Source: an uncultured Pseudomonadota bacterium
GTDB lineage: Bacteria > Pseudomonadota > Alphaproteobacteria > Rs-D84
Length of the DNA stretch: 64,000 bases
Direction: 5' to 3'
Assembly: GCA_902793435.1 (NCBI GenBank)
Contig: CADBDF010000003.1
Coordinates: forward strand, 26,167-90,166
Shown piece by piece: positions 1 through 64,000 of the stretch. The notes under the pieces were generated by a model that did not search any database, was not told where the DNA came from, and saw only the letters and a list, made by a program, of their open reading frames with translations. The position numbers were made by a program, and so were the translations under genes. Numbering within the stretch: position 1 is the stretch's first letter; the number at the start of each line of letters is the position of its first letter.

Positions 1-304
1 ATCTTTACACGAAGATAAAGATGAAACCATTATTGAACCTGTGGCGACCAATTTAGACGAAACAGATTTGACATTGGAAAAATTAGCAAATGAATTTGTC
101 GAAAACCAAGACAAAATTGTCAATACCACGAAAAGTTCTGCGCGTGGTGGCAGAATTGGCAAGTTAAAAAATATTTTACCATTTAAAAAAGTTAAACATA
201 ATGACTCTGGTTTAATGGGTGACTTGTTTGGTTGGGCGGGTGTTGCCGCAAACGATGAAGAATTTGGCATACCTGACTTTTTCCCAACTGCCGCAAAAAA
301 ATAA
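1..304 (+). CDS. C-terminal part of a CDS entering from upstream; hypothetical protein
   Basis: The frame is open from base 2 to the stop at 302-304 (the track lists only 41-304). No motif recognised. Confidence 0.4.
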   Translation, partial: SLHEDKDETIIEPVATNLDETDLTLEKLANEFVENQDKIVNTTKSSARGGRIGKLKNILPFKKVKHNDSGLMGDLFGWAGVAANDEEFGIPDFFPTAAKK

Positions 305-316
305 GGCGAATAAACA

Positions 317-766
317 ATGCAAGACTTGGCTGAAATTGCACGAATATTAACCAAGGCAGGATATATTGTCAAAGACTGTCAGTTAGGTTTTATTTGCATC
401 GTTGATCCAACATGTATTTGGCCACCGTTGATGGATTTTATAAAAAATGCATGGATTGTTTTAACCACTATCACAGGTGTTTTGTTGGCCGGATGGGCAG
501 CGGTTTTATTGCGTGGCGCAACAAACGATTATGCAAAAAATTTAAAAACGTTGGTTTTAATGTTTGGTTTTTTATCATTGGCACTGCCCGCCGTAGATTT
601 TTTGGGTGGTGGCAAATTTGTTGTAAATCAATGTAATACTATGAAAATATCTTTGTCCCAAGTTCAAGAATTATCAAAGGCACGCGAATTTACGCAAAAA
701 CCCGAAGAATACGAAATTTTTGAAGTTATTGATTCTGCAACAGATGATCCAGAATTTAATTTTTAA
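317..766 (+). CDS. hypothetical membrane protein
   Basis: 149 aa with hydrophobic helices (WIVLTTITGVLLAGWAAVLL, LVLMFGFLSLALPAV). Starts 12 nt after the previous stop, so probably co-transcribed. Confidence 0.5.
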   Translation: MQDLAEIARILTKAGYIVKDCQLGFICIVDPTCIWPPLMDFIKNAWIVLTTITGVLLAGWAAVLLRGATNDYAKNLKTLVLMFGFLSLALPAVDFLGGGKFVVNQCNTMKISLSQVQELSKAREFTQKPEEYEIFEVIDSATDDPEFNF

Positions 767-1446
767 AAATGAAATAAAGTTAAATCTTTGGCTGATGAAA
801 CTTTGTTTTTTGTGACCAATAAATGATCACGAACATTTATACCCAATGGTTTTAGTGTATTATATAAATCTTCTGTGGCATCTATGTCTGGGGCTGAAAA
901 ATTACCGATATCATTTGGATGATTATGAACCAGTAAAATATTTGTTGCATTTAATTCCAATGCATGTTTGACAATTTCACGTGTATATATCGATGAAGCA
1001 TCAATGGTACCCACACTATGAACCTCGTCTTGTAACAAACGTAAATCATCGTCCATGTATAAAACATGGAATTCTTCTATATTTTTATTTGCCAACATCC
1101 ACATACAATAATTACGCAATTCTGTATCATTATGAAATATTGGACGTTCAACCAATTCGTTTCTGTATCCGGTCAAAATTATATCATGTATCAATTTTAT
1201 AAATATCGCGATATTGCGACCAACCCCAGGGAACGCAATTAAATCATTATATTGTGCCGTCAATATGTTTGACAATGAACCAAAATGTTCCAACATAGCA
1301 TGCGCCAATGGTCGCATATCACGACGCGGAACAACATAACTCAACATTAATTCTAATTTTTCATATTCGGCAAGTTTGTTGTCTAAAAACTTTTGCCGTA
1401 ATCTTTCCCTGTGTCCATTACGAAATTGCAAATTCAATGTCGCCAT
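763..1446 (-). CDS. radC: RadC-family JAB/MPN domain protein
   Basis: 227 aa. N-terminal helix-hairpin-helix (AFPGVGRNIAIFIKL) and C-terminal JAMM-like motif (LLVHNHPNDIGNFSAPDIDATEDL). Confidence 0.85.
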   Translation of the reverse strand: MATLNLQFRNGHRERLRQKFLDNKLAEYEKLELMLSYVVPRRDMRPLAHAMLEHFGSLSNILTAQYNDLIAFPGVGRNIAIFIKLIHDIILTGYRNELVERPIFHNDTELRNYCMWMLANKNIEEFHVLYMDDDLRLLQDEVHSVGTIDASSIYTREIVKHALELNATNILLVHNHPNDIGNFSAPDIDATEDLYNTLKPLGINVRDHLLVTKNKVSSAKDLTLFHF

Positions 1447-1452
1447 TTGGCT

Positions 1453-2214
1453 TTACACCATCTTTTCTGTAAATATAGTCACACCATCTTCGGTGATTCC
1501 CAATGTGTGTTCCCACTGTGCAGACAATCCACCATCAACAGTACGCGCCGTCCAACCATCTGCATCAATTTTACATTTTGGCGAACCTGTATTTATCATT
1601 GGTTCAATCGTAAATACCAATCCGGGAACCATTTTAACCCTATCCCACATTTTATCGTAAAAATGAAATATTTGTGGGTCATCGTGCATAACTTTACCAA
1701 TACCATGTCCAACAAAATCACGCGATATAGAAAATCCATGTGGTTTAACAACAGCCTCTATGGTTTTTCCAATTTCAGACAAAGGCACCCCGGGGGCACA
1801 TACCGCAATAGCCGCATTTAACGCATCTTGGCATGTTTGCACCAATTCACGAGCCACTGGTGACACATTACCAATCATAAACATACGCGACGCATCACCA
1901 TGAAAACCTTTGAATTCTGCGGTTAAATCAACATTAATAATATCACCATCTTTTAATATTTCATTATCGTTTGGAATACCATGCACAATAACATCATTAA
2001 CCGATGTGCAAATGTTTTTTGGGTATCCTTGGTATCCCAAATCCGAAGAACGCGCGCCATTTGCATGCAAAAATTCTGCAACCAATCTGTCGATTTCACC
2101 GGTTGAAATCCCGGCGCGAATATACGGTGTAATATAATCAAAACAACGCGCCACCAAATCACCAACCACACGCAAACGTTTAAAATCTTTGGGTGCATAT
2201 ACAGATGCCAGCAT
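1453..2214 (-). CDS. map: methionine aminopeptidase, type I
   Basis: 253 aa with canonical MetAP motifs (VHGIPN, GDIINVDL, FHGDASRMF, FVGHGIG, TIEPMIN, QWEHT). Confidence 0.95.
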   Translation of the reverse strand: MLASVYAPKDFKRLRVVGDLVARCFDYITPYIRAGISTGEIDRLVAEFLHANGARSSDLGYQGYPKNICTSVNDVIVHGIPNDNEILKDGDIINVDLTAEFKGFHGDASRMFMIGNVSPVARELVQTCQDALNAAIAVCAPGVPLSEIGKTIEAVVKPHGFSISRDFVGHGIGKVMHDDPQIFHFYDKMWDRVKMVPGLVFTIEPMINTGSPKCKIDADGWTARTVDGGLSAQWEHTLGITEDGVTIFTEKMV

Positions 2215-3203
2215 TATTTCCTCCTCTTTTGAGCCATTCTGGTTGTTTTTAATGCCAATTTTAATGAAAAGTCACGCAATAAAATTTCTGGTGGCATACC
2301 AGTTGTGCGCAACTGACGTTCCAGTTCATTTAACCTGATTAAGACAGAGTCTATATCGGGTTCTGTCCATATTTTTGTGGCACGTTGAAATTTATCAGCA
2401 ACCTTCCAAAACAGGCGTGGAAACTGACCATCAACGACCGCCGTTAATAATCTTTTAAAATGAATATCCAACATACGAATTAACATATTTGGTTCGATGT
2501 TATCATACATTAACCTGTCCAGCGCAGTCATTGTTTGCGAAACATAACCCGCCGTCAAAGAATACAAATAATCATCAATATCCGACCCAGATGTATCAGG
2601 CAAACATTTTTCAACATCTTCCAATTCTACGATTTTTTTATCGCCAACATACAGTGCAATTTTTGTTAAAAAACCACGTGTAATACCGCGATCGCCACCC
2701 ATGTGTGTTGTCATATATTCCATGGCGTCTGGGGTTATTTGATCTATACCAGATGCGGCAGACAATGTTTCGCGTATTAAATTTGCCAATGTGCGTGCAT
2801 CATCAGTATAACATGGCAACGCCGCCAAATTATCATCATTTTCAAATAAAGCACGCAATCCACCGCCGGCACGCAATTCACCCGCACATACGATAACAGT
2901 CGCACACAGACCAGCATGTGTCACCAATTCGCCAATTGTTTTAGCCATTGCATCGCCAGCATTGGAAATAACAACCATTTTTTGACCACCGAACATAGAT
3001 GGACTGCAACTTTCAGCAAATATTGCATCTTGTTTATCACGAAATTCATCGGCGTCCAAAGAAAATAAATTATCCCGGTCAATCTGTAAAATTTCGATTG
3101 CTTTATCGCACAACTCATCAACCTGACCGGCATCAGGTCCATAAATTAAAACTGCGCGAATATTTTTTATTCCGCTTTTAAAATCGGCTTCTTTCCATTT
3201 CAT
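2214..3203 (-). CDS. holA: DNA polymerase III delta subunit
   Basis: 329 aa. N-terminus has AVLIYGPDAGQVDE and the length fits HolA. Overlaps lptE by 4 nt and map by 1 nt, matching the conserved lptE-holA order. Confidence 0.75.
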   Translation of the reverse strand: MKWKEADFKSGIKNIRAVLIYGPDAGQVDELCDKAIEILQIDRDNLFSLDADEFRDKQDAIFAESCSPSMFGGQKMVVISNAGDAMAKTIGELVTHAGLCATVIVCAGELRAGGGLRALFENDDNLAALPCYTDDARTLANLIRETLSAASGIDQITPDAMEYMTTHMGGDRGITRGFLTKIALYVGDKKIVELEDVEKCLPDTSGSDIDDYLYSLTAGYVSQTMTALDRLMYDNIEPNMLIRMLDIHFKRLLTAVVDGQFPRLFWKVADKFQRATKIWTEPDIDSVLIRLNELERQLRTTGMPPEILLRDFSLKLALKTTRMAQKRRK

Positions 3204-3661
3204 TTGTTGGTCTGGCGCCCTTTTGTTTCTGCGATTGCGCGACTGCTGATTTTATCAGCCAACACCGACACCGCGTTTTGAACCGCGTTATTATATGATG
3301 CGTTTGCTGCAACCAAATAACGCACAAATGTATATGATTCACCCGCAGACTCGTTCCCAGATGCAATCAATTCATCACCCGCATATAGTTTATAATGCGC
3401 AGTCAATTTTACCGCCTGCCATGTGGCAGTTCCAGTTGTATCCAAACCTTTATATGTTTTCAAAGGTTCGTCCAAATCCACAACCAATTTATACATAGAA
3501 TTATCAGGATGCGCACCACCAAACTTTGCATTTAACGCATTACGCAATTCTATACCATTTATTCCACTTATTTTATCAACATAAATGTCTGTGTCGTTTC
3601 CAGAAAACATTGGCGTAAAACCACACCCAGACAACAATAAAAATGCAAATAATTTTTTCAT
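3200..3661 (-). CDS. lptE: LPS-assembly lipoprotein LptE-like
   Basis: 153 aa with a canonical lipobox (LLLSGCGF). Sits immediately upstream of and overlapping holA, as in proteobacteria. Confidence 0.6.
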   Translation of the reverse strand: MKKLFAFLLLSGCGFTPMFSGNDTDIYVDKISGINGIELRNALNAKFGGAHPDNSMYKLVVDLDEPLKTYKGLDTTGTATWQAVKLTAHYKLYAGDELIASGNESAGESYTFVRYLVAANASYNNAVQNAVSVLADKISSRAIAETKGRQTNK

Positions 3662-3747
3662 AAATTTTACTTTTGTTTTTTTGAAATGGTTTTCCTGTTG
3701 CTTTTTATGTTTATATTACCTACACTTTTTACAAATCGCAAGGGGGA

Positions 3748-4977
3748 ATGATGAATATTTTTTTAACGCTTTTGGTTGCTTTGTTTCTGGGGGCGTATTA
3801 CATATTTTCTGCGCCATCGGTGCGAACCCCCGCACAAGAGGCCGAATACGCGGTAAAATATGCAGACTTGCGTGCGATTATTGAATGTACCGCGGCGGTG
3901 CATAATGCAAATTTGCATAATACCGTATTCCAAGATGTATGTGTTGAACAAAACGGTATTCAATCTGATATTATCTGTTTAGACAGACGTATGAATATTA
4001 CCGGTTGTGCAGGAAACACAACATATAATTATGTTGTCACAACATCTGGGGTAATACCAAACAGTCAATTCAATAATACAATGACTATATTGGAAAAAAA
4101 TTTTGCCGATGCCGGCAGTTTCGGTATTTTCCAAGATGGATATATTATATCTGGTTCAACCGTCACTAAACGCGCAATACCAAAATCTTTGATAAATCAA
4201 ATGCACATAATGGACGGCCAATTGGTATATGTGACACAATTTGCGCAAACAGACCCCGCCGCACAATTTATCGCACCAAATGTTGATGATGTTGTGTGTC
4301 CGGTTGGAACATCAAAAATATTGCGTTTTGGTCGGTGGCAATGTGTTGGATACAATACAAAAACCAGTTGCCCCGGGGATACGGTATGGGATTATACAAC
4401 AAATTCTTGTGTTGCAGATGATACAACAAAGCCATTATGTAATTCTGTACAGACGGCTATTATGGTTGATGGAATTTGGGAATGTGTTGATCCGTTCCCC
4501 AGTCGCAAATGCGATGCAAATACTATGGCCAAGTTAAATTATACAACAATGACGTGGGAATGTGTGACAGACCCAAATAAAACTGCAACAAACACAAAAT
4601 GTTCGCATGTAAAGATGCCTGTTAGTCCTGGTCGTGGTGGTGCAACGATGAGTTTTAGAAAATTAACATGCACATCGTGTGAAAAAATGATTGTTGATGA
4701 AAACACATGTATCGCACATTGTGTGCCCGATACGACCAAGGTAAATGATGCCAACTGTTATCCAGGTGATGCGACAACATGTGTTGGCGAAAACATGGGA
4801 TTATATTTTGGTTTTCCTGATACAAAATATATTACATTTGTCCCAGATGTTGCTGGCAAAACAATTATTATGGGTACCGAACATTCACAAAACAGAAAGT
4901 TTAATTGTATGGATTGTGGCGAACGCGGTGTGGATACAGAATTATCATTTCCGCCATTTGTGACAGTGTGTAATTAG
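3748..4977 (+). CDS. Cys-rich secreted or membrane-anchored hypothetical protein
   Basis: 409 aa with an N-terminal hydrophobic segment (MMNIFLTLLVALFLGAYYIF) and more than 25 Cys. Motif W-x-C-V occurs three times (GRWQCVGY, GIWECVDP, MTWECVTDP). Confidence 0.6.
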   Translation: MMNIFLTLLVALFLGAYYIFSAPSVRTPAQEAEYAVKYADLRAIIECTAAVHNANLHNTVFQDVCVEQNGIQSDIICLDRRMNITGCAGNTTYNYVVTTSGVIPNSQFNNTMTILEKNFADAGSFGIFQDGYIISGSTVTKRAIPKSLINQMHIMDGQLVYVTQFAQTDPAAQFIAPNVDDVVCPVGTSKILRFGRWQCVGYNTKTSCPGDTVWDYTTNSCVADDTTKPLCNSVQTAIMVDGIWECVDPFPSRKCDANTMAKLNYTTMTWECVTDPNKTATNTKCSHVKMPVSPGRGGATMSFRKLTCTSCEKMIVDENTCIAHCVPDTTKVNDANCYPGDATTCVGENMGLYFGFPDTKYITFVPDVAGKTIIMGTEHSQNRKFNCMDCGERGVDTELSFPPFVTVCN

Positions 4978-5645
4978 TGTTGCCTTGTATTCGCGTCACC
5001 ACGCATTTTGTTTTTGTTATTTTCTGCGATTAACACAGATAAATAATTTTTAAAATCCACAAAACCCAACAGTTGTTCACAACAATTATTCAGCCGAGAA
5101 TTGTACATTTCCAATATGCGGTTATAATCATCAACTTCTTCGTCTTTTTCATACCTGGACATAGATTGATATGCCGCAGACGTTTGCCAACTAATAGCTT
5201 CATTGACTTCATGTATTTTTAATAACAATTGAAAAACCTCTTTTAACAAACCCAAAATAACAGACTGTTGTTGGATATTGTATAAATTTTCAAGTTGGTT
5301 TTGTATGTCTTGGTGTTGTTTAGAAAAATTATCATATTGGTCTGTATAAAACCCAACCAATTTATTATCGCCACGCACAGTATTTAATTCACCATCACCG
5401 TTGAAAACAAATCTGTCATATTCGTGCATAATCTGCATCATTTTGCCAGACAAAAATTCTTTTTTATTTTTCAACGCAGTTATTTTTTTATTAATATCTT
5501 GAATATTTGGAGACACGCGCTTTTCAAAATATTTAATCAAATTTTGCACATTATCAACAATTACGTTTTGTGATAACGCCTTTGTTTTTGTATCATTAAA
5601 TTTGTTTGTATCTGCCACGATTCTTTCCTTTATCACTTTACACAT
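4974..5645 (-). CDS. hypothetical protein (probable coiled coil)
   Basis: 223-aa ORF rich in K/E/Q/N heptad-like stretches. No recognisable domain. Overlaps the convergent gene by 4 nt. Confidence 0.45.
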   Translation of the reverse strand: MCKVIKERIVADTNKFNDTKTKALSQNVIVDNVQNLIKYFEKRVSPNIQDINKKITALKNKKEFLSGKMMQIMHEYDRFVFNGDGELNTVRGDNKLVGFYTDQYDNFSKQHQDIQNQLENLYNIQQQSVILGLLKEVFQLLLKIHEVNEAISWQTSAAYQSMSRYEKDEEVDDYNRILEMYNSRLNNCCEQLLGFVDFKNYLSVLIAENNKNKMRGDANTRQH

Positions 5646-5702
5646 TATATGTAATACATTTTGCGCTTTTTGTCAATATATTATTTCTTTTTATTCTTAG
5701 TT

Positions 5703-5750
5703 TGTCAAGATATAGTGTTTTAACATAAAACCAAACACTACATTTTGTGT
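5703..5750. promoter_or_regulatory. distal pair of NrdR boxes upstream of nrdD
   Basis: tgtcaagatatagtgt (5703-5718) and acactacattttgtgt (5735-5750) match the 16-bp NrdR palindrome acaCwAtATaTwGtgt at 12/16 and 14/16. Their centres are 32 bp apart, the usual tandem-box spacing. Confidence 0.6.
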
Positions 5751-5931
5751 TTTTTTACATATTTCGAATCGTGTTTTTTTATATTTTTTTGTATTTTTAC
5801 ATACAAATACGTGTTTTGTGTCAATTTTATAACGATTCGTAGTAAAAAAAATGGCGGATTTTATGCCTTTTTTTAATGCAAGTAAAAAAATATAAAAAAT
5901 TGTTTTTTTCTGGGTTGAGATTATTTTCTAT

Positions 5932-5979
5932 ATACTATATATTGTTATCAACAAAATCAAAAAACACTATATATAGATT
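5932..5979. promoter_or_regulatory. proximal pair of NrdR boxes upstream of nrdD
   Basis: atactatatattgtta (5932-5947) and acactatatatagatt (5964-5979), centres 32 bp apart, ending 14 nt before the nrdD ATG. Confidence 0.6.
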
Positions 5980-5992
5980 TAAGGAAAGAAAG

Positions 5993-7987
5993 ATGGGTGA
6001 ATTGAATTTTATTACAAAACAAACAAAAATTGTTAAACGTTCTGGCGAAACGGTCGATTTTGATGCCAACAAAATTTATAATGCGGTTTCCAAGGCCGTT
6101 GCTGCAACTGGCGAATTAAATGATGCCCAGGTTTTTACAATTACTCAATTTGTATTGAATAAATTGGATATCGCGTTTGTTGATAAAATTCCAACTGTCG
6201 AACAAATCCAAGATACAGTTGTTCAAACCCTGATGGATTCACGCGCATACAAAACAGCCGAGGCATATGTTATATATCGCCAAAAACGCAGTGAAATTCG
6301 CGATGCGTCCATTGATGCCGTTGATGTTATCGATGGTTATGTGACCGAGGCTGACTGGCGTGTCAAAGAAAACGCAAACATTGGTTATTCTATTGGTGGG
6401 TTAATTTTACGCACCAGCGAACGCGTGACCGCAGAATATTGGTTGCACCTGTACCCCCAAGAAATCGCGGCGGCACACAAACGCGCATCTATACATATTC
6501 ACGATTTAGGTTGGTTGTCTGGTTATTGCGCGGGTTGGTCTTTGCGCGAATTGTTATACGAAGGATTCAATGGGGTCCCAGGTTATTTACAATGTGGTCC
6601 TGCAAAACACATGGCGACAGCTATTTCGCACATGGTGAATTTCTTAGGCACATTACAAAATGAATTCGCAGGTGCTCAGGCGTTTTCATCTGTTGATACA
6701 TATTTGGCACCGTATGTTCGTTTAGACAAGTTGTCATACGAAGATGTTAAAAATTCTATGCAGACATTGATATTTAATTGTGCTGTGCCATGCCGTTGGG
6801 GAACACAAACACCATTTATCAACTTTACATTTGATTGGACATGCCCAACAGATTTGCGCCCACAACGTCCATTTGTCGGTGGCAAACAGGTTGATTTCAC
6901 ATATGGTGATTTGCAGGAAGAAATGGATATGATTAACAAAGCGTTTTTGGAAGTCATGACCGAAGGTGATGCAATGGGTCGTCCATTTACATTCCCTATT
7001 CCAACATACAATATCACACCTGATTTTCCATGGAATCACCCAAATGTAAAACCTTTGTTTGATTTGGCGGCGAAATACGGTATTCCAAACTTTCAAAACT
7101 TCTTGAATTCCGATTTGAACCCAACAGATGTTCGCTCTATGTGTTGCCGGTTGCGTTTGGACGTTCGTGAATTGTTAAAACGTGGTGGCGGTTTATTTGG
7201 TTCGGCGGAAAAAACTGGTTCTATTGGTGTGGTCACAATTAACTTGGCACGTTTGGGTTATTTACACAAAGGCGACCGCGAAGGTTTGTTCCGCGAATTA
7301 CAATCTTTGTTATTCATGGGGCGCGATGCATTGGAAATCAAACGCAAAATTATTTCCAAGAATATGGAACGCGGTTTGTATCCATTTACCAAACGTTATT
7401 TGGGTAATTGGAATCATCACTTTTCTACAATCGGTGTAAATGGCGCAAATGAAATGGTTGCAAACTTTACAAACGGTGCGGAAAATATCGCAACAGTGTT
7501 TGGTAAAAAACTGGTCTTGGACGTTATGGATTTCATCCGTGAAAACTTGGCAAACTTCCAAGAAGAAACTGGCAACCTGTATAATTTAGAGGCTACTCCA
7601 GCCGAGGGATGTTCATATCGTTTCGCAAAAACAGATAAAAAGAACTATCCGGATATTATTACCGCTGGGACCCCAGATGCCCCATACTATACAAATTCAA
7701 CCCAGTTGCCTGTGAATTATACAGACGATCCGTTTGTGGCATTGGAACACCAAGAAGAATTACAACGCAAATATACAGGCGGAACAATGTTGCATCTGTA
7801 TATGGGCGAACCTGTATCAAATGGCGAAGCGGCACAGAAAATCGTACGGACTATATTTGAAAATTATAAAGTGCCATATATGACATTGACACCAACATTT
7901 TCAATATGTCCAAAGCATGGTTATTTGCCTGGACGTCATGAGTTTTGTCCAAAATGCGATGCGGAACGCGGCGCAAACGACAAATAA
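5993..7987 (+). CDS. nrdD: anaerobic ribonucleoside-triphosphate reductase (class III), large part lacking the glycyl-radical domain
   Basis: N-terminal ATP-cone (IVKRSGETVDFDANKIYNAV), then a NrdD core and the first Zn-ribbon Cys pair (FCPKCD) just before the stop. Start placed at ATG 5993 (AAGGAAAG 6 nt upstream), because the track start at 5876 would read through the NrdR boxes. Confidence 0.9.
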   Translation: MGELNFITKQTKIVKRSGETVDFDANKIYNAVSKAVAATGELNDAQVFTITQFVLNKLDIAFVDKIPTVEQIQDTVVQTLMDSRAYKTAEAYVIYRQKRSEIRDASIDAVDVIDGYVTEADWRVKENANIGYSIGGLILRTSERVTAEYWLHLYPQEIAAAHKRASIHIHDLGWLSGYCAGWSLRELLYEGFNGVPGYLQCGPAKHMATAISHMVNFLGTLQNEFAGAQAFSSVDTYLAPYVRLDKLSYEDVKNSMQTLIFNCAVPCRWGTQTPFINFTFDWTCPTDLRPQRPFVGGKQVDFTYGDLQEEMDMINKAFLEVMTEGDAMGRPFTFPIPTYNITPDFPWNHPNVKPLFDLAAKYGIPNFQNFLNSDLNPTDVRSMCCRLRLDVRELLKRGGGLFGSAEKTGSIGVVTINLARLGYLHKGDREGLFRELQSLLFMGRDALEIKRKIISKNMERGLYPFTKRYLGNWNHHFSTIGVNGANEMVANFTNGAENIATVFGKKLVLDVMDFIRENLANFQEETGNLYNLEATPAEGCSYRFAKTDKKNYPDIITAGTPDAPYYTNSTQLPVNYTDDPFVALEHQEELQRKYTGGTMLHLYMGEPVSNGEAAQKIVRTIFENYKVPYMTLTPTFSICPKHGYLPGRHEFCPKCDAERGANDK

Positions 7988-8037
7988 AAACAATCAAAAT
8001 TAACAAAAAAAACACAACCAAAGGAAGGAGGAAAATT

Positions 8038-8229
8038 ATGACTAACACAAACTGCAACTGCGACAGAACAAAATGCGAAGTATTTTCACGTTCTATGGGC
8101 TTTATTCGTCCTGTATCGAACTTTAACATTGGAAAATATAGCGAATTTTGCGAACGCAAGACTTTTACAGAAGCAAACAGTTTGACGGCTGGTCAAAGAC
8201 ACTCTGACCTGATGAAAAGAGCGGCTTAA
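8038..8229 (+). CDS. stand-alone NrdD C-terminal glycyl-radical domain (63 aa)
   Basis: MTNTNCNCDRTKCEVFSRSMGFIRPVSNFNIGKYSEFCERK matches the NrdD C-terminus (second Cys pair plus the SRxxG(Y/F)xRPVxxxNxGKxxEF radical loop). Different frame from nrdD. GGAGG at 8027-8031 lies 6 nt before the ATG. Confidence 0.75.
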   Translation: MTNTNCNCDRTKCEVFSRSMGFIRPVSNFNIGKYSEFCERKTFTEANSLTAGQRHSDLMKRAA

Positions 8230-8233
8230 TATT

Positions 8234-8935
8234 ATGCGCGAAATTCAAATTGGGGGATTGGTTTCTTTTACCACTATCGATTATCCTGACAAATTGGCTG
8301 CTGTGCTGTTTTTGGTTGGGTGCCCGTTAAGATGTGCGTATTGTTCCAATCCTCATTTAATTGATGTTGGCGATGGTCCATACGACCCTGAAAAGATGTT
8401 TGATTGGATTAAATCACGTGTCGGTCGTTTAGAGGCCATCGTTTTTTCTGGTGGCGAGGCATTAATGCAAGGTGATGCCACAATTGGTTATATGCAACGT
8501 GTGCGTGATTTAGGGTTCGCGATTGGATTGCATACAAACGGTTTTTATCCAGATTTGTTAAAACGCGCCGAACCATTGGTCGATTGGATTGGATTGGATT
8601 ACAAGGCCACACGCGAAAAGTATGAATCTTTGGTGGGAAAAGGTATTGCATACGACCAAATGATAAAATCTTTGGATTTTTGGATTGGAACCGGCAAAGA
8701 TTTAGAGGTTCGCGTGACGTGTGACCCACGTTTTATAACACTGGACGATTTGCGTAAAATTATTGACGATTGTGCGGTGCGTGGTGTAAAAAAAATCGCG
8801 ATACAAAAATATCAACCACATTTCGAAGATGCAGAACACGCAACCACCCCAGAAGCACGCGACCAGTTTTTCAAAGATGACGATTTACGCAATTATATAA
8901 ATTCAAAATTTGAATCTGTAATTTGGCGGGAATAA
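8234..8935 (+). CDS. nrdG: anaerobic ribonucleotide reductase activating protein (radical SAM)
   Basis: 233 aa with the CxxxCxxC cluster motif (GCPLRCAYCSNPH) and a GGE motif (FSGGEALMQ). Directly follows nrdD. Confidence 0.85.
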   Translation: MREIQIGGLVSFTTIDYPDKLAAVLFLVGCPLRCAYCSNPHLIDVGDGPYDPEKMFDWIKSRVGRLEAIVFSGGEALMQGDATIGYMQRVRDLGFAIGLHTNGFYPDLLKRAEPLVDWIGLDYKATREKYESLVGKGIAYDQMIKSLDFWIGTGKDLEVRVTCDPRFITLDDLRKIIDDCAVRGVKKIAIQKYQPHFEDAEHATTPEARDQFFKDDDLRNYINSKFESVIWRE

Positions 8936-8938
8936 TAT

Positions 8939-9397
8939 ATGCAAAAAGAAATTAAATTTTGTACACCATCTGGACCTTATTGGTTTTTATCACCGCTGGC
9001 TTTGTTCCCCATCAAAATGCATGTAGATGGCCAGGATTTTGTTTTTCCATCGGTAGAGCATTATTACCAAGCGATGAAATTTTACGCATCTGACCCGCGT
9101 TTTAATACTATTTTACAACTAAAAAACCCTGATGATGCGCGGTTATTGACCAAGACACCAGAATACAAGGTTAATCGTCGGGAAAATTTTGATAATGATA
9201 AATTCGATATTATGGAACGCGGATTGCGTGCAAAGTTTGCACAAAATCCCGACGCCGCAGAATTATTAAAATCCACAGGCGATGCGATTTTAATAAAATC
9301 TTGTCCGGTATGCTATAAATGCGGATTTGGAATCGGCAGTGGCACAAACCGTATTGGGAAAATATTGATGGATATACGCCAAAATTTGCAAAAATAA
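8939..9397 (+). CDS. NADAR (YbiA-like, DUF1768) domain protein
   Basis: 152 aa with FLSPLALFPI, FPSVEHYYQAMKF and RAKFAQNPDAAELLKSTGDAIL, typical of the NADAR family. Starts 4 nt after nrdG. Confidence 0.7.
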   Translation: MQKEIKFCTPSGPYWFLSPLALFPIKMHVDGQDFVFPSVEHYYQAMKFYASDPRFNTILQLKNPDDARLLTKTPEYKVNRRENFDNDKFDIMERGLRAKFAQNPDAAELLKSTGDAILIKSCPVCYKCGFGIGSGTNRIGKILMDIRQNLQK

Positions 9398-9580
9398 TTA
9401 TTTTTTGCGTTCTTTTTCGGCGGCAGCCAATTCCGCCAATAATTGTTCACGTGCAGAAATATTTTTAATTTTATGAAACTGGTTATTATCTGTATCGACT
9501 TTGACTTTGCGTTTTCTCTTTGGACCGCTGACTTTGATAACTCGGCCACTTTGTTTAATGGTTGTTGTGTATCTGCGCAT
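9398..9580 (-). CDS. small basic hypothetical protein
   Basis: 60-aa ORF rich in K/R, without a convincing Shine-Dalgarno. Coding status uncertain. Confidence 0.25.
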   Translation of the reverse strand: MRRYTTTIKQSGRVIKVSGPKRKRKVKVDTDNNQFHKIKNISAREQLLAELAAAEKERKK

Positions 9581-9694
9581 AACAAATACTTTTCAATTTT
9601 TTATATTATCAAACAAATAGATAAAGTCAATATTCGGCAAAAATACTTGACACAAGGAATTTTTTTATATAAAATTTGTCGGCAATAGAGTTTT

Positions 9695-9769
9695 GGCCCC
9701 ATCGTCTAATGGTTAGGACACCGCCCTTTCAAGGCGAGAATCCCGGTTCGAATCCGAGTGGGGCTGCCA
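9695..9769 (+). tRNA. tRNA-Glu (anticodon UUC)
   Basis: GGCCCCATCGTCTAATGGTTAGGACACCGCCCTTTCAAGGCGAGAATCCCGGTTCGAATCCGAGTGGGGCTGCCA is close to E. coli tRNA-Glu. Anticodon loop is CTTTCAA and CCA is encoded. I count a G1-U72 wobble and two stem mismatches (27-43, 50-64). Confidence 0.85.
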
Positions 9770-9779
9770 AAATAAACAA

Positions 9780-9803
9780 ATCGGGTTTTATGCCCGATTT
9801 TTC
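9780..9803 (+). terminator. rho-independent terminator after tRNA-Glu
   Basis: atcggg / cccgat stem followed by a T-run. Confidence 0.7.
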
Positions 9804-9877
9804 TTTGTTTTCCAATACTTTCAGCAGTTCGTAAGTCGGGCATCAAAAAACATACCCGTTTCACACATTTACGAACT
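9803..9877 (+). repeat. A repeat copy 1 (conserved leader plus nested hairpin)
   Basis: ctttgttttccaatactttca, then outer stem agttcgtaagt (9826-9836) / atttacgaact (9867-9877). Inner stem is cggg/cccg, with a 3' bulge tttcacac. Confidence 0.8.
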
Positions 9878-9987
9878 TTTAAAAAGAAAAGGTTAGAAAT
9901 CTAACCTTTTTTTGTATATATTGTTTTTTGCTTGAATTTTTCTGGTTTTTATTTCAATATTTTGTTTGTTGAAAAAGGGGATATTTA

Positions 9988-10698
9988 ATGAAAATCATAG
10001 ATAATATCAATGTGTTTGGTGATTCTTTGTCAAAAGGAATTGTTTTAGATGATGACTCTAAAAAATATAAAATATCAGATAACAATGCCGTAGATGTGTT
10101 TAGTCGTAATATGCCTGTTTCTGTAAAAAATTATTCCAGATTTGGTTGTACAACAGATAAAGCTGTAAAAATAGCAGATGGTGTATTTAATAACGGATTA
10201 GAAAACGATTTGTTTTTGGTTGAATTTGGTGGAAACGATTGCGATTTTAATTGGGATATTGTTGCAGAAAATCCGACCAACAAAGATATTAAACCAAGTG
10301 TTTCATTAGAACAGTTTAAGGTAAATACTCAAACTATCATTGATAAATTACGCAAATTAGGAAAACGTATTGCTATAATGTCTTTGCCACCAATTGATGC
10401 AAATAAATATTTTAAATGGATTTCCAAGGGTGATAAGCAACGTGCCGCAAATATTTTGCAATTCTTGGGGGATGTGAATTTTATATACAGACATCAAGAA
10501 TTGTATGCAGTTGCATTTAAACAAATTGCCATAGATAACAATATTCCTGTGGTGCCTGTTCGTGAAACCTTATTAGGCATTCATAAATTAAGTGATTACA
10601 TTTGTGAAGATGGAATACATCTAAATGAACAAGGGCAAGCGGTTGTAGAGAGTGTTTTTGAAAATACATATTTACAATATCACCCTGAAACAAAGTAA
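9988..10698 (+). CDS. SGNH/GDSL-family hydrolase
   Basis: 236 aa with block I (NVFGDSLSKG), block III (EFGGNDC) and block V (CEDGIHLN). Confidence 0.7.
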   Translation: MKIIDNINVFGDSLSKGIVLDDDSKKYKISDNNAVDVFSRNMPVSVKNYSRFGCTTDKAVKIADGVFNNGLENDLFLVEFGGNDCDFNWDIVAENPTNKDIKPSVSLEQFKVNTQTIIDKLRKLGKRIAIMSLPPIDANKYFKWISKGDKQRAANILQFLGDVNFIYRHQELYAVAFKQIAIDNNIPVVPVRETLLGIHKLSDYICEDGIHLNEQGQAVVESVFENTYLQYHPETK

Positions 10699-10704
10699 TG
10701 TGTA

Positions 10705-10787
10705 TCCAAAAACACCTTAATTTCTTTCCCGAATGACAACAAATCACGCATAAACTCAGTTCGTGAATTGCACAGATGGCCCTGCCA
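10705..10787 (+). repeat. B repeat copy 1 (ends in a tRNA-3'-end mimic)
   Basis: tccaaaaacaccttaatttctttcccgaatgacaacaaatcacgcataaactcagttcgtgaattgcacagatggccctgcca. Its end resembles T-loop + acceptor + CCA (compare ggttcgaatccgagtggggctgcca). Confidence 0.75.
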
Positions 10788-10797
10788 AAAAAACAAA

Positions 10798-10819
10798 ATC
10801 ACCTTTTGGTGATTTTTTT
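10798..10819 (+). terminator. hairpin plus T-run following B1
   Basis: atcacc tttt ggtgat then seven T. Same position relative to TGCCA as the tRNA-Glu terminator, but with a different, still complementary, stem sequence. Confidence 0.6.
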
Positions 10820-11030
10820 ATTTTGCTAAAACCTTTCACGAAGGATTTGAACCGGGATGGGTCAGAGCACCTGGCGCGGATACGCGCCACACGAAAACGA
10901 AGTTTTTGTGAAATATGGGTGCGCATGACCAATACGAGAATACACAATTAGAAAAATCATAAAAACGGAGTTTGTGTCCCCACGAGTTTTTATAGATTTT
11001 TATTATTGCGTATCGAAGAGGCGAGTGAAA

Positions 11031-11055
11031 AATCCGAGTGGGGCTGCCAAAATAA
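11031..11055 (+). repeat. displaced copy of the tRNA-Glu 3' end (att-type direct repeat)
   Basis: aatccgagtggggctgccaaaataa is identical to 9751-9775. It is followed by a hairpin (11060-11081) and A repeat copy 2, as after the intact tRNA. Confidence 0.85.
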
Positions 11056-11082
11056 CAAAACCGCATTTTTGCGGTTTTTTTG

Positions 11083-11156
11083 TTTGTTTTCCAATACTTT
11101 CATGAGTTCGTAAGTTAGGTGTTGAAAACAGACACCATTTCACACATTTACGAACT
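11083..11156 (+). repeat. A repeat copy 2
   Basis: Same leader and outer stem (11105-11115 / 11146-11156) as A1, but the inner stem is ggtgt/acacc instead of cggg/cccg. Confidence 0.8.
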
Positions 11157-11206
11157 TGCGTTTTTCTTAATTCATATTAAAATTTATTCTGAACAAAAGG
11201 AATGCA

Positions 11207-11503
11207 ATGATTATAACAATCTGCGGTAGCATGCGATTCAAACAAGAAATGATGAAAATCACCCAGGACATGACCCTTAACGGGCATTGTGTACTGACAC
11301 CTGTGTTTTCAATTGATGAACAAAGAGATTATACACCAGAACAAAGACAAAAACTAAAATCCGCACATTTAAAAAAGATTGATTTGTCTGATGCGATACT
11401 GGTTGTAAATGTAAATAACTATATCGGCGATTCAACAAATGCGGAAATAGAATACGCAAAACAAAAAAACAAACAGATTTTATATTATACCGATTTAATA
11501 TAG
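11207..11503 (+). CDS. small nucleoside 2-deoxyribosyltransferase-like (DUF4406-like) protein
   Basis: 98 aa. MIITICGSMRF, HLKKIDLSDAILVVN and YIGDSTNAEIEYAKQKNKQILYY resemble the stand-alone NDT-like fold family. AAAGGAA lies 5 nt upstream. Confidence 0.45.
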   Translation: MIITICGSMRFKQEMMKITQDMTLNGHCVLTPVFSIDEQRDYTPEQRQKLKSAHLKKIDLSDAILVVNVNNYIGDSTNAEIEYAKQKNKQILYYTDLI

Positions 11504-11543
11504 ACACTGGAAAAATAAATTTATTTTCTGTGTGGAACATTTC

Positions 11544-11610
11544 TGTAAAAATATTCTTATTTCTTTCCCGAACAACAACAAATCATGTATGTAATTAGTT
11601 CGTGAATTGC
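11544..11610 (+). repeat. B repeat copy 2 (lacks the TGCCA end)
   Basis: tgtaaaaatattcttatttctttcccgaacaacaacaaatcatgtatgtaattagttcgtgaattgc. Confidence 0.7.
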
Positions 11611-11716
11611 TTAAGCGGTGTTTTGATATTGCTTTTTTATGCGATTTATGATATAATATAGGCAATTTGACAGACGGCATTTTGCCGTCTTTTTTATTTA
11701 AACAAAGGAGTTATAA

Positions 11717-12322
11717 ATGGAACCTATCTATATATCCGCATTTCCAGGAATTGGTACAACCAGAATGTATGTTGGAAACGATGGAAATATTTATGAGTTT
11801 AGTGGCGGAAGTCGAGCATGGCGTAATAATAATCCCGGCAATTTGGAATATGGCAAATTTGCACGTGATAATGGAGCGATTGGAACAGACGGCAGATTTG
11901 CAATATTCCCAGATACTGCGACAGGTTTTAATGCTATGGCTGGTTTATTATCAACAAATGCTTATCAAAAACTAACAATAGAAGAAGCAATAAATAGATA
12001 TGCCCCACCAAACGAAAATAATGTTGAAGATTATTTAAAATCTATAGAACGACAGACTGGTTTTTCGCGTTCTACACCAATGAATAACCTTTCCAAAGAT
12101 AATTTATTAAAATTGGCGAAAGCAATGACAAAACATGAAGGAAATATGTCTGGAAAAAAACGTTTGGTTCCTAGAAACGAAAAATATATTTGGGTCACAG
12201 TTGGTGATGATAAAGTTCGACCAGAACATGAAATACTGGACGGAGAGATAAGAACATGGTATGATACACCACATCCAGGAGAAGAATATGGATGCAGGTG
12301 CCATGCAGAAAGCGCTGATTAG
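11717..12322 (+). CDS. hypothetical protein with a C-terminal phage MuF/SPP1-gp7-like motif
   Basis: 201 aa. The C-terminus DDKVRPEHEILDGEI...PHPGEEYGCRCHA resembles the MuF-family signature (D..R..H..LDG ... hP.CRC). The N-terminal part carries WRNNNPGNLEYG, which I cannot assign. Confidence 0.5.
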   Translation: MEPIYISAFPGIGTTRMYVGNDGNIYEFSGGSRAWRNNNPGNLEYGKFARDNGAIGTDGRFAIFPDTATGFNAMAGLLSTNAYQKLTIEEAINRYAPPNENNVEDYLKSIERQTGFSRSTPMNNLSKDNLLKLAKAMTKHEGNMSGKKRLVPRNEKYIWVTVGDDKVRPEHEILDGEIRTWYDTPHPGEEYGCRCHAESAD

Positions 12323-12800
12323 TTTTTTTGTTTTGTTATTATGTACGGCTTGTTCAAGACAAGTTGAATATACTGGTGTTTTTTCTGACGGTCTGCCAAC
12401 ACCAGATAAAACCGAATATTTTGATTTGTCAGACGAATACGGAATAAAACAAATAGATACCTTCTATATTGATGTTAATAATAACGGTATCAAAGACACA
12501 ATTAAACGTGGTCGTTTTGTGACGGGAACTGCGCACTCTTACACTTATTATGATATATATTTGGATAATGGTGAAAAACTTGCACGATTAACAACTCATG
12601 AGGGAGCAGATTGTGTTTTGCGCGCTTATAAATTCCAAATACAACCGTTCGTAATAACAAGTGCATCAAGAAATGTTGGTGCTGATTATACAGAACCCAC
12701 AAAAGCAAAAATTGAAAACCTTGAAATTATAAATAATAAAATAGAATCTGTATCATCCAAAGAACATAAACCAATTTGTGATGTCAGGTATTTATTGTAA
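12288..12800 (+). CDS. secreted protein or possible lipoprotein, hypothetical
   Basis: Start chosen at ATG 12288 (AGGAG 6 nt upstream), overlapping the previous gene by 35 nt. Signal-like N-terminus MDAGAMQKALISFFVLLLCTAC. Confidence 0.5.
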   Translation: MDAGAMQKALISFFVLLLCTACSRQVEYTGVFSDGLPTPDKTEYFDLSDEYGIKQIDTFYIDVNNNGIKDTIKRGRFVTGTAHSYTYYDIYLDNGEKLARLTTHEGADCVLRAYKFQIQPFVITSASRNVGADYTEPTKAKIENLEIINNKIESVSSKEHKPICDVRYLL

Positions 12801-12807
12801 ATAAGTA

Positions 12808-12890
12808 TTCAAAAACACCTTAACATCTTTCCCAAATAACAATAAATCGTGCATAGTATCATCTCGTGAATTGCGCAGATGGCCCTGCCA
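12808..12890 (+). repeat. B repeat copy 3 (with tRNA-3'-end mimic)
   Basis: Roughly four-fifths identical to B1 by eye, ending in the same gcagatggccctgcca. Followed by hairpin 12900-12922 (accggcc/ggtcggt). Confidence 0.75.
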
Positions 12891-12920
12891 AAAATTTAAA
12901 CCGGCCTTTTGGTCGGTTTT

Positions 12921-12996
12921 TTGTTTGTTTTTCAATACTTTCACAAGTTCGTAAGTTAGGTGTTGAAAACAGACACCTTTTTGCTGACTTTCGAAA
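12921..12996 (+). repeat. A repeat copy 3 (3' half degraded)
   Basis: Same leader, 5' outer stem (12946-12956) and ggtgt/acacc inner hairpin as A2. The 3' outer arm is replaced by ctttcgaaat. Confidence 0.7.
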
Positions 12997-12999
12997 TTT

Positions 13000-13266
13000 T
13001 CATTTCATCGTAGACTGCAAACTATCACGATATTGCCTGATTTGTTCTTTTGTTTGTAGATATTCTTTATAATATGGCAAAGCTTGCTCATATTGCTTTA
13101 CTTTATTATCAATAACAGATTGTTTGGCTTTTTCTTTATCTTCTTTTATACCCCTTGGTATTAAAACACCAAATATCATATAAGCACTGAGACCAGATAA
13201 AACAACAATCGCACCAATACCAAAACGATTATATTTTATGTTTCGTTTTTCTTCTTCTGGTGTCAT
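13000..13266 (-). CDS. small single-pass membrane protein, hypothetical
   Basis: 88 aa with one hydrophobic helix (FGIGAIVVLSGLSAYMIFGVLI) and a charged C-terminal tail. Confidence 0.4.
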   Translation of the reverse strand: MTPEEEKRNIKYNRFGIGAIVVLSGLSAYMIFGVLIPRGIKEDKEKAKQSVIDNKVKQYEQALPYYKEYLQTKEQIRQYRDSLQSTMK

Positions 13267-13315
13267 ACGCTATCCTTTTTTGGCATTGTAGCAAGACTTA
13301 TCTGCAATTGCAAGT

Positions 13316-13398
13316 TGTAAAAATATTGTAATATCTTTCCCAAATCGCAACAAATCACGCATAAACTCTACTTGTGAATTGCACGAGTCGCCTTGGCA
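13316..13398 (+). repeat. B repeat copy 4 (degenerate TGGCA end)
   Basis: tgtaaaaatattgtaatatctttcccaaatcgcaacaaatcacgcataaactctacttgtgaattgcacgagtcgccttggca. Overlaps the last ~10 codons of the deaminase gene on the other strand. Confidence 0.7.
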
Positions 13399-13952
13399 AA
13401 ATAATTTCTTTTTGGTTTATAAATTATGTGGCCTTGGGTCACATAATCTTGCAAAACCTGTTCGCCTGCATCCGTTTCGATTTGACCATATACGGTTATA
13501 CCGCGTTTTTTAAATTCATTAAACCAATCTGGTTTAAATCCTTCATCAAATCCGGTAATTTTGGTGACACGTTTAGAAGGCACACCATAATAAACCTCTT
13601 TGATTCCAGACCATATAATCGCCCCCAAACACATCATACATGGTTCCGATGTCACATATATACTTAAATCATACTTTGACAAATCATAAGTCCTCAGTTT
13701 CTTTTCTGCCAATTTTATCGCGTTCATTTCTGCATGATTGTGACTGCAAGATTTATTGACAACACTGTTGGCAGCCTTGGCAATCAAATTACCTTTTGAA
13801 TCATAAATTGCCGCCAAAAATGGACCATGCCCCGTATTAATATATTTTTTTAATTCGTGTTGTAATTCCAATATAATTTTACTGGCATTATCCAATTTAG
13901 ATTTATCGATTTTTTTATTAGCAATCACAGATAATGTTTTACTTTTTTGCAT
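13368..13952 (-). CDS. CDA-superfamily nucleoside/nucleotide deaminase (guanine-deaminase or TadA-like)
   Basis: 194 aa with zinc motifs HAEMNAI and SEPCMMCLGAIIWSGI. Confidence 0.75.
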   Translation of the reverse strand: MQKSKTLSVIANKKIDKSKLDNASKIILELQHELKKYINTGHGPFLAAIYDSKGNLIAKAANSVVNKSCSHNHAEMNAIKLAEKKLRTYDLSKYDLSIYVTSEPCMMCLGAIIWSGIKEVYYGVPSKRVTKITGFDEGFKPDWFNEFKKRGITVYGQIETDAGEQVLQDYVTQGHIIYKPKRNYFAKATRAIHK

Positions 13953-14061
13953 TTTCTTTCCTTTTATAAAATTATGGCATAAATTACATTAAATTGCAAA
14001 ACAAGTATAAAAAAACACCGCCTAATTTGACGGTGTATGTCAAGTATCCTTTGGCAAAAGA

Positions 14062-14310
14062 TTATCTTTCAATTTGTTTGGAATCCGGAAACATATCTGC
14101 AAATTGGTCGGCGGTTGTATGTGTTGCCGTCAAAACTTTGGATATTGTTTCCATGGACAACCAACGTGGCTGACCATATTTAGATGCCCTTTTGGATTTA
14201 TTAAATGTTGTTGGATCTAAACCACTGGCGCGAGCCAGACCACTGCACGTCATATTGTTCTTGCGCGCAAGAATTTCGATAGCATTCCATAAGTCTTCAT
14301 GAGTAAACAT
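14062..14310 (-). CDS. short helix-turn-helix DNA-binding protein (phage-repressor N-terminal-domain-like)
   Basis: 82 aa. NMTCSGLARASGLDPTTFNKSKR...RWLSMETISKVL resembles stand-alone HTH domains of S24/CI-type repressors. Confidence 0.55.
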   Translation of the reverse strand: MFTHEDLWNAIEILARKNNMTCSGLARASGLDPTTFNKSKRASKYGQPRWLSMETISKVLTATHTTADQFADMFPDSKQIER

Positions 14311-14388
14311 ATTTTTATCTCCCTTGGTTATAGCTATCCGTTCACAATAGGTATTTTAACAAAGGGATAAGTATTTATTCAATTAGAC

Positions 14389-14895
14389 CTAAATCCTATT
14401 TTTTATTTCTGGAAAATTTGCTTCAATGTTAAATTTGCGCAACCGTGGCATGTCAAAAAAACGCGTCGATGCGATACATATAACATAATCACCATGACGC
14501 ATAAATTGACGACAACGCGCAAATGCCCCCAACCGAAATATCGCGTTCATAAATGTCCGCGTACGAATTCTTTCTTTTTTATTACGAGCCTCGGGCAAAT
14601 TTATTATGCGCAAATCCCGCGATTCTGGAATTTCACAATCTTGGTTTGCATCGGCAATATCAATACCAACACGTCCATTTGATGCCGCAGCAACCACAAC
14701 AATATCATCACATGTAGCGTGTGATGTATATTTTTTACCAGATGCCACCACCATTAAACGTTCCAAAACAAATTGCGATTTTTGCCGATTATCCCTATAT
14801 TTCAATGCGCGTGCGCGATGGCGCGGCGATAATAATTCCGCATATAAATCTGGATTTTGACTAATCAAATTAATATTGGCTATATAAACTTTCAT
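14389..14895 (-). CDS. degenerate 4'-phosphopantetheinyl transferase-like protein
   Basis: LLSPRHRARALKYRDNRQKSQFVLERL and SHATCDDIVVVAAASNGRVGIDIA resemble Sfp-type PPTase N-terminal motifs. The C-terminal W..KEA..K motif is absent. Start set at ATG 14895 (the track start is TTG). Confidence 0.3.
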   Translation of the reverse strand: MKVYIANINLISQNPDLYAELLSPRHRARALKYRDNRQKSQFVLERLMVVASGKKYTSHATCDDIVVVAAASNGRVGIDIADANQDCEIPESRDLRIINLPEARNKKERIRTRTFMNAIFRLGAFARCRQFMRHGDYVICIASTRFFDMPRLRKFNIEANFPEIKNRI

Positions 14896-14941
14896 GCTGT
14901 GATTATAAAACAAAATTTAACAAAGGCAAATTTTTGACATT

Positions 14942-15685
14942 TTATTTATGATGAGTATATTTACATTTTGGATAATTTGAACAACCAAAAAATTCCCCGT
15001 ATTGTCCTTGGCGTAAAACCAGACGACCGTTGCACACAGGACAAATGTTTGCTGATATTTTTTTATGACGCGCCGCAACCGCATCTTCTACATCGCGAAT
15101 ATGCTGACGATTAGATACCAATTTATATTTTTTTATTTTTTGAATTTGGTCTGCAATTTCATTGGCACGTTTTGCCGATAACTTTATGTCATGATAACAC
15201 TTTATTTTGCCTGCGACCTGGGGGATATATACAACCGACGACGGCAATTGATGAAACATTAATCGACCCCGCGTGGAAAACGCAATTACCGATATAAATT
15301 TTGATGTCGGTATATTTAATTTATGCGACAACGCATTTATATGCCCAGCATTTTGTGTGATTGGATTAAAGAATTCATAGCGACGTCCATTATCAGTCTT
15401 GGTCCAATTTTCACCGTGTTCCGTTCCGGTAATAATGCCAGATATATTTTTAGTTTCCACCACAAAAATACCGTATTGCGACACGACAATATGGTCAATT
15501 TGCACACTGCCCCGCCCTGTTTTTAACATAACATCGTTGAATACGGCGTATTTATTGGACGGCAAAGATTTTAATCGACGCGCGACAGTTCCTTCGCCAA
15601 TATCACCACGAATTGGCGACGCAAAAGCCATCCAAATCAAGAAAACCACAATGGCAACCGCCCAAAAAGTTGTTTCTATATCCAT
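14942..15685 (-). CDS. NERD-domain protein with a C-terminal topoisomerase-type zinc ribbon
   Basis: N-terminal TM, then a NERD-like core (GEGTVARRL...VQIDHIVVSQYGIFVVETKN). C-terminus is CPVCNGRLVLRQGQYGEFFGCSNYPKCKYT. Confidence 0.7.
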   Translation of the reverse strand: MDIETTFWAVAIVVFLIWMAFASPIRGDIGEGTVARRLKSLPSNKYAVFNDVMLKTGRGSVQIDHIVVSQYGIFVVETKNISGIITGTEHGENWTKTDNGRRYEFFNPITQNAGHINALSHKLNIPTSKFISVIAFSTRGRLMFHQLPSSVVYIPQVAGKIKCYHDIKLSAKRANEIADQIQKIKKYKLVSNRQHIRDVEDAVAARHKKISANICPVCNGRLVLRQGQYGEFFGCSNYPKCKYTHHK

Positions 15686-15811
15686 GTCTGGTAATTATAT
15701 CACAAAATTTGATAAAAAGGAATCGTATGATAATTTTACATTTGCGTTGTCAAAAAAATAATATATAATGACAGCATTGTTCGTTTGAGAAAGAACGATT
15801 TATGAGGTTTT

Positions 15812-15901
15812 GGATGGTTGGCAGAGCGGTCGAATGCGACGGTCTTGAAAACCGCTGACGGGGTAACTCGTCCGGGGGTTCGAATCCCTCACCATCCGCC
15901 A
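15812..15901 (+). tRNA. tRNA-Ser (anticodon UGA)
   Basis: 90 nt. Acceptor GGATGGT/ACCATCC, anticodon loop CTTGAAA, long variable arm (TGACGGGGTAACTCGTCC), T-loop TTCGAAT, encoded CCA. Closely parallels E. coli serT. Confidence 0.95.
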
Positions 15902-16183
15902 GTATTCTGGCATGTATGCCGATACAGATGAAACGCCCGCGGTTCTGCGGGATTTTTCATACATTGACTTCGGTATGGGCGAAAATTGCCCTTTTTTACG
16001 CCATAATATCCTGCTTCCTATACACCCCCCATTTTCCGATAGTCAATACCTTGAAAAATAGCCAGAAAACCCTATATAAACACCGTAATAAAATTATAAA
16101 ACACAGGAGAAAAAATCGCTTTTTTTCATTGAAAACACAAGGTTTTTGTATTACATTTTTCATGAAAATTTATGAGGACAATT

Positions 16184-16357
16184 ATGAAAGAAACAGTAAA
16201 AAATCAAATAAACATCAATAAGGTGGGTAAAAACTCTGTTGTCGCAAATGGTGATACTGCAGTTGCTATTGGTAAAACAGAAAAAAACATAAATAAAAAA
16301 TCTTTTTGGGCTTCGTTAATAGAGGCAGTATCACGAGTATTTAAAATATTTTGCTAA
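16184..16357 (+). CDS. small protein sharing an N-terminal motif with the downstream giant protein
   Basis: 57 aa from ATG 16184 (GAGG 8 nt upstream). KNSVVANGDTAVAIGK parallels QDSVVANGELAVAAGR of the next ORF. Stop lies 7 nt before that ORF. Confidence 0.55.
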   Translation: MKETVKNQININKVGKNSVVANGDTAVAIGKTEKNINKKSFWASLIEAVSRVFKIFC

Positions 16358-16364
16358 ATAAAAG

Positions 16365-19300
16365 GTGTGTAATTTGGCACTAGATAAAATCGAAAATCAC
16401 GCAGATGTTCTTCTATCTACCAAAAAGATACAAGATAGTGTAGTGGCCAATGGTGAACTGGCTGTTGCAGCAGGTCGCGATGTCAATATTTACGTACAAA
16501 TGCCGGCAAATCCGACCCCTGCAATCATGGAAGATTCGTCTTCAAGGGATTGTAAATTTAACAAAATTTTGCATAGGAATATAGATGTCGTAAAAGAATT
16601 GTTAAATACTGGTCAACCGGACAAAGCTTTGGATGAAATATTAAAAATTGAAACAATATATGAGGGCGAATTAAAGGAACCTGATGCAAAAAGACGTTTG
16701 TTACTTAATAAAGGGACTGCATTAATTCTATTAAATCGTCCATTAGAGGGTGCAAATTCTTATTTGGAGGGCTATTACTGTTCGCCGGACAATGAACTTT
16801 CTAACGCATTGCGTATAAAAGCATATTTTATCAAAAAAGATATTGCAGGACTAAAAAAAGCAATTTCTGAAGTTCCCGAAATTCATCGTACAAGCAGGGT
16901 AATCGCTGGACGTATACTTGAAGCAATTCAACTTGACATAAAAAACTTCCCCACAATGCCAGCAGAAATAAACGAAGTGTGTTTTGACGATGTTGCAAAC
17001 TGTCTGATAGCAAGCAAATTTTATTCTGTACGTGGAGATGAGACCAATGCCGCGAAATTTTTTAATCAAGCGAAAGATATAAATCCTGACGATTGGCAGA
17101 TTTTGGCTTGGGAAGGTACGCGATATATGGGAGATGAGCCACAAAAACAGCCCATAGGTGCGATTAGATCAGCCAAAGATTCACTAGAAAAAGCATGGAA
17201 TTTAATTAAAAATCAGACCAATGTACCGTTTGCCGAATTGTTATATATCCCCATAAACTTAGCTAGTGCGTACAGATTACTGAACATGCAAAAAGAGGAA
17301 CGCGACCTTATAGAAAATCTATATTCACGTTTCCCTGAAGATCCAGATGTATTGTTAAAAAAAATCCTTAACGCCGATGATTGTGCGGAAGCGGCACAAT
17401 TATCAGACAAACTTGATGTCAATAAAGGCTTTTATTATGCAGGATTGGCAGCGATATCATACATCAATAATAAGCAATATAATAAAGCATTATCTGTGTT
17501 ACAAAAAGCTCCGCACGACGCGAATTACGACCAATTAGAAATCGATTTAAGAACCTGCATATGTTACAAAGAGTTAAATAATATTACAGCGGTTGACAAT
17601 ATTATTAAAAAACAAAAATCGGTCGCTGCAAAGAAATTACTTATGCATATAAAAACTGGCAACGTGCGAGATTTAATTCAAGCACGCCGATTTCTGAAAC
17701 CCACAGATTGTGTATATATCAAAACAGAAATTGCGACAAGATTATATAAGGCACAATTATATACAGAAGCATCACCTGTGTACAAAGAAATAATCAAGAT
17801 TGTTGGTTTACACGATGTCATTTTATCACATTATTTAGATTGTTTACATAGGACATCTGATGTTTCGGGCATGTATAAAGTATTATCATCTGTTCCCAAT
17901 GAATACATTAATAATACTATATTGCAATATTGGGCTTTTTATCATGAGACTATGGGAGACAATGAAAAAGCCACATTATTTTTCAAAAAAGTATTCGACC
18001 AACAACCAGAAAATTCGAGAGTTGCAGTAAATCTGGCTATTATGTATCACCGGAACGATAATGAAGAAGCTTTGTTAAAACTATTGGATAAATTACCATC
18101 AAATTTAAATAAAATGTTTGGTGATGTCAAAGCTAAATGGCAGTTGCTTCACCTTATGTACGAACACAAGTTTGCAATGGAAACTCTCCCACAAAAAGCG
18201 TATGAATTAATAACTGAAAATCTTTATGATGAAGAATCTTGGAAAAACTATTTTACGTGGTTTATGACATGTTTAGCTGATTTCAAAATCGTAAACAATA
18301 AAACAGGTTTTATTTTGCACGACGAAGCAACCAATACCAACGAAATTTATATTATTGAAGATGACCCAAATATAAAAACCAACAAATTCTTTAATGTATT
18401 GCGAAGTTCCGATGTGTTCACAAAAAAATTAATGATGGCGGAAGAAAATTCCAATATCCAACTCGGACAAAATGGAATTGAATGCAAAGTTATTAATATT
18501 AACAATAAATACGTAACTGTAGGATGTATCATTCGCGACCAAATTTTTATACAATTTCCTGACTGTGATATAATTAGAATTGATGGGAAAACACCAGAAG
18601 AAGCCGTAGAAAAATTAAAACGACTGTTTAATTTTCAAAATCAGACACAGGATTTAATTAAAAATTATTATAAAGAAAAATATTTGCCAATATCCACGTT
18701 AGCAAATATGTTGGGAAAAGATGTAATAAGTCTAATGGAATTCCTTGCTACGGAAAAACTGATTGTATCGGAAGGGAGCGTAGTAGAGCAAAAGGATACC
18801 CAAAAACTGGTTAATAAACAAGCCGGATACATTATAGATGCGATTACTATTTTTAATGCATTTTGGTTCCATGTGGAGACCATGTTGGCAAATGTTGTTA
18901 AAGATAATCTTTACGTATCACAAAAAACCATAGATATTTTCAAATCGCTGAAAGAAGAGGAAATGCGATTCTTAAAAATGCGCGGTGGACGGCTTTTCAA
19001 AACTAATTCTGAAGACCAAAAATTGACATTTGCATCGCATGAAGACTTGAAAGACTATCAAAAAAATAAAATTAAAATGTTGGATGATATTCTTACATGG
19101 TTAGGTGAGAACGCAAAGATTATAATTCCATCTGGTGCATCAAAATTGTCTGACAACAAAGAACAGTTGCTTTCATTTTTTCAAGAAAAAGATTTAGAAA
19201 CAGCTTCTGTCATACGGTTAGCTAAGGATAAAAACTTAAACTTGTTGTCTGACGATTATATGCTGCGGGCAATGGCGAAAAAACAATTTGAAATAGATGG

Positions 19301-19721
19301 ACTATGGCTTCAAGGATTATTCATGTACAGCCCTTTTGCCAATAGTAATGAATATGTGGAATACGTTGTAAATTCTATAAAAAATAACCATAGCTTTATA
19401 AGTTTTAACTCTGCCAATCTATTTAAAATTTTTATCAAAGGGGGACCGGACATAAAAACTTTAGTAAACCAAATGAGAGCATGTTCATCAGAAAGCGCTA
19501 TAATAGTCGCAACAGAATTTTATAGTAAATTGATAACATTTGACAAAAACACACCACAAATTGCGTTTATGTTGATAGATGCTGTCTTGAATAGTGGCAC
19601 GCATACAGAATATAATATCAGATTAAGAGGCATGTTGGCAATTGCAAAGCACGATGCAATCTTTGACCGAGCACTACATGATTGGTGTACGGGACACTGT
19701 TTACCATATCCACAGGAATAA
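16365..19721 (+). CDS. 1118-aa TPR-repeat protein with a GreA/B C-terminal-like domain and a PIN-like domain
   Basis: TPR-like repeats over about residues 70-620 (e.g. ATLFFKKVFDQQPENSRVAVNLAIMY). Residues ~650-715 (EIYIIEDDPN...SSDVFTKKLMMAEENSNIQLGQNGIECKVININ) fit the GreA/B C-domain pattern. Residues ~815-1010 (GYIIDAITIFN...ETASVIRLAKDKNLNLLSDDYMLRAMA) look PIN-like. Start codon (GTG 16365 or TTG 16374) is uncertain. Confidence 0.7.
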   Translation: MCNLALDKIENHADVLLSTKKIQDSVVANGELAVAAGRDVNIYVQMPANPTPAIMEDSSSRDCKFNKILHRNIDVVKELLNTGQPDKALDEILKIETIYEGELKEPDAKRRLLLNKGTALILLNRPLEGANSYLEGYYCSPDNELSNALRIKAYFIKKDIAGLKKAISEVPEIHRTSRVIAGRILEAIQLDIKNFPTMPAEINEVCFDDVANCLIASKFYSVRGDETNAAKFFNQAKDINPDDWQILAWEGTRYMGDEPQKQPIGAIRSAKDSLEKAWNLIKNQTNVPFAELLYIPINLASAYRLLNMQKEERDLIENLYSRFPEDPDVLLKKILNADDCAEAAQLSDKLDVNKGFYYAGLAAISYINNKQYNKALSVLQKAPHDANYDQLEIDLRTCICYKELNNITAVDNIIKKQKSVAAKKLLMHIKTGNVRDLIQARRFLKPTDCVYIKTEIATRLYKAQLYTEASPVYKEIIKIVGLHDVILSHYLDCLHRTSDVSGMYKVLSSVPNEYINNTILQYWAFYHETMGDNEKATLFFKKVFDQQPENSRVAVNLAIMYHRNDNEEALLKLLDKLPSNLNKMFGDVKAKWQLLHLMYEHKFAMETLPQKAYELITENLYDEESWKNYFTWFMTCLADFKIVNNKTGFILHDEATNTNEIYIIEDDPNIKTNKFFNVLRSSDVFTKKLMMAEENSNIQLGQNGIECKVININNKYVTVGCIIRDQIFIQFPDCDIIRIDGKTPEEAVEKLKRLFNFQNQTQDLIKNYYKEKYLPISTLANMLGKDVISLMEFLATEKLIVSEGSVVEQKDTQKLVNKQAGYIIDAITIFNAFWFHVETMLANVVKDNLYVSQKTIDIFKSLKEEEMRFLKMRGGRLFKTNSEDQKLTFASHEDLKDYQKNKIKMLDDILTWLGENAKIIIPSGASKLSDNKEQLLSFFQEKDLETASVIRLAKDKNLNLLSDDYMLRAMAKKQFEIDGLWLQGLFMYSPFANSNEYVEYVVNSIKNNHSFISFNSANLFKIFIKGGPDIKTLVNQMRACSSESAIIVATEFYSKLITFDKNTPQIAFMLIDAVLNSGTHTEYNIRLRGMLAIAKHDAIFDRALHDWCTGHCLPYPQE

Positions 19722-19733
19722 TTGCTTTTTGAT

Positions 19734-21362
19734 TTAACATCCATAAAACGCAGATTCTTGTTTATCAAAATCTGCGTATTTTTGTGCGATACCGAACAAG
19801 GTTTGCAGGTTCACGTGTGCAGGTACTTCGCCTTCCAGTATGTCGCCAATTATTTTAGGTGACAGGTATGCCAGGTTCATGTATTTATATACCGTTCTAT
19901 CGGCACGATGTTCTGTGCGTTTAATCTGGTCAACCGGAACACCGGCTTCGTATTGCTTTTTATATTTCCATCCGAATGCCAGTGCCTTGGTCAATATCTG
20001 TGCGTTTTCTGTTTTTGTATGTATTGATACTTCGCCACCATCACATCGGTGGTTTATACAGGTTCGCGTATTCACATAGAACTGTGTTTCCACAACCGCA
20101 TATTTACCATCGTTGGTTATATACATATGCATAGGTTCTACTTTTGAATTTATGGTGTCTGTTTTGAATTGTTCCAGATAACCCATGTCGTCAATCTTGA
20201 TGAATATTGCCAGGGCATTTTTGTTAAACACTATTTTATCAACCATTTGTTGCATCAATTCGTCTGAATAACAAGTTTGTTTGAATTCTAATCGCTTGGC
20301 TTCCGGTATAGCAATCATATCAGAATCCAAGAATCTTTTTATCGTATCTGTAACAATCTGTTCCACATCGCCAGCCGGTAATGATATTTTATCGGCTTTG
20401 TAATAGCGGTATTTTTTCAATCTGTTATCTTTGTTGCTTTGTTGGTTCTTGAATATCTGGCCATCCGGTGTTTGTATCTTATTATGCAACAATGATTTAC
20501 CGATGGTGTAACCCGCATTTTTGTGATTGTTGCCATCGTGCAGTTTCTGTTGCACATCGTTAAATAATTTTTCATCAAGTATCGCTTCATGCAATCCGTT
20601 AAATGTCTCTTTGCTTCGCTTGTTTGCAATCTTGCCAATATATACCGGATTTTTCAGGATTCTGTCCAATGAACTGGTGGCTATGATTGTACCACCTTTT
20701 TGTTGGCCTTTGTTGGTTGTCCATGTCTTTCCGCGTATTCCCATATCAATCAGTCGCAAGCGGCAATCTGACATACCAGTACTTATCATATATGTATTAA
20801 ATATCCGGCGGACTGTTTCGGCTTCGGTTTCATTTACCACCAACTTCCCATCGATAACATCGTACCCAAGCGGTGGTATTCCACCAATCCACATCCCCTT
20901 TGCTTTTGTGGCACGGATTTTATCACGCACACGTTCCCCAGACACTTCGCGTTCAAATTCTGCGAACGATAGTAGCATGTTCAGGGTTAGTTTGCCCATG
21001 GCAGTGCTAGTATCGAATGATTGCGTTATGCTGACCAGATTGCAGTTATGTGGTTCAAAATCTTCCTTCATCATGCGTTTAAAGTCATATATGCTACGCG
21101 ACAATCTGTCGATTTTATAAACCAGAACACATTGTATTCGACCAGCTTTGATATCGGCCAGCATTTCCTGTAAACCTGGACGGGCCATCGTTCCGCCAGA
21201 AATCGCCGCATCACTGTAAGTCTTGTAATATTGCCAACCATTAAACGATTGGGAAGCAATATACGCTTTACAAGACTCTTCTTGGTTTTGCAGAGAATTA
21301 AACTCCTGTTCCAATCCATGTTCAGTTGATTTACGCGTATAAATAGCACATCTAATCGTCAT
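19734..21362 (-). CDS. large serine recombinase
   Basis: 542 aa. N-terminal resolvase catalytic domain (CAIYTRKSTEHGLEQEFNSLQNQ, VLVYKIDRLSRS), a recombinase domain (GGIPPLGYD) and a long C-terminal extension. Confidence 0.9.
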   Translation of the reverse strand: MTIRCAIYTRKSTEHGLEQEFNSLQNQEESCKAYIASQSFNGWQYYKTYSDAAISGGTMARPGLQEMLADIKAGRIQCVLVYKIDRLSRSIYDFKRMMKEDFEPHNCNLVSITQSFDTSTAMGKLTLNMLLSFAEFEREVSGERVRDKIRATKAKGMWIGGIPPLGYDVIDGKLVVNETEAETVRRIFNTYMISTGMSDCRLRLIDMGIRGKTWTTNKGQQKGGTIIATSSLDRILKNPVYIGKIANKRSKETFNGLHEAILDEKLFNDVQQKLHDGNNHKNAGYTIGKSLLHNKIQTPDGQIFKNQQSNKDNRLKKYRYYKADKISLPAGDVEQIVTDTIKRFLDSDMIAIPEAKRLEFKQTCYSDELMQQMVDKIVFNKNALAIFIKIDDMGYLEQFKTDTINSKVEPMHMYITNDGKYAVVETQFYVNTRTCINHRCDGGEVSIHTKTENAQILTKALAFGWKYKKQYEAGVPVDQIKRTEHRADRTVYKYMNLAYLSPKIIGDILEGEVPAHVNLQTLFGIAQKYADFDKQESAFYGC

Positions 21363-21792
21363 GTTTTTTCCTTTTGTTTATACCAAAGAAGAAATTACCA
21401 GACATTTTCATGCCTGCGATTTTAGTTGCAACTGCCGACAATGTTGAATATTTGTCACCGTTATATGAAAAACTGCCATCATCATTGACTAAGATGGTGT
21501 ATTTTATACCCTTGAAATATCGGGTTAAAATTGTGCCTGGGACAAAGTTATATTTATTTGGACATGCATGGTCTAAACATTGTTCTGGATTATCCTTGTA
21601 TTTTCGAATTTTTACCAAATATTTATGTTCAATTCGTAGGTTTAAGCGATCACATTGAATATAATACCAAAGCGACCGCAGTTGCCTTTTAAATGGATAT
21701 TGTGAGTATTTTGCCCATAATCGAACTCGTTCATCAAAAGACAATGCTTTCAACTCATCCATCGTCTTTGGCATGTTATCTTTATATGACAT
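21352..21792 (-). CDS. DUF2924-family protein (usual upstream partner of large serine recombinases)
   Basis: 146 aa. GTILTRYFKGIKYTILVNDDGSFSYNGDKYSTLSAVATKIAGMKMSGNFFFG matches the DUF2924 C-terminal pattern. Overlaps the recombinase gene by 11 nt. Confidence 0.7.
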   Translation of the reverse strand: MSYKDNMPKTMDELKALSFDERVRLWAKYSQYPFKRQLRSLWYYIQCDRLNLRIEHKYLVKIRKYKDNPEQCLDHACPNKYNFVPGTILTRYFKGIKYTILVNDDGSFSYNGDKYSTLSAVATKIAGMKMSGNFFFGINKRKKHDD

Positions 21793-21941
21793 ATCGGCTC
21801 CTTTATAACGTCACGCAATTACCGCTCTAAAGTTGCCGAAAGTCAAGTTAATAAGCCCCTTGTTTTTTATTTTACAAAAATATTTATGTATGATACTATA
21901 CAAGAAAGCGATAAAAATATTAATATAAAGGCTTTGACATT

Positions 21942-22814
21942 ATGGATTATGAAAATATTTTCAAGGATTTTTTGGATTTAATTTATCACAATGACATTTT
22001 GCCAAATGAAATTGTTTGTGTTTTAGAAAAATATAGCAAAAACAGAGATTTTCGGTTAATTTGTGATTTATTGTATTATAAAGAGAAGTATTGTAAAACT
22101 GCTGGCGATCCAAGGACACAACAATTTTATACGGAATTGACTATGCATGCTCGCGCTTTACAGGACATCAATATTTGGCGAGACGCAATGTCGTTAAATA
22201 ATTTAAGCTATTTGAAAGCCGCTCTTAATAATGACGCTCATAATGATACTCATAGGTCGGATCCTGCAATTATTAAACCGATGATGCAACAATTGATAAG
22301 GGCAGCCAACTTAAAACCTGATGGATATCTCATTAATAATATCGATAAAAAATATACGCAAAACACTACAAATCTAAACTCAGATAAAATACTTACACTA
22401 GATAATTTAAAAATTGGTGATGAAGTAGATCATCATTTTTTACGTGATCATTTTAAAATCAATATTCAACGAGGTATGCACTTTAAACAAAAGATAATTT
22501 TAATATCTAAATTTTCTGCTTATGCGGATGAAGAAAGAGACGGCATATTACATTATTTGGGACATAATATTGTAAACGATCATGGAGGTAAATTTAATCA
22601 AACACGAACCGGAGAGAATGAGAGATTTTGTGATGCGATTGATAATTTTAAAAAGGGCGGCCAGGTTTCGTATTTTAAAATTTTTCAAAAAAGAAACAAA
22701 TGGATGTACAAAGGAGAATACGCTCTGATAGATTATAATTATACAGGTTCTAAAAATCCAAATGATATAAATTCTGATAGAAAAGTATATGAATTCTTAT
22801 TACGAAAAAAATAG
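21942..22814 (+). CDS. hypothetical protein; C-terminal half possibly an SRA/PUA-like modified-base reader
   Basis: 290 aa. GILHYLGHNIVNDHGGKFNQTRTGENERFCDAIDNFKKGGQVSYFKIFQKRNKWMYKGEYALIDY loosely follows the Y.G.GG...Q.l..gN.al...g.pv.vf.....y.Y.G.Y pattern of SRA-type readers. Weak call. Confidence 0.3.
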   Translation: MDYENIFKDFLDLIYHNDILPNEIVCVLEKYSKNRDFRLICDLLYYKEKYCKTAGDPRTQQFYTELTMHARALQDINIWRDAMSLNNLSYLKAALNNDAHNDTHRSDPAIIKPMMQQLIRAANLKPDGYLINNIDKKYTQNTTNLNSDKILTLDNLKIGDEVDHHFLRDHFKINIQRGMHFKQKIILISKFSAYADEERDGILHYLGHNIVNDHGGKFNQTRTGENERFCDAIDNFKKGGQVSYFKIFQKRNKWMYKGEYALIDYNYTGSKNPNDINSDRKVYEFLLRKK

Positions 22815-22823
22815 GCAATTTGA

Positions 22824-24107
22824 ATGAAGTTGCAAGAAAAATTAAATAATATTTCAAAAACATCAAAATTATCTTTATTGAAAGACGGCCGGTCGGTTGA
22901 TTTGGATGAGTTTTGGACCACATTTATAGAACCTTTTCTTCCGCCCAAAAAAGCAGTTGAGGGTTGGCATAAAATTTTGAAGAAATATATAAACGAAAAA
23001 AATGCTATTTTTTCGATACGGAAGTTTGGTAGTTATCGTGATAACAAAACAAAAGATCGCAAAACGTTGAGGCGCGGGTTCCTTAACCTAACAAATCTTG
23101 GTATTAACGCATTTTTTATTGATAATTTTTTTACATCGTATTTCTTTTCAATGGCTTATGATGGTTATGTGCCTGATTATAATGATTTCAAAGAAATGAT
23201 GCTCTCTAGAAAATTTCCGTGTGGCTATATTGTTACCAAAACAGAAACTGCACTCGCCGCATTTCATAAAGGAAAAGATCCACGTATTCAATATAAAGGT
23301 TATAAAATAGCACATATTCATGACGCTGGTCGTGATTTTAATATATCAAATATCAAGACAGTTGGTGATTTTTGTAAATTGTTTTTCCCATTAGGAGAAT
23401 ATGATGATTGGAAAGCCATAAAAAAAGATAAAAATGGACCTTATCACTATAGAAATTTATCGATAAAAAAAGACGACCAAAAACTTGTAAAACAGTTTCT
23501 GGTTGCGCATTTTTTACGAACGGTTCATCCCATAAATTATTTCTTGGTTCCTAAACAATTTTGTATTTCCTTTGTTAATGATAAGGGTGAAACCAAATAC
23601 GAAATTGGCGAATACGAACCCCTTATTAAATATGTAAGACAAAAAATCAAACAACGATACGGTGCAATTTATAATCAATATCTTGCATTAATTAAACGTA
23701 TCGATGACGAACAAACAGAGCAAGAAAACATTATTATAAATGCGGTTTATGGTTTAAATGGTTTTAGAAAAAACAAATCTAAAAAAACAACAAAAAAAAT
23801 TAAAACATTGAAAAAATCTAGCGGTTCATCAGGCATAGGGAAAATTGTACGAGAAACACTAATTCCTGGTCTGAACAAAATTCCGTCGGCAGAGATCAAA
23901 AAACTGCAAACTAAACAGTATTCCAAGAATACTTTTGATATAAATTATCCTCTTTTATCTAAAAATAGATTTGATAGCAATGGTCGTCCACGTTATTACG
24001 CTACACCAATACGAATTAATGGTGCTGATTGGTATGTTTGTCAGGAATGGTATGCCAGATGTGAACCCAAATTAAGGGTATGGTTAGCATTACATAACAT
24101 AGGTTAA
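22824..24107 (+). CDS. hypothetical protein; possible His-Me finger (HNH-like) nuclease
   Basis: 427 aa, starting 10 nt after the previous gene. KIAHIHDAGRDFNISNIKTV and LVAHFLRTVHPINYFLVP resemble H-N-H cores lacking Cys ligands. Has a Lys-rich linker and a C-terminal RPRYYATPIRINGADWYVCQEWY module. Weak call. Confidence 0.3.
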   Translation: MKLQEKLNNISKTSKLSLLKDGRSVDLDEFWTTFIEPFLPPKKAVEGWHKILKKYINEKNAIFSIRKFGSYRDNKTKDRKTLRRGFLNLTNLGINAFFIDNFFTSYFFSMAYDGYVPDYNDFKEMMLSRKFPCGYIVTKTETALAAFHKGKDPRIQYKGYKIAHIHDAGRDFNISNIKTVGDFCKLFFPLGEYDDWKAIKKDKNGPYHYRNLSIKKDDQKLVKQFLVAHFLRTVHPINYFLVPKQFCISFVNDKGETKYEIGEYEPLIKYVRQKIKQRYGAIYNQYLALIKRIDDEQTEQENIIINAVYGLNGFRKNKSKKTTKKIKTLKKSSGSSGIGKIVRETLIPGLNKIPSAEIKKLQTKQYSKNTFDINYPLLSKNRFDSNGRPRYYATPIRINGADWYVCQEWYARCEPKLRVWLALHNIG

Positions 24108-24121
24108 CTAATATAATATTA

Positions 24122-24694
24122 TCAGTTGTATTCGCTTGCTAATTTGGTGAAAAAGCATTCGTCGTGGTATATGCCGTCGGGCGTCAATAAATATTGGCGG
24201 TTTATTCCATCAAGGTGATAGCCTGATTTAATTATAGAATTATATGAACGGATGTTGTCTTTGATACATTGGCGGCATATTCTGTTCGCCCCCAGTTGTT
24301 CAAAGGCGATTTTTTCTATTGTTCTGTGGATTTCTTGATTAAACCCGTTTCCCCAGTATTTTCGCGCCAACCAAACAGATGAACATTCAAGTGTTTTATT
24401 ATCCGGACAATAATATATTCTTTGATAGCCAATTAGTTCATTATTAAAAAACACAAACCAATCTATCCCCCTGTTTTGACAACGATTATGATAATATTGC
24501 ATTACATGCAATGTGTCTTCTTGTGATGTTGGTAAAATACTTTCCAGTCTTGAAGAATAAATAAAATCATCTGGATTTTCATTTTTTAATACGTTCCACA
24601 CTAATAGTGCATTTTCTTCATTTGGTTCAAGAATACGCATTTCCAAACGCTCTGTTTTTATATTATGACCAAATAACTCAAAAAACTTTTCCAT
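24122..24694 (-). CDS. GNAT-family N-acetyltransferase (RimJ/RimL-like)
   Basis: 190 aa. WGNGFNQEIHRTIEKIAFEQLGANRICRQCIKDNIRSYNSIIKSGY fits the acetyl-CoA-binding core of the Acetyltransf_3 type. Confidence 0.7.
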   Translation of the reverse strand: MEKFFELFGHNIKTERLEMRILEPNEENALLVWNVLKNENPDDFIYSSRLESILPTSQEDTLHVMQYYHNRCQNRGIDWFVFFNNELIGYQRIYYCPDNKTLECSSVWLARKYWGNGFNQEIHRTIEKIAFEQLGANRICRQCIKDNIRSYNSIIKSGYHLDGINRQYLLTPDGIYHDECFFTKLASEYN

Positions 24695-24705
24695 TTGTGT
24701 TTCCT

Positions 24706-25047
24706 CTATTTTTCAGGAATATCTCTTAATGTATATTCTGGTATATTATTGCCACATTTTTCTTTTAAAATAGCACGAAAATCTGTTGCAAATCTGTCTG
24801 GAATATCTCTATTTACGTTTTCATCATCTGGCATTTCATCAGAAAAAATGTAATCCACTACGCATTTACAAGTTTTTTTGTTGTCTGCCAATTTTATGTC
24901 TTTGAATTCTTGTGCCGCATGTTTTACACAATCTTGGTATTCTTGTTTAGCTATATCATCAATCATTTTATTCCAGGCGTTTTTAGTATCGTTACTGTTA
25001 TCACAAGCACATATAAACAAAGATAATATTATAAATATTTTTTTCAT
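24706..25047 (-). CDS. small secreted protein or possible lipoprotein
   Basis: 113 aa with N-terminus MKKIFIILSLFICACDN. Lies 11 nt upstream of the GNAT gene. Confidence 0.5.
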   Translation of the reverse strand: MKKIFIILSLFICACDNSNDTKNAWNKMIDDIAKQEYQDCVKHAAQEFKDIKLADNKKTCKCVVDYIFSDEMPDDENVNRDIPDRFATDFRAILKEKCGNNIPEYTLRDIPEK

Positions 25048-25082
25048 AACACCCCCTTTTTATTCGGCAATATACCATAAAT

Positions 25083-26552
25083 TTATTTGTTCGTATAGGT
25101 AAATATTACATCCAACAATCGAACCATTGCCAAGGTATCTTGCCCGCAATATTCACGCAGATTTTTCATCATTTCTTCTGTTTCCTGTGGCGTTTGATTT
25201 CTGTTCATAAAATCTAAAAATTGGCTGCTGGCTTCTGTTCCGTTATGAATCCCCAGGGTTTCATAGGACAATTCCGGAACAAACGTGGGCAATGTTTTTT
25301 TGATTGATACACTACCGTTTTGACAAGGACAATACAGACCACGATTTTTAAATGGTTCTTCTAAATCTAAAATGCGTTCATTTATTGATGATAGTTTTTT
25401 GGCAAACTCTGGAAAATCAAAAGCCATTTCACAGTTACGGCCTTTTTCAAATGTTTTGTGATAGACGACTACTGAACCCGTATCACCGATTACATCACAT
25501 AACTTTTTCAATAGTCCTGGTCTAGGGTCTGTTTCTGGGTTGTCGTGTAAATATTCATAATGTTCCAATTTGCCGCCAGGCGTCCTTTGCACATGTAATG
25601 AAAATTGAAAACAAATTTGTTGATAGGCGTGCGAATTATCAAATATCGGCACCGCCGACATAATTGTTTCATAATCAAGAAAGTATAAAGGCCATTGCAA
25701 ATTATTCGTAAATTGTTTCAAGATGTTTAGATTGATTACATCTATATTATCTAAAAACGCTTCTATATCCCCGGAATGCTGTTGTTTATAGTAAATATCG
25801 ACAGGAACATTATGCAAATCAGCACCATATTTTGCATAAATTTCGTCTGCCAATTTTCCTTTGAATGCATCAAAAACTGAATACTGTGGCAAATCTTTCC
25901 AACAATGACATTTATATTCGCATTTATAGAATTTATTGTTACATTTCGTCTTAGAAATAGCGATGCCAAGTTCTGGACCAGACAGAAATGCGCGTATACG
26001 ATTTATTTCCGATTGCACCGTTTCCATATCTTGCATTTTACCGGCTACATCGTGCAAAGCGAACAACTGTGCCAAATCTAAATCACCATGGCGAATATAT
26101 TCTTTATTTAGTGTCATTACAAAGCAATTACGAACCTTGATTCCACAGTGGTTTAATACATACCTCTGAAAAGAAACATCTAAATAGTGATATTCATGTG
26201 GTTCTGGATTCGATTTTACCTCTATAATATCCCATGTTCCGTCATTGTTGTTTTGTAAAATATCAACAGCACAATATTCATCAGTATCGGTGCAAAATGT
26301 CGCTTCATAGATGTATGACGCATTTTGTGTGATGGCTTTTTGGGTTTGTTCTATGGCTTCTGGTTCCCAAGGCTTTGCAGTGATGCGAACGCCTCCAGGG
26401 AATCTGTCACATGCTAATTCACCAACAGCAGTTCCAGCATCCAATATTGCTTGATTTTTGTCGGATTCTATATCTTTACGATATTTTTTGAACCACAACG
26501 CATTCGGGCATTTAATTCCAGTTACATAATCAGACTTTGATATTTTTATCAT
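25083..26552 (-). CDS. DUF2779-family protein (Cas4/PD-(D/E)xK-like N-terminal nuclease plus C-terminal domain)
   Basis: 489 aa. The N-terminus MIKISKSDYVTGIKCPNALWFKKY is the characteristic DUF2779 start. DIIEVKS fits a PD-(D/E)xK core. Cys cluster CNNKFYKCEYKCHC. Confidence 0.6.
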   Translation of the reverse strand: MIKISKSDYVTGIKCPNALWFKKYRKDIESDKNQAILDAGTAVGELACDRFPGGVRITAKPWEPEAIEQTQKAITQNASYIYEATFCTDTDEYCAVDILQNNNDGTWDIIEVKSNPEPHEYHYLDVSFQRYVLNHCGIKVRNCFVMTLNKEYIRHGDLDLAQLFALHDVAGKMQDMETVQSEINRIRAFLSGPELGIAISKTKCNNKFYKCEYKCHCWKDLPQYSVFDAFKGKLADEIYAKYGADLHNVPVDIYYKQQHSGDIEAFLDNIDVINLNILKQFTNNLQWPLYFLDYETIMSAVPIFDNSHAYQQICFQFSLHVQRTPGGKLEHYEYLHDNPETDPRPGLLKKLCDVIGDTGSVVVYHKTFEKGRNCEMAFDFPEFAKKLSSINERILDLEEPFKNRGLYCPCQNGSVSIKKTLPTFVPELSYETLGIHNGTEASSQFLDFMNRNQTPQETEEMMKNLREYCGQDTLAMVRLLDVIFTYTNK

Positions 26553-26563
26553 AATGATTCCGT

Positions 26564-27250
26564 TTATTTTATCTCCAGTTTAATACCTGTTATTCCTTTT
26601 TCACGCCAATTTCCTAAATACCCGGTGTGCAAATTACCGCTTAAACTGGAAGTTGGTTTAAAATTGTTAACTTGCCATACATGTTGGGTTGCTGATTTAT
26701 TCGTATAAAACAAAGTAACAAAAACCGTGCATATGGAGGTGTCGCGCAGATGTTTTTCAAATTCTTTACCAGAACATTCGCGACCGTGTAAAAAGTATTT
26801 TTTGTCTAGAGCTGTTGATTCATGAACATTTTTTATACTGGCCGTTTTTGTTGTGTGTGTTCGTTTTTTTGCATTTTTGATGCTTTCTGCCTTGTATACA
26901 AAAAAACTTTCATCTATTTTGCCATCATCGTATTTTCTGTGGCATTCTTCACATAAAAAATGAAAATTTGCAAGATCCTTTGAAAAATTTACAAAAGATT
27001 CTTCGAATCTATCTAAATCGACATGACAAATATCTCCTTCTTTTGAATATGTTGATTCTTCAAAAAAGTTTCTTACTAAATCCTTTCTTTCAAAGCCATG
27101 TTTGTGTGCGGATTGAATTTCTTTTTCTTTTGTACCACAACATGCACAAATACCAGATTTATATTTTTGTGTTAAATCTCGTGTTTTATTACGTGCATAT
27201 CCATCAAAAAATTTTTTAAACGTTTTATAATCACCTACGAACATATTCAT
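26564..27250 (-). CDS. HNH-motif endonuclease-like protein with an unknown C-terminal domain
   Basis: 228 aa with ICACCGTKEKEIQSAHKHG and FHFLCEECHRKYD (CxxC...H...CxxCH). Confidence 0.55.
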   Translation of the reverse strand: MNMFVGDYKTFKKFFDGYARNKTRDLTQKYKSGICACCGTKEKEIQSAHKHGFERKDLVRNFFEESTYSKEGDICHVDLDRFEESFVNFSKDLANFHFLCEECHRKYDDGKIDESFFVYKAESIKNAKKRTHTTKTASIKNVHESTALDKKYFLHGRECSGKEFEKHLRDTSICTVFVTLFYTNKSATQHVWQVNNFKPTSSLSGNLHTGYLGNWREKGITGIKLEIK

Positions 27251-27273
27251 TATGCATCCTTTTATTTAAAAAA

Positions 27274-27444
27274 CTAATTTCCTATTTGTCCTGTTTCATT
27301 ATCATACAATACTATGCGGCCGAAACTTGCGCAATTTGTTTCTTCTAATTTACGCAATTGCTCTTTGGCTGCGTCATACGAAAAATAAATTTCAGGTAAA
27401 ACACAGTTGTTAAATATAATTTTCCATGCTGTACAAGTTGCCAT
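27274..27444 (-). CDS. 56-aa hypothetical protein (below the ORF-track cutoff)
   Basis: My translation is MATCTAWKIIFNNCVLPEIYFSYDAAKEQLRKLEETNCASFGRIVLYDNETGQIGN. AAGGGGA lies 6 nt before the ATG. About 23 nt gaps to both neighbours. Confidence 0.45.
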   Translation of the reverse strand: MATCTAWKIIFNNCVLPEIYFSYDAAKEQLRKLEETNCASFGRIVLYDNETGQIGN

Positions 27445-27467
27445 TGTTTTCCCCTTTGGTTGTTAAT

Positions 27468-28915
27468 TTAAAAACCTATTTTTGTTTGTTTTTTATGTAA
27501 ATCTTTGACCTGTTGTTCCTGACGTAATCTGGATAACAGTTCAGATTTATCTGTAATTCCTAGTAAATCTGCTTGTTTTTTTACAACAGCAAAATCACCA
27601 GGTGCTAAATTCGTTAAATCAGCAATTTCTTCCTTGGAAATTTGTTGATTAAAAAAATCTTGAAAAGCCATAATGACTTGGTCAGGTTTTAAGAATTCGT
27701 ATTTAACCTTGAACGAAAACCTGCGAAGCGCGGCTTTATCTATATTGTCCATCAAATTAGTCGTGCAAACAAACGGATAGTCCGCATTTTCCATCTGAGC
27801 CAACATTTCGTTTACAGAACAGACTTCCCAAGAACGCGCTGCTCGGGTTCTGTCCATAAGGAAACTGTCTGCTTCATCGAAAACCAGCATTACTTTTTTT
27901 GCACGTGCTTCCGCAAACGCACGGGCAATATTCTTTTCTGTTTGACCTACATACATACCGTTTATATCGCTGGCACGTTTTTTTATTATGTTTATGCCCA
28001 ACAAATCAGCCAGATGTTCACAAAATGCGGTTTTCCCTGTTCCTGGTTTGCCGTATAACAAAATGTTTATACCAGTTTTTTTGAGTTAATACCACCCGTT
28101 AAAATATCTGATATCTTGTCAAAATCATCGACCATATAATCAAAATTGTCGCGTTTTAAATTCGCGGATAAAGAGGCACCAATCAAGACATCGCGAACGT
28201 CCTTGCACTTGTCAAAATTCATGGTTAGTAAATTCAAAAACATTGAACTGAATGAATTATCACCATAGCGATGTTTTTATATCCCCGATTCTGCCAATAC
28301 GCCAGTTTGAGACATGATTTCTTTGACTTTTTCCGACGGTATTTTACATATTGCAGATACAAAATCTGCATTTATATCGTCCATAAAATCATTACTGATT
28401 CCATCATTGAAACAACAAAGTAATCTGCGTAATTGAGAATTTTTTTTAATAAACACCAAAAATTGCAATAAAATTCGACTATCGTTCGGCAAATCAAAAG
28501 TATCACAAATTATGGTAAAATTTTTATCAAAATCTGGATTGGTAATATCGGTGTCAAAATCTGATTTGCGGACATCAAAAATATTAGACACACGTTCATA
28601 CAAAGCATCTTCGGCTAGTAAACTGTTCCGACATAATTTGCCATTTAGTAAATTTATAAGGAATTCAGCCTTTTCGTTTGCAGAAACACGTTTTTCACCA
28701 CTATTAATCAGGTCACGCAAATTAAACCCAAACAAATCGGTCGAATGCCTTGACAGATGATGAAAGAACATATCTGTATCATCTGGTTCGTATTCGCTAC
28801 TCGTTACATTTTTCAAATAATGCATCGCCAGTTGTCTGTCTTTTATATTCATATTTACGCCTTTTTTCGGGGTTCGTGGGTAATATAAATACCATGCTGG
28901 ACAAAAACGGTCCAT
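27468..28915 (-). pseudogene. AAA+ ATPase gene interrupted by one nonsense codon and one frameshift
   Basis: The 28277-28915 ORF ends at TAA (28277-28279), but the same frame stays open for 69 more codons. At the A7 run (28076-28082) adding one A joins ...TGGINSKK to TGINILLYGKPGTGKT (Walker A), with VMLVFDEAD (Walker B) and the rest of an AAA+ core following. Confidence 0.7.
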
Positions 28916-28926
28916 TTTTTCCTTGC

Positions 28927-28946
28927 GTATAGAAAAATTTTGATAC
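28927..28946. promoter_or_regulatory. imperfect palindrome between the AAA+ operon and the WYL remnant (candidate operator)
   Basis: gtatagaaaaattttgatac (GTAT-N12-ATAC). A related site, gtataaaaaaattttttgatag, lies at 31080-31101 upstream of the intact WYL gene. Confidence 0.45.
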
Positions 28947-28989
28947 TGTTATAATAAATCAATATAAAAAGCCTAAATCGGGAGTAAAT

Positions 28990-29133
28990 ATGCCAGAATC
29001 ACGCAATAGTTATAAAAAATCAGATATTCATTTAGAACTTATCAATGAATTACGCAAAAGATATATGACACTTACAGATATTCGTGACTTTTTATTTGTT
29101 AATATTTTAAATTTGGCATTGTTTTTTTATTAA
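28990..29133 (+). pseudogene. truncated N-terminal remnant of a WYL-type regulator
   Basis: MPESRNSYKKSDIHLELINELRKRYMTLTDIRDFL aligns with MAEARDNYKKTDLKLELINELRSRSMTRNDIKTFL of the 31125 gene (about 20 of 35 identical). Similarity is lost after ~35 codons, where the convergent 29099-29833 gene begins. Confidence 0.65.
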
Positions 29134-29833
29134 GTTCAACTTTATGTGACAATAATTTATCAACTGTTGATAACATGTCCATTTTTATGACCTTTATACA
29201 ATTTTTACAAAAGTATGTTTTATACATATCGATACTTTTGGGGTCATTTGAATCTTTTGTGTTTACAACTATTGTTATTTCATAACCAGGTATTTTCAAA
29301 CAATATGCATATTTTCCAGCAAATCTACCTGGGGACATACCGGTTGCATAATTTGATGGGTGTTCTACCTCTTTTTTACAAATTATTGGCAAAAACAAGT
29401 CTGGTTGTATTTGTACTTTATCTGTTAATATATCGAATGCAATTTGTTGATATTTTTTTAAATCGACTCTTTTAGAAGAAATGCCACAACGCCATAAAAC
29501 AGACACAAAGAATTTATAAAGTTTTTCATAATCAAATTTATCGGACTGAATATTATATATATTAAATCCATCGCTTATATCTGTTGATGCATTTGGTATA
29601 ATATCGTAAAAGAATTTTTTGGCATAATTATCAAAAACACCGAGTTTGTTATCACAATCTGCACATAAAAGACATTCTTTATAACCATTTTGTGCATTAG
29701 GGTTCATATCAAATTTTGTGGTTGCATTTATCCCAACCATTCTACCTTGGTTTGTTGCATGTAAACACTTTGGTATAATGTGTGATTGTACCAATTGTTT
29801 TTCTTCGCCACAAAATTTACAAATTCCTAACAT
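29099..29833 (-). CDS. hypothetical protein with N-terminal CxxC...SHIIPK motif
   Basis: 244 aa. MLGICKFCGEEKQLVQSHIIPKCL plus a second Cys pair (CLLCADCDNKLG). No family assigned. Confidence 0.5.
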   Translation of the reverse strand: MLGICKFCGEEKQLVQSHIIPKCLHATNQGRMVGINATTKFDMNPNAQNGYKECLLCADCDNKLGVFDNYAKKFFYDIIPNASTDISDGFNIYNIQSDKFDYEKLYKFFVSVLWRCGISSKRVDLKKYQQIAFDILTDKVQIQPDLFLPIICKKEVEHPSNYATGMSPGRFAGKYAYCLKIPGYEITIVVNTKDSNDPKSIDMYKTYFCKNCIKVIKMDMLSTVDKLLSHKVELNKKTMPNLKY

Positions 29834-30245
29834 TTTGGTATCTGCCTTGCCTAAATAACATGATATTTCAAATTAAAAAAGAAAGTCAAATATAATAGTG
29901 GCAAATTCCCTGTTAATATAAAATAATTCTCTGCTTTTTGAATAGGGAATTTTGAATAAAAGTGGCGTGTTACAAGCCTTGCAGTAGCATGATTTACGGC
30001 AAAACAACATATTTTTCATAAAAATTCCCTGTAAATACCCTGTAAATTGGATATCTAACACCGTCAAATATTACAACACCGCCATAAAAATTAAATGCCC
30101 GCTTGGGCATTTTATTTTTATCGTGATTGGCATTGGGTTGGACACTGCAACAAAGTTGCCGGTTGGGTTCGACAACAAGTAGATTTCACAAATGTTAATG
30201 CTGTGAAATCGTTACGGTTGCAACGCGGGCACAAAGAGCCAAGAT

Positions 30246-30265
30246 AATCCCTCACCATCCGCCAG
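30246..30265 (+). repeat. right-hand direct repeat of the tRNA-Ser 3' end
   Basis: aatccctcaccatccgccag is identical to 15883-15902. Confidence 0.9.
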
Positions 30266-30352
30266 ATTAAAATTTAAAAAAATTGCCAAGGGTGTTTTTT
30301 TATTTTATTTTTCTTTCTGTTTTATTATCATATACCGGGCAAAGGAGATTTT

Positions 30353-30958
30353 ATGGAATATCTTGATATTTATGACGAATATATGAATAAAATCGGCACC
30401 GAGACCCGAGACATAGTTCATCAAAATGGTTTATGGCACAAGACTGTTCATTGTTGGATGTATGACGATGATGGAAATGTATATTTTCAAATTCGTGCAG
30501 ATTCTGGTAAGCTATATACTACCGCATCTGGGCATGTATTGGCGGGGGAAACAGTGCGAGATGCTTTCCGTCGCGAAATATTCGAAGAAATCGGTATTAA
30601 CACCGATGCATCAAATGCTGTCGCATTAGATATCGTATTTTGGCGTCAAGATAAACCACAAAAAAACTGGCACGATCGTGCATTTGCGCATATTTATGCA
30701 AATAAACTGCCGATTGACTTTACAGATTTTCATTTTCAGCCCGATGAAGTTGCTGGATTGGTTCGTATAAACGCAAAAGATTGTCTTGATTTGTTAATGG
30801 ATAAACATACTTCTGTCCGTGCAATAAAAATTACAGCCGATAAATCAACAGATATCGATATTACAAAAAACGATTTTCTGGCTGCGTCTAATGAAACACC
30901 TATTGTAAAATATGGTTTTGTATTGCAAAGCATCATCCAACAAAATTCGCATATTTAG
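30353..30958 (+). CDS. NUDIX hydrolase
   Basis: 201 aa with the Nudix box GHVLAGETVRDAFRREIFEEIGI. Confidence 0.85.
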   Translation: MEYLDIYDEYMNKIGTETRDIVHQNGLWHKTVHCWMYDDDGNVYFQIRADSGKLYTTASGHVLAGETVRDAFRREIFEEIGINTDASNAVALDIVFWRQDKPQKNWHDRAFAHIYANKLPIDFTDFHFQPDEVAGLVRINAKDCLDLLMDKHTSVRAIKITADKSTDIDITKNDFLAASNETPIVKYGFVLQSIIQQNSHI

Positions 30959-31079
30959 GTATGGAAATTTGTGCAACAGAATTATAGTCCGCCAGAAAAA
31001 TCAAATGTCCTTTTGGGGCATTTTTTTGTTTTATTATTTTTGAATTTATTTGGACAAAATTGGTCCAGATACAACTTGT

Positions 31080-31101
31080 GTATAAAAAAATTTTTTGATA
31101 G
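31080..31101. promoter_or_regulatory. AT-rich near-palindrome upstream of the WYL gene (candidate operator)
   Basis: gtataaaaaaattttttgatag, related to 28927-28946. Confidence 0.4.
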
Positions 31102-31124
31102 CATATCTTTTAAAAGAGGCAATT

Positions 31125-32186
31125 ATGGCAGAGGCACGCGATAACTATAAAAAAACAGATTTAAAACTGGAACTTATTAACGAATTACGTTCCAGAAGTA
31201 TGACACGTAATGATATTAAAACATTCTTGTCAAACCAACGCAAGATGTTAGGCAAAGTTCCTGTGACATGTATGAATCCTGAAAAATACAAAGTTAGCGA
31301 TAAAACCGTAAAACGCATAATTGATTCTATTGATGAATTGTATGGTGACCAATTAGATTTTAACCCTGAATTTAAAACATACAAATTGGATTTACACGAT
31401 TTTCCAGACACTATCAATGAAACAGAAATTCAGGCTTTGGATGTTGCTTTACAAAAAATGAAAAACAACACAAATGCACGCAAATCATTAGAAAATTTAA
31501 AAGCAAAATTATCAACCAGGTTATACCGAAAAATAAAACACACCGAACCCACCAGTGCAATCCGTAAAATATATGATGCCGAACAAAATATAAATTCGAA
31601 CTATGCAATTGTTGGTCCGCAATTAATTGTAAAATTTGACGAAAGCGTTAAAACTTTGTTAGATAATGCCATTTCTAAACGACACGAGGTTCAATTTAAA
31701 TATTACAACAAAAATGTCACTGTTCAGCCCGTAGGAATTATACACAGTTCAAACAATGTATATTTAATCGCATTTGAAAAAAACGCAAAAAAAGATATAG
31801 ACAAACCGCGACATTATAAACTGGCCGAAATTTCCAATTTAATTGATACAAAACAATGGTTCCCAGATGACCGTCATTTTTCATTACAAGAATATGCAAA
31901 TTCTATGTTTGGGGTGTATAATGATGGGAAAACATATGATATAGACTGGTTAATCACAGACCCACAAATCATTAGTGTTGCAAAACAATATATGTTTCAC
32001 CCGACACAACAATTTATCGAAAATCCAGATGGCAGTTTAACAATTAAAATGCATACCGGCGGATTGCGGGAAATCAGTTGGTTTTTGATAACATGGAACG
32101 GAAAAATTGTCCCAACCGCACCCACAGAATTAATTGATGAATATAAAAAAATATTATCCAGTTGTTGGGACAGTGTAAAAAAATAA
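31125..32186 (+). CDS. WYL-domain transcriptional regulator (HTH-WYL-WCX architecture, CapW/BrxR/PafBC-like)
   Basis: 353 aa from ATG 31125 (AAGAGG 7 nt upstream). N-terminal HTH-like segment. Central VQFKYYNKNVTVQPVGIIHSSNNVYLIAFEK...PRHYKLAEISNLI fits the WYL pattern. C-terminal DGSLTIKMHTGGLREISWFLITWNGKIVPTAPTELI fits WCX. Confidence 0.75.
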   Translation: MAEARDNYKKTDLKLELINELRSRSMTRNDIKTFLSNQRKMLGKVPVTCMNPEKYKVSDKTVKRIIDSIDELYGDQLDFNPEFKTYKLDLHDFPDTINETEIQALDVALQKMKNNTNARKSLENLKAKLSTRLYRKIKHTEPTSAIRKIYDAEQNINSNYAIVGPQLIVKFDESVKTLLDNAISKRHEVQFKYYNKNVTVQPVGIIHSSNNVYLIAFEKNAKKDIDKPRHYKLAEISNLIDTKQWFPDDRHFSLQEYANSMFGVYNDGKTYDIDWLITDPQIISVAKQYMFHPTQQFIENPDGSLTIKMHTGGLREISWFLITWNGKIVPTAPTELIDEYKKILSSCWDSVKK

Positions 32187-32532
32187 TCCGCATAAAGCGG
32201 ACTATTTTTTATCAGGATTCAATGGGAGTTGTATTCGGGGCCAAAACCTTAAAAAGCCTTTACAAAAAAGAATCCCTATAATTTGGTAGTCAAAGCATAC
32301 TTACTTTGTCCATTAATCATTATTTCATAATTCTGTATGGGATTCTGTAAGACTGTTTTCGTATATTTTTATCGTGATTGTGTTTATTTTCTTGGCAACA
32401 TCTGCATCAGTTTTAGTTTTGGCAAAATCATTTAATTTTATACGTAGCCTTTCAGTCAATATTGATACATCGCCATCAACAAACATGCGAATATTAAATT
32501 CCCCAGATTCAATTGATGGAATAATTTTTGTT

Positions 32533-33360
32533 TTAAAAATGCGATTTATGTTTGTTTTGGTTATATAAAAATATTGAATAAATAAATATAGCCAAACCAA
32601 CCATAAACAACACCCCAGAGAGCAATTGTCCCATGGTTAATCCCCACGATGTCAAAAATCCAATTTGTGCATCAGGCGCCCGGAAAAATTCGCAAACAAC
32701 GCGTATAATCGCATACAGCATGCCCATTATACCGGCAATTGCGCCAGGACGTTTTTTTAAGTTTGTATATTTATACAACAACAACATCGTTGTAAATAAA
32801 ACTATGCCTTCGCCAAAGGCCTCGTATAACGGACTGGGGTGACGGGGCGCAATTTCGTTTTGTCCGTTAAAAACAACTCCCCATGGCATATTGGTTTCGC
32901 GACCCATGACCTCCATATTTATAAAATTTGCAATACGACCAAAAAATAGTCCCATTGGCGCAACCACGGCCGCCAAATCCAGCATGCGTAAAAAACTGAC
33001 TTTTTCATGATATGCAAACAGTAATGTGACCAATATAACACCAGTTAGCCCGCCATGAAAACTCATACCGCCATGCCACAGCGCAAATATTTCCAATGGA
33101 TGTGCAATAAAAAATGGCAAATTATAAAATAAAACATAACCTAACCTGCCCCCTAAAACAACACCCAAAATCACCCATGTCATATAATCGTCATATTGTT
33201 TTTTGGATAATTTCAACCCAGAATCTGGGGCGCGTGCCAATTTTGCAAACAACCAAAACACCAATATAAATGAAACGATATATGCCAGCGCATACCAACG
33301 AACATCAATACCAAATACAGAAAACGCGACCGGCGATATAGGATTTATAACGATTGCCAT
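32533..33360 (-). CDS. lgt: prolipoprotein diacylglyceryl transferase
   Basis: 275 aa polytopic membrane protein with WHGGMSFHGGLTGVIL and GRIANFINMEVMGRETNMPWGVVF. Confidence 0.9.
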   Translation of the reverse strand: MAIVINPISPVAFSVFGIDVRWYALAYIVSFILVFWLFAKLARAPDSGLKLSKKQYDDYMTWVILGVVLGGRLGYVLFYNLPFFIAHPLEIFALWHGGMSFHGGLTGVILVTLLFAYHEKVSFLRMLDLAAVVAPMGLFFGRIANFINMEVMGRETNMPWGVVFNGQNEIAPRHPSPLYEAFGEGIVLFTTMLLLYKYTNLKKRPGAIAGIMGMLYAIIRVVCEFFRAPDAQIGFLTSWGLTMGQLLSGVLFMVGLAIFIYSIFLYNQNKHKSHF

Positions 33361-33457
33361 TTTTTATTTCCTTTCTTGCCACAAGTGTAAAAATATACAG
33401 ATAAAAACACAATAAAAAAACACCGAAAAAATTCGGTGTTTTTTTATAAATCATATT

Positions 33458-33742
33458 TTACATATATTGTTTATAGTTGATACCCAAACGCACCAATTCA
33501 TCACGAGCACGACGTGCGGATTCGACCCAGCCCAACACGCGACTTTCATAATCTTTGGCCTTTTGTGTGTCGCCGGATTTCCTGATTTCGTTCCATTTTG
33601 CGTGAAATGCAGATACGCATTCCATTGCATCACAAAATTGGCGGATTCTGTCCCCAGATGTATGCGTATGAATATTTTCTTTTAATGTATTCAACGGTGT
33701 CACCGGAGTTATCCCCCTAAACTTTCTTGCATCTTTTGCCAT
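33458..33742 (-). CDS. hypothetical protein
   Basis: 94-aa ORF with AAGAGGGAAATAA directly before the ATG and a bidirectional terminator downstream (33413-33445). No recognised domain. Confidence 0.45.
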   Translation of the reverse strand: MAKDARKFRGITPVTPLNTLKENIHTHTSGDRIRQFCDAMECVSAFHAKWNEIRKSGDTQKAKDYESRVLGWVESARRARDELVRLGINYKQYM

Positions 33743-34003
33743 TTATTTCCCTCTTGGTTTTTGTTATTACATAGCGTAATATAATACAAAATATTTGTTT
33801 TGTCAAGCATTAGTTGAATAAAAAATTTTTCAATATGCCTTTGCCGACAAAAAAAGCCAGAAACACAAACAATACCGAGCCACAGTATTAAAATTTCTTA
33901 GTTATGCAATTCGTGTGCAATAACTAAATTTTGTGTTTTATTCTTGAATTTTTGGGGTAATTGTATTATATATCACACGATATAAACAAAGGAGAAAAAA
34001 AAC

Positions 34004-34693
34004 ATGAAACAGGCTGTAAATAATATGGACCGGTATTTAAAGAAAATATTTGCATTAATGTTTGGTGCGGTTGCTTTGACCGCGGTTGCAACATATTTAA
34101 CAATATGGGGTGGCGGATTGCGCTATTTAATCAGTGATGGTGGTTTTTCGGTTTTATATTATGTGTTGCTGTTTGGTGGTTTGGCTTTTTCAATTTGGGC
34201 CCAGGTGCGTGCATTTTCGATGAAGCCTGCAACGGCGGCATTGATGCTGATGATTTATGCGGCAATTATTGGAATTACAATGACACCATTGATTGCGGTT
34301 AGTTTGGCAATTCACCCTGCGGCGATTTTATATGCGTTTATATTGGCATCTGCTATGTTTGCATGTATGGCATTGTTTGGATATAAAACCGTCAAGAATT
34401 TATCTGGATTGGGTATATTCTTGTTCATGGGAATGATTGGTTTGATTTTGGTTGGTATTGCATCAATGATTTGGCCATTGGGTTCGACATTTTCTATGAT
34501 TGTATGCTATATCGGCGTTTTGGTATTCGCGTTATTCACTGCGTATGATATGCAAAATTTAAAGAACGCATACAACACATTGGGTAATGATGAAACACAA
34601 AAAAATCAGTTGGCTGTGTTGGGGGCTTTACATTTATACATTTCGTTTATTGCGATGTTCCAATATCTGCTGAGTTTATTTAACCGCGATTAA
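34004..34693 (+). CDS. BAX inhibitor-1/YccA-family membrane protein
   Basis: 229 aa with seven hydrophobic helices and the family-typical FTAYDMQNLK near the C-terminus. Confidence 0.8.
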   Translation: MKQAVNNMDRYLKKIFALMFGAVALTAVATYLTIWGGGLRYLISDGGFSVLYYVLLFGGLAFSIWAQVRAFSMKPATAALMLMIYAAIIGITMTPLIAVSLAIHPAAILYAFILASAMFACMALFGYKTVKNLSGLGIFLFMGMIGLILVGIASMIWPLGSTFSMIVCYIGVLVFALFTAYDMQNLKNAYNTLGNDETQKNQLAVLGALHLYISFIAMFQYLLSLFNRD

Positions 34694-34711
34694 AAACAAA
34701 AGGATTATATA

Positions 34712-34894
34712 ATGGCTTATAAAATTGATTCATCAAAATGCATTGGTTGTCATACATGTATGGGTATGTGCCCAGCGGGTGCGATTTCCACAAGTGCAGA
34801 CGGCAAATGCGTAATTGATACAGCAAAATGTATGTCGTGCGGAACATGTGCATCTGTTTGCCCAATGGGTGCGATTGTTCCAGAAAACAAATAA
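34712..34894 (+). CDS. 2x[4Fe-4S] ferredoxin
   Basis: 60 aa with two CxxCxxCxxxCP motifs (CIGCHTCMGMCP, CMSCGTCASVCP). Confidence 0.85.
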   Translation: MAYKIDSSKCIGCHTCMGMCPAGAISTSADGKCVIDTAKCMSCGTCASVCPMGAIVPENK

Positions 34895-34923
34895 TTAAAA
34901 TTATAATTACAAGGGAATAAAAA

Positions 34924-36285
34924 ATGTCAAATGTCACCATTAACGATATTGTTGCACTGTGTAAGCGACGCGGTTTTATTTTTACAGGGTCCGAAATTTA
35001 TGGGGGATTGCCTGGTGCGTATGATTACGGTCCATACGGTGTGGAATTGATGCGCAATATTCGCAATGCGTGGTGGAACACTATGATTTATTCCCGCGAT
35101 GATATCGAAGGATTGGATGCGGCGGTTATTACAAATCGCATGATGTGGAAATATTCTGGACACGAGGCGAATTTTTCCGACCCATTGGTCGAATGTAAAA
35201 AATGTGGTGCCCGCATGCGCCAGGATAAAATGCGCGATGCAACAAAATGTGATAATTGTGGTTCCACAGATTTAACCGAACCACGCGCATATCAGTTGAT
35301 GATGGGGTTGTCCATTGGGGCGGTTGCCGGTGGCGAAATAAACGCCTATCTGCGCCCGGAAACCGCAACAACTACATATATCAATTTCAAAAATGTGTTA
35401 GACGCAAAACCACACAAATTGCCATTTGGAATCGCACAAATTGGCAAGGCTTTTCGTAACGAAATTTCCCCACGCGGATTTGTTTTTCGTATGCGCGAAT
35501 TTGAACAGGCGGAAATGCAATATTTTGTAAATCCTGATGAAGATGAAAAATACTTTGAAATGTGGAAAGAACAACGCATGGCTTGGTGGGTAAATGTTTT
35601 GGGAATACCGGCAGAAAAATTACGTTTCAAACCACATGATAAATTGGCGCACTATGCCAAGGCCGCATGTGATATTGAATACGAATTCCCTGACGGTTTT
35701 GACGAGGTCGAAGGTATCCACAATCGCCAAGACTTTGATTTGGGTTCGCATACAAAATCACAAAACGAATTCAAATTACATGCCAATGTTTTGGAAAATA
35801 AAGATAGTGTCATAAAACTGTCTTACAGCGACCCCCAAGCAGGAACAAATTTCATTCCATATGTTATTGAAACCGCAATGGGCGTAAATCGAACAATGTT
35901 AGCAGTTATGTTAAACGCATATACTGTCGAAGATTTAGGGGACGGCAAAACACGTATTGTGTTAAAATTAAAGCCATGGTTATCACCGGTCAAAGCGGCA
36001 GTTATCCCATTGGCACGAAACGTCCCGGAATTACAAGATATCGCATCACAGGTTGAAAATTCTTTGCGCAAATTGGCAATTGGACGAATTGAAATGGAAA
36101 ATTCTGGAAATATCGGTAAAAGTTATCGCCGTCACGATGAGATTGGAACCCCGGTATGTATCACGATTGACCATCAAACATTAGAAGATAATACCGTCAC
36201 GTTGCGCTATCGCGACACAATGGAACAAGAACGCATACCTGTCGCGGATGTCCCAATGAAATTGCGACAAATTGTGAGCATGTAA
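34924..36285 (+). CDS. glyQS: glycine--tRNA ligase (homodimeric class II type)
   Basis: 453 aa with GFIFTGSEIYGGL, LRPETA, FRNEISPR and FEQAEMQYF, plus an anticodon-binding C-terminus. Confidence 0.95.
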   Translation: MSNVTINDIVALCKRRGFIFTGSEIYGGLPGAYDYGPYGVELMRNIRNAWWNTMIYSRDDIEGLDAAVITNRMMWKYSGHEANFSDPLVECKKCGARMRQDKMRDATKCDNCGSTDLTEPRAYQLMMGLSIGAVAGGEINAYLRPETATTTYINFKNVLDAKPHKLPFGIAQIGKAFRNEISPRGFVFRMREFEQAEMQYFVNPDEDEKYFEMWKEQRMAWWVNVLGIPAEKLRFKPHDKLAHYAKAACDIEYEFPDGFDEVEGIHNRQDFDLGSHTKSQNEFKLHANVLENKDSVIKLSYSDPQAGTNFIPYVIETAMGVNRTMLAVMLNAYTVEDLGDGKTRIVLKLKPWLSPVKAAVIPLARNVPELQDIASQVENSLRKLAIGRIEMENSGNIGKSYRRHDEIGTPVCITIDHQTLEDNTVTLRYRDTMEQERIPVADVPMKLRQIVSM

Positions 36286-36316
36286 TAAAAAAACACCGTC
36301 CAAACGGACGGTATTT

Positions 36317-38047
36317 TTATTGATTTTCCTTGACCACAGACATATTTGGAATAATCACAGGGTCATTATATTTTGATAAAAAGCGCTGTCCCGTTTCACA
36401 TACAACGTTATTCAAAGAATCTTCGTATTCACGAGATGCCGCAATCCAACGATTTTGAATTTCCGCATTGGCACCACTAACCCCCGACAAAGCGCCCAAT
36501 GCCGCACCACCGCCCGCACCAATCAAAGTTGATTTTGCGCGCGCACGATTTGAAAAATCAACCATATCGCCATCTTCGGCACTTTGTGCAGACGGATAGA
36601 AATTATCTATATTTATTTTAACTTCTTCGCCATCTTTGTTGGTCAAAGGTTTGCCCTGGATATCATATATGCGAGCTTCCGCATATTTTGAACTAAATTT
36701 TGCCGTCCAATCCAAATGTTTAATACCAAACATCCCCTGGGAATCTTTAAATTCTATCATCGCAGGAACATGACGACCAACCTTTTGTGCAGACGATATC
36801 TTAACCAAATCACCCACACCATTACCACGTGTTATCTTTTTATCTTCATATCTGTATTTTGTTACACTTTCTGCCTTTAAAACTTTCGTTTCGCAATCGT
36901 CCGAAACAGTTTGTTTTGGTTCGCATGTTTTATTGGAACTATCAACATCAGTGAATTGTATTTGTGTTAATGATATTGTTGTACAACCTGTCCAAGTATT
37001 CTCGCTTTGGTCTGTACATTTGTATGATTGATGAGTTTTGTAATCATAAAACACATTATCCGTCACAGTGTTATCAATACCATCATCGCCACCAATATCA
37101 TACGCACCATACAAACACACCGTTTCATTACCAGTTTGAACAGGTGTTTTTGTGTTTTCACCAGATTCACCAGATTTACTATCTGTATTATCGCTTGATT
37201 GGTTTGTATTTTGTGAATTCAATGGTTTTAATATACATTTATCTATTTTTAATACATCATCGCCAGATGCCATTAAATTTCCCGCAACCGCACCCGCCGC
37301 CGCATTTATACCAGTTGACATAATTGTTGAGCCAACTTTGTAATTATTACTTTGTGTGCTGGCGGTCATCAATGCCGCACCACCCGCCGCACCAATTGCA
37401 GTTGAAACCAATTTTTCTTTATTTGTTCCCAATGGAGAATCAGAACCGGCATCAGCCTTGCCAACCAAATTTCCACCAATACCACCAACCACAGCCGCTG
37501 CCAAAATCTTCATTCCGGCATTTGCTTTTTGTTCTTGCGCCATTACTTTTTCAACATCTTCAACTGTTGGTGCCGCATCTGCTGGGTACGTGAAAGATTT
37601 ACCATTAGGTGTAAAATCATGGAAATTATCCACATTACATTTAATACTGTCACCTGCCGCCAAATATGCAGATGCCAAAACATTATAATCAGTGTTTTTG
37701 TATGACCGTAATTCAACCAATGCCGCGCATGTCGCAGGCCCACCACGTTTTGAGCCCGTTGTTGGTTTTATCCAATCAAATACACCATTTGGATAAATTG
37801 CACTGCATGCGTCCATATCAGAGGCTGATATAGTTTGAACATCACCATTATCATTTGTGATAACGCGCGCCGGTTGTGGTTCATATGCCTGCATGGCGCT
37901 ACGCGCCGCCGATGCCGCCGCTGCAGATTGCGATTGCATCAAAGAAGAATTATTTATGCGCAATGCCGCAACCGCCGGACTTCCATGAAAAACAGTCGCC
38001 AACGCCGGTAAAGACAAAATTAAATAATTCAGTTTCGATGTTTTCAT
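36317..38047 (-). CDS. secreted hypothetical protein with glycine-zipper-like segments
   Basis: 576 aa. Signal peptide (LILSLPALATVFHGSPAVAA) and four Gly/Ala-rich segments (AAAVVGGIGGNLVG, AIGAAGGAALM, GINAAAGAVAGNLM, LIGAGGGAALGALSG). Confidence 0.55.
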   Translation of the reverse strand: MKTSKLNYLILSLPALATVFHGSPAVAALRINNSSLMQSQSAAAASAARSAMQAYEPQPARVITNDNGDVQTISASDMDACSAIYPNGVFDWIKPTTGSKRGGPATCAALVELRSYKNTDYNVLASAYLAAGDSIKCNVDNFHDFTPNGKSFTYPADAAPTVEDVEKVMAQEQKANAGMKILAAAVVGGIGGNLVGKADAGSDSPLGTNKEKLVSTAIGAAGGAALMTASTQSNNYKVGSTIMSTGINAAAGAVAGNLMASGDDVLKIDKCILKPLNSQNTNQSSDNTDSKSGESGENTKTPVQTGNETVCLYGAYDIGGDDGIDNTVTDNVFYDYKTHQSYKCTDQSENTWTGCTTISLTQIQFTDVDSSNKTCEPKQTVSDDCETKVLKAESVTKYRYEDKKITRGNGVGDLVKISSAQKVGRHVPAMIEFKDSQGMFGIKHLDWTAKFSSKYAEARIYDIQGKPLTNKDGEEVKINIDNFYPSAQSAEDGDMVDFSNRARAKSTLIGAGGGAALGALSGVSGANAEIQNRWIAASREYEDSLNNVVCETGQRFLSKYNDPVIIPNMSVVKENQ

Positions 38048-38065
38048 TATTCATAAACCATTGTT

Positions 38066-39148
38066 TTAGAATTGCAAACGCAACCGCGCACCAACATCAA
38101 CGGTGCTGAGATTCGCGCTTTCTGTCCAATTTGTATAATGTGCAACCGATGGATACGCATTTTCACCACCCAAACCGTCCGCAATCCATTCGTCTTGGGT
38201 TAAAACGATACTGCCAGATGACTGAACTTTACCCAGGTGCATATAACGGACAAACAAATCCAATTTCATGCCATTACCCAATTCTGTACTGACACCACCT
38301 TCCAAAGCCAAAGCCAAACGTTCCGATGTTCCGCCATTATGATATGCGTTTATGTTCGATACCGCGGTTGGATCGCCTTGGTTTGATGTTGATGGGTCGG
38401 CTTCGGAATAAAATGTTGAATCCAAAACATTATAATCACTGACCGTATTTAACGAAATACCAATACCGGCACCAATATATGGACGCAACGAACCGCCCGC
38501 CATATATCCAGTATAAGAATCAATATTATAATACAAATTTAACATCGCCGCATTTGCCGTCACCGCACCACCGGTCGCACGCGCGGTCACAAAACCACCG
38601 GCACCGTCCGCCGTTTGAACACTTTGTGGGTATGAAATGTTGCTGTAACGGGTATAAGAAAAGTCTATGCGCAAATCACTGTTGATTGTGGCACCCAATG
38701 ATAATTGCAACGGAATAACTGTATCCGATTCAAAACCAGAAAACTGGAACGAACCAGGAACCAAATATGCACCATCTTCCCCGGAATAATCCGCAGAAAA
38801 TTCGCCCATAATACTGACCGAATATGCGGCAGACAAACCGATGTACAAACCGCTGTCGGCAAGCCTGTCAAAATCCGCCGATTGATAATAACGGCGACCC
38901 GCATTAACCGCAGAATTTCCAACACGTGGCAATGCCCCCGTCACACGCGTTGGCGCAGATGCCGCCACAGAATTCGTCATAACAACCCCACCATTTGCGG
39001 TCGGCAATAATATTGCACGATTGGCATTGGCAGCCCCCAGACTCGGTTGGCCATTATAACCAGAATATACAGGATATGCGGCATGGCCGGATATCGACAA
39101 TCCCGCAAACAAAGTGGCAAAAAGCCCAAAAACCTTGAATTTTTTCAT
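38066..39148 (-). CDS. outer-membrane beta-barrel protein
   Basis: 360 aa with a signal peptide, alternating beta-strand pattern and C-terminal ...GARLRLQF. Confidence 0.7.
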   Translation of the reverse strand: MKKFKVFGLFATLFAGLSISGHAAYPVYSGYNGQPSLGAANANRAILLPTANGGVVMTNSVAASAPTRVTGALPRVGNSAVNAGRRYYQSADFDRLADSGLYIGLSAAYSVSIMGEFSADYSGEDGAYLVPGSFQFSGFESDTVIPLQLSLGATINSDLRIDFSYTRYSNISYPQSVQTADGAGGFVTARATGGAVTANAAMLNLYYNIDSYTGYMAGGSLRPYIGAGIGISLNTVSDYNVLDSTFYSEADPSTSNQGDPTAVSNINAYHNGGTSERLALALEGGVSTELGNGMKLDLFVRYMHLGKVQSSGSIVLTQDEWIADGLGGENAYPSVAHYTNWTESANLSTVDVGARLRLQF

Positions 39149-39283
39149 TCTCTGTCCATATTTATTTTATATTATTATACCATAAAAAAGCCCCATAAAA
39201 AAGTATTTATTGTAATAAAAAAATCCCCCCGACATATTGCCGGGGGAAATGTCCAATATAAAGTTTATTTTCTGTTTCAGTTT

Positions 39284-40318
39284 TTAGAAGCGAACGTTCG
39301 CACGAACACCCATTTCTAATTTCGCATCTGTACCATTTTGAGAATTTGGATGCGATTTATCAAATGTGTATTCTGTAACCAACGATAATTGTACAGATTC
39401 TGTAATTTGATTAGAAACCACAGCCGTCAAAACATATTCTTGCCAGCCATCGTCCATATCTGCGGTTTGAGCCAACAAGCCGTCAATAACCTGTTGTCTT
39501 TGCGCTTGTTGTGCAGCAGGCAATTGAACCATTGGGGTATGAATGGATTTTACACCATTGTCAGAGTGTTCTACGAATTTGAATGTTCCACCAAATGACC
39601 ATCTGTCGTTTGCCTCATAGAAACCAGACAAACCAATAGTTGTTTCGTTTGTAGATTTTAAATCAACAGAAATCAATTTTGGAAATCCTAAGTCTGTGGC
39701 ATTTACCGCACCAACACCTGGAATATCAAATCTGTTTAATTCGATTTCATTGTTGTGATTGCCGATTGTTTGTAAATATTCAGCAAACATAGATGCAGTG
39801 AATTTATCCCATGTTTTACCAAAACGTGTTCCAGCGATACCGCCCCAACGACCGTTAGAGAAGTTTTTGTATGTAAAACCATCAACGTCATACGAACCTC
39901 TCATTGGGGAAACACCCGACATATACAATTCGCCATAGATGTCCCAAACAAAATCGGTTGCGTCTTCAAAAATACGATAACCAAAACCTAAACGACCACG
40001 ATGCATACCCCTGCGGTCAATATCGCCGTTATACGTATAACCCAAAGACAAATATGTTACTAATCTGTCTGTGATACCATAACCAAAATCTTCGGTTGCA
40101 CGCCATACAGGGAATTCATCAAAACCATCATGATTTTTCAGTTTTAACGCATCTGTATGATCCGCACGTTTATACATCAAAGCCGCGCCAGTTTTTGAAA
40201 AATATTCGCCAGATTTTGGCGCAAACAATGGATTTTCCATGTTCGTTGTTCCAGCAATCGCCCCAGTCGTAATCATTGACGCTGTTGCAATCGCCAAAGT
40301 TTTCAAAGTTTTTTTCAT
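39284..40318 (-). CDS. outer-membrane beta-barrel protein
   Basis: 344 aa with a signal peptide (LAIATASMITTGAIAG) and C-terminal ...MGVRANVRF. Confidence 0.7.
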   Translation of the reverse strand: MKKTLKTLAIATASMITTGAIAGTTNMENPLFAPKSGEYFSKTGAALMYKRADHTDALKLKNHDGFDEFPVWRATEDFGYGITDRLVTYLSLGYTYNGDIDRRGMHRGRLGFGYRIFEDATDFVWDIYGELYMSGVSPMRGSYDVDGFTYKNFSNGRWGGIAGTRFGKTWDKFTASMFAEYLQTIGNHNNEIELNRFDIPGVGAVNATDLGFPKLISVDLKSTNETTIGLSGFYEANDRWSFGGTFKFVEHSDNGVKSIHTPMVQLPAAQQAQRQQVIDGLLAQTADMDDGWQEYVLTAVVSNQITESVQLSLVTEYTFDKSHPNSQNGTDAKLEMGVRANVRF

Positions 40319-40356
40319 CGAATACTCCTTATATTTTTTTGATGAAATTACTGACC

Positions 40357-40406
40357 CCCATTATTGGCAAGATCAGCGTTATACCCGTACCACCCATTAT
40401 TGGCAA
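40357..40406. repeat. two direct copies of cccattattggcaa in a divergent intergenic region
   Basis: Copies at 40357-40370 and 40393-40406, spaced 36 bp start to start, upstream of the OMP gene. Confidence 0.6.
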
Positions 40407-40561
40407 TAGCACGCTTTGTGGTATAACAAACGAATTATGTTATATACATTAACCGATGTCAAAATAATCTTTTACTTGACAGGTGGGTTGAAAATTAAAT
40501 TTTGTTTCCTATATATACTGTGTGATGGGTAATAAGCCCAATAAAACCAAAGGGGGCGACG

Positions 40562-41092
40562 ATGGAACAAACAAACACCTTTGATAAAAAATATAATCCT
40601 GAAAAATGGTTATTAAATGCAATGCCACTGACCGAAAAGCAAAAACAAAATATCAAAACACAAATCGAATTGATGTATAAAGGTTTGACTTTGGTAAATT
40701 GGGCAAAACGCGGTACAAAGTTAGGGACCGCAAAATTAAAAGCATTGGAACAAGTCGAAACTTTTGCACAAACATTGGACGATAACAAAAAACAAAACAA
40801 CAACAATGCGGTGGTTGCAGAAATATCTAGAACTGTGGCGGAATTAAAAAAGAAAATTTCAAAACAGATTATGGAATCAAAAACCTCCGAAATGACTGTG
40901 CCTGAAAAGTTGGCTGAAAAATACAAAGAACATGGCACAGGTTTGGCGGAAACAAATATGCGAGATTTACGTAAATTGGTTATGCAAGATTCCAAACGCG
41001 TTCAAACAAACGAAAAACAGGCAAACAAATTTGCAAAACCAAATCAAATACTACTGATGCAAATTATGGCACTGCGTGCCAAAGCGGCATAA
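40562..41092 (+). CDS. hypothetical protein (Lys/Gln-rich, probably helical)
   Basis: 176 aa with AAAGGGGG 6 nt before the ATG. The overlapping antisense ORF (40495-40995) is low-complexity. Confidence 0.5.
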   Translation: MEQTNTFDKKYNPEKWLLNAMPLTEKQKQNIKTQIELMYKGLTLVNWAKRGTKLGTAKLKALEQVETFAQTLDDNKKQNNNNAVVAEISRTVAELKKKISKQIMESKTSEMTVPEKLAEKYKEHGTGLAETNMRDLRKLVMQDSKRVQTNEKQANKFAKPNQILLMQIMALRAKAA

Positions 41093-41125
41093 TCAAAAAA
41101 ATCGCCCATGTATTTGGGCAATTTT

Positions 41126-42382
41126 TTATTTATGTTTGTATGCCAAAATATATTTTTCCATTTGTGGTAAATACTGTGCAGGTATTAATTCACGCGATAT
41201 AAGGCATGCATTTCCCTGGCCTGCGGACATTTTGGGCATTTCTGTACCGTTTTTAGCATTGATGATTTTATCTAATTTTAATGTAAATTTATCGCGTGGT
41301 AATAAAAACGTTATTTCATCACCTGCACGAATTTCGTTACGCAATTCAAATGCGATATTTTTATCATCAATATCCGTCACCACACCGGCGGCATGGTACA
41401 TCGAATCCGATTTTGTCGTTTCATAATTATGTGCCGTCGCAGGCAACCCACCATCAAAGAACGCCGTTGTATAACCGCGGGTTTCCAACACATTTAAATC
41501 CGCCATAAATTCATCAGGATTAAAGTGTTTTGGGTCACGCGCCCACGCGTCGATTGCATTGCGATATGCACGAACCACAGAACCAACATAATATTCACTG
41601 CGGTTACGACCTTCTATCTTTAATGAATCCGGCGATGATTCCAAGACTTCGCCCAAACGTGGCATCAAACACAAATCTTTGGAATTCATAATATACGCAC
41701 CATGTTCGTCTTCATCAATTGGCATTTCAATACCTGATTCAACCTCGCGCAAGATTACATCATATTTCCACCGGCACAGTTGCGCACACGCACCACGATT
41801 TGATGGACGACCGGTTATATAATTCGATAACAAACAACGGCCAGAATACGCCATGCACATTGCGCCATGGACAAAGATTTCCAATTTTATGTCTGGGCAT
41901 GCGGCGCGGATTTTACAAAATTCAGGATGTGAAACCTCACGCGCAAGGACACACAGCGATGCGCCCGCGTTTTGCCAAAACTTTACAGATGCCGCCGAAC
42001 AAATATTCGCCTGGGTCGAAACATGAATTGGCATATTTGGAAAATTATCGCGCACCCACATCATGACCCCGGCATCCGCCACAATCAGCGCGTCAGGTTT
42101 CAAATATTCGATAATTTCACGAACACGTGGCATATTTTGAAAATCCCGGTCATGTGCAAACAGGTTAAAAGCCAAATAAACCTTTTTGCCATGCTCATGA
42201 GCAAATTCAATACCCTGCTTCACGCCCTCTATATCGATTTTGGCACGTGCGCGCATAGAAAAACCCGGCAGTCCAGCATAAATCGCATCTGCACCATATA
42301 AAATTGCCGTTTTAAAAGCATCCAAAGTGCCCGCCGGCGCCAACAATTCAGGTATTTTTTTCGTATTCATAATATTTTCCAT
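41126..42382 (-). CDS. peptidase U32 family protein
   Basis: 418 aa with PELLAPAGTLDAFKTAILYGADAIY and the U32 core (EIFVHGAMCMAYSGRCLLSNY). Confidence 0.85.
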   Translation of the reverse strand: MENIMNTKKIPELLAPAGTLDAFKTAILYGADAIYAGLPGFSMRARAKIDIEGVKQGIEFAHEHGKKVYLAFNLFAHDRDFQNMPRVREIIEYLKPDALIVADAGVMMWVRDNFPNMPIHVSTQANICSAASVKFWQNAGASLCVLAREVSHPEFCKIRAACPDIKLEIFVHGAMCMAYSGRCLLSNYITGRPSNRGACAQLCRWKYDVILREVESGIEMPIDEDEHGAYIMNSKDLCLMPRLGEVLESSPDSLKIEGRNRSEYYVGSVVRAYRNAIDAWARDPKHFNPDEFMADLNVLETRGYTTAFFDGGLPATAHNYETTKSDSMYHAAGVVTDIDDKNIAFELRNEIRAGDEITFLLPRDKFTLKLDKIINAKNGTEMPKMSAGQGNACLISRELIPAQYLPQMEKYILAYKHK

Positions 42383-42451
42383 ATAAATTTTACCAAATTA
42401 TAATTTTATACTTGAAATTATCAAATAAAAAATATATTATTGACTCACATT

Positions 42452-42527
42452 GCCAGTTTAGCTCAGCTGGTAGAGCATCTGATTTGTAATCAGAGGGTCG
42501 TTGGTTCAAGTCCGACAACTGGCACCA
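42452..42527 (+). tRNA. tRNA-Thr (anticodon UGU)
   Basis: 76 nt. Acceptor GCCAGTT/AACTGGC, anticodon arm TCTGA-TTTGTAA-TCAGA, T-loop TTCAAGT, encoded CCA. Confidence 0.95.
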
Positions 42528-42532
42528 GAATT

Positions 42533-42556
42533 TCGCGGGAATCCCGCGATTTTTTA
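42533..42556 (+). terminator. rho-independent terminator after tRNA-Thr
   Basis: tcgcggg aat cccgcga followed by a T-run. Confidence 0.75.
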
Positions 42557-42636
42557 TTTGTTTTTATGCAAAAAATAATTGACAAATTGTATTTTTAGTA
42601 TTACTATTATACCATAATAAAAACTAAGAGGATATC

Positions 42637-44955
42637 ATGGGTGATTCAAAAGAATTGTTACAGGATATAAGTTTATTGGGGTTACCAAGCAACGAGGAAA
42701 TTACAAACCTTGTCACAAAAACCTTAGAACGAATTATACAGATAAAAACCGCTATTAAATTTACTGACGATATTGAATCAATTGATGACGCGGTTAAATT
42801 TTTAATCGACACCGACGCTGTGATTTGCGGTCCTGGGAATTTACCATATTCCAACGGACAAAAAAATACCGACTTTGTTTTTATTGCTGATGCAGAACAA
42901 ATATATTCCGTATTAAAAAATTCCGATCCAAAAATTACCAACCATATAAAATTGTTTGATTACAGTTTGAGACATACGGACCATTTTAAAAAAATGCACC
43001 ATGATGCACAAATGGATAACAAATTGGTATTGGAAGATTTTACTTTGATACGCGATAAAATCAATTTTATTTATTCGTTGGCTGCAAATGATATAAATAC
43101 TGTGTCCCAAGACCCCTGGGTAAAATTATCTTACAAAATATTCCAAAAATTTATTTTAACCAAAATAAAAGACATCGAATCACAATCTGGTCCAGAATTA
43201 CAAAATCAAATGATTGATAATTTGATGAATCACACCATTATTTTGGATAAAATATTAAAAGAAAAACATGATTCTTTTTTTGAAGATTTAGGAAAACCAA
43301 GACAAACCATACCTGCAACTTGCAAAGTTTTGTTAAGTGATTGCACATATGCTGATTTGTTTGGCTTAAACAAAGACAAACATTACAAAATTATGCATTC
43401 CATAGATGCTTCAAAATTAAGACAAGATTTTGATTTTTCCACGTTTGATATAAATGGTGATTTTATTTGTATAAATTCCAAAAAAGCAACCATCAAATTT
43501 CCTAAGCAAATTAATGGCGCGTTCGATTTAACAGGTTGCAAATTTACTTTGAATCGTATTCCAAATGGCGCAACAACCGTTAATTTATCACATACAACAA
43601 TTAAAAACTTTATCGATTTACAGACAATCAATTTTCCTGATACAACCACAGAAGTGGTTTTGGATACGGCAATAATAAAAAATATATTAAAGTTATTAGA
43701 AAACAAAAATAATACAGACCCAGAAATTATCGCTTACAAAAAGTTCATCCAAAAACATCCAAAAATACAGGTTGTAAATCATGGACGTAATTTAATTTTA
43801 CAACAAGAATTGGAAAACAAACAAAGCGCATTGCCACAGGTAAAAGATACTACACAAAATGTATCTGTGCCTGCACAGGTAGTAATACCTGAAAAAACAG
43901 ATGATTGGTTGGCACCCGAAGAATTAAAAGAAATATTGTTGGCATTATATCCTGAATTAGAATCTGTTGATGATTTGGACAGACTGATTCAACGCGCACG
44001 CAATTTAAACAGCAAAGTTCAAAAAAGCACAATGAAATACAATGGCATACAGGTTATTTGTGTTCATAAAAATTCTGTTCATCAAGTAATGGAAAATATT
44101 CGCGATATTAATGCAAAAACACCTAAACATATAATACATGTCCAGAAAAAACAATCGGTCGAAAAGGCCGAACCAAAACAGGCAACTGTAAAAAAATTAA
44201 AAGGTATTAAATATAAAAAATATATACCGACATCTGTTTATAAACAAATTAAATCTGCATGTGGCGACAGTATGCAGTTATTTATCTCTGTGTTGGAACG
44301 GATTTCCATGATAAACACAAATTATTCAACAACGCAAAACAATATTCCATTACAATACATTGATAAAGACGGTCAAACACACAACATACCAAATACAACA
44401 CATAAACTTTACAAGGCCGCAACAACATCTATTACAAGTTTGGATAACAGACGAATTGTTTTGACCATCAACCCAGATGATAAAATCATAGTCGCAACGG
44501 CTTTCTTTGCCGACCATGTTAATAACAGCAAAAACGATAAAAAATATAATGACATCGCAATTCCTAATGCGGCATCGGGTTTATTGATGGACGGAAAAAC
44601 ACCTGTGACACGCGATTTAATAAAATCTGGGGATTTTATTGATATTGATGCAAAGTTAAAAGAGTTAAAAGTAAAAGATAATGTCGTTGTTAAAACAACC
44701 GAAGTTATAAAAACAAAAACTATCACAACAACAACTGTTATCACAGAAACCGTTAAACAACATCGCCCACGCAAACGCATAAACGCCGGTTATGTTGATG
44801 TGAAATTAACTGCAAATATTTTAGAAAATGCAATTACAGAAATATACGCACAGTTAGATAAAATATCCAAAACCACAAAAATACAAGGGACAAAAAAAGA
44901 TTTGCGTTTGGCTGCATTGGAAATTGTAAAACACAGATTAGAAAAAGGAATGTAA
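42637..44955 (+). CDS. large hypothetical protein (772 aa)
   Basis: Long uninterrupted ORF with AAGAGG 6 nt before the ATG and a terminator at 44959-44985. Asn/Lys/Ile-rich. No domain recognised. Confidence 0.6.
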   Translation: MGDSKELLQDISLLGLPSNEEITNLVTKTLERIIQIKTAIKFTDDIESIDDAVKFLIDTDAVICGPGNLPYSNGQKNTDFVFIADAEQIYSVLKNSDPKITNHIKLFDYSLRHTDHFKKMHHDAQMDNKLVLEDFTLIRDKINFIYSLAANDINTVSQDPWVKLSYKIFQKFILTKIKDIESQSGPELQNQMIDNLMNHTIILDKILKEKHDSFFEDLGKPRQTIPATCKVLLSDCTYADLFGLNKDKHYKIMHSIDASKLRQDFDFSTFDINGDFICINSKKATIKFPKQINGAFDLTGCKFTLNRIPNGATTVNLSHTTIKNFIDLQTINFPDTTTEVVLDTAIIKNILKLLENKNNTDPEIIAYKKFIQKHPKIQVVNHGRNLILQQELENKQSALPQVKDTTQNVSVPAQVVIPEKTDDWLAPEELKEILLALYPELESVDDLDRLIQRARNLNSKVQKSTMKYNGIQVICVHKNSVHQVMENIRDINAKTPKHIIHVQKKQSVEKAEPKQATVKKLKGIKYKKYIPTSVYKQIKSACGDSMQLFISVLERISMINTNYSTTQNNIPLQYIDKDGQTHNIPNTTHKLYKAATTSITSLDNRRIVLTINPDDKIIVATAFFADHVNNSKNDKKYNDIAIPNAASGLLMDGKTPVTRDLIKSGDFIDIDAKLKELKVKDNVVVKTTEVIKTKTITTTTVITETVKQHRPRKRINAGYVDVKLTANILENAITEIYAQLDKISKTTKIQGTKKDLRLAALEIVKHRLEKGM

Positions 44956-44958
44956 AAA

Positions 44959-44985
44959 ATCGCCCATAACCATGGGCGATTTTTG
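44959..44985. terminator. bidirectional hairpin terminator
   Basis: tcgcccat aacc atgggcga flanked by an A-run and a T-run, between convergent genes. Confidence 0.7.
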
Positions 44986-44998
44986 TTTGGCAAAACAA

Positions 44999-45457
44999 TT
45001 ATTTTTTACGTTTTCTTTTTCGGTTAGATTTTGAATCTTCGGTTTCCCAATCTGTGACTTCTGGAAACATTTCACGCAACAATTCTTTTAACTTTGGGTT
45101 TTTAGATATATAATACCGCACGCCATACAATGATAATATTGTTATATAACGTTCTATGTCATCACGTGTCATTTTTTCAGCCAATTTTTCACGCAGATGC
45201 CCCCACGCATCATGAACCGCCCCACGCGCACGATTAAAAAATCTGTTGCGATACATTGATATAATTGTTTCTATCCACATCCATATCAACGACAATACAC
45301 CTGGAATAACTATACATGCAACAAAATAACGAAACCAATCTTGGCATGCCGTCATTCCAAACATAGATTCGCATGTATATTCACAATGCAATAACATTAC
45401 AGCAATAATTTCATATAAAAAAACAACTGTGATATAAATTTTTGGTTTTAATAACAT
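44999..45457 (-). CDS. hypothetical membrane protein
   Basis: Start set at ATG 45457 (AAAGGA 8 nt upstream); the track start is TTG. Three hydrophobic helices and a charged C-terminal tail. Confidence 0.5.
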   Translation of the reverse strand: MLLKPKIYITVVFLYEIIAVMLLHCEYTCESMFGMTACQDWFRYFVACIVIPGVLSLIWMWIETIISMYRNRFFNRARGAVHDAWGHLREKLAEKMTRDDIERYITILSLYGVRYYISKNPKLKELLREMFPEVTDWETEDSKSNRKRKRKK

Positions 45458-45562
45458 TTGTGTATCCTTTGGTTTATTTGATTTTATTTTGACACAAATG
45501 TTATAAATACGCACCAAGAACAAAAACCTAAACAAAAAAACCGAATTAAATCGGTTTTTTGT

Positions 45563-46330
45563 TTATTCTTTATCAGCCGCACGTGCCGATGTTTCAATTT
45601 GCAACAACTGGTTTTCCAGCGCAGTTCGTTCCGATGATTTATAACCGGTACTGTCATCGGTCCGCGGACTTGATGTTTTTGTGACGGTTGCCTGTGTCAC
45701 ATTTTTATCATCTGGCTTGCGCGGTTCTCCTGTTTTTATATCATTTACAGCCGATACCGCCGGATTAATTAAATTTTTATAAATCTCATCGGCCTGTTTG
45801 GTTCCGGCTATATCACGCGCCAACAATTTATTTTCGGGTCCAGGCACAAACCATGAATCCAATTTTGCGGCTGTCAATTGCATTATTGGACGCGTGCGCG
45901 CGTTTTCCATCCAACGTGGCATACGTGGCATATCCGAAAAATACCACAAAGATACCCAATACACAATTCCCATAACCACGATTCCACGTATTATACCGAA
46001 TATAACCCCCAGTGTATGATCTGTGACGTTCATCATAGATTCTTGGATTTTATCGCGCAGTTTTTGATTCACAAAACTGACCAACAATAATATACAGAAA
46101 AATACCACAAAGTATGACGCAACCAATGTGACAACCGTTGAATCAGGTAATTTAAACCATGATTGAAACATACTGTCCAGCCAAGGCGATGTAAAACGCG
46201 CCGCGATTGCCGCCACAACCCACGACAAAGTCGCAATTGTTTCATATACACCACCGCGAATTGTCGCCCACACAGTTGATGCCAACAACACGATGATATA
46301 GACATAATCTAAACTTGTTAAATCAAACAT
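45563..46330 (-). CDS. cvpA: CvpA (colicin V production) family membrane protein
   Basis: 255 aa. The N-terminus MFDLTSLDYVYIIVLLASTVWATIRGGVYE and four helices are typical of CvpA. Has a hydrophilic C-terminal extension. Confidence 0.7.
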   Translation of the reverse strand: MFDLTSLDYVYIIVLLASTVWATIRGGVYETIATLSWVVAAIAARFTSPWLDSMFQSWFKLPDSTVVTLVASYFVVFFCILLLVSFVNQKLRDKIQESMMNVTDHTLGVIFGIIRGIVVMGIVYWVSLWYFSDMPRMPRWMENARTRPIMQLTAAKLDSWFVPGPENKLLARDIAGTKQADEIYKNLINPAVSAVNDIKTGEPRKPDDKNVTQATVTKTSSPRTDDSTGYKSSERTALENQLLQIETSARAADKE

Positions 46331-46351
46331 AATTTAAAAGCCTTTATCAAT

Positions 46352-46933
46352 TTATTTTCTAGAATTCTTACGTGCTGATGAAATGCTGAATCCAACAATT
46401 ATCAAGCCTAAAACTATCAAAATCCATGATGCTAATTTATTGTCAGATGCATTAGTTTTTTTTTCATCTGTTGCATCATCGCCAGTGGCAGAATATTCCG
46501 TCACCGTCGCAACAGGTGTTGGATGTTCAGCACGATACGCGTCACCATTTTCTGCAATAGATTTTTTCACATCAGCCGCAGATTGTTTTGCCGCATCGTC
46601 CATATCAACCTCTATCGCGGAACGCATATCGTCCGCCATACTTTCTGCGAAGCCCTGGAAACATTTGTCGCCAATTTTTATCACAGGCACGCCACCAGAT
46701 GCAAAATCACATTGTTTTAACACATCAATAAACATCGCACGATGCGCCGGTTCGACCACATTTACAAATGTCACATTGATTGTTGGATATTCATAAATAA
46801 AATTATTTTTTGTGTAATCTTGGGCATGATGACAATGCGGACATGTTGGTGAATAATAAATTGTGATGTCCGCCGCATTTGCCATACCAATAAAACCAAA
46901 AGCCGCAATCGCAGATAAAAATATTTTTTTCAT
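46352..46933 (-). CDS. periplasmic thioredoxin-fold thiol:disulfide oxidoreductase with a C-terminal membrane anchor
   Basis: Start set at the internal ATG (MKKIFLSAIAAFGFIGMANA signal peptide). Has a CPHC active site (YYSPTCPHCHHAQ) and a terminal helix ILIVLGLIIVGF. Confidence 0.6.
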   Translation of the reverse strand: MKKIFLSAIAAFGFIGMANAADITIYYSPTCPHCHHAQDYTKNNFIYEYPTINVTFVNVVEPAHRAMFIDVLKQCDFASGGVPVIKIGDKCFQGFAESMADDMRSAIEVDMDDAAKQSAADVKKSIAENGDAYRAEHPTPVATVTEYSATGDDATDEKKTNASDNKLASWILIVLGLIIVGFSISSARKNSRK

Positions 46934-47026
46934 AAATAATCTCCTTTCATACAAATTTAATGATTTGATTATAGAAAAACATATATATTTTTCGCAAGAT
47001 AATTTTATGAAAATTTGCATTTATTT

Positions 47027-47323
47027 TTATCGCGAATTCATCAAACGAACATCATCAAATTCAGGGTGTCCCGCAAATACATTTAATGTTGATGGACAAA
47101 TAGATAAAATTTTTCTGTGTTGTTCGCGTGCCAAATTTACAACCATACTGACCAACCGAAATTCAATTGGTAATCGTTGATATGCAACATCTATAAAAGT
47201 ATGGTCAATCATCAGTTTATCCAGACCGATTTTTATAAAAGTTATTTCGCCTATATTTTTGCCATTAAACTTCGCACAGAATCCGCACCCGCCTGGCAGA
47301 CTTTCGTATTCAATGTTGTTCAT
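47027..47323 (-). CDS. small GNAT-like N-acetyltransferase (YjdJ type)
   Basis: 98 aa. MIDHTFIDVAYQRLPIEFRLVSMVVNLAREQHRKILSICP fits the short GNAT_acetyltran family. Confidence 0.6.
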   Translation of the reverse strand: MNNIEYESLPGGCGFCAKFNGKNIGEITFIKIGLDKLMIDHTFIDVAYQRLPIEFRLVSMVVNLAREQHRKILSICPSTLNVFAGHPEFDDVRLMNSR

Positions 47324-47391
47324 AGTGTTGCCCTTTGTTTTAACATCACTATAAACAACCGATAATCGTTAATAAATACGATTAAAATCCA

Positions 47392-48315
47392 TTAAATATT
47401 GTTATAATTCTTTTTTATTATACGGCCACTTTGTCGCAATGCCACAGTTTCCATGGACGACAAACGAGGGGTTAAAACCTGTATCGCACCGTCCATACCG
47501 ACAATTGTCGGCAAAGACATCGCCAGGTTTGTTTTCGGCGCACATGTTGATACTGTTAAAATTCTTTTTTCATCGTTGATTATGCAACGCAGTAAATCAT
47601 TTACAGCCGCCGCAATTCCGTCCCATGTTGCACCGCGACCTTGGATTATTTCATACGCGGCCGTTTGCACGCGATGTTCAATTGTGCGACGCGTTGTTTG
47701 TGGTAATGGTAATTTTGTAGATTTACAAAAATCGTTTAATGGAATCGCACCAACACTTACAGATTCCCAATTTACCACAGATGAATCACCATGTTCGCCC
47801 AATACATACGCATTTATCGATAATGGCGACACGTCCAAATGACGCGACAAAATTGTACGCAGGCGTGCAGAATCCAACATTGTACCGGTTCCAATTACAC
47901 GATTTGCCGGCAACCCAGATAATTCGCGTGCCAACATTACCATTACGTCCAAAGGATTGGTGACGACAATTATTTTGACGCGCTTGGGGTCTGTATTTGC
48001 CATGACACGCGGTATAATATCGCGAATAACACTCGCGTTTGCCGATAATAAATCTGTGCGTGTTTGCCCAGGTTTTTGATTTGCCCCTGCGGCAACAATT
48101 ACTATTTCAGAGCCTTTGATTTCACGATAATTACTGGCGGCTGTAATCTTGACATCAAAAGAAAAGACAGATGCATGCCCCAAATCTAATGCTGCGGCTT
48201 GACTTCTTACTGCATCGCGGTCAAACAATACAATTTCATGAACCAAACCTGAATTTTTAATTGCGGTCGCCACAGCCGCACCAACCGTCCCAACACCAAT
48301 AATTGCAACTTTCAT
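47392..48315 (-). CDS. ldh: L-lactate/malate dehydrogenase family enzyme (LDH-like)
   Basis: 307 aa with the Rossmann motif MKVAIIGVGTVGAAVA, plus VVTNPLD and LGEHGDS. Confidence 0.8.
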   Translation of the reverse strand: MKVAIIGVGTVGAAVATAIKNSGLVHEIVLFDRDAVRSQAAALDLGHASVFSFDVKITAASNYREIKGSEIVIVAAGANQKPGQTRTDLLSANASVIRDIIPRVMANTDPKRVKIIVVTNPLDVMVMLARELSGLPANRVIGTGTMLDSARLRTILSRHLDVSPLSINAYVLGEHGDSSVVNWESVSVGAIPLNDFCKSTKLPLPQTTRRTIEHRVQTAAYEIIQGRGATWDGIAAAVNDLLRCIINDEKRILTVSTCAPKTNLAMSLPTIVGMDGAIQVLTPRLSSMETVALRQSGRIIKKNYNNI

Positions 48316-48409
48316 TAAAATCCCCCTATCTCGTTTTTTATTATTATTATATCATATTTCAGTGGGATTTATTTAATAAAAAAACAGGGGATAATTCCCC
48401 TGTGTGTTT

Positions 48410-49846
48410 TTAATATGATTTTGCGACATACACAAATGTTGGGTCATCTTTATCCAAACATCTGCGAGAGATTTTATATTTTTCAATCAAGCCATCAAAT
48501 TCCGCATTTAATGTTAAATCATATTTGATACGGAAAAATCCAGTTGTGCCGCGTTCCAGTTCGCGTTCCAAATCCGCCAATGTTGCAACATCATGCATTT
48601 GTGCATTTTGACGTGCCAATGCACGTTCGTACATTTCAACTTGGATTTTTTTCATTAAATCAGGCGCCATATTCAACAATTCATCAACAGATACAGTTTG
48701 TTTAGAATCTTTGCCCAAATCACGACGGGTAATTGTGACAGTGCCGTTTTCCATTTCGCGACCACCTATTTCGACACGCAACGGCACACCACGTTTAATC
48801 CATTTCCACATTTTGTCAGGGGCGCGCATATCGGTTGTATCAACCAATACACGTAAATCCAACGCACGCAATTTTTCGCCTAATTTTTCAGCGTATTCAT
48901 TTAAAGTGTTTGTGTTTTCTTCACGAACAATTGGTATAATCACAATTTGATACGGTGCAACCGCCGGAGGCAAAACCAAACCGTCATCGTCACTGTGAAT
49001 CATAAACAAACCACCCATCATACGTGTTGATGTTCCCCAAGATGTCGTCCATGCATATTGCAATTTTCCATCGGTTCCTAAATATTTAATATCAAAAGAT
49101 TTTGCAAAATGTTGTCCCAAATCGTGCGATGTACCAGCCTGTAATGCCTTGCCGTCTTGCATAATTTGTTCAACGGTGTATGTGTGGTCGGCACCGGCAA
49201 ATCTTTCCTCGGGTGTTTTTTCCCCGGCAATCACAGGCGCCGCCAAAACATTCTTCATATATTCTGCATAAACGGCATGCATTTTTTTCGCATCAGCATT
49301 TGCTTCTTCGTGGGTTGCAAAAACATTATGACCTTCTTGCCAATTAAATTCCGATGTGCGCAAAAACATACGCGGCCGCATTTCCCAGCGCATAACATTT
49401 ACCCACTGATTCAACTTCATCGGTAAATCACGCCAAGATTGCACCCAACGCGACATAGCCTCGCCAATGATGGTTTCAGATGTTGGACGAATAACATAAG
49501 GGTCTGTTAATTCGGCATCTGGGTCCGGTTGTAATTTACCGTCAATCATTTTCAAACGATAATGTGTGACAACGGCAGCCTCTTTTGCAAAACCGGCAAC
49601 ATGTTCTGCTTCTTTGTTAAAATATGCAATAGGTATCAGCAATGGAAAGTTTGCGTTTTGCACACCATTGGCCTTAATCCGTTTATCCATTTGGTCGCGC
49701 ATCAGTTCCCATATTGCCCAACCATACGGTTTAATTGTCATGCAACCACGCACAGGTGCATTTTCAGCCAAATCGGCTGCAACAATTAAGTTTTGATACC
49801 ATTCGCTAAAATTTTCTTCACGTGTTGGTGTTATTGCTGTTTTCAT
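48410..49846 (-). CDS. proS: proline--tRNA ligase (short archaeal/eukaryote-like type ending in Tyr)
   Basis: 478 aa with class II motifs (FRLRPTSE-like IRPTSET, WEMRPRMFLRTSEFNWQEGH, GTSHDLG). No bacterial INS editing insertion. C-terminus is ...VAKSY. Confidence 0.9.
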   Translation of the reverse strand: MKTAITPTREENFSEWYQNLIVAADLAENAPVRGCMTIKPYGWAIWELMRDQMDKRIKANGVQNANFPLLIPIAYFNKEAEHVAGFAKEAAVVTHYRLKMIDGKLQPDPDAELTDPYVIRPTSETIIGEAMSRWVQSWRDLPMKLNQWVNVMRWEMRPRMFLRTSEFNWQEGHNVFATHEEANADAKKMHAVYAEYMKNVLAAPVIAGEKTPEERFAGADHTYTVEQIMQDGKALQAGTSHDLGQHFAKSFDIKYLGTDGKLQYAWTTSWGTSTRMMGGLFMIHSDDDGLVLPPAVAPYQIVIIPIVREENTNTLNEYAEKLGEKLRALDLRVLVDTTDMRAPDKMWKWIKRGVPLRVEIGGREMENGTVTITRRDLGKDSKQTVSVDELLNMAPDLMKKIQVEMYERALARQNAQMHDVATLADLERELERGTTGFFRIKYDLTLNAEFDGLIEKYKISRRCLDKDDPTFVYVAKSY

Positions 49847-50685
49847 CTCGTTATCTCTTTATCTTTTAATTCCATATATTTGTTCGATACTATTTCATGC
49901 AATTTTGTTGCAATTTCTTTACGATTCATACCAGATACAGAAACGGGTTCCAATGCCCATATATGCACCGTCATTCCACCCAGTTGCGCGATATGAAATA
50001 TTTGACCAAACGCACTGCGTTCGACCTCGCACTTTGGACCCTGGGTCTGTTTCACATTATCAAAGTATGCATAATCGTTTGCCAAAACCTGGTCATTAAC
50101 GCATTTATTGCGACGCGTGCGATATGTAATGACCATCGGTTGAATTGTTAAATTATCAATTTCTTCGACCATATTAAACATTGCAGATTTAAATTCACGA
50201 ACATACGCACCATTGGTGGTTGTTCCTTCGGGGAAAATCACAACGGGATATGATGCAGAATTCATTTGTTTTGTCATTGCATCAATCGCCTCGATGGCAT
50301 GCGATGGACGTCTATCCACAAAAACCACACCGAATTTTTTTGCAATCCAACCAACCAAAGGGTAAGATGCGATATCAATTTTTCCAACAAACGAACAACC
50401 ATACGCCACAGGCATTGTCATTAATTCAAATACAGAAATATGATTACAGATGCACAACAACGGACGGTTTTTCGATAATTTACCATGCCGACGAATACGC
50501 AGACCTGTGGTGGCACTCAAACTCCACATGAAAAAGCGCATATATTTTACAGAAAAACGTCCGCGTGGAATTAAAAAAATTATTGGAACCTGGATTAAAA
50601 CAACAAATACGAATAATATCGCACGAACCAGCGCAATTGCAGTATCAAAAATATTAACCCGACATTTATCCGCCATTATTTTCAT
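49843..50685 (-). CDS. olsA: lysophospholipid / lyso-ornithine-lipid acyltransferase (PlsC family)
   Basis: 280 aa with an N-terminal TM, NHISVFE (variant of HxxxxD) and FPEGTTTNG. Overlaps the upstream OlsB-like gene by 1 nt. The olsA assignment is by context. Confidence 0.6.
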   Translation of the reverse strand: MKIMADKCRVNIFDTAIALVRAILFVFVVLIQVPIIFLIPRGRFSVKYMRFFMWSLSATTGLRIRRHGKLSKNRPLLCICNHISVFELMTMPVAYGCSFVGKIDIASYPLVGWIAKKFGVVFVDRRPSHAIEAIDAMTKQMNSASYPVVIFPEGTTTNGAYVREFKSAMFNMVEEIDNLTIQPMVITYRTRRNKCVNDQVLANDYAYFDNVKQTQGPKCEVERSAFGQIFHIAQLGGMTVHIWALEPVSVSGMNRKEIATKLHEIVSNKYMELKDKEITR

Positions 50686-51656
50686 TATTCTTGCCTTTCG
50701 TCTTCGTCTGTTTTATCTGGGTCTTGGATTAATTCCGCATCAGCCGCATCTTCGCGTAATAAAAATGCAAATACAGAACGCATTACACGCATTGCGCCCT
50801 TGGCAGGTGACGCAATAATTTTACCCAATGTTTGAATAAAGTTAGATGGCAATTCAAAATCTTCGCCTTCGAAACTTTCATTTGTACCAAAGAAATGTTT
50901 TCTGTAAAGTGCGTCCATATCTTTTGTGCGCAACATCACAAATACGTCGTATGAATTAAATGGCTTATCAATAAATACACCACGTCCAAACGTTGCATTT
51001 ATACGCAAATACCCCTTTACCAATGGTGTCATTTGACGACGCGCAATATTCGCATCAACAAAAACCTCGGGCAAGATATTCATGCGTGTCAATTTTGGAT
51101 TTACCCCAGGTACCAATTTTGTTGATTCAACCGTTGCACGCAAACTGAGTGGTGATAAATGATTATAATACAAATATGAAATCGCCTGTGCCGATTCCGC
51201 CGGATTTGTCCCCGTCCATGACGCAACCCCAAACACTATACCGATTTTATGACGCATAATATATTCGCCCAATCCCGCCCATAACAGACGCATAACCAGC
51301 GCATTTTCACGATATTCCGGTGCCACACATGCGCGTGACATTTCCACAATATTTGCACCAGATTTTTTTATTTTTGAAATATCAAATTCGGTTTCTGTAT
51401 AAAATCCGCCCATTTTTTCCGCTGCATCACGGTTGATAATGCGATATGTACCAACAACGCGACCTTCGTGAAAAACGCCCAGATATTCAGCAAATCTGTC
51501 ATAAGAATCATACTCTTCGCGTAAATTTTTTTGTTCTTCGGTTGCAGATGCACCCTCTTCTTCGACAAAAACACGATAACGAAGTGCGCGCACCTGGCGA
51601 CGTTCTTCTTTGGTACGAGTCATACGCACCTCGAAATCACGAACTTTTATACTCAT
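50685..51656 (-). CDS. olsB: OlsB-like N-acyltransferase (hemolysin-like GNAT, Acetyltransf_5 type)
   Basis: 323 aa. RALRYRVFVEEEGA...DSYDRFAEYLGVF...GTYRI and MSRACVAPEYRE are typical of ornithine-lipid OlsB homologues. Confidence 0.65.
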   Translation of the reverse strand: MSIKVRDFEVRMTRTKEERRQVRALRYRVFVEEEGASATEEQKNLREEYDSYDRFAEYLGVFHEGRVVGTYRIINRDAAEKMGGFYTETEFDISKIKKSGANIVEMSRACVAPEYRENALVMRLLWAGLGEYIMRHKIGIVFGVASWTGTNPAESAQAISYLYYNHLSPLSLRATVESTKLVPGVNPKLTRMNILPEVFVDANIARRQMTPLVKGYLRINATFGRGVFIDKPFNSYDVFVMLRTKDMDALYRKHFFGTNESFEGEDFELPSNFIQTLGKIIASPAKGAMRVMRSVFAFLLREDAADAELIQDPDKTDEDERQE

Positions 51657-51721
51657 TTCTGTTTTATCCTTTTATATACTGGGGTTAAGGATAACAAAGA
51701 AAAACCACTATATCAACAGAT

Positions 51722-52756
51722 TTATTTTAATTTACCAGATAATTCACCAATGGCGATTGCATACCAATTTGAATTATTCCACTTTTTGATTCTATAAAAA
51801 TTTGGATATGTTAAATACGCAATGCGAACCATCGTCATATCAATATCTGCATCGGGAGATATTGCATATACCGTATCCGCTTTATCATCCGTATCAGCAA
51901 CTAAGCCAACAACCGTATCATCAGTCATCAAAGGCGTGCCATCAGCATTTAAGACCCCCAAGGTTGCCCAATATGATACAGGATATTTTTTATCGCCATT
52001 TATTAAATCATCGTCTATGTCCGATGGAATTAAAACACGTGTGACAATTTTTTCGTCCGGGCGCCAACCCAATTTATTCAAATAATTCCCCGCACTGAAC
52101 ATTGCATCACTGATATTATTTATTATATCAATTTTTCCGTCACCATTGCCGTCTGCACCATATGATGCCAATGTTGTTGGGATAAATTGAAAATGCCCCA
52201 TTGCACCAGCCCAACTGCCGTAAATACTGTTTATATCCAGATTATTTTTATCTGCAATTTTCATCAATGCCAATAACTGGTTAGTGAAAAATTTTTCACG
52301 ACGCCCGTCATACATTAATGTAAAAAACGCGTCTTTTAATTTATATGCCTTTTTGACAGTTCCATAATTTGATTCCATACCCCAAAACGCCAAAATCACA
52401 TGACGCGGAACACCATATTTTGTTTCGGTTTTTCCCAACAAAGTTGGATATTTACGTGCCATATTTTGACCACTGCGCACACGTTCGGTATTCACCGTTC
52501 GCGACAAATAATCACGCAAAGTTAATTTAAATTCCGATTGATTTTTATCGTTATAAACTATACGCGGAATAAACACAGAATTTTTCAAAGTTGCATCAAT
52601 TGTTGCATTTGAAATACCGTCCGCCATTGCGGTTGCACGTACAGATGATTGTATTGCGTTCCAACGTTCAAAATCAAATTCACCACGCGATGCAAATGCC
52701 ATATTGGACACAACCGAAAACAATGCGCACGAAACCATTACGCCAAAATGTTTCAT
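51722..52756 (-). CDS. lytic murein transglycosylase (MltB/SLT_2 family)
   Basis: 344 aa with a signal peptide, then ILAFWGMESNYG and GAMGHFQFIPTT. Confidence 0.85.
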   Translation of the reverse strand: MKHFGVMVSCALFSVVSNMAFASRGEFDFERWNAIQSSVRATAMADGISNATIDATLKNSVFIPRIVYNDKNQSEFKLTLRDYLSRTVNTERVRSGQNMARKYPTLLGKTETKYGVPRHVILAFWGMESNYGTVKKAYKLKDAFFTLMYDGRREKFFTNQLLALMKIADKNNLDINSIYGSWAGAMGHFQFIPTTLASYGADGNGDGKIDIINNISDAMFSAGNYLNKLGWRPDEKIVTRVLIPSDIDDDLINGDKKYPVSYWATLGVLNADGTPLMTDDTVVGLVADTDDKADTVYAISPDADIDMTMVRIAYLTYPNFYRIKKWNNSNWYAIAIGELSGKLK

Positions 52757-52782
52757 ACCATAACCCCATTATTTTATTAAAT

Positions 52783-54255
52783 TTAAAACGCGTATTTTAA
52801 TCCCAAATGCAAACTAAATGATTGCCATGTTGCCTCTTTCAAAGCATCTGTCACACGTTCAGTATATGCCGGATATGTTTTTGCGACATAATCAAATGCA
52901 TTGGGATCAACATTGCTGGGAACCTCGGTATATTCGGTGTATTCAGCCCAATAAATTTCACCACCGATTTTACCCACATGGAAATAATTTGTGTCCGCCT
53001 TTAACGATAATTGCAAACGGTCAGATAAACGCATCGAATATTCCATTTCCAATTCATACGCAAAGGCATCATTATCACCCTCGTCCAAGAAACTGGGGTG
53101 TTGTTGCCAATCTGTCCGGTTTGGCCATATACCTTCGGACGAATATTTCGGCATACTGACCTGGCCATAAAAGCGCAATTTATCAGTTAATGTTAATTGT
53201 TTTTCAATTTCCAATCCAATATAAAATCCAGACCATGTTGTATTATATTCATGTGTTTTGCCAGACACCAATATTGGGCCATCGCCGCCAATTATAACAC
53301 ATTCATCATAGCCAACACCCCATGGTGCATATGGATTTGCCGCATCATAAACATAATCATTTATCGACAATGCACCTGTTAATGGATCAACCGAACCAAC
53401 ATTGATTTGTTCGGGCGACACACATACCTGGTACCATTTTTCAGCAGCCGCTTCGGCCTGATCAATAGGAACATCATAGTAAATTCCTAAATCTTCGGGG
53501 TCACCAAAAACATAATCGCCGTCCTGGGTCATTAATGGAATATATACACCCTGGTTTGGATAATAATGGTCGGCCATTTGCAAATTATGTTTAAATATTT
53601 CATAACCAAATACAGGTGTTAATTTCCAACCCGCAATATCCCATATATTGTGCGCACCGATTCCAAACTTCATGTGATTTGTGTCACCAGATTGGTCACC
53701 AACAGATATCGTGAAAATTCCTTCGTATGGACGCGCAACATCATACGGCAACAAATCATAATCCATGGACAGACCGCCACTTTCCATTTTACCGTATGTA
53801 AATTCACCAAATGCCATCATATCAAAGTTGCGCAATGTAAAATTATAACGCGCACCAGCCTTTAATTCATTAAACACCATATCGTCCCATTCCAAAACGG
53901 AATTTACAGATGTTGTAAATTGGAAATCTGCAAAACGACGACCATACCCGCCATAGATATAAAAACCATTTTCATCAGCCGTTGGTATTGACACACCGTT
54001 TGCCGTCATTGTTCCAGGATATGATGCAACCTGGGGCGCCGCAGGCACACGATATGTATATGTGTTTGACGAAACAACTTGTTTAGAACCAGACCCAACA
54101 TAATTTTGATAACCACGATTTTGATACGAACCGTATGCGGCACGATTCATCGATGTGGATTGTTGTTGATAGTATGATGGAACACCTTCGTTGCTGGCCC
54201 AAGCCGGCAGCGACACGCAGATTCCAAGCAAAATCGTGATTTTATCCTTCCTCAT
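52783..54255 (-). CDS. outer-membrane beta-barrel protein, hypothetical
   Basis: 490 aa with a signal peptide (ILLGICVSLPAWA), Tyr/Gly-rich strands and C-terminal ...HLGLKYAF. Confidence 0.65.
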   Translation of the reverse strand: MRKDKITILLGICVSLPAWASNEGVPSYYQQQSTSMNRAAYGSYQNRGYQNYVGSGSKQVVSSNTYTYRVPAAPQVASYPGTMTANGVSIPTADENGFYIYGGYGRRFADFQFTTSVNSVLEWDDMVFNELKAGARYNFTLRNFDMMAFGEFTYGKMESGGLSMDYDLLPYDVARPYEGIFTISVGDQSGDTNHMKFGIGAHNIWDIAGWKLTPVFGYEIFKHNLQMADHYYPNQGVYIPLMTQDGDYVFGDPEDLGIYYDVPIDQAEAAAEKWYQVCVSPEQINVGSVDPLTGALSINDYVYDAANPYAPWGVGYDECVIIGGDGPILVSGKTHEYNTTWSGFYIGLEIEKQLTLTDKLRFYGQVSMPKYSSEGIWPNRTDWQQHPSFLDEGDNDAFAYELEMEYSMRLSDRLQLSLKADTNYFHVGKIGGEIYWAEYTEYTEVPSNVDPNAFDYVAKTYPAYTERVTDALKEATWQSFSLHLGLKYAF

Positions 54256-54338
54256 TTGGTTTTATTATGAAACAATTTCAATATTTAATGCAACTAAAAA
54301 AAAATGATTTACTGGATTTTTTTATTCTTTGTTTTAAT

Positions 54339-55400
54339 ATGACCCGTATGATTGCGCCACACAACATTTATATTCATGTTCCGTATTGCATTTCCAAGTG
54401 CAATTATTGTGCTTTTTTTTCACGTGCAATTTCACCAGATTGGGATTCATATTGTAATCAAATTTGTAATGAAATAGATTATTGGTTTAATAAACTGGGA
54501 CACATAAATGTTCCAACTGTTTTTTTTGGTGGCGGCACCCCCAGTTTAATGCCAATAAATGTTTTCCAAAAAATCATACAACATTTAAACCACAATTTTG
54601 ATTTATCACATTGCGATGAAATCACACTTGAATCAAATCCTGGGACAATCACATACGATAAATTACAAGAATTTGTTGCAAATGGCATGACACGTTTATC
54701 AATCGGCGTGCAATCGTTTGATGATGACGAACTGCAATTCTTGGGACGCAAACACAACGCACAAACAGCAATAGATTTGATAAACGATGCACAAAAATCT
54801 GGTATCAGGGTCAGTGCAGATTTTATATATGGACTGCCAAATCACAATGTAAAAAATGTAATCAATTTATGCACACAAATAAATGATATTGGATTACAAC
54901 ACGCATCTTTGTACGAATTAACCATCGAACCAAACACTCCGTTTGGACATATGAATTTAAATATGCCGTCCAATGATGAAATGGCAGAAATGTATTTAAC
55001 CATACAAAGTCATTTAAATTTATCACGATACGAGGTTTCTAATTATTCCGCACCCAATCAACAATGCAGACACAATCAAAACGTATGGGACGGTGATGCC
55101 TATATTGGTTTGGGCAACGGTGCAATGGGACGCGTATTGATTGACGGCGATTGGTTTGAACAATCTGGGGGAGATATAAAAACAACCAAGATAGATACAA
55201 ATACGCGTGCCACAGAACGCATTATTACAGGATTGCGCACAACACGTGGTGTGTTAATTGATGATACAATAAAAAATATAGTTGATATAGATTTTATAAA
55301 TTCTAATAATGAATTGGTCCAAATCAAAGATAATCACATAATCGCAACACCAAAAGGATTATTGACATTAGACAATTTAATTTTACATATAATAAAGTAA
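54339..55400 (+). CDS. hemW: HemW/HemN-like radical SAM protein (heme chaperone, oxygen-independent coproporphyrinogen oxidase family)
   Basis: IHVPYCISKCNYCAFFS (CxxxCxxC) and FFGGGTPS. Start set at the internal ATG 54339, because the track start adds 24 non-conserved codons. Confidence 0.8.
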   Translation: MTRMIAPHNIYIHVPYCISKCNYCAFFSRAISPDWDSYCNQICNEIDYWFNKLGHINVPTVFFGGGTPSLMPINVFQKIIQHLNHNFDLSHCDEITLESNPGTITYDKLQEFVANGMTRLSIGVQSFDDDELQFLGRKHNAQTAIDLINDAQKSGIRVSADFIYGLPNHNVKNVINLCTQINDIGLQHASLYELTIEPNTPFGHMNLNMPSNDEMAEMYLTIQSHLNLSRYEVSNYSAPNQQCRHNQNVWDGDAYIGLGNGAMGRVLIDGDWFEQSGGDIKTTKIDTNTRATERIITGLRTTRGVLIDDTIKNIVDIDFINSNNELVQIKDNHIIATPKGLLTLDNLILHIIK

Positions 55401-55407
55401 AGAATAA

Positions 55408-57390
55408 ATGGAACACAAACTTTTAAACATAATTGGAATCTGTGCAGTTGCCATCACTTTGGCATTGGCCGGTTTTATACACAAGGAGAACAGCATGACA
55501 ATAGGTTTAGATATTAAAAATATGGACACCAGGATTGCCCCCGGGACAGATTTTTATGATTACGCAACACGTGGCTGGCGCGTGGCCCACCCTATTCCAA
55601 ACGACTATGCAAGATATGGGACATTTGAATTACTGGCCGAACAAAACGATAAACGCGTTCGTGAAATCGCCGAAACAGACACCGGTAAAGTTGGTAAATT
55701 GTTTAGAATTGCTATGAACGAAAGACAATTAAACACCGAAACTGTGCGTCCTGTGCGTCCATATTTGGCAGATATCAGCGAAATAACATCTGTTGCCGAT
55801 TTGCCAAGTGCGTTGGGAAAATTGCACAGTTTTGTTGATGGATTTTTTGCCGATACTGTTGAGTTAGACGAAAAAGACAGTTCATATTATTTATATCACA
55901 TTGTGCAATCTGGCACCGGTTTGTCACGTGATTATTATTTTGACAAAGATGAAAAATCCGAACAGGTTCGCGAAAAATATATTGAATACTTGGATAAATT
56001 GATGACCGCATTTGGTGTGTCTGGCGATGCACAAAAAATATTTAATCTGGAAAAAAAATTAGCCAAGGCTTTTTATAGAAAAGAAGATTTGCGCAATCCA
56101 TTGAAAAATTACCACAAAATGTCAATCCAAGAATTCAACGATACTTTTGTTGGTTTTGATTGGGATAAATATTTTGCAGCACGCGAAATCAACCCGAAAT
56201 CAATTAGTGTTGCACAGCCCGAGGCTTTGACAGAGGCTATTAACATTATAAACAATACAGATATAGATTTATTAAAAACTTATTTAAAGGTTCGTATGAT
56301 TTCTGGGGCAACATCATATCTGGACGACAGAACATACGATATTGCATTTGAATTTAACAAGGTTTTAACCGGTCAAAACGACAAGAAACCACGTTGGAAA
56401 CGCGCCATTGGTATTGTCGATGGTTCTTTGGGTGATTTGGTTGGTAAAATATTCACAGAAAGATTTTTCCATGCAGATGCAAAACACCGCATGCAAGATT
56501 TGGTAAAAAATTTACAATCTGCATTAAAGATGCGAATTGAAAAACTGGATTGGATGTCCGCCGACACAAAACAAGAAGCTTTGAAAAAATTAAGCACTTT
56601 CCATGCAAAAATTGGTTATCCAGATGTATGGCGCGATTATTCAAATCTGGAAATATCAAACAACGATTCGCTGTATGATAACATGGTTCGTATTTGGAAA
56701 TTTCATGACAGATTCTGGTTGGATAAAATCGACAAACCACGCGACCCAAACATTTGGTATATGAACGCACACGAGGTTAATGCATATTACGACCCATCAA
56801 CAAATGAAATATGTTTTCCAGCCGGTATTTTGCAATACCCGTTCTTTGATATGCGGGCAGATGACGCATTTAATTATGGCGCAATCGGTAGCATAATCGG
56901 TCATGAAATGACACATGGGTTTGACGACAGTGGTCGTCACTTTGACGCAGACGGCAATATGCGCGATTGGTGGAATGCCGATGACACACGCGAATTTAAC
57001 AAAAGAACAAATGTATTACGCGAGTTCTTTAACAATATAACGGTTGCAACAGACACACGTGCAAACGGAACATTTACATTGGGCGAAAATTTAGCCGACT
57101 ATGGTGGTGTGACTGTTTCATTTACCGCATTTACCCAATTTGGTAATCGCACAGAACCAATCAATGGATTGACTGATGCACAAAGATTCTTTATTGCATA
57201 CGCAATGGGATTCACACAGAATATTCGTGATGCCGAGGTTTTACGATTAACCAAAACAAACGAACATTCTTTGGGACGTTGGCGCGTAAATGGAATATTG
57301 CCACATATTGACGCGTGGTATGATGCTTTTAAAATAAACGATAAATCGAAAATGTATATTGCACCGAATAAACGCGTAAAGATTTGGTAA
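55408..57390 (+). CDS. pepO: M13-family zinc metalloendopeptidase (PepO/neprilysin-like)
   Basis: 660 aa with an N-terminal anchor, HEMTHGFD (HExxH), ENLADYGG and NAYY motifs. Confidence 0.9.
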   Translation: MEHKLLNIIGICAVAITLALAGFIHKENSMTIGLDIKNMDTRIAPGTDFYDYATRGWRVAHPIPNDYARYGTFELLAEQNDKRVREIAETDTGKVGKLFRIAMNERQLNTETVRPVRPYLADISEITSVADLPSALGKLHSFVDGFFADTVELDEKDSSYYLYHIVQSGTGLSRDYYFDKDEKSEQVREKYIEYLDKLMTAFGVSGDAQKIFNLEKKLAKAFYRKEDLRNPLKNYHKMSIQEFNDTFVGFDWDKYFAAREINPKSISVAQPEALTEAINIINNTDIDLLKTYLKVRMISGATSYLDDRTYDIAFEFNKVLTGQNDKKPRWKRAIGIVDGSLGDLVGKIFTERFFHADAKHRMQDLVKNLQSALKMRIEKLDWMSADTKQEALKKLSTFHAKIGYPDVWRDYSNLEISNNDSLYDNMVRIWKFHDRFWLDKIDKPRDPNIWYMNAHEVNAYYDPSTNEICFPAGILQYPFFDMRADDAFNYGAIGSIIGHEMTHGFDDSGRHFDADGNMRDWWNADDTREFNKRTNVLREFFNNITVATDTRANGTFTLGENLADYGGVTVSFTAFTQFGNRTEPINGLTDAQRFFIAYAMGFTQNIRDAEVLRLTKTNEHSLGRWRVNGILPHIDAWYDAFKINDKSKMYIAPNKRVKIW

Positions 57391-57416
57391 AAACACCCGC
57401 AAATGCGGGTGTTTTT

Positions 57417-57707
57417 TTAATCTTTATTTCCAACACGCTGTCTAAATTCTGTACTTGGACGAAATGTTGCAACACGACGCGCAGAAATAACCGCAGGAAC
57501 ACCTGTTTTAGGATTACGACCAATACGCGCCGGTTTTGTCAAAATTTTGAAAGTTCCAAAACCAGAAAATTTGACATCATTTCCATTAACCAACGATTCA
57601 CCAATTTCTGCAAAAATAACATCTATCATTTTATATGCATCGGTTGCGGTTAAACCAAATTTATCACGCAAGCGAGTTGCCAAATCATTTCGTGTAATTG
57701 TTGCCAT
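57417..57707 (-). CDS. HU/IHF-family DNA-binding protein (IHF alpha-like)
   Basis: 96 aa with FGTFKILTKPARIGRNPKTGVPAVISARRVATFRPS, characteristic of IHF/HU arms. Confidence 0.85.
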   Translation of the reverse strand: MATITRNDLATRLRDKFGLTATDAYKMIDVIFAEIGESLVNGNDVKFSGFGTFKILTKPARIGRNPKTGVPAVISARRVATFRPSTEFRQRVGNKD

Positions 57708-57829
57708 TTTTTAATTTCCCTTTGTTTTTCCTTGATTATTATATCGACGCGCAATAAAAAAGCAACATTTATTTGTTTTTTTGCAAAATATTGATTTTGT
57801 GTTTTAATTTGTTTAAAATGTTTGTGTAT

Positions 57830-57905
57830 GTCCCCATAGTTCAACTGGATAGAACGGGGGTTTCCTAAACCTCTGATGCTGGTTCGATTCCTGCTGGGGA
57901 TACCA
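57830..57905 (+). tRNA. tRNA-Arg (anticodon CCU)
   Basis: 76 nt. Acceptor GTCCCCA/TGGGGAT (G1-U72), anticodon arm GGGGT-TTCCTAA-ACCTC, T-loop TTCGATT, encoded CCA. One U-U mismatch in the T stem. Confidence 0.85.
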
Positions 57906-57916
57906 AACAAAGTTTA

Positions 57917-58264
57917 ATGAAGAAGAATAGTATGAAAAACAAGGCTGTTAAATTTGGGATTATCGCAACATTATTACCACATCTGTTTTGTTGCGTATTA
58001 CCGATTGTGTTGGCTATTTTAAGTTTATTCGCACCAGAGGTTGCACATTCATCGTATTTTATGCCAGATTGGTTGGAACCATGGCTGTTTGTGATTTCGG
58101 CTTTGATGTTGGGGTTGTCTTGGGTGTTTGTTATACGCGATTGTCATTGCGATTGTGACATGTGCCACACGCACGAAAAACACACCCCACAAAAAATCAT
58201 TTTATCTGTTATAACGATTTTATTTATTGTTAGTGTTGTTTTGCACATTATCGCACATCATTAA
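57917..58264 (+). CDS. small membrane protein with Cys/His-rich motifs (possibly MerC-like metal-binding)
   Basis: 115 aa with four helices, LPHLFCCVLP and RDCHCDCDMCHTHEKH. Confidence 0.45.
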   Translation: MKKNSMKNKAVKFGIIATLLPHLFCCVLPIVLAILSLFAPEVAHSSYFMPDWLEPWLFVISALMLGLSWVFVIRDCHCDCDMCHTHEKHTPQKIILSVITILFIVSVVLHIIAHH

Positions 58265-58421
58265 CAACGTTCAATTTTCAGTGTGCAAAGTTCAGTTGAT
58301 ACGTCGGTATGTGACCAACAACTTTTTACCACCCTATACAGATGTCAATATGACTTATTTTTTATTTGTTTTATGCCACCGAATATGATAAAATAAATCA
58401 TAAAAGGTAGGAGTGATATTG

Positions 58422-60653
58422 ATGAAAAGATTAGTCGTTGTTTTAAGCAGTTTGTTGGTTTTACCCGCATTTGCCGAGGTTTCACCGTCGCAAATTGATA
58501 CAGAAAATATGTTTTCTGGGGTTGAATTTGACGATGCGACAACTGGTGCGGTCGAAGAAATTGTTGCAGACGAAGAAGTATCTGCACCGGTTGCAAAACC
58601 ACAGGCAAACACATCTGGCCGTATGATTGGAACAGGTACCGCGGGACGTGTGGCGGCGGGTCGTTCGGGCATCAGTCGCGCCAGCAATGTGGCCAGTCCC
58701 AGAACAAATTCTGTGCGGTCACGCAGTATTTCTGTCCGCAGTGCAACGACACCTGTGCGCACAACATCGGTGACAACACGTCGCGCCGACAGCATTGGAA
58801 CCACCCAACGTCAAGGTGTTGCGGCACGTGCATCAACATTGAATTCCACCCAAACAGTTTATAATCCCAATACAACCAGTGGTGTTCGCGCATCTGTGAC
58901 ATCACGTGGCATGCGTGCGGCAACAATTGTTCCCGCCACAACAACAGTTCCAACAGCGGAATCTGCGGTGGAAACAACGGCTGAATTGAACGCAATTAAA
59001 TCTTTGACCGAATATTGCCAAGCACAATATGCGTCTTGTATGGATAATTATTGTAATGTTTTGGACGACAACCAAGGTCGTTGCACATGTTCCAAAAACA
59101 TTTCTAACTATGAAAAGACCGAGGCTGCATTAGCAAACGCGACCGAGGCTTTACAAGATGTCGCACGCAGTATTCAATACATTGGTTTGCCTGCGGATCA
59201 AATTAATACATTATTCACAGAAACCGAGGCAGAATTAACAATGAAAGATTCCAAAGATAATTCTGCAATTCGTTCAAGTTTGGATAAAGTAAAACGTATG
59301 ATTGTCGATGTTAAAACTGGCACGGCATCTGCGGTTGAAACAAACAGTACGATGAATTTTGATTTGTCGGGATTGTTGAATTTTGATATCGGCAGCACAG
59401 GATTTGATTTGTCCAGCTTTATGGGAACAACATCAAACACTAACAGTATTTCAAATCAACGCGGTGAATCATTGTATAAAACAGCGACCGCACGTTGCAA
59501 GGCATCAGTATTGAATTCTTGCACCGCCCAAGGTGTTGATGCCGCGGTCGTGACAAATTCATACGATTTGGAAATCGATAAATCATGTTTGGCATACGAA
59601 CGCGCTTTGACAGATTCAAACGCACAAATGGCACAAACAGTTGCAAACGCCAAAGAAGTTTTGAAAAAGGCACGTTTGATGGTTGCGCAAAACAAAAATT
59701 CTTATGATTTGCGCGGTTGCGTCAGTGCGTTGGAATCATGTATGCAAGACGATTATGTTTGTGGTAACAGTTACGAAAGCTGTCTGGATCCAACCGGCCA
59801 ATATATCGTAAATGGTTCGGTTGTTATCGGCAGTATGCCTGGTAATAATACCGAGGGATCCGATATCAGCTCTACATATTCACATGAAAATTTGTTCAGC
59901 ACATGGACCGCACCTGATGGAACCAAAAATCCATGGGCGACTTCAAATTCTAGTGATCCTAAATACATAACATTGGTTGATTATATCGATGCCACGGTGA
60001 CAAATTCTGCGGCCAAAAACGCTTCGGACAAAATGTCACAATATTTGCAGAACAAAATTGGCTATCATGATAACAGCACAAATAAAGACTTTGGTATGTG
60101 CATGTCTATCTTGAATAAATGTCAAAACTATACATACGATAAAAAAGGCAAATACGACCCAGAAAACGAGGTTGTAAAGCAATTCTTGCAACGTGCATTG
60201 GTTCAAATTAAAACGGCCCAAGATGAATTGTTGGCATCGTATGCAGAAAGTTGCATCAGTGATGTTTCCAGTTGTTTGGCATCCAATAACTATGATTCTG
60301 CAAACCCAGAGGGTACAAAATCCAGAACAGCAATCAATGCTTGTTATTCACAAATCAAAACATGTTTGTCTGTGAATGGTAACATTTATGGTTCTGTGAC
60401 ACCTGCGGTATTGCAAAGTTGGGTGACGGGTAATTATGGTTCGGTTGAAACATATACATCTACGAATGAAATTATCAACGACTGTGCCCAGATTACTGAC
60501 CCCACAGAATGCGGACAAAAATGGGGTTATTGCCTCAGCTCTAATGGTTCACCCAGAACGACATTGTCCGCGGGTATGTGCACATGGACAACAAATTCCA
60601 ACCTGCCTAATGGCGGAACTTGTGGCAGATCAGGCAGTGTGTCATGCAACTAA
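58422..60653 (+). CDS. large secreted Cys-rich hypothetical protein
   Basis: Start at ATG 58422 (GGAG upstream). Signal peptide MKRLVVVLSSLLVLPAFA, then a ~150-aa Ser/Thr/Arg/Val-rich low-complexity region. A Cys-rich body follows (YCQAQYASCMDNYCNVLDDNQGRCTCS). Confidence 0.6.
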   Translation: MKRLVVVLSSLLVLPAFAEVSPSQIDTENMFSGVEFDDATTGAVEEIVADEEVSAPVAKPQANTSGRMIGTGTAGRVAAGRSGISRASNVASPRTNSVRSRSISVRSATTPVRTTSVTTRRADSIGTTQRQGVAARASTLNSTQTVYNPNTTSGVRASVTSRGMRAATIVPATTTVPTAESAVETTAELNAIKSLTEYCQAQYASCMDNYCNVLDDNQGRCTCSKNISNYEKTEAALANATEALQDVARSIQYIGLPADQINTLFTETEAELTMKDSKDNSAIRSSLDKVKRMIVDVKTGTASAVETNSTMNFDLSGLLNFDIGSTGFDLSSFMGTTSNTNSISNQRGESLYKTATARCKASVLNSCTAQGVDAAVVTNSYDLEIDKSCLAYERALTDSNAQMAQTVANAKEVLKKARLMVAQNKNSYDLRGCVSALESCMQDDYVCGNSYESCLDPTGQYIVNGSVVIGSMPGNNTEGSDISSTYSHENLFSTWTAPDGTKNPWATSNSSDPKYITLVDYIDATVTNSAAKNASDKMSQYLQNKIGYHDNSTNKDFGMCMSILNKCQNYTYDKKGKYDPENEVVKQFLQRALVQIKTAQDELLASYAESCISDVSSCLASNNYDSANPEGTKSRTAINACYSQIKTCLSVNGNIYGSVTPAVLQSWVTGNYGSVETYTSTNEIINDCAQITDPTECGQKWGYCLSSNGSPRTTLSAGMCTWTTNSNLPNGGTCGRSGSVSCN

Positions 60654-60751
60654 AATAAAATATTTGCAAAAAAAAATCCCCGAAAAAATCGGGGATTTTT
60701 TTTATTCCGCCCCGGCCAAGGTGACGGCGCAACCTTGGGGTTTGGCAAATA

Positions 60752-61195
60752 TTATATGATTAAATTTGGACGGGTTGCACGCAGGTTTTCCAAAGATTTT
60801 TCTTGTGCCACACGAAAATCCGCCGGATTCCAAATTTGAAAAGAATTACCACGACCGACAAACAATGCCGTATCCCCTATTCCCGCATGCGCCAATAAAT
60901 CCGCCGGGATAATAATGCGTCCGGTCACATCAAATTGCAATGGACGCGCATCTGCAAACAGCATAGCAGATAAATCGTCCAAATTACCGTCAAAAACACC
61001 CATTTTATCGGTTGCAGACGCTAATTGTTCCATACGTGACATAGATAGCCCTTCGATACATTTATTTGTAAAAGAACGGTAAAGAACCACACCAGCAAAT
61101 TTTTCATTATTTAGTGCGGCACGAAAAGAAGCCGGCACAGAAATACGCCCTTTGGTATCCAAACGATTTTCATAAGACGAGAGAAACAATGACAT
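60752..61195 (-). CDS. mraZ: transcriptional regulator MraZ
   Basis: 147 aa with duplicated SpoVT/AbrB-like halves (LDTKGRISVPASFR and FDVTGRIIIPADL). Confidence 0.9.
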   Translation of the reverse strand: MSLFLSSYENRLDTKGRISVPASFRAALNNEKFAGVVLYRSFTNKCIEGLSMSRMEQLASATDKMGVFDGNLDDLSAMLFADARPLQFDVTGRIIIPADLLAHAGIGDTALFVGRGNSFQIWNPADFRVAQEKSLENLRATRPNLII

Positions 61196-61572
61196 TTTAT
61201 CCTTTGAATTTTTTGGGGTTTTACCGGCATCAACCGCACCACGAAAATCAGTCTAGCACGTGATTTTTTATATGTCAATGACATTTCATAATCAATTTAT
61301 GGGATTTTATGGTTTTACAAGACAAATTGCACTTTTTTTAAATAAATTTAAAATATTTTATTTTTTCTCTTGACCTGCGATTCGTTTTTGTTTTAAGATG
61401 TTTGTATAGACAAAAGGCACCCGTCTAAAATTACCAAAATCGCCCGGATTTCTGGTAAAAAACAAACAAAAAACAACCAAACGATGGCCGACTTTTTGTA
61501 AATACGATTGTAAATACAGGAAAAAGTCATCAAAACACACACAACAAACCCAAGAAAGGAGGGACCCACACA

Positions 61573-61905
61573 ATGCAAAAGAATATCAAACAGATAATGA
61601 TTGCACTGGACCAGGTTTTGAGCACAACCGTTTGGGTAAATCAAGATAGACAAATCATTTCATTAAGTGATGAATTGCATGTTGGCAACAACAATGCACC
61701 ACGTTCTATCGAAGATTTGCCACGCGCATCATTGGTCGGCGCATATGTATCATTACAAATTAGAACAGACAATTTTGATGTTGCGGCTGAAACATTGGAA
61801 ACACATGATTTGGCATTAAAGGTCAAAGAAATGGTGTTTGCCGAGGCTAAGAAAATCATGGATAACGATACAGAATCCATGGAACGTCATGTAAAGGCTG
61901 CATAA
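61573..61905 (+). CDS. hypothetical protein
   Basis: 110 aa with AAGGAGGG 8 nt before the ATG and a terminator hairpin at about 61937-61976. No domain recognised. Confidence 0.5.
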   Translation: MQKNIKQIMIALDQVLSTTVWVNQDRQIISLSDELHVGNNNAPRSIEDLPRASLVGAYVSLQIRTDNFDVAAETLETHDLALKVKEMVFAEAKKIMDNDTESMERHVKAA

Positions 61906-61976
61906 AAAAACACAGTTTCCGGATTACCGGAAGGAGAGGAGAAACCGCCAACAAGTAATTGTTGGCGGTTCGTTTT

Positions 61977-62177
61977 TTACCGGTCACGACTGCGCGGCAA
62001 CATTTTTATATTGTTTTCTGGGGTTATTCCCGCAGATTCCATAATTTTTACCAATTTAGCCTGGGACACAACCCAATGCTTTGCGTTTGCAATTTTCTTA
62101 GATTCTTGTTTTTCTGTGCGCGTTTTGTGTGGCGCAGTTTTGTTTTTATGCCATGTAGATTTCTTTTTTTGAATCAT
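61977..62177 (-). CDS. small basic hypothetical protein
   Basis: 66 aa, Lys-rich, with AAAGGACG upstream of the ATG. Coding status uncertain. Confidence 0.3.
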   Translation of the reverse strand: MIQKKKSTWHKNKTAPHKTRTEKQESKKIANAKHWVVSQAKLVKIMESAGITPENNIKMLPRSRDR

Positions 62178-62271
62178 ATTTTCGTCCTTTGGTTATACAT
62201 ATAAATATTATAAATTTTGGGCGCAACATTTTGTATCTGTATGAATTCCCTTTTGACAACAAAAAATACCC

Positions 62272-62543
62272 TTGCATAAAAAATTAATATCGTGATATAA
62301 TAATTTTGTCAGTGGGTGTTCCACTGATGAGGTGTCAAGACCTGCCAATAAAACAGCGTTCGTAATTATGCGAACGAAATACTCCAACCGTAAAATTGGT
62401 TGGAGGGTTGCGAATAATACCCCGACCGGTAAAATAAGCACACAATTTTCTGTTTTAAATTGTCTTGAACCTCCAACCGCCTATGTAATTTGGTGGTTTT
62501 TTTCATTTTGTGCGTAGCACAAAATGAAAAAACAAGGGGGAGT
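62272..62543 (+). promoter_or_regulatory. promoter plus ~235-nt structured leader with terminator/antiterminator alternatives
   Basis: TTGCAT (62272-62277), 18 nt, TATAAT (62296-62301). Four leader segments follow: S1 ctccaacc (62382-62389), S2 ggttggagg (62398-62406), S3 cctccaacc (62470-62478) and S4 ggtggtt (62492-62498). Confidence 0.6.
62475..62503 (+). terminator. intrinsic terminator inside the leader
   Basis: aaccgcc / ggtggtt stem (one G-U), 10-nt loop, then seven T. Lies 40 nt upstream of the start codon. Confidence 0.6.
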
Positions 62544-63776
62544 ATGAAAAAGTTTTTATCATCTTTACTGCTTGCGTTTACGACAATGTGCGCCCTGCCC
62601 GCGTTTGCCGATGATTTGTGCAAAAATTTATTTGATAAAAACACCATAGCAACTGGTGGTTATATTGATAGCACTAGCGGTTCTTGGGTCCCTTCTAATT
62701 ATAATGAAAGTGATTTTATACCTGTGATTCCTGGCGCAACATATGTAAAACAAGGCGATATGTTTGCTGGTGAAAACTCGTGTGTGTTTTATGATGCAAA
62801 TAAAAATTGGATTTCAAGTCGTTATTGGTTTTCTTCTAGGGGTATAGTTACTGTACCATCTGGTGCCGCATATATGCGTATGTTGGTACGTAATGAATTT
62901 TTGAACACAACCCAACTGGAACGTGGTTCCACAGCAACCAGTTATGTTCCGTACAATCCACTCTGTGCGACATGCCAGGGGATAATAAAAACATACGAAT
63001 CGGCGGTGGGGACAGTTTCACAAAACGGCACACCAACCCCAACGAATCCGGTTGAGCCAACTTTTTATCAACAAGGTGATATGATATTACGCAAAGTCGG
63101 CAACTATGCCGACAGTTATGATGCGACAACAGGCAAGATTACACGAAGAGTGGGTGTGAAAGTGTTGAATAGTACGGCTAATTATACGTTTGATGAAGTT
63201 GGTGATTATTATAGAACTACAGTTAGCACCGGTGACTCAAAATATTCTAATGATTCACAGACTGGGCTAAGTACACACTTTCCGTACAGATGGCAATGGA
63301 GTCCTGTGAGGGCGGAAGCATTTCATAATGGGGTAAGTATCACCAGTGCTAGAAATTTATTTTTCTTTGAATTTTTAAAAACAACATTTGAAAGCCCGGA
63401 AGATTGGAAAACATGGCTTGCCGAACAGGAGGCCAATGGAACACCGGTGACGGTTTATTATCCTTTGGCGACGGAAACCACAGAAGACATTGGAACAACA
63501 TATTGCGCACCGAATATAAAAATCGCGACGACGGCATACAATTCGGCGCGATTTAACCCGGTGAAAACAGATTTAGATAGCGCGGTGGCAACTATACGTG
63601 AAATCGTCACAAAAACGATAAATCAAACCGCCGCAATCGCCAGTTTGCAAGCGGACAAGCAGACCCGTCCGGAAGATGCTTGTCCTGCGGGCAAAAAATG
63701 TTTATTGGTTGAAACCGAAGAAAACGGTGTTATTGTTCCACACTGGTTCCCGATAATTGAGGCACCAGAAGAATAA
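62544..63776 (+). CDS. secreted protein with tail-fibre or carbohydrate-binding-module-like features
   Basis: 410 aa from ATG 62544 (AAGGGGGAG upstream). Signal peptide MKKFLSSLLLAFTTMCALPAFA. ...NTTQLERGSTATSYVPY is a phrase common in phage receptor-binding proteins. Confidence 0.6.
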   Translation: MKKFLSSLLLAFTTMCALPAFADDLCKNLFDKNTIATGGYIDSTSGSWVPSNYNESDFIPVIPGATYVKQGDMFAGENSCVFYDANKNWISSRYWFSSRGIVTVPSGAAYMRMLVRNEFLNTTQLERGSTATSYVPYNPLCATCQGIIKTYESAVGTVSQNGTPTPTNPVEPTFYQQGDMILRKVGNYADSYDATTGKITRRVGVKVLNSTANYTFDEVGDYYRTTVSTGDSKYSNDSQTGLSTHFPYRWQWSPVRAEAFHNGVSITSARNLFFFEFLKTTFESPEDWKTWLAEQEANGTPVTVYYPLATETTEDIGTTYCAPNIKIATTAYNSARFNPVKTDLDSAVATIREIVTKTINQTAAIASLQADKQTRPEDACPAGKKCLLVETEENGVIVPHWFPIIEAPEE

Positions 63777-63900
63777 AAAATCACCTATATATTTTGTTTG
63801 GTTAAAAAATTAAAAACAATAAATATTTCAATGCGTTTTTTACTTGCGTATATGTTTTTTATTTTTATACAATCATTATAATAAAAGGGGGAGATATCCT

Positions 63901-64000
63901 GTGCAAGACCGCATAGAACCGCCAATTTTAATGTCGCGTTTAATGACCTTTGTATTGGCCACTTCGTTGGTCGTGCTGGCTGTGTTGGTTTGGACATTGG
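63901..64000 (+). CDS. 5' end of a membrane protein CDS running off the window
   Basis: GTG 63901 preceded by AAGGGGGAG. VQDRIEPPILMSRLMTFVLATSLVVLAVLVWTL contains a TM helix. The antisense ORF 63785-63997 looks spurious. Confidence 0.4.
   Translation, partial: MQDRIEPPILMSRLMTFVLATSLVVLAVLVWTL

Follow-up and report, generated by a model that had tools for sequence, protein, structure and literature searches.

In an uncultured alphaproteobacterium with a 0.9-Mb genome, an operon for an AAA+ ATPase and its partners stands next to a 47-codon open reading frame (ORF) whose product resembles the beginning of a WYL regulator, and an intact gene for such a regulator lies 2 kb away on the same contig. 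This raises the question of what became of the regulator of this operon, and whether the surviving protein may act in its place. WYL regulators found beside defence systems have so far mostly been described as repressors (CapW, BrxR). Activation of the DriD type has so far been linked with genes of DNA repair, apart from the recent case of DdaA. All positions given here refer to the stretch of 64,000 nucleotides that we analysed (the window). Our overall reading is that the ORF is the dead stump of a DriD-family gene, that a 17-bp box is shared by the two loci and that the intact regulator acts on three such boxes, and we give it a probability of roughly 70%.

Results

The short ORF is the remnant of a WYL regulator gene

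The two genes compared are the following.

28990-29133, plus strand: 47-codon ORF that begins with the stump of a WYL regulator gene of the DriD family (codons 1-32, at most 35)
31125-32186, plus strand: intact DriD-family wHTH-WYL-WCX regulator of 353 amino acids, solitary, in a cassette beside lgt

The initial annotation of this DNA had described the ORF at 28990 as a truncated paralog of the WYL regulator, about 57% identical over its first 35 or so residues. The ORF is present and the similarity is real, with a somewhat higher identity of 63% (22 of 35 residues). A search of the stump against its own genome finds the 31125 protein with an E value of 8e-7, the ungapped BLOSUM62 score of the match was reached by none of 100,000 shuffles, and the stump is 63 to 69% identical to every member of this DriD-like WYL family. 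The homology extends about 90 nucleotides 5' of the ATG into non-coding DNA, including the box described below. At the DNA level, 28898-29082 and 31051-31217 are about 75% identical overall, with an upstream block (28898-28941 against 31051-31094) at 77% and a downstream block (28986-29082 against 31121-31217) at 74%. A generic HTH match or a chance similarity with unrelated flanks, which the annotation itself had named as one way in which it could be wrong, would fit the fact that 35 residues are the full length of the match. Given the homologous non-coding flank, the shuffling result and an adjoining operon that is orthologous to operons with an intact WYL gene in that place, we regard this explanation as practically negligible.

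The stump codons encode helix 1 and part of helix 2 of the wHTH, with helix positions taken from the model of the intact paralog, and the recognition helix is absent. Codons 36-47 are an opposite-strand reading of a cassette that encodes a 244-amino-acid protein. Without a recognition helix, a WYL domain or a dimerisation domain, the stump is incapable of regulation. A gene split by integration would leave its 3' fragment elsewhere in the genome, and for that reason we searched the whole genome for the missing part, which gave no match at E ≤ 10. A second example of the stump was not found among 120 genomes of the genus. Partial-length homology, a remainder that is absent from the genome and an intact ancestral state in relatives are what a gene remnant leaves, and the stump taken alone is ordinary gene decay.

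The stump has kept the outline of a promoter.

28923-28972, plus strand: putative stump promoter region with a -35 hexamer TTGCGT (28923-28928), an AT-rich spacer and a degenerate -10 hexamer TACTGT, followed by TGTTATAAT

We assigned this promoter by alignment to the family promoters, which have the form TTGnnn/TTTACT-17-TAnnAT. An RBS-like GGGAG lies 7 nt 5' of the ATG. These features, together with TGTTATAAT upstream, would be expected if the stump had acquired a new function, either as a 47-residue peptide or as the source of antisense transcription into the 244-amino-acid gene, of whose terminator hairpin only the right half remains. Against such a function, the spacer is 15 rather than 17 nt, the -10 is degenerate, the peptide lacks every functional domain and the stump has no counterpart in the genus. 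We consider a new role for the stump improbable.

The remnant ends at a junction with a mobile cassette

The point at which the WYL gene is interrupted lies within a tRNA-Ser island.

15883-15902, plus strand: left copy of the 20-bp direct repeat AATCCCTCACCATCCGCCAG (3' end of tRNA-Ser), island boundary
30246-30265, plus strand: right copy of the repeat, with the intact WYL gene outside it
29083-29095: rearrangement junction, where WYL codon R32 (CGT at 29083-29085) is followed by GACTTTTTAT
29086-30265, minus strand: cassette with the gene for a 244-amino-acid CxxC...SHIIPK protein (29099-29833) and its upstream region, reaching the right repeat of the island

Similarity to the WYL gene stops at 29085-29097, just short of the stop codon of the convergent 244-amino-acid gene (29099-29101), as the annotation had noted in general terms. 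The sequence GACTTTTTAT can be read as WYL codons D33-F34-L35 and equally as part of the terminator hairpin of the cassette, namely its right half and the T-run, a microhomology of about 10 nt (GAYTTTTTAT). In two other genomes (G102 and G123) the cassette ends in GTCCCaggaatccGGGAC TTTTTATTT, with no adjoining WYL sequence. The 244-amino-acid protein is 94 to 95% identical in these two genomes and stands in different contexts there; it has no family match, NCBIfam included. The cassette is separately mobile. The destruction of the WYL gene by a rearrangement, proposed from the start, can thus be placed to within a few nucleotides. We rejected a simple deletion behind the stump, as the 244-amino-acid gene is absent from all 15 WYL loci and occurs in other contexts in G102 and G123.

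The island encloses the stump and the box beside it, whereas the intact WYL gene belongs to a resident cassette outside the island. This does not agree with a reading of the two copies as a local duplication.

The neighbouring operon had its own divergent WYL gene, to judge from its relatives

On the other side of the stump promoter lies the operon.

27468-28852, minus strand: pseudogene of the module's AAA+ ATPase, with three lesions
25083-27444, minus strand: downstream genes of the module, with open frames and same-order orthologues in G010
27274-27444, minus strand: 56-amino-acid ORF
26564-27250, minus strand: HNH-like gene of 228 amino acids
25083-26552, minus strand: DUF2779/Cas4-like gene of 489 amino acids

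The three AAA+ lesions, read from a metagenome-assembled genome sequence, are an in-frame TAA at 28277-28279, a frameshift near 28065-28082 and the loss of the first AAA domain, deleted when the two Walker A motifs recombined. The orthologue in G010 has 712 amino acids; its N-terminal domain is 66% and its second AAA domain 83% identical. Across relatives, identity to the window operon is 70 to 74% for DUF2779, 54% for HNH and up to 86% for the second AAA+ domain. In its intact form the module consists of effector genes and a two-domain AAA+ gene transcribed away from a box, with a WYL gene on the other side of it in divergent orientation. An intact divergent WYL gene is found in 9 of the 17 other genomes of the genus (Candidatus Enterousia-like) that have the AAA+ gene, and 12 of 15 loci from named metagenome-assembled genomes carry the canonical module with this gene. 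In the relatives the intact WYL gene occupies the very place where the stump stands in the window. The comparison with relatives that carry an intact divergent pair, which the annotation had suggested, is therefore available in nine genomes, and it bears out the claim that the AAA+/HNH/DUF2779 operon formerly had a divergent WYL gene of its own. A WYL gene that diverges from the operon, with a palindromic site in the shared promoter region, occurs in the nine relatives and as a relic at 28853-28990; this layout fits a repressor and an activator alike.

PADLOC gave no system-level match for the module, and only IetA-like or TRIP13-like AAA hits and Cas4-like hits were returned. NCBIfam gave nothing further for the HNH-like protein, a literature search for DUF2779 in connection with defence found no paper, and Rfam, run on the whole window, returned four tRNAs and nothing at this locus.

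A predicted 17-bp box is common to both loci

The regulatory elements that we propose are listed here.

28898-28914: box A, TGGACAAAAACGGTCCA, 5-7-5 palindrome of the DriD type that separates the dead AAA+ operon from the WYL stump
31051-31067: box B, TGGACAAAATTGGTCCA, preceding the intact WYL gene
28882-28887, minus strand: -10-like hexamer TATATT in the putative promoter of the AAA+ operon, at a distance of exactly 10 nt from box A
31076-31104, plus strand: putative promoter of the intact WYL gene, TTGTGT, 17 nt, TAGCAT, with TG before the -10, containing the near-palindrome 31080-31101

The initial annotation had pointed to an AT-rich near-palindrome upstream of each copy, at 28927-28946 and 31080-31101, as a shared operator. 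Both strings are exactly where it put them; the operator is another matter. Each coincides with the end of the -35 hexamer, the spacer and the TGn/extended -10 of a WYL promoter, that of the stump lying in its AT-rich spacer, and as a conserved feature the near-palindrome is absent from the distant loci L018, L028, L029 and L031. The two resemble each other only because the two WYL promoters are homologous. The consensus promoter scanner called neither of these promoters at its threshold, and alignment is the sole basis for them.

About 25 nt further upstream lies a stronger shared element. Boxes A and B are identical 17-mers and perfect palindromes of the form TGGAC-N7-GTCCA, and they are the sole two such sites in the window, where 0.12 would be expected by chance. 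The same 17-mer as box A occurs at L021, L023, L025 and L030. Over 17 homologous loci the half-sites are essentially invariant and the gap is A/T-rich in every one, while the flanks diverge. As the spacer AAAATTG also occurs in other lineages (the second site of L026, and L048), the identity of boxes A and B is weak evidence of a common origin. A third exact box is found on another contig (G000:C10:30760-30776), before a 683-amino-acid AAA+ paralog that belongs to an intact orphan module. We take the functional element common to both loci to be this predicted box and not the AT-rich near-palindrome.

The AAA+ operon promoter has no recognisable -35 hexamer, and box A sits in that place. In an in-silico survey, the best -10 match lay exactly 10 nt beyond the 5-7-5 box, on the transcribed strand, at 25 of 25 box promoters; many of these loci are closely related and not independent, and the argument rests on some 10 lineages whose flanks have diverged. 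The six nucleotides that stand in place of a -35 (CCGTTT, CCAATT or CCATTT) are unlike TTGACA, and the AAA+ promoters lack an extended -10 as well. The 10-nt spacing is kept at secondary promoters with unrelated flanks (G010, G030, G001 and G096). A sister lineage (G100), whose WYL protein is 32% identical, has the canonical DriD box ATACGAC-N7-GTCGTAT at the same spacing. At box B the -10 on the far side has been lost (AAAATA).

Another reading treats the palindrome as a signal for structure or recombination: it could be a weak intrinsic terminator, formed by a 5-bp stem and a T-run, or the place of breakage or crossover where modules come apart and cassettes are exchanged. A scanner flags box A with TTTTTTCC as terminator-like, the two boxes are identical, and both products of the apparent split end within about 10 to 22 nt of a box: the solitary WYL cassette begins at 31029, and in the orphan AAA+ module the homology to the family runs out about 8 nt past its box. 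However, the canonical genes diverge from the hairpin and no transcription enters it from either side, and a hairpin of only 5 bp, closed by a loop of 7 nt, lacks the strength to terminate transcription. The half-site, the length and AT-richness of the gap and the fixed distance to the -10 are those of a DriD-type site, and a canonical DriD box replaces it in the lineage with a different regulator. The terminator was rejected on these grounds, and a structural signal of either kind seems to us very improbable, slightly more so than a new role for the stump.

The intact regulator is closest to DriD

The 31125 protein matches the Pfam families WYL (E 3e-8) and WCX. Its AF2 model (pLDDT 81) has helices at 3-23, 28-41 and 59-76 followed by a wing, three helices at 99-156, a beta-rich WYL domain and the WCX domain. 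The putative recognition-helix residues T61, V62 and R64 are invariant across the WYL family. In an own-genome search this protein was the sole wHTH-WYL regulator, with no other WYL fragment. A copy with 90% identity stands in the same place in the sister species, and the homology with that species starts at 31029 of the window.

The initial annotation had placed the regulator in the CapW/BrxR type and suggested that it binds the AT-rich near-palindrome and acts in trans as a repressor of the AAA+/HNH/DUF2779 operon, to be released by DNA damage or infection. By sequence, phmmer finds DriD with an E value of 6e-18, and a profile search of PDB sequences gives DriD at 4e-26 with PafC as the next WYL protein at 0.027; in neither search was there a CapW or BrxR hit at E ≤ 1. 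By fold, Foldseek ranks DriD first, followed by PafBC, CapW and BrxR. The full length of the 31125 protein aligns to DriD (8tp8; E 7e-21, TM 0.60/0.64), whereas CapW reaches TM 0.34/0.40 and BrxR about 0.3/0.38 (query-normalised 0.30 to 0.34), at 10 to 12% identity. Neither sequence nor fold puts the protein in the CapW/BrxR clade. The order of its domains (wHTH, helical bundle, WYL, WCX dimer domain), its nearest solved relative, the type of palindrome and the distance from box to -10 are those of the DriD family. The regulator is closest to DriD and far from CapW/BrxR, and we place the 31125 protein and, by homology, the parent gene of the stump in the DriD family.

DriD of Caulobacter crescentus (PDB 8TP8, 7TZV and 9PFQ) is an activator with a wHTH, a three-helix bundle, a WYL and a WCX domain that serves an SOS-independent DNA damage response, and both proteins are alphaproteobacterial. 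The DriD box, ATACGAC-N7-GTCGTAT with an AT-rich gap (PMC10853764), is like the present one a palindrome xGAC-N7-GTCx with a gap of 7 nt. At DriD-activated promoters the box lies over the -35 position, there is no -35 hexamer and the distance to the -10 is fixed (PMC13004042). In the didA oligonucleotide of that study, the authors' "optimised -35" takes the place of CCGTTT within the box (PMC13004042); with its 17-bp spacer, the -10 falls ten bp past the 5-7-5 box, which is the spacing seen here. DriD serves several promoters, some of them unlinked, and has a box at its own gene, as is predicted here. The residues of DriD that contact ssDNA are Y168, R176, R178, Y192, K202, R204, W206/R207, Y240 and R288 (PMC9186387). 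In the phmmer alignment 8 of the 10 are kept or conservatively replaced in the 31125 protein (Y193, Y213, K227, R229, Y231, K232, Y265 and R315), and R176 and R178 align to K196 and V198 in a loop of uncertain alignment.

There are also clear differences from DriD. Identity is only 23 to 28%, the half-site is GGAC instead of CGAC, and the 31125 protein has an insertion of 18 residues between wHTH helices 2 and 3. The box lies about 62 nt before the start codon of the regulator, beside a normal promoter, compared with about 17 nt in DriD homologues (PMC10853764). The targets here are AAA+ modules with variable nuclease-type partners on mobile DNA; those of DriD are recA, didA and bapE. DriD residues R121, R122, P125 and E128 contact the alpha-CTD of RNA polymerase and are needed for activation (PMC13004042). 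They align to H139, T140, S144 and R147, and are not conserved, in a region where the alignment is weak; the surface of the partner may have changed along with them.

Discussion

The evidence above bears on how the locus came about and on how the regulator may work. We propose that the island carried a copy of a module in which a box, with a -10 at 10 bp and no -35, would drive a two-domain AAA+ gene and its effectors on one side, and an ordinary sigma-70-type promoter would drive a WYL regulator gene on the other. An illegitimate join at about 10 nt of microhomology with the terminator of the 244-amino-acid cassette then removed the rest of the WYL gene. The surviving 31125 protein would bind three boxes: its own, that of the dead module and that of the orphan AAA+/FtsK-gamma module on the other contig, of which the last may be the real trans target.

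For the mode of action, we lean towards ssDNA-triggered activation, since the box occupies the -35 position and keeps a fixed helical distance to the -10, as at promoters activated by DriD, and since the protein stands much nearer to DriD than to CapW or BrxR. Repression that is released by ssDNA is a somewhat less probable but serious alternative. A repressor bound over the -35 position would suit the same anatomy.

Repression of the specific kind that the initial annotation proposed, by a CapW/BrxR-type protein on the AT-rich near-palindrome, we consider unlikely, although it has several points in its favour. CapW of CBASS and BrxR of BREX share the wHTH-WYL-WCX architecture and are likewise encoded divergently beside defence-type operons, on defence islands (PMC11662680). 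They bind as dimers to a palindromic site of about 20 bp, a trait predicted also for the 31125 protein, and the ligand of CapW is ssDNA as well (PMC11662680; PMC9122601). An operator that covers the -35 position would bar RNA polymerase from the promoter, the alpha-CTD contacts of DriD are not conserved, and a toxic ATPase that decays once its repressor is lost is a coherent story. However, the AT-rich segment is a set of promoter parts that distant loci have not conserved, and CapW and BrxR, which are about 60 residues shorter and have no DriD-like three-helix bundle, match much more weakly than DriD. Promoters with neither a -35 nor an extended -10 and a strict 10-bp spacing are of the activated type and would suit an activator that touches RNA polymerase, and the first gene of the supposed target operon is dead. 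As to the decay itself, it is explained equally well if a repressor was lost first and the toxic ATPase was then inactivated.

Control of the operon in trans by the surviving paralog, the remaining proposal of the annotation, has to be divided. That a single surviving regulator acts in trans is plausible because it is the sole one in the genome, because the half-sites and recognition helix are invariant, because there is a third box and because the split is conserved in the sister species. There (G067), the same orphan AAA+ module has the same box, the WYL gene is 318 kb away, and the extra 1.7 kb of sequence beside the box holds ORFs of 161 and 470 amino acids and no WYL gene. For the window operon as the target, such control is largely moot, as its AAA+ gene is broken. 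A precedent for trans activation is DdaA of Moraxellaceae, a WYL activator of DNA-damage and anti-phage genes; there, one WYL regulator activates unlinked defence genes in trans after DNA damage, and it differs from the present protein in phylum, WYL clade, motif and targets (RM and CRISPR-Cas) (PMC12392091). The locus is also comparable with the orphaned regulator and target pairs of reduced genomes, in that a stump and a broken neighbour lie in a genome of 0.9 Mb and a paralog elsewhere can supply the function. In the present case, by contrast, relatives allow the reconstruction of the junction, of the cassette that was the donor and of the ancestral arrangement. From the exact breakpoint one can see how, in a very small genome, the coming and going of cassettes behind tRNA genes wears away the genes beside them.

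The window thus offers a putative DriD-type operator-regulator pair that can be tested and that is wired to defence-like AAA+ modules on mobile DNA. From the 10-bp geometry of the 25 promoters it would be predicted that they are silent without the regulator and induced by ssDNA. A dead-regulator module, an intact orphan module and a single solitary regulator within one genome amount to a natural experiment, and this arrangement, together with the same split in the sister species, suggests that mobile defence modules can share a regulator in trans. A wider proposal, which we put forward tentatively and hold to be possible rather than probable, is that in these gut and rumen Alphaproteobacteria with genomes of 0.9 Mb a DriD-type ssDNA sensor activates a family of AAA+ modules with variable effectors through a portable promoter consisting of the box, 10 bp and a -10. 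If this is true, any module that arrives could be turned on by a single resident regulator cassette, because neither the box nor the recognition helix varies across the genus. A mobile module could then shed its own regulator, which is the case in the window, or spread with none, as seen on contig 10 and in the sister species, and the genus would share a defence regulon of exchangeable parts.

Regulator remnant and its AAA+ module

The ORF at 28990-29133, whose product is MPESRNSYKKSDIHLELINELRKRYMTLTDIRDFLFVNILNLALFFY, is the stump of a WYL regulator gene, and the resemblance of its N terminus to the intact regulator encoded at 31125-32186 (353 amino acids), pointed out in the initial annotation, is confirmed. 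Residues 1 to 35 share 22 identities with the intact protein, a search of the own genome gave an E value of 8e-7, and none of 100,000 shuffles reached this score. At the DNA level, the homology extends 5' of the start codon (28898-28941 is 77% identical to 31051-31094, and 28986-29082 is 74% identical to 31121-31217). Based on the model of the intact paralog, in which residues 59-76 form the recognition helix and residues 77-88 the wing, the stump retains no more than helix 1 and a portion of helix 2.

The gene adjoining the stump, which encodes a 244-amino-acid protein, recurs with 94-95% identity in two related genomes, G123 and G102, where the context is different and no WYL sequence adjoins it. 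There, the unit terminates with the hairpin GTCCCaggaatccGGGAC, followed by TTTTTATTT. The window retains only GAC TTTTTATTT of this terminator, directly after WYL codon R32 (CGT, 29083-29085). As codons 30-36 of the WYL family members read GAT ATT CGT AAT TTT TTA TC, the join falls within about 10 nt of microhomology (GAYTTTTTAT, 29086-29095). The part of the WYL gene 3' of codon 32-35 has no match anywhere in the own genome. The earlier proposal that a divergent WYL gene was destroyed by a rearrangement is supported. The stump in itself is ordinary gene decay.

The window genome is metagenome assembled (0.9 Mb, 38% G+C) and, judged by its named relatives, belongs to the Candidatus Enterousia-like Alphaproteobacteria of gut and rumen. 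A survey of same-genus genomes and named MAGs (all genomes are MAGs) revealed a recurrent module. On one strand lie at least one effector gene (DUF2779 with or without an HNH-like gene, an FtsK/HerA-type ATPase, DUF6994, ankyrin, or others) and an AAA+ gene of 690 to 726 codons, with a palindrome beyond; past the palindrome, on the opposite strand, lies a WYL gene of 350 to 360 codons, with its ATG about 79 nt from the palindrome start. This form, with its intact divergent pair, was found in 12 of 15 loci from the genome collection and, among the 17 other same-genus genomes with the AAA+ gene, in 9. One relative, G010, has the same operon as the window (identities of 74% for DUF2779, 54% for the HNH-like protein, and 83-86% for the second AAA+ domain) next to an intact divergent WYL gene, which supports the suggestion that the AAA+/HNH/DUF2779 operon formerly had its own regulator. 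Read against the G010 orthologue, the AAA+ gene of the window has three lesions.

27468-28852, minus strand: AAA+ pseudogene with an in-frame TAA, a frameshift immediately 5' of the Walker A motif, and loss of the complete first AAA domain

Its Walker A motif, GINILLYGKPGTGKTAFCE, is a hybrid of GINILLYGKPGTGKT from domain 1 and AFCEHLADLLG from domain 2, left when the segments coding for the two Walker A motifs recombined and the first domain was lost. The 56-amino-acid, HNH-like, and DUF2779 frames remain open; as a whole, the module appears to be dead.

The stump and its operon lie in an island that also encodes a large serine recombinase.

15883-15902 and 30246-30265: 20-bp direct repeat of the tRNA-Ser 3' end, bounding the island

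A local duplication as the origin of the stump and the intact gene was rejected, because the stump lies inside the island, the intact gene lies outside it, beside lgt, and the stump is about equidistant from all WYL family members (61-76% at the nucleotide level and 54-69% at the amino acid level). In the sister species RUG14746, the corresponding position holds a WYL gene of 90% identity, and the homology with the window starts at 31029, 22 nt upstream of the palindrome.

The island and its surroundings show additional features. The G+C-rich stretch at 30130-30265 resembles the 3' part of tRNA-Ser (GGGTTCGA ... ATCCCTCACCATCCGCCAG), its T-loop interrupted by an insertion of about 75 nt; it has no Rfam match, and part of it recurs beside the 244-amino-acid cassette in G123 (locus L042). 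A direct repeat of 15 to 16 nt, (A)TTTTTATCGTGATTG, is present at 30112-30128, after the hairpin of the cassette, and at 32367-32383, after the WYL gene, where the sister species carries about 800 nt of additional DNA (L017, 7259-8055). In G102 (L043, 7653-9491), the cassette is followed by CCGCCAG, a copy of the window's post-tRNA-Ser sequence (15895-16048), and a NUDIX gene, so that the island looks like an insertion separating sequences that are neighbours in G102.

A regulator of the DriD branch

WYL control of defence operons is known from CapW and BrxR, and the regulator had initially been assigned to this type. Our results do not support that assignment. Pfam detects WYL and WCX domains in the 353-amino-acid protein. 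Among solved structures, the DriD entries are its sole significant sequence relatives (E, 6e-18; family profile, 4e-26), PafC comes next (E, 0.027), and neither CapW nor BrxR was found at an E value of ≤1. The AlphaFold model (pLDDT, 81) matches DriD over the full length (Foldseek E, 7e-21; TM, 0.60/0.64) better than PafBC and, further down, CapW (TM, 0.34) and BrxR. Eight of the 10 ssDNA-contact residues of DriD (listed in PMC9186387) are kept or conservatively replaced. The alpha-CTD contact residues, in a weakly aligned stretch, are unconserved, which counts against activation. Within the wHTH-WYL-WCX proteins, the regulator is a new member of the DriD branch, and its box and promoter appear to be of the DriD type.

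The box and its promoter

Both homologous segments open with a perfect 5-7-5 palindrome, TGGACAAAAACGGTCCA at 28898-28914 (box A) and TGGACAAAATTGGTCCA at 31051-31067 (box B), the only such sites in the window (0.12 expected). The DriD site, ATACGAC-N7-GTCGTAT with an AT-rich gap (PMC10853764), has the same geometry and differs in the half-site (CGAC instead of GGAC). The lineage of G100 and G139 has a WYL protein with only about 32% identity and carries the canonical ATACGAC-CAAAAAA-GTCGTAT as its box, again 10 nt from TACATT; thus, the box varies together with the regulator lineage.

The initial annotation had taken AT-rich near-palindromes at 28927-28946 and 31080-31101 as the shared regulatory site. 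Both strings are present, and in an alignment of 19 intergenic regions it is the 17-bp palindrome that is essentially invariant between divergent flanks. The AT-rich segment is discernible among close relatives only and is gone in four loci (L018, L028, L029, and L031). It spans the end of a -35-like TTGCGT/TTGTGT/TTTACT, a 17-nt A/T spacer, and TGn plus a -10-like TAnnAT. Because of this coincidence and its loss in distant loci, we read it as the putative promoter of the WYL gene itself, alike at both loci by descent. The proposed WYL promoters were derived from the alignment and fall below the threshold of a consensus promoter scanner.

On the other strand, a -10-like hexamer (TATATT, TATAAT, TACATT, CATAAT, or TATTAT) stands exactly 10 nt past each AAA+-linked box, with neither a -35-like hexamer nor TGn in these promoters; the two solitary-WYL boxes have AAAATA at this position. 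The same unit recurs with unrelated flanks upstream of the 56-amino-acid/HNH/DUF2779 genes in G010, upstream of a 60-amino-acid gene in G030, once in G096, and in three consecutive copies in G001. The best -10 match lies at gap 10 in 25/25 box promoters (three tied with gap 12), many of them from closely related loci, and about ten lineages with diverged flanks bear the argument; the opposite strand shows no such peak. DriD-activated promoters also lack a -35, the box lying over its position at a constant distance to the -10 (PMC13004042). In the didA oligonucleotides of that study, an "optimised -35" replaced CCGTTT within the box; with a 17-bp spacer, the -10 falls ten bp past the 5-7-5 box, the same spacing as in the present promoters. 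In all 25 promoters the 7-nt gap is asymmetric, the transcribed strand beginning with C and ending T-rich (e.g., CGTTTTT, CAATTTT, and CATTTTT); the didA box of Caulobacter shows the same pattern (CGTTTCT). The box thus has a direction, and in solitary WYL cassettes it is still directed away from the WYL gene, toward a lost operon.

The three G001 promoters (contig 9; L049, 1594, 2818, and 3303) are of the CGGAC-N7-GTCTG type and lie between the WYL and AAA+ genes, each with its own downstream gene, forming a cis regulon. In G030 (L029), the 60-amino-acid beta-rich ORF (7067-7311) is directly behind the WYL gene, an arrangement that recalls the small DriD target DidA, and is followed by an McrB-like GTPase gene and its partner (7447-10484).

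An orphan module on contig 10

A third genomic copy, identical to box B, is located on contig 10 at 30760-30776, about 75 nt upstream of an intact module, and is accompanied by a perfect TATAAT.

Contig 10, 28635-30683, minus strand: 683-amino-acid two-domain AAA+ ATPase (L003, 8633-10684)
Contig 10, 27564-28613, minus strand: 349-amino-acid FtsK-gamma-domain protein (L003, 7565-8614)

The ATPase is a paralog of that in the window (identities of 32% over the N-terminal domain and 65% over the second AAA domain), and neither a WYL gene nor a remnant is found beside the module. The sister species has the same module (95% identical, same 17-mer, no WYL gene) 318 kb from its WYL gene, so the unlinked arrangement predates the split of the two species.

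The 349-amino-acid protein, with its FtsK-gamma wHTH domain, shows a weak, far subthreshold likeness to the anti-phage DNA glycosylase Brig1 (E, 3.5e-4). Next to the module, about 1.7 kb present in the sister species (the 5' part of a 161-amino-acid ORF and a 470-amino-acid ORF) was lost in the window genome between two copies of TGCATGGCGCC (L003, 10900-11100; L032, 10150-11850). At a distance of 3.6 kb from the orphan AAA+ module, a 250-amino-acid protein gives the genome's second WYL-domain match (PF13280, 25.5 bits); it has a zinc ribbon at its N terminus and a membrane segment, and it lacks an HTH (contig 10, 33901-34653, plus strand; L003, 13902-14654).

Discussion

We propose, with a probability of about 0.85, that the box is the operator of this WYL regulator family. 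Since 31125 is the only wHTH-WYL gene of the genome, and since recognition-helix residues T61, V62, and R64 and the half-sites are invariant across the family, the single intact regulator is predicted to bind all three boxes. The contig-10 module is thereby probably under its control in trans. Box A is likely to be occupied as well, with little consequence because the window ATPase is dead. Regarding the sign, we lean slightly toward activation upon ssDNA, given the strict box-to-(-10) spacing, the absent -35, and the kinship with DriD and PafBC. Repression relieved by ssDNA, which would suit the location on a defence island and the lack of conservation in the alpha-CTD patch, is a somewhat less probable alternative. 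Activation and repression would both explain the possible loss of an island-borne regulator where the genome already had a compatible one.

A trans-acting WYL activator of defence genes, DdaA, is already described (PMC12392091). What is new here is a DriD-type promoter unit tied to an uncharacterised family of AAA+-plus-effector modules, and the way regulator and modules have come apart in nature, with one solitary regulator, one orphan module, and one dead module.

Follow-up and report, generated by a model that had tools for sequence, protein, structure and literature searches.

Attenuators such as the trp leader and many Bacillus riboswitch platforms use four competing segments, which pair in a 1:2 / 2:3 / 3:4 logic. 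In classical attenuators, termination just upstream of the regulated gene is the default. Riboswitches of the c-di-GMP-I (GEMM) class occur many times per genome, before genes for pili, adhesins, surface proteins and regulators, and are often terminator platforms. In the BglG/SacY RAT, ANTAR, PyrR and HutP leaders, a factor stabilises a pairing over the 5' arm of the terminator. In such protein-dependent antitermination, one factor could serve many leaders. T-box leaders, finally, bind a macromolecule, and this binding decides whether terminator or antiterminator forms.

The leader described here lies near the end of the window, which is the whole 64,000-nucleotide stretch of DNA that was analysed. 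It is one member of an uncatalogued, multi-copy family of leader RNAs of ~200 nt, whose hosts are gut Alphaproteobacteria with tiny genomes (Candidatus Enterousia and relatives). With a probability of about three in four, we take it to be a self-contained transcription-attenuation leader in which two exclusive folds, called OFF and ON, gate the gene that follows.

Like the trp leader, it appears to use the 1:2 / 2:3 / 3:4 logic and, like other classical attenuators, would terminate by default just before its gene. Unlike them, it has neither a conserved leader peptide nor a recognisable aptamer, and it is present in up to 47 copies per 1-Mb genome. The whole leader also seems to refold, the helices b:b' and x:x' being exchanged for P2' and P6, with covariation in both folds.

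The multi-copy occurrence and the placement before surface genes resemble GEMM riboswitches, but the architecture is unrelated, and a permissive Rfam search at E <= 1 found neither GEMM nor any other riboswitch in the leader. The proposed logic is also that of the RAT and ANTAR type of leader, although RAT and ANTAR sites are far smaller and simpler than this leader, which has no pair of hexaloop hairpins; no dual hexaloop motif of the ANTAR type is seen in the leader consensus. With T-box leaders it shares a length of ~200 nt, many helices, many copies and the choice between terminator and antiterminator. It differs from them in that Rfam gives no T-box match and neither a specifier loop nor a T-box sequence is present. 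Nor are the genes behind it those of aminoacyl-tRNA synthetases or amino-acid pathways.

Extent of the family

The window's own 0.9-Mb genome contains seven copies of the leader. Of 41 related genomes, 32 have matches, and each such genome of ~0.9 Mb contains 2-47 of them. More than 118 stretches have been found in metagenome-assembled genomes of Enterousia and other Alphaproteobacteria, and other families of the same order, as well as six other alphaproteobacterial families, have weaker relatives.

Searching the whole window with Rfam 15 (4227 models) at gathering thresholds returns four tRNAs only. In a permissive search of positions 58000-64000, no family reached its threshold in the leader. 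The best match there is sRNA-Xcc1 (RF02221) at 62398-62486, with 30.8 bits against a threshold of 53 bits (E = 0.022), followed by mir-3910 on a palindrome behind the terminator, with 23 against 95 bits. Both the leader and sRNA-Xcc1 have a G-rich/C-rich closing stem around two inner hairpins. The likeness covers only the ON-state core and leans on an insert in the P5b hairpin of the window copy, AAUACCCCGACCGG; most other copies are without it, and a few carry unrelated inserts. Assignment to a known RNA family was rejected, since neither search gave a family that fits. This agrees with the first-pass annotation of this DNA, which could place the upstream part in no riboswitch class. One published account of Enterousia (PMC12306168) makes no mention of riboswitches.

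Promoter and hairpins P1, P3 and P5

The following elements are the promoter, the hairpins common to both folds and the variable hairpin P3.

62272-62301, plus strand: the leader's own promoter, with -35, spacer, extended -10 TG and -10, read directly and in 106 family copies
62309-62327, plus strand: hairpin P1, TCAGTGG / CCACTGA with the conserved loop GUGUU, present in both folds
62357-62376, plus strand: variable hairpin P3, cgttcgta-atta-tgcgaacg, predicted in the fold
62407-62443, plus strand: P5, present in both folds, stem 62407-62411 with 62438-62443

In the window copy, the promoter is read from the sequence as TTGCAT (62272-62277), an 18-nt spacer and TATAAT (62296-62301); the earlier description left out the TG at 62293-62294, which makes this an extended -10. 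Transcription probably starts at ~62308. A generic promoter scan does not list this promoter because TTGCAT agrees with TTGACA at only 3 of 6 positions. A promoter-like site is found in 96 of the 106 related copies, its -10 ending 2-3 nt before the modelled RNA start. The commonest -10 among the 106 family copies is TATAAT, and TGn is present in 33.

The 251-nt stretch of the window copy has a predicted folding energy of -91.5 kcal/mol, compared with -56.2 +/- 4.5 for shuffled sequences (z = -7.94; none of 200 shuffles as good). All seven pairs of P1 co-vary, 98.6% of cells are paired over 107 copies, and its pairs rank among those with the highest mutual information. At the position of P3, most copies have a hairpin whose sequence differs from copy to copy (about 73-85% of cells paired on an unfitted alignment); it is lacking in copies C1a, C6, L022 and L034.

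The stem pairs of P5 co-vary, as does one pair (211:216) of its distal hairpin P5b (62418-62431). Its internal loop consists in the window copy of GAAUAA (62412-62417) opposite AAAUAA (62432-62437). In the family, the loop letters GAAUA...GAAUAA are 95-99% conserved, and they are kept in other alphaproteobacterial families too. The P1-loop sequence UGUUC is complementary to GAAUA in P5. Both are invariant, so that covariation is silent on this candidate contact, and the P1 loop gives no mutual-information signal of a tertiary contact.

The OFF fold

Comparison of 107 copies supports two mutually exclusive and complete predicted folds. The strands of the OFF fold, two of which also serve the ON fold, are as follows.

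62335-62341, plus strand: strand b, UCAAGAC, of helix b:b'; partner GUCUUGA at 62462-62468
62350-62356, plus strand: strand x, AAAACAG, of helix x:x'; partner CUGUUUU at 62450-62456, which is the loop of P6
62382-62389, plus strand: S1, CUCCAACC (CTCCAACC), the putative anti-antiterminator, forming helix P4 with S2
62398-62406, plus strand: S2, GGUUGGAGG, the shared strand, predicted to pair with S1 in OFF and S3 in ON
62470-62478, plus strand: S3, CCUCCAACC, predicted to pair with S2 in ON; in OFF its last 4 nt lie in the terminator stem
62475-62503, plus strand: intrinsic terminator, AACCGCC (62475-62481), 10-nt loop, GGUGGUU (62492-62498) and U7 ending at 62503

The first-pass annotation described a four-segment switch made of S1:S2, S2:S3 and the terminator. 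The promoter, hairpins, S1 to S3, terminator and palindrome that it listed are all found where it placed them, and the comparison supports its switch logic. The scheme is incomplete, since it overlooked P2' and P6 and the two long-range helices, which join 62335-62341 to 62462-62468 and 62350-62356 to 62450-62456.

In the core of b:b', all seven pairs co-vary and every pair type is seen. The helix may extend by pairing GAGGU (62329-62333) with ACCUC (62469-62473). Support for this extension is weaker (23-36 of 106 cells are unpaired at its pairs), and a single continuous 12-bp P2 helix was rejected on the poor support for its five outer GGGGU:ACCUC pairs. The G-rich strand co-varies with its local partner in P2', and not with the outer P2 strand. 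Helix x:x' is paired in 99.8% of cells. Each of its seven pairs co-varies, all four Watson-Crick types occur, and its mutual information is the highest in the leader RNA. S1:S2 is paired in 96.5% of cells. The terminator stem also co-varies (pair 324:388 is AU in 52 copies and GC in 39), and at least five U follow within 8 nt of the stem in 99 of 106 copies. The leader thus has a stem-loop and U-tract upstream of a same-strand open reading frame, the generic arrangement of an intrinsic-terminator attenuator.

For the OFF fold as a whole, 95.8% of cells are paired, a percentage inflated, like the others for this fold, because the covariance models to which the alignments were fitted derive from the leader family itself. 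Double changes are seen at 42 of 46 pairs, none of 500 shuffles is as good, and slid controls are 38-47% paired.

The ON fold

In the ON fold, S2 would leave S1 for S3, and two local hairpins would replace the long-range helices.

62329-62343, plus strand: hairpin P2', strand a GAGGU (62329-62333) with a' ACCU (62340-62343), predicted in ON; its loop carries strand b
62442-62463, plus strand: hairpin P6, ACAAUU / AAUUGU, predicted in ON; its loop is strand x'

S2:S3 is paired in 97.6% of cells, and its ninth pair co-varies (GC 82, UA 12, UG 5). Related copies have S1/S2/S3 sets that change together, such as GGTTGGGG/CCCCAACC/CCCAACC and GACTGGAAG/CTTCCAGTC/TTTCAGTC; further co-changing sets of S strands are GCTGGAAG/CTTCCAGC and GGTTGGAAG/CTTCCAACC. 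Complementarity is therefore kept by compensation across families. An antiterminator that overlaps the 5' arm of the terminator, and the competitor of that antiterminator, are both conserved in several families, as is expected of an attenuator. The reading of S1:S2 plus terminator against an S2:S3 antiterminator, first proposed from a single copy, gains strong comparative support from the covariation of S1/S2/S3, of the extra S2:S3 pair and of the terminator stem.

The pair 47:63 in P2' is GC in 63 copies, AU in 17 and GU in 11, on an alignment not fitted to P2'. L028 (GTGG/CCAC) and L039b (GGAGT/ACTCC) show compensatory changes that arose independently. In P6, 93% of cells are paired and the first pair is UA in 47 copies and AU in 30 on the fitted alignment, with 74% of cells paired on the unfitted one. 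Support for P2' and P6 is weaker than for the OFF helices, at 75% and 74% paired, respectively, on the unfitted alignment. The best long-range mutual-information pairs outside the OFF fold are exactly two ON pairs, 197:314 and 47:63.

P6 and x:x' exclude each other because x' is the loop of P6, where only about 2 nt join it to strand y and about 1 nt to strand y'. A pseudoknot containing both was rejected, since linkers of 1-2 nt are too short for it.

These pairs bear on whether the RNA switches at all. The leader could be a constitutive 5' element (a leaky terminator, an insulator or a stabiliser), with the S2:S3 match a by-product of the likeness of S1 to S3. OFF is indeed the predicted minimum-free-energy fold in most copies, and no trigger is known. 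Against this, S2:S3 keeps nine pairs through several independent family changes, even where the alternative partner of S3, the GGGG of strand a, does not follow. One S2:S3 pair that mostly has no S1:S2 counterpart co-varies, and so do P2' and P6, which would exist in ON only. A non-switching element is thus quite improbable.

Translation of a leader peptide would be another way to reach the read-through state. The GGAGG of S2 could serve as a Shine-Dalgarno (SD) sequence for a reading frame in P5 (GUG AAU AUA UUG AAU AAG, or MNILNK...), and translation through S3 and the terminator would block termination. GTG or TTG stands at the start position in 56 of 105 copies, and the frame is open past S3 in 39 of 105, compared with 12 and 4 for the other frames; this contrast is an unfair test, because the conserved loop itself holds stops in the other two frames. 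The remaining 47% of copies have no start codon (GCG in 31), and an open reading frame from start to terminator is found in only ~20 of 105, with scattered stops. The window copy uses another frame (UUG CGA AUA..., 9 codons), and the SD-to-start spacing is only ~3-4 nt. As start, frame and stop positions are not conserved, the MNILNK peptide was rejected and control by a leader peptide is very hard to credit. The earlier remark that no leader peptide is obvious holds up on these counts.

Energetics and proposed mechanism

At the decision point, the OFF fold of the window copy is predicted at -63.0 kcal/mol and the ON fold at -51.5 kcal/mol. The same preference for OFF is predicted in 81 of 106 copies at this point and, for the full-length RNA, in 95 of 106. 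Since OFF is thermodynamically favoured, termination would be the default. The predicted deficit of ON relative to OFF is 4-14 kcal/mol, so that ON would perhaps never form without a factor.

What the family shows directly is the promoter, the terminator, the helices of both folds and the setting of the genes that follow. A mechanism may be proposed in which a strong promoter produces an RNA of ~195 nt that is able to take two complete folds. In OFF, P3, the S1:S2 hairpin and P5 would meet in a junction clamped by b:b' and x:x'. S3 would remain free for the terminator, and polymerase would halt at 62503, the end of the U-tract, with 40 nt still to go to the start codon. In ON, the 5' part would collapse to the local P2', and S1 would be freed. 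S2:S3 would then close a three-way junction with P5 and P6. As this pairing deprives the terminator stem of its first four bases, polymerase would read into the gene.

From these features we infer actual termination and read-through, and also the nature of the trigger. With OFF ahead in both kinetic and thermodynamic terms, the gene would be expressed only if some activating input stabilises ON or blocks S1, x or b. Most likely one factor shared by all copies, be it a protein or a small ligand, supplies this input. Candidate sites for its recognition are the P1 loop and the conserved internal loop of P5, GAAUAA/GAAUAA. Where a genome has 7-47 copies, a whole regulon of surface or secreted proteins and of small XRE-type regulators would be gated by the leader.

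Genes behind the leaders

The region between the terminator and the gene of the window copy contains two further features.

62504-62526, plus strand: perfect palindrome cattttgtgc-gta-gcacaaaatg, with 10-bp arms and a 3-nt centre, specific to this copy
62536-63776, plus strand: SD sequence GGGGGAG (62536-62542) and the gene under putative control, with ATG at 62544

The gene product of the window copy has 410 aa and a signal peptide. It belongs to no Pfam family and has weak PHROG hits to neck proteins. The same genome encodes two paralogues, of which C8 lies behind another leader copy. Other genes behind leaders encode signal-peptide, fibre-like, outer-membrane, lipoprotein or pilin-like proteins, or small XRE-type helix-turn-helix proteins, examples of the last in this genome having 72 and 78 aa.

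A same-strand SD sequence and start codon follow 96 of 107 copies, at a median of ~24 nt past the U-tract (range 14-40 nt). Pairing of S3 with the SD sequence was rejected as a general second level of control: its predicted probability exceeds 0.5 in only 25 of 88 copies, the window copy among them, and such pairing is inseparable from the generic complementarity of SD and anti-SD sequences.

The first-pass annotation suggested a second control point at the palindrome, which it described as abutting the ribosome-binding site. The 10-bp inverted repeat is perfect, but it ends 9 nt before the SD sequence. Together with the flanking U7 and A6, it could form a hairpin of ~16 bp (62498-62532) in read-through RNA. 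The fold energies are -10.3 and -17.4 kcal/mol, and the hairpin has z = -4.5. The palindrome occurs once in its genome and in no other leader copy; paralogues C8 and C1:26.7k have a GC-rich insert of ~88 nt at the position of its centre (GTGCGT|AGCAC). Among 121 congeners there is only one near match, which belongs to another species and falls within coding sequence. A recurrent operator was rejected on these grounds, and the comparison lends no support to a second control point here.

The placement of the genes also bears on whether the leader acts in cis. Some leaders stand in tandem arrays in which each has its own promoter (L040, L039, G381), a less neat fit to a purely cis role. The terminated transcript of ~195 nt might itself be the product, acting in trans as a small RNA with an anti-SD CCUCC seed or as a protein decoy, with its position before genes incidental. 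In keeping with this, each copy has a promoter and terminator of its own, head-to-tail arrays hold from 2 to at least 4 copies (L040, L039, L066, G381), and S1 and S3 look like anti-Shine-Dalgarno sequences. Independent small RNA genes would not be expected to show the tight same-strand placement seen in 96 of 107 copies, and the L040 array itself ends ~15 nt before an XRE-type gene. Covariation of the S2:S3 antiterminator has no role in a simple small RNA, and the genome has no match to Hfq. There is accordingly little to recommend a trans-acting RNA over the attenuation leader.

Candidate triggers

Several known partners were searched for. The window's own genome has no match to Hfq (PF17209), for which controls were positive in five genomes, or to CAT_RBD of the BglG/SacY type (PF03123), with positive controls in four. 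No match to ANTAR (PF03861) was found in the window genome, or in the control genomes either. A trans partner carrying an S2-like word was rejected: all but four occurrences of GGTTGGAG in the genome belong to leaders, and the two of these four that were inspected (C4, C9) lie in coding-like sequence.

A special case of the attenuation reading is a riboswitch, in which a small molecule bound at the P5 loop or the junction would stabilise ON. As with c-di-GMP riboswitches, there are many copies per genome before surface and pilin-like genes. Conservation of the GAAUAA/GAAUAA loop and of GYGWUU in the P1 loop reaches even into other alphaproteobacterial families. Within the same order, however, the P5 loop of family f3 differs and its P1 loop is GNRA-like, so that few unpaired letters are universal, unlike in known aptamers. 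Nor do the genes downstream of the leaders include transporter or metabolic genes that hint at a ligand. A small-molecule riboswitch is therefore possible but rather unlikely.

Significance

Candidatus Enterousia and the rest of the order Rs-D84 are uncultured bacteria of gut and rumen, with genomes of <1 Mb, and are thought to live off other cells (PMC12306168). In these bacteria, one RNA design stands up to once per 20 kb before the genes likeliest to mediate contact with a partner, and before small XRE-type regulators as well. To our knowledge, little is known of any regulation in this group. The leader is an unusually clean natural case in which both conformations of a proposed switch are written in the covariation record.

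More speculatively, the leader may sense a master signal for a whole surface-protein regulon in obligately partner-dependent gut Alphaproteobacteria, with orphan tandem copies as decoys that buffer the factor. We hold this wider idea only tentatively and consider it unlikely as it stands. If it is true, the master signal could be a second messenger or a small molecule supplied by the partner or host, or else a dedicated antiterminator of a new RNA-binding kind. The P1 loop and the symmetric GAAUAA/GAAUAA loop of P5 would read this signal, and up to 47 leaders would flip at once from a clamped OFF to ON. The leader would then represent a new class of riboswitch or antiterminator that works by refolding of the whole molecule. 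The leader can also be seen as an orphan sensor, and its trigger could reveal the signal to which these bacteria answer.

The leader in the window

Direct reading of window stretch 61800-64000 finds each element reported in the first-pass annotation in place. These are listed below, with S1 as the anti-antiterminator, S2 as the shared strand, and S3 as the antiterminator strand that overlaps the 5' arm of the terminator.

Elements of the leader in the window
62272-62301 (+), promoter TTGCAT-18-TATAAT, with an extended -10 TG besides
62309-62327 and 62357-62376 (+), hairpins
62382-62389 (+), S1
62398-62406 (+), S2
62470-62478 (+), S3
62475-62503 (+), terminator with seven T
62504-62526, perfect palindrome (10+3+10)
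62544, ATG after a Shine-Dalgarno (SD) sequence, gene for a 410-aa signal-peptide protein

Compared with dinucleotide shuffles, the fold of the 251-nt stretch has z = -7.9. The annotation could match the upstream part to no riboswitch class, and no Rfam 15 family reaches its own threshold for the leader; the top match is sRNA-Xcc1, at 30.8 bits vs 53.

The leader promoter shares a 367-nt intergenic region with a divergent ORF for a very basic 66-aa product (MIQKKKSTWHKNKTAPHK..., 61977-62177, -), which has no Pfam or PHROG match. At 61943-61970 and 60652-60731 a strong, bidirectional-looking terminator (AACCGCCAACAAGTAATTGTTGGCGGTT) is noted. The weak "rimP / Phe leader" Rfam matches there are a mere terminator between the gene for a 746-aa Cys-rich secreted protein and mraZ.

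Two alternative folds

The terminating (OFF) fold can be examined on an alignment of 107 copies. It consists of P1, two long-range helices, S1:S2, P5 and the terminator. The long-range helices, which were missed at first reading, emerge from comparison of the copies: b:b' joins 62335-62341 to 62462-62468, and x:x' joins 62350-62356 to 62450-62456. The alignment is fitted to a model built from two sequences plus the OFF structure, and it pairs 95.8% of cells, with changes on both sides in 42 of 46 pairs. Slid controls give 38-47%, and none of 500 shuffles comes close, a comparison that overstates significance because the sequences share descent. Helix x:x' reaches 99.8% pairing, and every one of the seven positions shows all four Watson-Crick types. 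In an unsupervised mutual-information scan, the OFF pairs rank at the top.

In the antiterminating (ON) fold, S2:S3 crosses both long-range helices and uses up the first four bases of the terminator stem. Two local hairpins accompany it. P2' pairs a G-rich strand (62329-62333) with 62340-62343, leaving b in the loop, and P6 pairs ACAAUU (62442-62447) with AAUUGU (62458-62463), leaving x' in the loop. Since the linkers between strands are only about 2 and 1 nt, P6 and x:x' are mutually exclusive.

On the alignment fitted to OFF rather than to ON, S2:S3 reaches 97.6% pairing. The ninth S2:S3 pair, for which S1:S2 mostly lacks an equivalent, is GC 82 / UA 12 / UG 5, and P2' pair 47:63 is GC 63 / AU 17. 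Outside the OFF set, no long-range pairs carry more mutual information than these two. P6 reaches 93% pairing, with covariation, on an alignment whose model includes it.

The most telling evidence for an alternative fold is the joint alteration of S1, S2 and S3 in other families, as follows.

S1 / S2 / S3 sets in other families
CCCAACC / GGTTGGGGT / ACCCCAACC
TCCAGT / GCTGGAAG / CTTCCAGC
CTCTCCGAT / GTCGGGGAG / CTCTCCGAC
TTTCAGTC / GACTGGAAG / CTTCCAGTC
CTCCAACC / GGTTGGAAG / CTTCCAACC

An alignment-free search finds a triple of at least 8 bp in 81/107 copies vs 3/60 shuffles. The joint changes and the pairing of S2:S3 strongly support the proposed alternation of S1:S2 with S2:S3.

Default state

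At the decision point, before the 3' arm of the terminator is made, the window copy has predicted energies of -63.0 (OFF) and -51.5 kcal/mol (ON). Over 106 copies, the predicted ON-minus-OFF median is +4.4 kcal/mol at this point and +10.4 at full length, with OFF favoured in 81 and 95 copies, respectively. During transcription, S1:S2 would form earlier than its competitor. Because OFF is lower in energy and S1:S2 would form first, the modelled default state is OFF, and expression would require an activating input.

Distribution and genomic context

The annotation had asked whether the leader is conserved; homologous copies precede genes in the same genome, in congeners and in other families. 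A second copy, 66% identical by BLAST, lies upstream of a paralogue of the downstream gene in the same 898-kb genome. Word searches and covariance models bring the total there to seven, all with an ORF just downstream in the same orientation. These encode two paralogous secreted proteins, two paralogous small XRE-type helix-turn-helix (HTH) proteins, one outer-membrane beta-barrel protein and two proteins without assigned function.

Matches occur in 32 of 41 related genomes, with 2-47 copies per ~0.9 Mb in congeners. A pattern scan of genomes of 185,579 species matched more than 118 stretches, almost all in rumen or gut MAGs named Candidatus Enterousia, uncultured Alphaproteobacteria or "Rickettsiales". 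The host lineage is order Rs-D84, whose members have reduced genomes and a proposed dependence on partner cells (PMC12306168). Two copies (L052, L060; CAZJGX01) are on contigs of a MAG labelled Muribaculaceae, which are probably Enterousia DNA binned into the wrong genome.

Weaker yet clearly homologous copies are carried by further families of the order. Others occur in nine genomes of six further alphaproteobacterial families, ahead of lipoprotein, outer-membrane and pilin-like genes, and in four IMG/VR viral contigs. Behind the copies L218:101-420 and L223:501-692 (-), from other alphaproteobacterial families, the products start with a type IV pilin-like prepilin signature (GRSMVEMLGVLAVIGVL). 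On one predicted viral contig (L212:9231-13164, IMGVR_UViG_3300024269_000278), the leader precedes the gene for a 316-aa secreted protein, with likely relatives of phospholipase-D-like nuclease and DNA methyltransferase genes close by. Phage or prophage DNA is thus a further carrier of the leader.

A promoter-like site is found in 96/106 copies, its -10 ending 2-3 nt before the model start, which places P1 at the 5' end of the RNA. At least five U follow the terminator stem in 99/106, and 96/107 have a same-strand SD and start codon, mostly 14-40 nt past the U-tract. A crude heuristic assigns signal peptides to roughly half of the downstream products; small XRE-type HTH proteins (Pfam HTH_31 / HTH_3) make up about a quarter.

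Leaders also stand head to tail in arrays, from 2 copies up to at least 4, and every copy has a promoter and a terminator of its own (L040:847-1665, L039:1501-1884, L066:6898-7296 and G381:C1:71253-71916). The L040 array stops about 15 nt ahead of a 127-aa XRE-type gene. Such arrays might be serial attenuators or decoy RNAs.

The palindrome

The annotation had suggested the palindrome as a second control point. In read-through RNA, it is predicted to be able to form, with its U7/A6 flanks, a hairpin of ~16 bp (-17.4 kcal/mol) immediately 5' of the SD, and S3 CCUCC is predicted to pair with the SD in the window copy. This S3-SD pairing is predicted in only 25/88 copies. The palindrome occurs once in its genome and is absent from other leader copies; a mini-version (CATTCGCAATG) is present in the relative L186.

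Two paralogues of the downstream gene in the same genome (on contig C8 and at 26.7 kb of C1) have the same flanks, ...TTTTGTGCGT and AG(G/C)CAAA..., around an ~88-nt GC-rich segment exactly at the palindrome centre position. The segment (ccagaattccgcccc...gggggttat) is near-identical in the two, between GTGCGT and AG(G/C)CAAA (G000:C8:13975-14095 and G000:C1:26780-26900 (-), vs window 62497-62543). The C1 paralogue retains only the terminator 3' arm of the leader.

The palindrome is therefore treated as a copy-specific junction or hairpin rather than a demonstrated control point. Its position looks like a site of insertion, excision or inversion, and the palindrome may be this site in its empty form, lacking an insertable or invertible segment. 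In L110, L119, L075, L072 and L202, the spacer between terminator and RBS contains unrelated GC-rich inserts, 50-130 nt long; small elements seem to insert here often.

Candidate inputs

Neither Hfq nor a BglG-type CAT_RBD domain was found in the window's own genome. About half of the copies have a short ORF (MNILNK...) that begins in P5; neither its start codon, frame nor stop position is conserved, in keeping with the earlier remark that there is no obvious leader peptide. Among unpaired letters, conservation is highest in the P1 loop (GYGWUU) and in the symmetric P5 internal loop GAAUAA/GAAUAA, the latter resembling tandem UAA/GAN-type loops. Several families keep these letters; family f3 of the order does not. 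This distribution slightly favours, by inference from sequence, a co-evolving macromolecular partner as the input over a universal metabolite.

UGUUC of the P1 loop and its closing base (62316-62321) is complementary to GAAUA of the P5 internal loop (62412-62416). In the genus consensus, GUGUUC faces GAAUAU, which would give six pairs, two of them G-U; both strands are invariant.

Conclusions

The leader stretch is a real, well-supported member of an uncatalogued family of bistable terminator/antiterminator leaders. The type of mechanism is already known; what is new is the RNA family, together with its two-fold design, which involves the whole molecule.
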